A stretch of 64,000 nt of DNA from Eledone cirrhosa (Eukaryota), in the NCBI GenBank assembly GCA_964016885.1, contig OZ024759.1, positions 14,880,001 to 14,944,000 of the forward strand, in the 5' to 3' direction. Below, one piece after another: positions 1 to 64,000 of this stretch. The notes beneath the pieces are model-generated. The model had not been told where the DNA came from, did no database searches, and saw only the letters and a list, made by a program, of their open reading frames with translations. Every line of letters starts with the position of its first letter. Positions within the stretch are counted from its first letter, which is position 1. Made by a program: the position numbers and the translations under genes.

Positions 1-18866: not shown

Positions 18867-19058
18867 GGTGGTGGATTGGCAGTATCGGTAGAGGGTCGGA
18901 CGCCATGCTTTGACGTATAGAGTTACGGCCCTTGCCATTCTGAGTTCAAACCCCGCCGAGGTTAACTTGGCCTTTCATCCTTTCGGGGTCAATAAAATAG
19001 AGTACCAGTAATGCACTGGATTAATTGTCGGCCTTTCTGCCAGAAGTAGAAACAATTA
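18867..19058 (+). mobile_element. OK-like SINE
   Basis: Full head, core and tail match the other copies. Confidence 0.88.
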
Positions 19059-19214
19059 TTTTATCTTTCAACATTTCACGATGTTTCCAATTAAAATCAG
19101 ATCGTACTTGTCATATTTAGCTGTACAAGAAACGAGAAAATCATTTTAGTATATATTCTTCTGGTCAATAGTTAGATGATACAGATGGCGTATGGTGTTA
19201 CATCTAGGTAAAGT

Positions 19215-19505
19215 ATAGGGGTAGGGTTAAGGTTAGGTGTAAATTTAGAGCTTGGAAGAGGGTCCCGGGTAGGGATAGGCATAACTTTAAGGTTAGGATT
19301 AGTTTTAGCTTTAAAGTTAAAAATAAAATTAGGTTAGGGGATAGTTACGTTAAGGGATAGATTTAGTCTTAGTTTAGGATTAGGTTTAGGGTAGAGGTTA
19401 GGTGTAATTATAAGGTAGGGTTGTGGTTAAAGTTAAGTTTAGGGTTAGTTTCAGTTTTAGATTAGCAATAAAATTAGCTTTGGGATTAAGTTTAGTTTTA
19501 AGTTT
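19215..19505 (+). repeat. Degenerate TTAGGG/TTAGG-like low-complexity tract
   Basis: gggttaaggttagg, ttagggtag and tttagggttag units. Confidence 0.6.
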
Positions 19506-19522
19506 TGGTATACTTTTACAAA

Positions 19523-19523
19523 C

Positions 19524-19574
<51 letters not shown>

Positions 19575-19605
19575 TATATATGTTTATATATATATATATA
19601 TATAT

Positions 19606-19642
<37 letters not shown>

Positions 19643-19724
19643 TATATATATATATATATATATATATGTTTATATATATATATATATATATATATGTTTA
19701 TATATATATATATATATATATGTT

Positions 19725-19755
<31 letters not shown>

Positions 19756-19934
19756 GTATATATATATATATGTTTATATATATATATATATGTGTATATA
19801 TATGTATATATATATGTGTATATGTATATATGTGTGTATATATATGTATATATGTGTGTATATATATATATATATGTGTATATATATATATATATGTGTA
19901 TATATATATATATGTGTATATATATATATATGTG

Positions 19935-19981
<47 letters not shown>

Positions 19982-20994
19982 GTATATATGTGTATATATA
20001 TATATGTGTATATATGTGTATATGTATATATGTGTATATATATATATGTGTATATGTATATATGTGTATATATATATATGTGTATATATATATGTGTATA
20101 TATATATATATATGTATATATGTGTATATGTATATATGTGTATATATATATATGTATATATGTGTATATATATATATGTGTATATATATATATATGTGTA
20201 TATATATATATGTGTATATATATATATGTGTATATATATATATATGTATATATATATGTGTATATGTATATATATATATATATATGTGTATATGTATATA
20301 TATATATATATATGTGTATATGTATATATATATATATATGTGTATATATATATATATGTATATATATATTTGTATATGTATATATATATATATATATGTG
20401 TATATGTATATATATATATATATATGTGTATATATATATATATATGTGTATATATATATATATGTGTATATGTATATATATATATGTGTATATGTATATA
20501 TATATATGTGTATATGTATGTATATATATGTATATGTATGTATATATATGTATATATATATATGTGTATATGTATATATATATGTGTATATGTATATATA
20601 TATGTGTATATGTATGTATATATATGTATATGTATATATGTGTATATGTATATATATATATATGTATATATATATATGTGTATATGTATATATATCTGTG
20701 TATATGTATATATATATGTGTATATATATATGTGTATATGTATATATATATGTGTATATGTATATATATATGTGTATATGTATATATATATGTGTATATG
20801 TATATGTGTATATGTATATATATATATGTGTATATGTATATATATATGTGTATATGTATATGTGTATATGTATATATATATATGTGTATATGTATATATA
20901 TATATGTGTATGTGTATATGTATATGTGTATATGTATATATATATATATGTGTATATGTATATATATATATGTGTATATATATATATATATATA

Positions 20995-21037
<43 letters not shown>

Positions 21038-21184
21038 GTATATGTATATATATATATATGTGTATGTATATATATGTATATATATATATATATGTATATG
21101 TATGTATATGTATATATGTATGTATATGTATATATATATGTATATATATATATATGTATATATATGTATATATATATGTATATG

Positions 21185-21217
<33 letters not shown>

Positions 21218-22397
21218 GTATATGTATATGTATATATATGTATATATATGTATATGTATATATATGTATATGTATATATATATGTATATGTATGTATATG
21301 TATATGTATGTATATGTATATGTATATATATGTATATATATGTATATGTATATATATGTATATATATGTATATGTATATATATGTATATGTATATATATG
21401 TATATGTATATATATGTATATGTATATATATGTATATGTATATATATGTATATGTATATATATGTATATGTATATATATGTATATGTATATATATGTATA
21501 TGTATATATATGTATATGTATATATATGTATATGTATATATATGTATATGTATATATATGTATATATATGTATATGTATATATATGTATATATATGTATA
21601 TGTATATATATATGTGTGTATATGTATATATATATGTGTGTATATGTATATATATATGTGTGTATATGTATATATATATGTGTGTATATGTATATATATA
21701 TGTGTGTATATGTATATATATATATGTGTGTATATGTATATATATATATGTGTGTATATGTATATATATATATGTGTGTATATGTATATATATATATGTG
21801 TGTATATGTATATATATATATGTGTATATGTATATATATATATGTGTATATGTATATACATATATGTGTATATGTATATATATATATGTGTATATGTATA
21901 TATATATATGTGTATATGTATATATATATATGTGTATATGTATATATATATATGTGTATATGTATATGTATATATATATATGTGTATATGTATATATATA
22001 TATGTGTATATGTATATATATATATGTGTATATGTATATATATATGTGTATATGTATATATATGTGTATATGTATGTATATATATGTGTATATGTATGTA
22101 TATATATGTGTATATGTATATATATATATGTGTATATGTATATATATATATGTGTATATGTATATATATATATGTGTATATGTATATATATATATGTGTA
22201 TATGTATATATATATATGTGTATATGTATATATGTATATGTGTATATGTATATATATATATGTGTATATGTATATGTGTATATGTATATATATATATGTG
22301 TATATGTATATGTGTATATGTATATATATATATGTGTATATATATGTGTATATGTATATATGTGTATATGTATATATATATATATATGTATATATAT
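19523..22397. repeat. 2.9-kb (TA)n/TG microsatellite
   Basis: Seen directly; ends exactly at element A1. Confidence 0.97.
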
Positions 22398-22846
22398 GAT
22401 ATTAAATAAATGGAAACTATATTTATTTCCTTATATATATATTTCAGGGATATCATATTAACAATATGTTATGCCTTCATCAGACAAAATACAATATAAA
22501 CAGTCTTATAAATAAATAGATATGACATACCTTTCAATCGACCTGCATTTGGGAAGTTGATTTGGCAGATCAACTTCCAAATCAACTTCCCAAATGCAGG
22601 TCGATTGAAAGGTATGTCATATCTATTTATTTATAAGACTGTTTATATTGTATTTTGTCTGATGAAGGCATAACATATTGTTAATATGATATCCCTGAAA
22701 TATATATAATGAAATAAATATGGTTTTATAAATATAGTTTCCATTTATTTAATATCATAAATATACTCCAAATACTTGTTGAGTGCTTTTATATCAGTTA
22801 TAAATATTTACTCGTTGTTAACCCAACAATTTAAATATAACTTTCC
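22398..22846 (+). mobile_element. Fold-back hammerhead element, family A copy 1
   Basis: Inverted arms 22398-22565 and 22577-22756, then a 90-nt tail into (TA)n; homologous to copies at 38003, 52044, 52906 and 55285. Confidence 0.85.
22651..22716 (+). ncRNA. Minimal type-I hammerhead ribozyme motif (A1)
   Basis: TATTTTGT-CTGATGA-stem II AGGCATAACATATT/AATATGATATCCCT-GAAA-TATATA-TA|ATGAAATA; stem I pairs 8/8 allowing G-U. Confidence 0.8.
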
Positions 22847-23299
22847 ATATATGTATATATATATATATAAATGTGTGTATATATATAAATCTGTGTATAT
22901 ATATATATGTATATATAAATATGTGTGTGTATATATATAAATGTGTGTATATATATATGTATATATATATATAAATGTGTGTGTATATATGTATGCATAT
23001 ATATATAAATGTGTGTATATATGTATGCATATATATATATATAAATGTGTGTATATATGTATGCATATATATATATATAAATGTGTGTATATATGTATGC
23101 ATATATATATAAATATATGTATGTATATATGTATGCAAATATATATATATATATATACAAATATATGTATGTATATATGTATGCAAATATATATATATAT
23201 ATATATATAAATATATGTATGTATATATGTATGCATATATTTATATATATATATATATATATAGATCAATAAATATATCTATGTATGTGTATATATATA

Positions 23300-23380
<81 letters not shown>

Positions 23381-23571
23381 AAGGAAATGTGGTAATGAAC
23401 CAGATGGACCATAACGCACCAGAGTACGCAAGACTTAGCGTCGTAGAGTGGGAAATAGGAAAAAGTATGACCCCCGATGGCAGAGATCAGGCCGTTTCGA
23501 CGGCTATCTCTGGACTCCAGAAATAGCTGCCGAAACGGCTTGAGCTCTGCCGTCGAGGTCTTACTTTCCCC

Positions 23572-23573
<2 letters not shown>
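23381..23573 (-). mobile_element. Fold-back element, family B copy 1
   Basis: Imperfect palindrome 23456-23573 centred near 23515, with tail 23381-23455; (TA)n on both sides. Confidence 0.75.
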
Positions 23574-23606
<33 letters not shown>

Positions 23607-23608
23607 AT

Positions 23609-24131
23609 GATAATAAGGTCGCTGCGGAGTTGCAAATGGGTTACATGTGAAAACAGTTTGTCCTTCATCAGTGATCTTCCAACCATCATAGGCATTTCAT
23701 CGCTTTAAAGACCATATACCTCCGGTTGGTGCGAGCAACGGCTAAAAAAAGTCGTTGGGACACGTAAATAAAGGGGACGCGAGGGTAAACAAACAAAATG
23801 GTGAAGCAACAGAAAGGGAGGAAGAAAGAGACAAGTCCCAGATTTCTATGAATTTAAATTCGGTGAAATCGTGAACGAGAGAATAAAGACCCTCAAACCT
23901 GATTCTCTCGTTCACGATTTCACCGAATTTAAATTCATAGAAATCTGGGACTTGTCTCTTTCTTCCTCACTTTCTGTTGCTTCACCATTTTGTTTGTTTA
24001 CCCTCGCGTCCCCTTTATTTACGTGTCCCAACGACTTTTTTTAGCCGTTGCTCGCACCAACCGGAGGTATATGGTCTTTAAAGCGATGAAATGCCTATGA
24101 TGGTTGGAAGATCACTGATGAAGGACAAACT
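23609..24131 (-). mobile_element. Large fold-back element with 230-bp arms
   Basis: Arms 23655-23884 and 23902-24131, near-perfect; CTGATGA close to the outer end of each arm; (TA)n flanks. Confidence 0.75.
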
Positions 24132-24320
24132 TTTTATATACATATATATATATCAATAAATATATGTATGTATGTGTAAATATGTATCCATATATACATA
24201 TAAACACACATATGCACCACACCAAATATACATATGTAGTAAATTATTTTACTTGTTACAGTCAGTAGACTTCGGCCCAGCTGAGACACCACGTTGGAAA
24301 ACACACACACACACACACAC

Positions 24321-24413
<93 letters not shown>

Positions 24414-24712
24414 GATAGATATATACCACCTCATCAATTCATATGATACCACATCACATATGTTATAGTATTATCTTCATGTCTTTCAAACCGAATTTTG
24501 TTTTTACGATTTTTATCGTTTATATCGTCAAAATCGGAAACACAATATAAACAGGAATAGTAATATGAATTTGTAAGATTAATGATAATTCAATTTTTTC
24601 CCTCTTCGTGTCATTTATTCCATTCGTTGTTCATTTTACTTTAGCATTTATTAAGATTTTATTATTTTTACTTTTGTCATCATCTCCAGACAGTCTGTAC
24701 TGTCCAGTTATA

Positions 24713-24715
<3 letters not shown>

Positions 24716-24770
<55 letters not shown>

Positions 24771-25363
24771 ATATATATATGTATATATATATATATGTGT
24801 GTGTGTGTATATATATATGTATATATATATATGTGTGTATATATATATGTATATATATATATATGTGTGTATATATATATGTATATATATATATATGTGT
24901 GTGTATATATGTATATATATATATGTGTGTGTATATATGTATATATATATATATGTGTGTGTATATATGTATATATATATATATGTGTGTGTATATATGT
25001 ATATATATATATATGTGTGTGTATATATATATGTATATATATATATATGTGTGTGTATATATATATGTATATATATATATGTGTGTGTATATATATATGT
25101 ATATATATATGTATATATATATTTGTGTGTGTGTGTGTATATATGTATGTGTATATACGTGTACGTGTATATATTTGTATGTGTATATACGTGTACGTGT
25201 ATATATTTGTGTGTGTATATATATGCATGTGTATATACGTGTACGTGTGTATATATTTGTGTGTATATATGTGTATATACGTGTACGTGTGTATATATAT
25301 TGTGTGTATGTGTGTGTATATACATATGTGTGTGTGTGTATATGCATATGCGTGTGTATATAC

Positions 25364-25394
<31 letters not shown>

Positions 25395-25395
25395 A
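24716..25395. repeat. TA/TG compound microsatellite
   Basis: Seen directly. Confidence 0.95.
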
Positions 25396-25560
25396 ATGAA
25401 GTATTTCCGTCAGAAATGTACAGGAAAAAAGAGTGCTCTATGTAGGCTACAGAGCTTATTATTTATGTAATACACAACATAAGATAGTCATTTCATTTAC
25501 CAGTGGTTTCTTGAAGAAAGACCTGGTAAATGAATTAATTATCTTATGTTGTTTATTACA

Positions 25561-25604
<44 letters not shown>

Positions 25605-25609
<5 letters not shown>

Positions 25610-25972
25610 GGCTTCTACAGGACTAGAACTGTTTCATTCGGAAGAAATCATCAGGAAAGCTTTTATATTATATATTTATACAGGGCAGCGGATTGGCAGT
25701 ATCGGTAGGGCGTCGGACATGCTTTGCGGCATAGAGTTACGGCCCTTTATGATCTGAGTTCAAATCCCGCCGAGGTTAACTTTACCTTCCTTACGGGGTC
25801 GATAAAATAAAGTACCAGTAATACACTGAGGTAGATTTAATCGCCTTTTCCCTTCCCCAAAATTGTTAGCCTTCTGCCTATATAAGAAGCCATATTATAT
25901 ATGTATACTCTGCTATGGATTGAGTGCCTTACTTACTGTGGTTACCCCCGATTGAGCCCGGGATAAACATAT
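25605..25972 (+). mobile_element. Family I element (hammerhead-like inverted piece plus tail) interrupted by a SINE
   Basis: 25605-25660 matches 51346-51400; 25885-25972 matches the reverse complement of 51256-51357. Confidence 0.6.
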
Positions 25973-26441
25973 ATATTGGCAGTATCGGTAGAGCGTCTGA
26001 CACCATGCTTTGCAGCATAGAGTTACGGCCCTTTGTAGTCTGACTTCAAATCCTGCCGAGGTTAACTTTGCGTTTCATTCTTACGGGGTCGATAAAATAA
26101 AGTACCGAGCTCTCGTTTTCACACTCAACCCAATTTGGTGGGGCCAGTGCCGCAGTGGGGCGTATGTGAGGGACTTTGGCCGACGGAGGTGATAAACACA
26201 ACATATTTGATCCATTTAGATAATACAGATATAAACACACATGCCGTATTATTATTGCGGTGAATTGGCAGTATCAGTAGAGAGTTGGATGCCATGATTT
26301 CTAGCATAGTTACGTCTCTTTACGGTCTGGGTTCAAAACCCGTCGAGGTTAACTTTAACTTTCATCCTTACGGGGTCGATAAAATAAAGTACCAGTAATG
26401 CACTGGTTAATTGATAGCCTAGTGCCAAAAGTAGAAACAAC
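25684..26441 (+). mobile_element. Three OK-like SINE copies
   Basis: Copies at about 25684-25880, 25976-26106 and 26257-26441. Confidence 0.85.
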
Positions 26442-26639
26442 TATTATTGTCTTTAGACGGCACCCAAGTTGGGGTATTGCCATGAAGGGATTTAATCGGT
26501 CTTATCAAAATTAACACTCAGTTGTTTAGGTGTCATACTTGTCTAGATCAGCGATTCCCACCATGGGGCAGATGCCACCTAGGGGGGCAAATTGTAAATG
26601 ATGTTAAAGAGAACAAACTTCAGGTTCAATCTTATGACT

Positions 26640-27065
26640 TTTACACCAAAACAACTTTGGTACACATTACTGATACTTATATCCTACCAGTTGTGTTATA
26701 TGGTCTTGATTGTGTTAATTGGACAACAAGGTCACTTCAGAAGCTCTCTACATTCCAGAACCACATCATGAGATTTATGACTGGTAAGCGGCTCAGTGAG
26801 CTGCTCAACATTACCAGACTTAGACCAATTACATCAATTGTCAAGTCAAGAGTACTCAAACTATACGGTCATATAAAAATGTCAACTCGTGGTGTGAGTA
26901 GGTTATGCCTGGAAGGAAGATTGGCTAGTAGAGAAGCAGAGGCTGGCAGCCAAAACAATGGCTTAATAATGTCAAGTTATGGACTAGACTTTAAACTCTG
27001 CTGCTGGTGATCGAACTTTGTGGAGAGAGATATCTCATGTTGATGCGCAGTCTGCAACTGGCGGA
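26640..27065 (+). mobile_element. RTE-clade LINE, C-terminal fragment
   Basis: YILPVVLYGLDCVNW...KLSTFQNHIMR...LKLYGHIK...LEG matches the post-RT region of RTE LINEs. Confidence 0.7.
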
Positions 27066-27417
27066 GTTTAGCGTCAGCAGAAGACTGTTGGAAACTCCTG
27101 TCTGCCCCCCCCCCCCCTCCACATATGTCATTGTACGTCTGGCACCACGTATACACCAATTTGTTTACACTTTGCAGTTGATCATCGCTGTTTTCAAATC
27201 AAAGTGGGGCATAATCATTTTTGAGGTGTCGAGATGGGGCATAGGACACAAACGATTTGGAAACACTGGTCGAGAAACCTTTTGCCAGGCTACTACTTTA
27301 GGGAACATAAAGAGTAATCGTAAACATAGACATAGAAACGCATTCGTACACTCAGACAGACAGACAAACACATATTTATATATGTATACATACGTGTATA
27401 CACATAGTATATACACG

Positions 27418-27456
<39 letters not shown>

Positions 27457-27568
27457 AACATTAAATTAAGGGTTGTCATGTCTGAGAGACATGCGCCATA
27501 TCCACTGTAGAATAAGCTCAAAGATTGTGATTGTTCCATATATATATATGTCAATCTATTTCTAGTTG

Positions 27569-27599
<31 letters not shown>

Positions 27600-27601
27600 C
27601 G

Positions 27602-27633
<32 letters not shown>

Positions 27634-27817
27634 TAAAAGGAAAAGAAAATGGTGACAAATTTTTCCCAGTGAAAAATAGTTTAATTAGGAATAAGTATAA
27701 ATTAGTAATAAGTATGGGTTAGTATTCAGTTTTAGTTTTAAGTTTTTACCGGTTGCGCATTTCTAATGATTTTCAAAAATAATTTTTGAGATAGAGCGCT
27801 CGTGATGTTTGCTCATA

Positions 27818-27852
<35 letters not shown>

Positions 27853-27874
27853 CGTACGTATGTATATATATATA

Positions 27875-28011
27875 AAACAAAGAGGGTCTGCTAAGATAAC
27901 AGGTGGATCATAACGCACTAGAGTACTCAATACTTAGGGTAGTAGAGTGGATGAAAGGAAAAAGTCAGGGACCCGACGGCTGAGCTCGGGTCGTTTTGAC
28001 AGCTAGATCCG
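27875..28011 (-). mobile_element. Family B copy 2 (no fold-back arm)
   Basis: ggatcataacgcactagagtactcaatacttagggtagtagagtgg...cccgacggctgagctc matches B1 and B3. Confidence 0.75.
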
Positions 28012-28106
28012 AACTGAGACGCACGGCATGGCAGCGATGATGAGGGTTAGAGACTGGTGGAGATAACTCGTCCATGGATCTCGGCAATTCTACCCGCCCT
28101 AGATAG
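28012..28106 (+). mobile_element. RTE LINE extreme 3' end
   Basis: Homologous to the reverse complement of 53490-53582 (tccatggatctcgg...tacccgcc.tag). Confidence 0.7.
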
Positions 28107-28231
28107 ATATATGTATATATGTATGTATATATGTATATATATATATGTATATATGGCATGCGTCTTTAGATGACAGCAAGCTTAGTTTGAAAATAAAAAG
28201 AAAGCAGCATTGGAAGGTACTATAAATATCA

Positions 28232-28545
28232 TAAATTAGAGAAAAAGGAAGGAGGGTAAGTGCAAGGACTACGAGAACAAATGAAGAAAGAAAGGTGTAA
28301 GGAGAGACGGAGACACCCTACACCTAGGTCATAGTGGTGCTTTGGCAAAATGGCAAAGGTATTTCCGCGGACACTGGCTTCAACAACCATCCACCTCACC
28401 TCGCGGGGCTCCTTCTTCAGACGGTTTGCTATCAATCCGATTTTACGGAGTAGGTCACTTGTGCTGGGTCCGAGGGCGCTGGAAGTGTCGACTGCCATCG
28501 ATACAAAGAGGAAGCGGACGGACATGCTCCGGTGTTTTAAAAATT
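28232..28545 (-). mobile_element. CRE-clade endonuclease fragment
   Basis: FVSMAVDTSSALGPSTSDLLRKIG...KEPREVRW...VRGNTFAIL. Confidence 0.75.
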
Positions 28546-28672
28546 GATTTAGAAGATTCACCGTATCTTTGACTACAGAAAATAATCTAATAATAGGGTA
28601 TATAATTCTACTGAACTGAAAAAGGGGCCCATTTTTTCAGTTTGGAAACACAACAATTTACGTGTAAATTTT

Positions 28673-28828
28673 ATTCAGACTATTGTAGAAAACCCTGCCC
28701 AAGGTGCCACGCAGTGTGACTAATTCCGATATTCAGACTATTGTAGAAAACCCTGCCCAAGGTGCCACGCAGTGTGACTAATTCCGAAGCCTCTCGGTTA
28801 CACAGCGAACATCTGAACCACGCAGCCA
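28673..28828 (-). repeat. 58-bp tandem duplication overlapping a SINE head fragment
   Basis: attcagactattgtagaaaaccctgcccaaggtgccacgcagtgtgactaattccga occurs twice. Confidence 0.8.
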
Positions 28829-29419
28829 TAGAATTTAAAGCTACTTTTTCTTTGTCTCAGATAAATTGACATAGATAGACACTAAAGTTAATTGAATGTT
28901 TCCTAATCAATGTTTTCAATCAATAACAGATTAATCCGCTTGACTTGTAGCAGTAGACATATTATATATTTGCATTGAAAGTTTGTAATAATGAATTATG
29001 ATTTTATTTCAGAAAAACAATAGAGAGATAACGAAAACTGTTCGGTATCAGGAGATCAATTCGGTATTGTTTTTAATCGCTTATTCAGAAGAAAAGGCTG
29101 CGTTCATGACACTTTTGATGGGGCTTCAGGTCTGCTGGGAGGAAATGAGATACACAACAGATCGTGTTTTGTTAAACTCTCCCATGTATTTGGTAGTGGG
29201 GTTAAATATAAAAACGGGTTAAGCCTGCTACTGAAGTAGGACACTGCGGTATTTCATACCATAGTGTAAAAACACGGAGGAAATAGTACAAGGCACTCAG
29301 TCTCATGCTTATAAGCCTCCACATGTCTGTCGCTTTTGTTTTTGTCCTGGAAAAATTCAAAGTTGATAGTGGAAGGATTTGATCTTTGACACAAAACCTG
29401 CAATTTATATGGAGTAGAA

Positions 29420-29818
29420 AATCGATTATATCAAAACCAGTATATGATTGATACTTTACCTACACCGGGGTGGTGAAAGACACATTTGCTCGCTGCGTGA
29501 TTTGAACTCAGTATGTAAAGAGCCGTAACAAACACTTCTACACATTTGTCCGATACTCTAACAACTCTGTCAATCCAGCGTCCGCAATATCAACTAATAA
29601 TGGTTTCTTATTTCGGCACAAGGCCAGCAAATTTTGGGAGGAAGGGAAAGTCGATTAAATCGACCCCAGTGCATGGCTGGTACTTTATTTTACCGACCCC
29701 GTAAGGATGAAAGGCAAAGTCAACCTGCGCGCGATTTGAACTCACATCATAAAGGGCTGTAACTCTATCCTGCAATGCATGGCGTCAGACCCTCTACCGA
29801 TACTGCCAATCCACTGCC
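29420..29818 (-). mobile_element. Two OK-like SINEs (one degenerate)
   Basis: ggatgaaaggcaaagtcaacc...gatttgaactc...tactgccaatccac. Confidence 0.8.
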
Positions 29819-30214
29819 CTAACAATATCAACCAATAATAGCTTATTGTGAAAGCCCCTGACGTACTGTTTAAGTGGCACAACACGCAATCGTTCAGTTC
29901 GATTCTTGATGGTGCGTTGGGTCTTTGAGCAAGACACTTCATTTCATATTGCCCCAATGAACTCAGCTTGCACAAAATGAGCTGCACTTGTAACGAAAAG
30001 GGCAGACATGGCTCGCTACGTTGTGCAATGCTGAAGCTCTCTCTCTCTCTATCTCTCTCTCTCTCTCTCTGGATTGCATAAAGAGAACACGTGTCTATGA
30101 AATACTTAACAAGTTACACATAATTTAAAGATCAGAAATAAATCTTGCTAACCACTTGTTCCTGACGATGAAGCAATTATGTCAATACACCACCATAGAG
30201 CGGTAATTTGTAAC

Positions 30215-30450
30215 TATTTCTGCTTTTGGCACACGACCAGCAATTTGTTTTCTTTTATTTTAGGTGGGTGGAAGAGAAAGTCGATTACATTACTGGTACT
30301 TTATTTTATCGACCCCGTAAGGATGAAAGGCAAAGTTACTCTCGGCGGGATTTGAAGGTTAACTTTTGCCTTTCATCCTAACGGGGTCGATAAAATAAAG
30401 TGCCAGTAACACACTGGAATAATTGCTGGCCTTGTCCCCATAGTAGAAAT
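30215..30450. mobile_element. Two SINE 3' halves fused in inverted orientation
   Basis: 30291-30348 is the reverse complement of 30358-30418. Confidence 0.8.
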
Positions 30451-30699
30451 CATTATTAATTGAGTGAGAATTAATAATGCGAGACGTCAAGACATTTCGC
30501 CTGATGTTGTCGAAGGAGTGTCTTTAATATAGCTTCGGTAATTCTACTGAAGACTCGTGAGTGAAGCTGAGTAGGCGGAAGATGTGTTGAAGTGCATCAG
30601 ATGGATTCTATTGGTAATTCAAAGGTCCAGAATTGTCATATATTTTGCCACGAATATTCGACTTGTAAGTTGTATTACATTAAAAGTAAGCGGTGAGAG

Positions 30700-30908
30700 C
30701 ACGTAGAGTAATGGTTAGAGTGGTGAACTTATAGTTGATATTATGTTCGTGTGTTCGATTCCTGAACCAGATGGTATGTTGTGTTCTTGAGCAAACTATT
30801 TTATTTCAGGTTGCTTTTTCTACCAACAGTTGCGACCGGTAGAGAATATCAGAAATAGAAAGACCAATGGAAACATTGTTTCCTCGGGTCGATCTGACGA
30901 TCTGCTCG
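30700..30908 (+). mobile_element. CORE-type (OR-like) tRNA-derived SINE
   Basis: tggttagag...gttcgattcc...ttcttgagcaa...ttgcgaccg...gaaagaccaatggaaacattg; same family as 35058, 58690 and 63443. Confidence 0.75.
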
Positions 30909-30916
30909 TGTTATAT

Positions 30917-31412
30917 ATACTACCCGAATTACCCGCACCTTGCTGCGTTTCACACATTTTTTTTTTGTAAGAAAATGATGATTGATTTTAAATCAGTGAT
31001 ATAATTTATGGAGAAAAACTCTGCATTTCAATATTACTCAATGTAAAATGCAATGCATGAAAAATTGGAAAACATTATTTTTTGTAACGTATCATATCAA
31101 AATTACATTATTAAATCTTATTCTTATTTTGTTTCTTGTAAATAATTTTTTTCAAAATATCAATTCAAACGTTTTGTGAATAGGTATCATATCTTGTCAT
31201 TTACTTATGGTTTAAATTTTATATAGATCGAAAACATTTTCAGCGGGGGTTTGTGCACCCGGTGAACTCTTTGATTAAAATGAAATATACGTAACAAATC
31301 AAATGGGCATGAGCCCCACACACGTGTCAAGTTTCATCAAGATCGGATTGGTAGTTTTTGAGTTTTAGGTTCACAAACAAATCCACAAACACACACACAT
31401 ACACAGACAGAA
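30917..31412 (+). mobile_element. Possible non-autonomous Helitron/Helentron-like element
   Basis: Starts tactacccg...acccgcac; ends aagtttcatcaagatcggatt...agttt, then a CAAA/CAGA microsatellite and tttatata, typical of DINE-1/HINE-like 3' ends. Confidence 0.5.
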
Positions 31413-31421
31413 ATTGCCATT

Positions 31422-31464
<43 letters not shown>

Positions 31465-31609
31465 GTAATGTATAATAAACAACACAGTATAATTACCTCA
31501 TTACCCGAGGTTTCCCGAACAGGACGATCACAAGGGACGTCCGCATTCGTGCGTCAGATGAAGCAATATAACATAGTGAGATATTACTTCTTGCACGGAA
31601 ACTTCAACA

Positions 31610-31611
<2 letters not shown>

Positions 31612-31647
<36 letters not shown>

Positions 31648-32150
31648 TATATTGATAGATATATATATATATAGATAGATAGAGATAGATAGAGATAGAT
31701 AGATATAGAGATAGATAGATATAGAGATAGATAGATAGATAGAGATAGATAGATAGAGATAGATAGATAGAGATAGATAGATAGAGATAGATAGATAGAG
31801 ATAGATAGATAGATAGAGATAGATAGATAGATAGATAGATAGATATATATAGAGATAGATATAGATAGATAGATAGATATATATAGAGATAGATATATAG
31901 AGAGAGATAGATAGATAGAGAGAGATAGATAGATAGAGAGAGATCGATATAGATATAGATATATATATATATAGAGAGAGAGAGATATATATAGATATAT
32001 ATATAGATATAGACATGTTTCTTTATTAGCCACAGGGGCACAAAAGAAGGGGACAAATACATATATCTATATATAGATATATATATATATAGATATATAT
32101 AGATATAGATAGATAGATATATATACAGATATATATACATATATATATAT
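31612..32150. repeat. (GATA)n/(GA)n microsatellite
   Basis: Seen directly. Confidence 0.95.
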
Positions 32151-32645
32151 TTCTTTATTAGCCACAGGGGCACAAAAGAAGGGGACAAATACAAAGGGGG
32201 AAGTTTACATACAATAAAAACGTGTAAAATGCTATCACAAATGTAATTTAAAAATTAATCGATTTTCCCCAATAGGGGGAGACATTTCATATGGGTAACA
32301 CATACCCCCGAAAAAATGTGCAACCCTCATCTCCAGGAGTACGAAGAGTTTGTACCCCTTTCCTCTCTTCCTCTTTTTCCTCAACCTAGAGGCTGATATA
32401 GAGAGAAGGCCCATTCACTCGGGCCATTCTCGCCACTTTCACCCACCTTTCATAAAACTTGCTGGGGTACAGCACCTCTCTCTCCATCCTGATTCTTCTT
32501 CCAAAGTGGTATTTGAAAAAAAGAATCAGTTGTTGGCCGGAGAGAAAGGTGTCTGACATCAACCCTTTAACCTCGTCCACCATACAATCTCTTTCGCCAT
32601 AGTTATCACACGAAGGAAAACCGCCTCTCCTTCGTTATTGAATAG
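32151..32645 (-). mobile_element. L1/Tx1-clade LINE 3' end
   Basis: Homologous to 35449-35950; terminal 42 bp duplicated at 32019-32061. Confidence 0.75.
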
Positions 32646-53487: not shown

Positions 53488-53795
53488 TATTCTAAGGCGG
53501 GTAAAATTCCCGAGATCCATGGACGAGTTCTCTCCAGCGGTCTCTGTCCCTCATTATCGCTGCCATGTCCTGCGTCTCCAACAGACCAGTGTCTGTCCTT
53601 AGGGCATCAACATACGTTAACCTTGGTCTTCCTCTTCTAGTGTGTCCATGTAGGGGCTCCCAAAGGAGCACTGAGTGCACTGTCAAATCTGGATGTCGGT
53701 GAGCCTGTCCAGCTAACCTCAGTCTCCTCTGTGTCACTTTTGAGCTGACTTTTGGGATGCTCCCATACAGCTCTGAGTTTTTCATCCTCAGTGTA
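53488..53795 (-). mobile_element. RTE-clade LINE 3' fragment
   Basis: RRLRLAGQAHRHPD...LLWEPLHGHTRRGRPRLTYVDAL...DRDRWRELV; short tagaa tail. Confidence 0.85.
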
Positions 53796-53813
53796 TACTG
53801 GTATATATATATA

Positions 53814-53871
<58 letters not shown>

Positions 53872-53879
53872 CAAAGCTA

Positions 53880-54175
53880 CAGTCAGTAGGCACCTCTAAA
53901 CCCAATGCAAACCACACACCCCACCCCATCCTCACTTTCCCGTTCCGTCCACTGCGTCGATGATAACAGTCCACACTGTAAGTTGGTCGTGTAGGAGACA
54001 CGGTAAAAAGAATCTCAGTCCACACTGTAAATGTGGTTAGTGTTAGGTAGGGCATCCAGCTTTAAAAAACCCTGCCAGAGACACGGTCTTGCGACTATTC
54101 CCGCTTCAAATGGAACCAAACCGTCTAACCCATGGTAGCATGGAATGTGGACGTTAAACGACGAGGATGATCATG
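53880..54175 (+). mobile_element. SINE/LINE-tail fragment
   Basis: agggcatccagc...aacccatggtagcatggaa...ggacgttaaacg followed by a (gat)-like tail. Confidence 0.55.
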
Positions 54176-54184
54176 ATATATATA

Positions 54185-54490
54185 TATTATTGAGTAAACT
54201 GACAGGAGGCTGGACAGGTGAAATTCCTTCAAAGATTTTTAATAAATCTTTTAATAAATCTTTTAATAAATCTTTTAATAAATCTTTAATAAATCTTTGA
54301 ACGAATTTCACCAGTCCAGCCTCCTGTCATTTTCCTCAATAATAATTAACTCGTTCTCGCACTACCAACAAGATTCAACATAAACGAAGATGGATGAGTT
54401 GCATTGCGTCGAGTGCTTTTCCTAATATCGCATCACGGTTGATTATACGGAATGACCGGTTCTATCCCGTGGTGAACCAACCAACCTAAA
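54185..54490 (+). mobile_element. Fold-back element, family C
   Basis: Arms 54185-54238 and 54291-54344; loop of about five 12-mers; 145-nt tail into TA. Confidence 0.75.
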
Positions 54491-55102
54491 TATATATATT
54501 GTTGATATATATATTGTTGATCTTATTGACTGATGAATAGCTCTTGTTTATTTTAACATGTCTGTTGAGCACTCTGATTCGATATGTGATAATTTGTATT
54601 CTTACATAATTTACATATCACCGAATTCTTTCGCTAATATAAGGGTTCCCTCCCTTGCTGAATACCATGTGCGTTGTTTGGCTTCGGGGCCCCTCTGTAT
54701 TATGGAACGAAATACTCGTTGATAAAGCATTTCCTCGTTCCTCTCTTATCTATAAGTCTTATATATCTTTTATGTGGGCTGATAGTGATTGGATTAAGGA
54801 ATTGCAGAAACCCAAGAAGCTAGATTTAACATCGTTCTAGCGGGTCCGGGTAAGTTTTTTACATTCATTTAATTTATTAAATTATTGATATTTTATTTGA
54901 GTGACCCGAATCTTCCTGGTCATTCTTTTTCGGCTGCATGGGTGATTTTAGGCATGACCTCTATGTGTTGGTATTTTAACGATAGTTATAGCTCTGATTT
55001 TTCCAAATTATTGAGCCCTCTGCCACATATATCGGATATTGTTTATCGTGATTTCGTGGGCTGATATTCCGATTCTCGATTATTCTACTAAATATATATA
55101 TA

Positions 55103-55250
55103 GACAAACTTAACTAGAAAATAGTGTTTTGGGACGCGAGCGTATTAGAATTCTCAGGAAAATGGGAAAACTCGGCGTATGGATGCTGTTAGAACAGAAA
55201 AATACCGTCTTAGCTTCCATACGCCGAGTTTTCTCATTTCCATGAGAATT
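55103..55250 (-). mobile_element. Fold-back element, family D
   Basis: Arms 55149-55183 and 55216-55250, tail on the left, TA flanks. Confidence 0.65.
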
Positions 55251-55284
55251 GTATATATATGTATATATATATAAATATATATAC

Positions 55285-55720
55285 ACGATATTAACAATGG
55301 AAACTATATTTATAAAACCATATTTATTTCATTATACATATTTCAAGGACAGCAAGTTAAATTATGGTGTGCTTTCATCAGATAAAATATAATATAGACC
55401 TGTTTTATAAATAAATATTGATATACCCTTAAAGAATGCAACCATTTCTGTTGGAAGCTCCGGAACAGTATGGTTGCATTCTTTAAGGGTATCTCAATAT
55501 TTATTTATAAAACTGCTCTATATTATATTTTATCTGATGAAAGCACACCATAATTTAACTTGGTGTCCTTGAAATATGTATAATGAAATAAATATGGTTT
55601 TATAAATATAGTTTCCATTTGTTAATATCGTATTTTTACTCCAATTATTTGTTGAGTGCTTTATATCAGTTATAAAAATATTTGCTTGTTGTATCCCAAC
55701 AATTTAAATTGAACTTTCAC
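55285..55720 (+). mobile_element. Fold-back hammerhead element, family A copy 3
   Basis: Arms 55285-55452 and 55464-55631, tail to 55720. Confidence 0.87.
55526..55590 (+). ncRNA. Minimal type-I hammerhead ribozyme motif (A3)
   Basis: TATTTTAT-CTGATGA-AAGCACACCA...TGGTGTCCTT-GAAA-TATGTA-TA|ATGAAATA. Confidence 0.8.
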
Positions 55721-55774
<54 letters not shown>

Positions 55775-55783
<9 letters not shown>

Positions 55784-56055
55784 AATAACAGATTAAAGTT
55801 TAAGCAAAGAATCGCTGCTTTCACCCTTAACGGGATCTTCTGAAACTAACAAAGTCAATCTGTAAACGCAGAAGTGGATATTTCAAAAAACATTGCAACC
55901 GGAGGAAGATCCCGTTAAGGGTGAAAGCAGCGACTCTTTGCTTAAACTTTAATCTGTTATTTTAATAAATATTTGCTCTACGGTTCTTATATATTTGATA
56001 TATATTTATCCTTATCGAGCCCTCTTTGGATTTTAGTCTTCAATTTTATTATTAT

Positions 56056-56058
<3 letters not shown>
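55775..56058 (+). mobile_element. Fold-back element, family F
   Basis: 66-bp arms 55775-55840 and 55905-55970, then tail; a deleted relative lies at 51150-51250. Confidence 0.72.
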
Positions 56059-56100
<42 letters not shown>

Positions 56101-56101
<1 letters not shown>

Positions 56102-56390
56102 GGTAATGAGTAAAGACCCCTTTCGGTTACGAATAACCATGGGATTTGTACCGAGAAAGATCCTCTCCGAGACACAAGTACGGGCAAGGTTGTTTGTGGA
56201 AGACCACCAGTCGCCCATGCATACCAGTCTCTCCTCTCCACGCCACGGATATTGTCCAAAGGAAAGGCAATGGCCGATACAGCTTGGCACCAGTGACGTA
56301 GCAACTCATTTCTACAGCTGAGTGAACTGGAGCAACGCAAAGCCCGGTCCGAGAATCGAACTCACAACCTCTCTCTAAATACTAAACCAT
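56101..56390 (-). mobile_element. tRNA-derived SINE, third family
   Basis: Reverse complement gagttcgattctcggaccggg...ccagttcactcagctgtagaaatgag; body related to 18314-18395. Confidence 0.7.
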
Positions 56391-57024
56391 TCGCGCTCTC
56401 TCTCTCTATATATATATATATATGTATATATGATATATATATATATGATATATATATATATGATATATATATATGATGTAGAACACTCATGTATCCGTAG
56501 TAGTAGAGCACTCAGTCCTTGGCTCGAGTTTAAAATGAGCTTATGATCCAAGTAAGGTGAAACAATTGTTCTTGGAAATGGTGAATTAACTGTTGTGGAA
56601 CTACTTTTATATATATATATATATATATATACTCAAGCAAGTATTAGTCACAAGGATTTATTAAGTGTTCTTAATGGCTGCACAACTGGCTTTCAGAAAC
56701 CACAACCTCCGTCAAAATATTTAGCGTTAGCTCCATATAGCTGCTGACAAGAAACTTCCAAGTAGAAGTTCTTCAGTGAAGAAACCCCACTCAAGTGTTT
56801 CGGCCTTTACCGCCTTACACACAAAGAGGGCCAGGATCGCATCTAAGTTATGACACCTGGGTGCCCCTCTGTTCTCATTTAGCCATTCGGATATCAGGGA
56901 GTTGTTGTGTAGATATTGGTTTACAAGATTTGCTTTTAAACTCATATTTAAATACTTTCTTCAACTTGCAAAATAACGTTGGGAGATATAATTGTTTTAC
57001 TTTTTTCACGAGTGTTTTTCTGGC

Positions 57025-57137
57025 GCTTATTTTATCGATCCCGTAAGGATGAAAGGCAAAGCTAACCTCAGCGGGATTTGAACTCAAACCATAAAGAGCC
57101 GTAACTCTATGCTACAAAACATGGCGTCCGACCCTCT
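57025..57137 (-). mobile_element. OK-like SINE fragment
   Basis: tttatcgatcccgtaaggatgaaaggc...gatttgaactc...atggcgtccgaccctcta. Confidence 0.82.
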
Positions 57138-58167
57138 AATTTTAACGTTAATCCATCGGTTGGCTTGGCAGTAAAAATAGTCAGTGGACCGTCGGACAAA
57201 AGCATATATATGGCGGTATCTTGTAGCATTGACTAGAGTGTGTGTCTGTCTGTGTGTGTATCCGTGTGTCTGCTTTTATTTGAAGTAGTTTTCTTGTGTG
57301 TGCCTGTGAGTATACGTACTTGTGTGTGTGTGTGTGGGGGGGGGGGGCTGTGGATTATTTATGCATATACATACCTATACATATACATATATACATATAC
57401 ACACATATATAGACACATATATACACATATATATATATATATAGACATATATATCCACACACATATATATCCACACACACATATATATATATATACACAC
57501 ATATACATACATACATACATATATATACACACATACATATACGCATACATATATATACACACATACATATATACATATGTATATACATGCATTGATTACT
57601 CCATTTGTGGTCTCCCCGGTCTCAGCAAGGCACACACGTACACTCATACATATATATATATTTATATCCATCCTTGTATATTTTTATGTCTGTATGTATA
57701 TAAGTATCTACTTTATATATATATGTGTGTGTCTGTGTCTGTGTGCGCCTGTGTGTCTCTGTGTGTGTGAGTGTGTGTATGTATGGCGTCGTGACCTGAG
57801 ATATTTAATCATAACGTCGAAATATCATCAATAAATCATATAAATACTTCACAAACATTTCCGGAGATGCCATCTTTTCTGTGTAATTTGACAGCCATCT
57901 TGCCTCTCTTATCCATATATTTACATACAGACATAAAATCGCTGCAAGATTTTATCACCAAAAACCCAAACATCAAAAAATTCTTACCAACTCAAAATAA
58001 CAAAAGACCATTGAATGAAATCTAAAATGGAAGTACACGTTAATATCTACGCATGCGCCTGAATGTATTCCTTTTCATACTTTATGCTTTTGTCTTTTGT
58101 CTCCCTTCGATACATCATTGTCATTACATCCCACAGAAAATAAGTCGGATAACTTGTAACAGACTTC

Positions 58168-58214
<47 letters not shown>

Positions 58215-58233
58215 TAAATATACATATATATAC

Positions 58234-58266
<33 letters not shown>

Positions 58267-58473
58267 ATATATAGATATCTATAATTATATATATATATAC
58301 ATGTAATATATAGAGATCTATAATTATATATAGAGAGAGATCTATAATTATATATATATATAGAGAGAGAGAGAGAGATAGAGAGAGAGAAAGAAAGAAA
58401 GAAAGAGAGAGAGAAAGAGAGAGAGAAAGAGAGAGAAAGAAAGAGAGAAAGAAAAAGAGAGAGAGAGAGAAAT

Positions 58474-58605
58474 AGTCAGAACCCCGACGACAGAACTCAA
58501 GCCATTTCGACAGCTATGTCTGGACCCACTCTACAACTCAAAGTATCGATTACTCGATACTTTGTTGAGTTATGGTCCACCTGGTTCCTTGCCACACATA
58601 CTTCG

Positions 58606-58607
<2 letters not shown>
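58474..58607 (+). mobile_element. Family B copy 5 (right arm deleted)
   Basis: Inverted arm 58474-58524 joins the tail directly; extra local hairpin aaagtatcga/tcgatacttt. Confidence 0.7.
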
Positions 58608-58670
<63 letters not shown>

Positions 58671-58689
58671 GTCAATAGACAAGATCCCA

Positions 58690-58914
58690 GACTTCGTTCG
58701 CTTAACGAGTTGGGTGGGAGGTCCTCAAATCGGAAACAATGTTTTAGACCTTGTCTTTTCAATTGCTAATACTAACTGTCAGTCGCAAGTCGAGGCAGAA
58801 GGAGCAATGTGAAATAAAGTGTCTTGCTCAAGGTCATAACGCATCACCCCGGTCCGGGAATCGAAATCAGAACTTCTTGATTGCGAATCCAATTCCTCTA
58901 ACCACTCAGCCACG
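58690..58914 (-). mobile_element. CORE-type (OR-like) SINE
   Basis: gtgaaataaagtgtcttgctcaagg...gaatcgaa...ctctaaccactcagccacg. Confidence 0.85.
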
Positions 58915-58948
58915 CTTCTTCACTAATGTGCGTGCGTGCGTGTCTTCT

Positions 58949-59340
58949 TCACCCACTTATTCCTGAGAAGTTTGTGGGGTCAGAAACAACAGTCTCCATC
59001 CGATCCGGCTGGATCCCAAAGTGGGACCAGCCAAGCTCAAGGATGTTATCCAACCATCTTGCTCGGGAATTGACCCCGAGTCTCCTGATGGTCGGTTTTG
59101 CCCGTAAAATATCTCCAGAGATTCTTTTCTGAGACATTCTAACCACATGCCCATAGTATCGAAGCTGTAATCTCTCAATTTGGAGAATGAGCGGGTCCAC
59201 CTGGAGTGACACACTGATCTTCGAGCTATGCACTGTAGCGAGTAACGTTACTCCAAAGACACTTCGGACGCACCACATTTCGGCTACTTGTATTCGAGAT
59301 CGTATTCTTTCGGTGATTACCCAAGATTCATAACCATAAG
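58949..59340 (-). mobile_element. RTE-clade LINE C-terminal fragment
   Basis: IQVAEMWCVRSVFGVT...IERLQLRYYGHVVRM...RARWLDNI. Confidence 0.85.
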
Positions 59341-59750
59341 TAAGGAGCAGAAACTAGTGGAGGAAGCTAGATTCTACAGGCTAGATACAGTCAGGGTTTC
59401 CCCCACAAAGTTTCGTATCTCTGACACTGTAGATTTGCATGGAGGATGGAAACTAAAACTATTCAGGTGTGGCAAAAGAAATGACTTCACATGTGGCAGT
59501 GGGGATACTCACAAACCCACGACTGTCAGAATGTGTTATGGACTGGATCCCGTTAAGAGGGAGAATTTGCTTCATAAAGCTGAGGCAGAAAGATATGCAG
59601 GTAGTGCACGTTTAAATACTAAACAAGGAGTCCAAATGCAGGTCCTTCCTTGATTAAGTCACTTCAACGTTAGATGTAGTTAAGACTGAACCATATATCC
59701 TGATGGAAGAATTCATTGCACATGTTGGCACTGACGACCCGACATGGTTT
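59341..59750 (+). mobile_element. RTE-clade AP-endonuclease fragment
   Basis: KEQKLVEEARFYRLDTV...GGWKL, and in a shifted frame VAVGIL...WIPLRGRIC...ILMEEFIAHVG (decayed GDFNAHVG). Confidence 0.75.
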
Positions 59751-60438
59751 CATAGATGTTACCCTATGTTCAACCATTCCAAGTAATTGTTAGCCTTGGA
59801 CCTAACTTTAGAAACTGCTATACAGAAGATTTGGCTGCTATTTTTAGCAAAACAATCGGCCGTTTAACAAACCTTCTTATTCTAATATCTGTTTAGTTTT
59901 AACAATGACTTGAACAGCTTTTTGAAGATCCTTGGCGCGATTTGACTCAGAGAGCAGAGAGTCGAAACGATAATGGCAAAACATTCTCTACGACTTTCAA
60001 AAGACTTCACCACCTATACTTGATCAGCTGTACAACGTTAAAACAGTGTGACTGCTATTTCTAGCATGAGAGTCAACCTATCAACAGACCCTCTTCATTA
60101 TTTTAGTTTTAACACTGACCTGATCAGCTGTACAACGTTAATACATTAATTAAAACGTATAATAACGTTGGACAATATTCAAAGCAATTTCCTTTCCAGC
60201 GAATCAGCCATTCCGCCATGTTGTAGCTATCTGATGCTGATGTTGTCACTATATGCGAGTGTGTATATGTGTATCTCAGTGTGTGCGTGTATGTGTGTGT
60301 GTCTGTGCGTGTATGTGTGTGTGTCTGTGCGTGTGGGTATGTGTGTCCATGAGTGTGCTTTTGTATGTGTGTGTACGTGTGACTGTGTTTGTGACTGCAA
60401 GAGTGTGTGTGTGCGAGAGAGAGTGCGAAAGTGTGTGT

Positions 60439-60828
60439 GCAGGGGCCTTATCAGGAGACGCTGTGTAGACTGGGTTCGATGCCACAGTCATACACAATGT
60501 CCCCATCCTTTAAATAACCCCATTTTGCAAGAATGTTGCGACTTTTGCACGTACAGTACAGTAGTTAGTATTAGTGGCTATTAGACATAGTGTATCTAGG
60601 ACTATATTATCCAATGTACAATTCTTCTTGTCGTGTCCACAAGAGTGTCAGTTATAAAGCTTGGCTAGATGTGCTTCTGCCATAGCTAAATACATTGCTG
60701 TCCTTTCTCATTAAACTCTGCCAAGTCCAATGCTGTGCAGGGGTGTTCCAACAGGGGGCATATCAGAGGGTGCTGTGTAGTCTGTGGTTCGATGCCACAG
60801 TCACACACAACGTTCCAACCCTTTAAAT
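60439..60828. repeat. Diverged 75-bp direct repeat pair
   Basis: gctgtgtag.ctg..gttcgatgccacagtca.acacaa...cctttaaata near 60460 and 60772. Confidence 0.75.
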
Positions 60829-61485
60829 ATCGCTATAGGGGTAAGATGTCGGCTGTTATTTCTAGCAAGTAGCTCGATGACACACAACCTCAGCAGGTAT
60901 ATTCAGTAATTTATACATACTTGACAAACATTCATTCCAATCACAAACAGCGAAATATTTGATGCGAACATAAAAACAATAGGTAAATGAACAAAATGAA
61001 CACAATGAACACAAACTATAATGGCGTACATTAATTAACGCTACAATTTATCTTGTTAATGTCTTCTTACACGACAATGTTTTTTAATGCATTTAAAAAA
61101 AAATGTTTCAAAATGTTTTTTTATCAAGGAACAGAAAAATAAATTGGTTATCAAAAAGAAAAAAAATATCACGATATATTTATTCAATTAAGATGGCTAA
61201 ATTTTCTCTCAAATAGAATTATATATATGTATGTATGTATGTATGGAGGTAGGTATTTATACATATATATGCACATACACACGTACATGTACACACGCAC
61301 ATGTACACACGCACATGTACACATATATACACTCATGTATATACACATATACATCTATAAATATGCATGCACATATATAATCACACACGCACACGTACAT
61401 GTACATGTACACATATATACAATCATGTATATACATATACACATATACATCTATAAATATACATGCACATATATAATCACACACG

Positions 61486-61517
<32 letters not shown>

Positions 61518-62285
61518 ATCTTTTTTTGTCTAGACACATCTAGTCAGCTGAAGCCATGATTAATTAAGATGTTGCATTGGTGAAGATTTTCAATGGCGTC
61601 AGTAATACCTTGTGGTGTTGTTTTCGTTTGCTAACATCTTTTACTGTATACGGTGGGAACGGTTTGCATATGATCCCTTTTCTCTGACTATGTATATATG
61701 AGAGTGTATATATGTGTAAATGTACATACATATATATATATATATATGTATATACATACATATATGTATACATATATATATATCAGAGTGCGTATGTGTA
61801 CTCCACTTTTCCCATCAAAGCTCTGTATACAGATATACACAGCCTTATATTAACATACTTTTGCTCAAAGCTTCGTACTTACAAGCACATTTACACACAT
61901 TTTTACTAACATAAACACACACATATCTTCTTAGCTTCGTACGGACGTATAACACACACACACAAACACACACACACAAGTATAGCTCTTTATAAAAAAC
62001 CGTTTCTTTCATTTTCAGGTAGACGCGTTCCACCATCCACTTTTCTAAAAATATAAATCATACTCAAAACGCAAACATCAACAGTTTTCCAAGAGATGTC
62101 AACTGAATGTACCTGCTATTTTTATCTGAAGACATATTTTCCAATTCCACCCCGCCCATCCCTTCAATCTATCTTATTTCTCATTCTTTCTTCTGGGGAA
62201 GGACTAGCGTCCGAAACGTTAAGCTAAGCCCCCTTTCCTGATTTTTCAGGCGTTAACCTAATATATTCCTTCCATATACTTACAG

Positions 62286-62335
<50 letters not shown>

Positions 62336-62376
62336 TTATTTATACATAAACACACAATATATATATATATACATAT

Positions 62377-62919
62377 GGTGGCTGCCAACTCGTTTTCGAG
62401 TACGGCCACTACTTTATATCCATGTAGGAGAACCCCTACCGATGCGCTGAACGAGTGTGACTTTTTAGTCCAGCCAGCGACTTGAAAACTCTGGTACAAA
62501 CACTACACTTGTGACAATTATTGACACCTAGTGCTGGGCCCATGGTACCATGTGATGACAAGTGCAGAGAGATATCCAGATATAAAGCAATGCCTGTGCC
62601 GTGAAGCTTTTATAGTGAGCAAAGGCACTGCACAAAGCCAATCCCACTCTCTTAACCAAGATGATATTTACCAAAAGGAAGAACAAGTCAACATCATTGG
62701 ATACCATCAGGGTTGCAGGTGTTATATCAGAATTTTCCTTCTCCTAGAATTCTGCCTTGACAAAGGCTAAGGGGTCATCTCTCCCGGAGATTTTGGATGG
62801 CCATTGACTCTTAAGAGCTCCTTTGCCCTTGGGGTTGCCAGTTTAGTCGCCAACGACCTGACCATGGGACAGGTTGCACTGGGATACATGTTACCAGTAG
62901 CACCAACTGGTGACCTGAC
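62377..62919 (-). mobile_element. Possible RTE-type 5' UTR-derived repeat
   Basis: Reverse complement ttagcctttgtcaaggcagaattctaggagaaggaaaa resembles a motif recalled from RTE 5' UTRs; GC-richer island between TA tracts. Confidence 0.4.
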
Positions 62920-63105
62920 ATACATATATATATATACATATACACACATACATACGTACGTGTGTGTGGAAAATATACTGTTGATATATCAACAGTAAGG
63001 CGTTCAGTGAGCTATATTCTAAGGGAATCAAACACGGGTAGGTTACGTAATAAATGTATTAACTGTTGAACTTGGTGAATTACTTCTGTTACATGTATGT
63101 GTGTT

Positions 63106-63138
<33 letters not shown>

Positions 63139-63142
<4 letters not shown>

Positions 63143-63392
63143 GAAAGGATTACAAAAGAGAATACATACTGTTAGAACATGCTTATATAAACATGTTCTA
63201 ACAGTCTATATTCTTCTTTGTAATCCTTTCATTTGTAACCGCTCTGCTTATATTCTCGCCCACTAAATATTAACGCTTCCGATATTTAACCCTGTAGGCA
63301 CAAGTATTGAGCACAAATGCACCAGCTTTTGGCACTAATTATATGTATCGCTTATCCCTTTAAACCTCTACTCTCTCACGATACTAAAATAT
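63139..63392 (+). mobile_element. Fold-back element, family G
   Basis: Arms 63139-63181 and 63192-63234; tail contains caagtattgagcac. Confidence 0.65.
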
Positions 63393-63442
63393 TCTCTCTC
63401 TCTCTCTATGTATATATATATATATATATTTTTTTTTTTTTA

Positions 63443-63650
63443 CTCGATCGACTTTCGTCAAATCGGACCGAGGAAACAATGTTTTCGTCGGTCTTTCCAG
63501 TTGCTAATACTATCTATCGGTCGCAACTCCAGGTAGAAGGAGCAACGTGAAATAAAGTGTCTTGTTCAAGGACATAACGCATCGCCCGGTCCAGGAATCG
63601 AACTCACAATCTCAAGATTGTGAATCCAATTCTCTAACCACTCAGCCACA
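63443..63650 (-). mobile_element. CORE-type (OR-like) SINE
   Basis: Reverse complement aligns along 35058-35267. Confidence 0.87.
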
Positions 63651-63656
63651 CACATT

Positions 63657-63695
<39 letters not shown>

Positions 63696-63701
<6 letters not shown>

Positions 63702-63739
63702 ACTTGACTTGGTTATTGTTTTCATTGTTAAATTAATAT

Positions 63740-63782
<43 letters not shown>

Positions 63783-63912
63783 TATTAATTTAACAATGAA
63801 AACAATAACCAAGTCAAGTTATTTTACCTATTCATATCATTGTTTTACGATCGTTTCAGAGGGTTGATGATATTGACTGATCTATAGTAGGTCTATAACT
63901 GTATACCATCAG
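63696..63912 (-). mobile_element. Inverted repeat with (TA)n loop and hammerhead-like remnant (family H)
   Basis: 46-bp arms 63696-63741 and 63780-63825; reverse complement of 63846-63857 reads GAAA-CGATCG-TA. Confidence 0.6.
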
Positions 63913-64000
63913 ACGTCATATATAAATTCGATCAAACCGTCTTCTTCGGAAGCAATGAAGTTATAATCTTCATTGGTAGTATATAAACAGGGTAGATACA

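Follow-up and report, generated by a model that had tools for sequence, protein, structure and literature searches.

Positions 22388-22845 of the window, by which the whole 64-kb stretch of DNA analysed is meant, hold two terminal repeats (pLTR ends) of a Penelope-like element (PLE), each with a hammerhead motif and arranged head to head, referred to here as copy c1. The window is AT-rich animal DNA, rich in (TA)n-type satellites, and (TA)n-type flanks lie on both sides of c1 and of three further copies, c2-c4, microsatellite sequence that would mask any target-site duplication. The hairpin arms of c1 (22434-22568 and 22574-22708) are 135 nt long, 99% complementary and separated by a loop of 5 nt (z -37), and their pairing runs outward to 22388/22766. 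Along each arm the order is the same, namely a tip, the motif GGTATGTCA, an AT-rich stem, CUGAUGA, stem II, GAAA and a conserved 3′ region. The left arm (22388..22568, minus strand) is thus an inverted pLTR end made up of leader, GGTATGTCA (here at 22523-22531, minus strand), hammerhead and a short 3′ end, and it borders a (TA)n-rich satellite. The head-to-head junction is the loop itself (22569..22573), and related contigs of the public run X1, described below, begin in the 22572-22581 bin. On the plus strand, the right arm opens with its tip (22574..22610), the presumptive leader or exon 1 of a subfamily, which carries the pattern CTTCC-N8-GGTCG at 22586 and is common to other loci. The conserved boundary GGTATGTCA follows at 22611..22619 and is a putative 5′ splice donor, with its GT at 22612, by analogy to Penelope (PMC2377424). 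A minimal type I hammerhead-like motif occupies 22622..22734 and comprises stem I, CUGAUGA (22659-22665), stem II (22666-22696), GAAA (22697-22700) and a palindromic UAUAUA. The right arm ends in a one-sided tail of ~80 nt (22767..22845), which the left arm lacks, which contains the conserved TTTATATCAG (22788..22797, plus strand), a candidate 3′ splice acceptor present in all four tail-bearing copies, and after which (TA)n resumes.

The first-pass annotation of this DNA had pictured a constant ribozyme scaffold to which a variable double-stranded tip was joined. That geometry was a misreading: the whole ribozyme region lies in both c1 arms, so that the double-stranded tip marks where two inverted copies meet, and the fold represents an inverted duplication of the whole element rather than a scaffold with an added tip. 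The hairpin and its motif are nonetheless a real feature, of a known kind, the PLE fold-back, and the PLE and hammerhead context that had been proposed is supported.

Five other copies of the family lie in the window. Copy c2 (52036..52465) is a head-to-head pair with an 18-bp tip stem, a 13-nt loop, a right-arm tail and the core variant CUGAAGA; copy c3 (55278..55722) is likewise a head-to-head pair with a right-arm tail, its left arm passing through the loop in the family orientation. Copy c4 (38003..38363, minus strand) consists of a body with tail and a tip hairpin (38295-38359), its second arm ending just past GGTATGTCA; the tip is split from the body by a repeat-like, unrelated insert of ~50 nt (38246-38294) with GGTAT at both edges, which entered later and precisely at the donor-like motif. 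Two copies are single: c5 (52905..53073, plus strand) is short-ended, with a 10-bp stem only and its donor-like GT changed to TT, and c6 (33144..33260, plus strand) is a more distant relative with no significant hairpin. The earlier statement that each tip folds into its own hairpin therefore holds for four of the six copies, c1-c4, which are true fold-backs (z -18.7, -13.8, -11.3 and -9.0), and fails for the copies at 52942 (c5, z -1.5) and 33144 (c6, z -2.2). The right arms of c1, c2 and c3 exceed their left arms by ~80 nt, and no tandem (head-to-tail) pair is found among the six copies. With gaps not counted, arms within a copy are 97-100% identical, but the bodies of c1-c5 are only 81-90% identical to one another and c6 is 72-79% identical to the other copies, which indicates that the copies derive from different subfamilies.

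Several other fold-backs share the window. A second fold-back-headed repeat family with (TA)n flanks occurs at 23381-23570, 27889-28005, 52490-52690, 53372-53466 and 58478-58606; it includes 52-bp perfect arms at 52490-52614, and its junction places and nearby sequence are similar between copies. The 485-nt fold-back at 23651-24135, 96% self-complementary, with CTGATGA near its outer ends and a one-sided extension, is probably another PLE end. Seven more short fold-backs (25463-25563, 30290-30409, 54185-54344, 55146-55253, 55775-55970, 63140-63233 and 63696-63825) mostly adjoin (TA)n tracts, and two near-identical long (TA)n-rich blocks (38414-39500 and 40687-42283) may represent a tandemly duplicated segment or an assembly repeat.

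Coding sequence of a PLE is present elsewhere in the window, at 8780-10614 (minus strand), as a 5′-truncated remnant, its decayed ORF at ~9.1-10.6 kb, in which the RT thumb, the CxxC linker and the GIY-YIG end are spread over broken frames. A SINE-like insert interrupts it near 9348-9543; near 8900-8935 it has a variant hammerhead-like core of its own, and a (TA)n flank adjoins it. The insert belongs to a high-copy SINE-like repeat of ~200 nt, 80-95% identical between copies, also seen at 3166-4400, 16991-17355, 18855-19066, 25673-26454, 29595-29827 and 57005-57138. A 125-residue query from 10.2-10.6 kb of the remnant has a 68% match, covering 91% of the query, to a protein of Octopus vulgaris, which makes an octopus or a near relative the probable source of the DNA; Pfam gave sub-threshold matches only, and the end of the remnant differs from that of copies c1-c6. 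Its protein relatives number 159, and the 120 of them that were listed gave no tblastn match on copies c1-c6. None of the copies in the window runs on into an ORF, a weak peptide search with a 40-residue frame of the c2 tail found no match, and pattern scans returned no locus in metagenome contigs and none in viral contigs.

The boundary motif that had been reported at all six copies is indeed there, as GGTATGTCA or a variant, and the earlier placement agrees to within 1 nt. Outside c1 it lies at 33144, 38237 (minus), 38355, 52175 (minus)/52233, 52942 and 55419 (minus)/55488. The 9-mer by itself is not enriched in the window (16 matches with at most one mismatch versus 23.8 expected); what recurs is its location 27-56 nt upstream of a predicted hammerhead core (CUGANGA ... 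GAAA) in 6/6 copies. Stem II shows four pairs with two-sided changes among five copies. Rfam gave no gathering-level match in the 64 kb, the hammerhead models staying under threshold. GGTAYGTC is unpaired in the consensus fold computed for the downstream region, so structure does not account for its conservation; a pairing of GGTATGTCA with the 3′ end appeared in one MFE fold only (z 0.07) and was rejected. Two copies of a third hammerhead-like family, whose stem II is very short, lie at 25607-25679 and 51347-51420 (minus strand) and are 87% alike.

Upstream of the motif, the tips had been described as unrelated. Comparison of the 26 nt upstream of the anchor, at a single setting and with the best arm per copy, modifies this statement: out of 15 pairs, c3-c4 (p 0.001-0.002) and c2-c3 (p 0.012) are alike, c3-c4 alone staying significant after correction for 15 tests, and the other 13, including every pair with c1 and likewise the c6 tip, are not significantly alike. 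Summed over the four hairpin copies, tip similarity reaches p 0.008 against shuffled sequence and p 0.037 against random window DNA. A spaced pattern, CTTCC-N8/9-GGTYG, chosen after the tips had been inspected, is confined within the 64 kb to c2, c3 and both arms of c1, and it indicates which arm reads through the loop in the family orientation. In that orientation the distance from the GT upstream to the far loop edge is 43, 32, 43 and 41 nt in the four fold-backs. The pattern RGWYV, which we take to be a downstream-promoter pattern, fits all four of these tips 13-18 nt before the GT and was set aside as too short to count. For none of the six tips does the window hold a source beyond chance. 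At 59632-59660, separated by 4 nt, are two 13-nt stretches that match the c1 tip and the c6 upstream region best within the window; these matches are equalled in 3/60 and 7/60 shuffles and do not extend, a check whose own shuffle counts refer to a target chosen afterwards, and they are probably due to chance. Their surroundings are presumably a decayed LINE-endonuclease-like region, on which Pfam found no match.

Six tips from six subfamilies cannot demonstrate copy-specificity. Four public runs, X1, X5 and X17 from organism A and X4 from organism B, were aligned to 22562-22850 at 88% likeness, the comparison with other loci covering the c1 tip. They yielded 4,414 (X1), 692 (X5), 32,139 (X17) and 89 (X4) aligned records, numbers which imply that this PLE terminal-repeat family is abundant. 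Of ~6,900 X17 reads that extend to the boundary, 5,948 carry loose letters before 22605, whose consensus CAAATGCAAGTCGATG (agreement 0.93) differs from the c1 tip by one substitution and two extra bases. Because 6,907 of 6,919 reads differ from the window at 22620, and positions 22619, 22627 and 22643 split the reads into several haplotypes, these tip-bearing reads come from other loci; they are RAD reads that start at only 37-54 places, and some loci are over-sampled. In organism B, one X4 contig is ungapped over 22573-22632 with six differences, and another, among the loose ends listed, has a clearly homologous loose end at 22611; at least two further X5 contigs with a homologous tip are found among the loose ends listed. 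Beyond those listed there are 275 more, among which rare private tips could occur. The runs are not recorded as RNA, and the absence of a splice-like joint among the five listed carries no weight on splicing. The summed contig depth of X1, which is no copy number, is 0 at 22562-22571 and then 840, 4,942, 10,663 (22592-601), 27,479 and 40,979 (22612-21) in successive bins, and single X1 contigs among those listed have depths of 8-17. Most of the X1 depth at the boundary does not run on into the c1 tip at ≥88%, as expected for other subfamilies and also compatible with some private tips. The 22574-22610 tip, once called copy-specific, thus recurs in reads and contigs of other loci and in a second organism. 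This contradicts captured sequence as its origin, an origin that is weakened for three other tips, and the tips fall in part into ordinary subfamilies.

The arrangement is familiar from other PLEs. In Adineta, head-to-head pLTRs with palindromes of 18 and 38 bp at the junction and one-sided tails are described in PMC3846280, and PMC8557442 reports the head-to-head arrangement across PLE clades. The copies described here resemble these inverted pLTRs of EN+ PLEs in their head-to-head order, junction palindrome, tail on one arm, apparent microsatellite targets and hammerhead within the repeat. They differ from them in being without an ORF between or beside the repeats, in a tail of ~80 nt versus 30-40 nt, and in the nearly constant distance that separates the junction from a donor-like motif. 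On structure the copies belong with PLE pLTR insertions, given inverted copies with a palindromic junction in 4/6 cases, a tail at one end and a hammerhead-like motif. The putative ribozyme resembles the minimal hammerheads of metazoan PLEs (PMC4209133), found 100-700 bp apart on opposite strands, and those of animal non-LTR retrozymes (bioRxiv 10.64898/2026.07.22.740005): helix II is long, an additional base precedes stem II, loop 3 is palindromic, variability within the genome is high and pairs occur on opposite strands 100-700 bp apart. Retrozymes, however, are described in that preprint as head-to-tail tandem arrays, whereas the window copies are single or head-to-head, and with no tandem pair among six copies a tandem retrozyme was rejected. 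Head-to-head PLE palindromes being already published, c1 adds one more PLE fold-back family. The literature covered holds no account of this octopus family or of a variable leader at the donor; Repbase and most subscription journals lay outside that scope, and the family may be catalogued there.

Two further systems are comparable. In Drosophila virilis Penelope (PMC2377424), a promoter inside the pLTR drives transcription from position 371, and an intron begins at 416; the ~45 nt between start site and donor there are similar to the leader lengths found here (43, 32, 43 and 41 nt), and together these figures lead us to infer that the tip is exon 1. As in Penelope, where genomic copies keep the intron and the hammerhead lies beside it, an intron may be retained here, although the Penelope intron spans 75 nt up to the 5′ edge of helix I, whereas the candidate of ~185 nt would enclose the whole ribozyme; the published Penelope DPE, RGACGTGY, has no match here. 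In Poseidon of Anolis carolinensis, PMC11167929 describes reverse transcription that begins at two internal sites, with both strands cut and extended. The present copies are like Poseidon in their apparent AT-rich targets and in a tail for which two reverse-transcription start sites would account, and unlike it in that the Poseidon ORF starts inside the hammerhead and its start sites lie 30-40 nt apart.

The copies are best explained as short retrotransposed pLTR pieces of one PLE family, inserted in (TA)n tracts. On balance, the tip is probably the leader (exon 1) specific to a subfamily, with GGTATG as its conserved splice donor and with PLE integration as the origin of the fold, which agrees, indirectly, with the option of a subfamily-specific exon end already raised in the first-pass annotation. 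In the scheme that we infer, with its start site, splicing, priming route and trans-acting enzyme, a sense, unspliced RNA would begin ~40-45 nt upstream of the putative donor GGTATG, and a PLE protein acting in trans would start reverse transcription at either of two internal sites, giving the short end near 22760 or the long end near 22845. Reverse transcription would proceed to the RNA 5′ end and yield short units; the inverted arm would arise when the cDNA end folds back on a few bases of microhomology, or by a second priming on the other strand, either of which would leave a hairpin with an asymmetric loop. The tip would then be double-stranded because the whole copy is inverted. If, among subfamilies, the leader between start site and donor diverges more rapidly than do the donor and the intron that bears the ribozyme, homology would appear to end at GGTATGTCA. 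In c2, three stem-closing bases match bases within the c3 loop, a sequence match that suggests templated microhomology priming. A weak hint consistent with a spliced frame is that leader length, counted from the ATG-equivalent codon, and acceptor offset sum to 27 nt in c2, c3 and c4 (20+7, 19+8 and 19+8); the frame fails in c1 (stop codon), in the organism-B variant (one base longer) and in c3 near its end, and a tip ATG is found only in c1 and c3. Against the leader reading stands the ~80-nt tail, which exceeds the published 30-40 nt. A bolder form of the proposal, in which the fold-back centre is the capped 5′ end of the sense, unspliced RNA and the leader a fast-turnover module replaced between subfamilies while the ribozyme-bearing intron is kept, is considered rather unlikely.

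The alternative that survives best, itself unlikely though a serious contender, takes the tip for upstream sequence, a 3′ UTR or the end of an ORF, which differs between autonomous PLE subfamilies and is cut by ordinary 5′ truncation, with a length that reflects no start site and with GGTATGTCA at the outer limit of the ribozyme region under structural constraint. Subfamily-shared tips are predicted by this explanation as well, an F-x-x-x-G frame is open in four tips, and PLEs typically leave short 5′-truncated inverted copies (PMC8557442). The X1 depth bears on it in both directions, since its gradual rise over the tip (840 to 27,479) fits scattered truncation, but it is zero in the bin before. 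Scattered truncation is also at odds with three of four junctions lying 41-43 nt from the GT and with an unpaired GGTAYGTC that structure gives no reason to conserve, and none of the window copies reaches an ORF.

It is improbable that the leader is a swappable module in the sense that unrelated first exons or promoters were recruited at the donor, by flank capture or template switching, each founding a subfamily. Tips that are more diverged than bodies, with those of c1 and c6 lacking a significant alignment to the others, would suit such recruitment, capture of host DNA beside pLTRs is published for rotifer Pen1 (PMC3846280), and the 13-nt best matches of the c1 and c6 tips lie side by side. 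Yet shuffled sequence reaches these matches, which do not extend, the spaced pattern is common to c1, c2 and c3 and absent elsewhere in the window, and the c1 tip has graded variants in two organisms. That each insertion captured its own tip, or that the hairpin is kept as a small-RNA precursor, is highly improbable: a read-through transcript would give ~180 bp of near-perfect dsRNA, rotifer PLEs give small RNAs (PMC3846280) and Rfam miRNA models match, by shape only and below gathering scores (best 71 bits versus a cut-off of 80, for which miRNA identity was rejected), but the c1 tip is shared by several loci, which already contradicts capture for c1, no tip has a window donor beyond chance, the (TA)n flanks are unlike the tips, and the whole element lies in both arms, matching published PLE insertions.

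With the leader reading preferred, the remaining interest of these PLE fold-back copies lies in the near-constant junction distance combined with fast leader change. Since the family is abundant, an octopus assembly would allow the junction distance to be tested computationally. By our own reasoning, long inverted repeats of this kind are also candidate dsRNA for cephalopod editing or silencing. If the hairpin centres mark the RNA start site, the template was sense, unspliced RNA, and this answer bears on a point left open in PMC3846280, namely antisense self-priming versus an unspliced sense template. Should the bolder form of the proposal prove true, PLE start sites and leader swaps would be recorded, as in a fossil map, in the many octopus copies, which would settle the choice between sense-template and antisense self-priming models of PLE replication.
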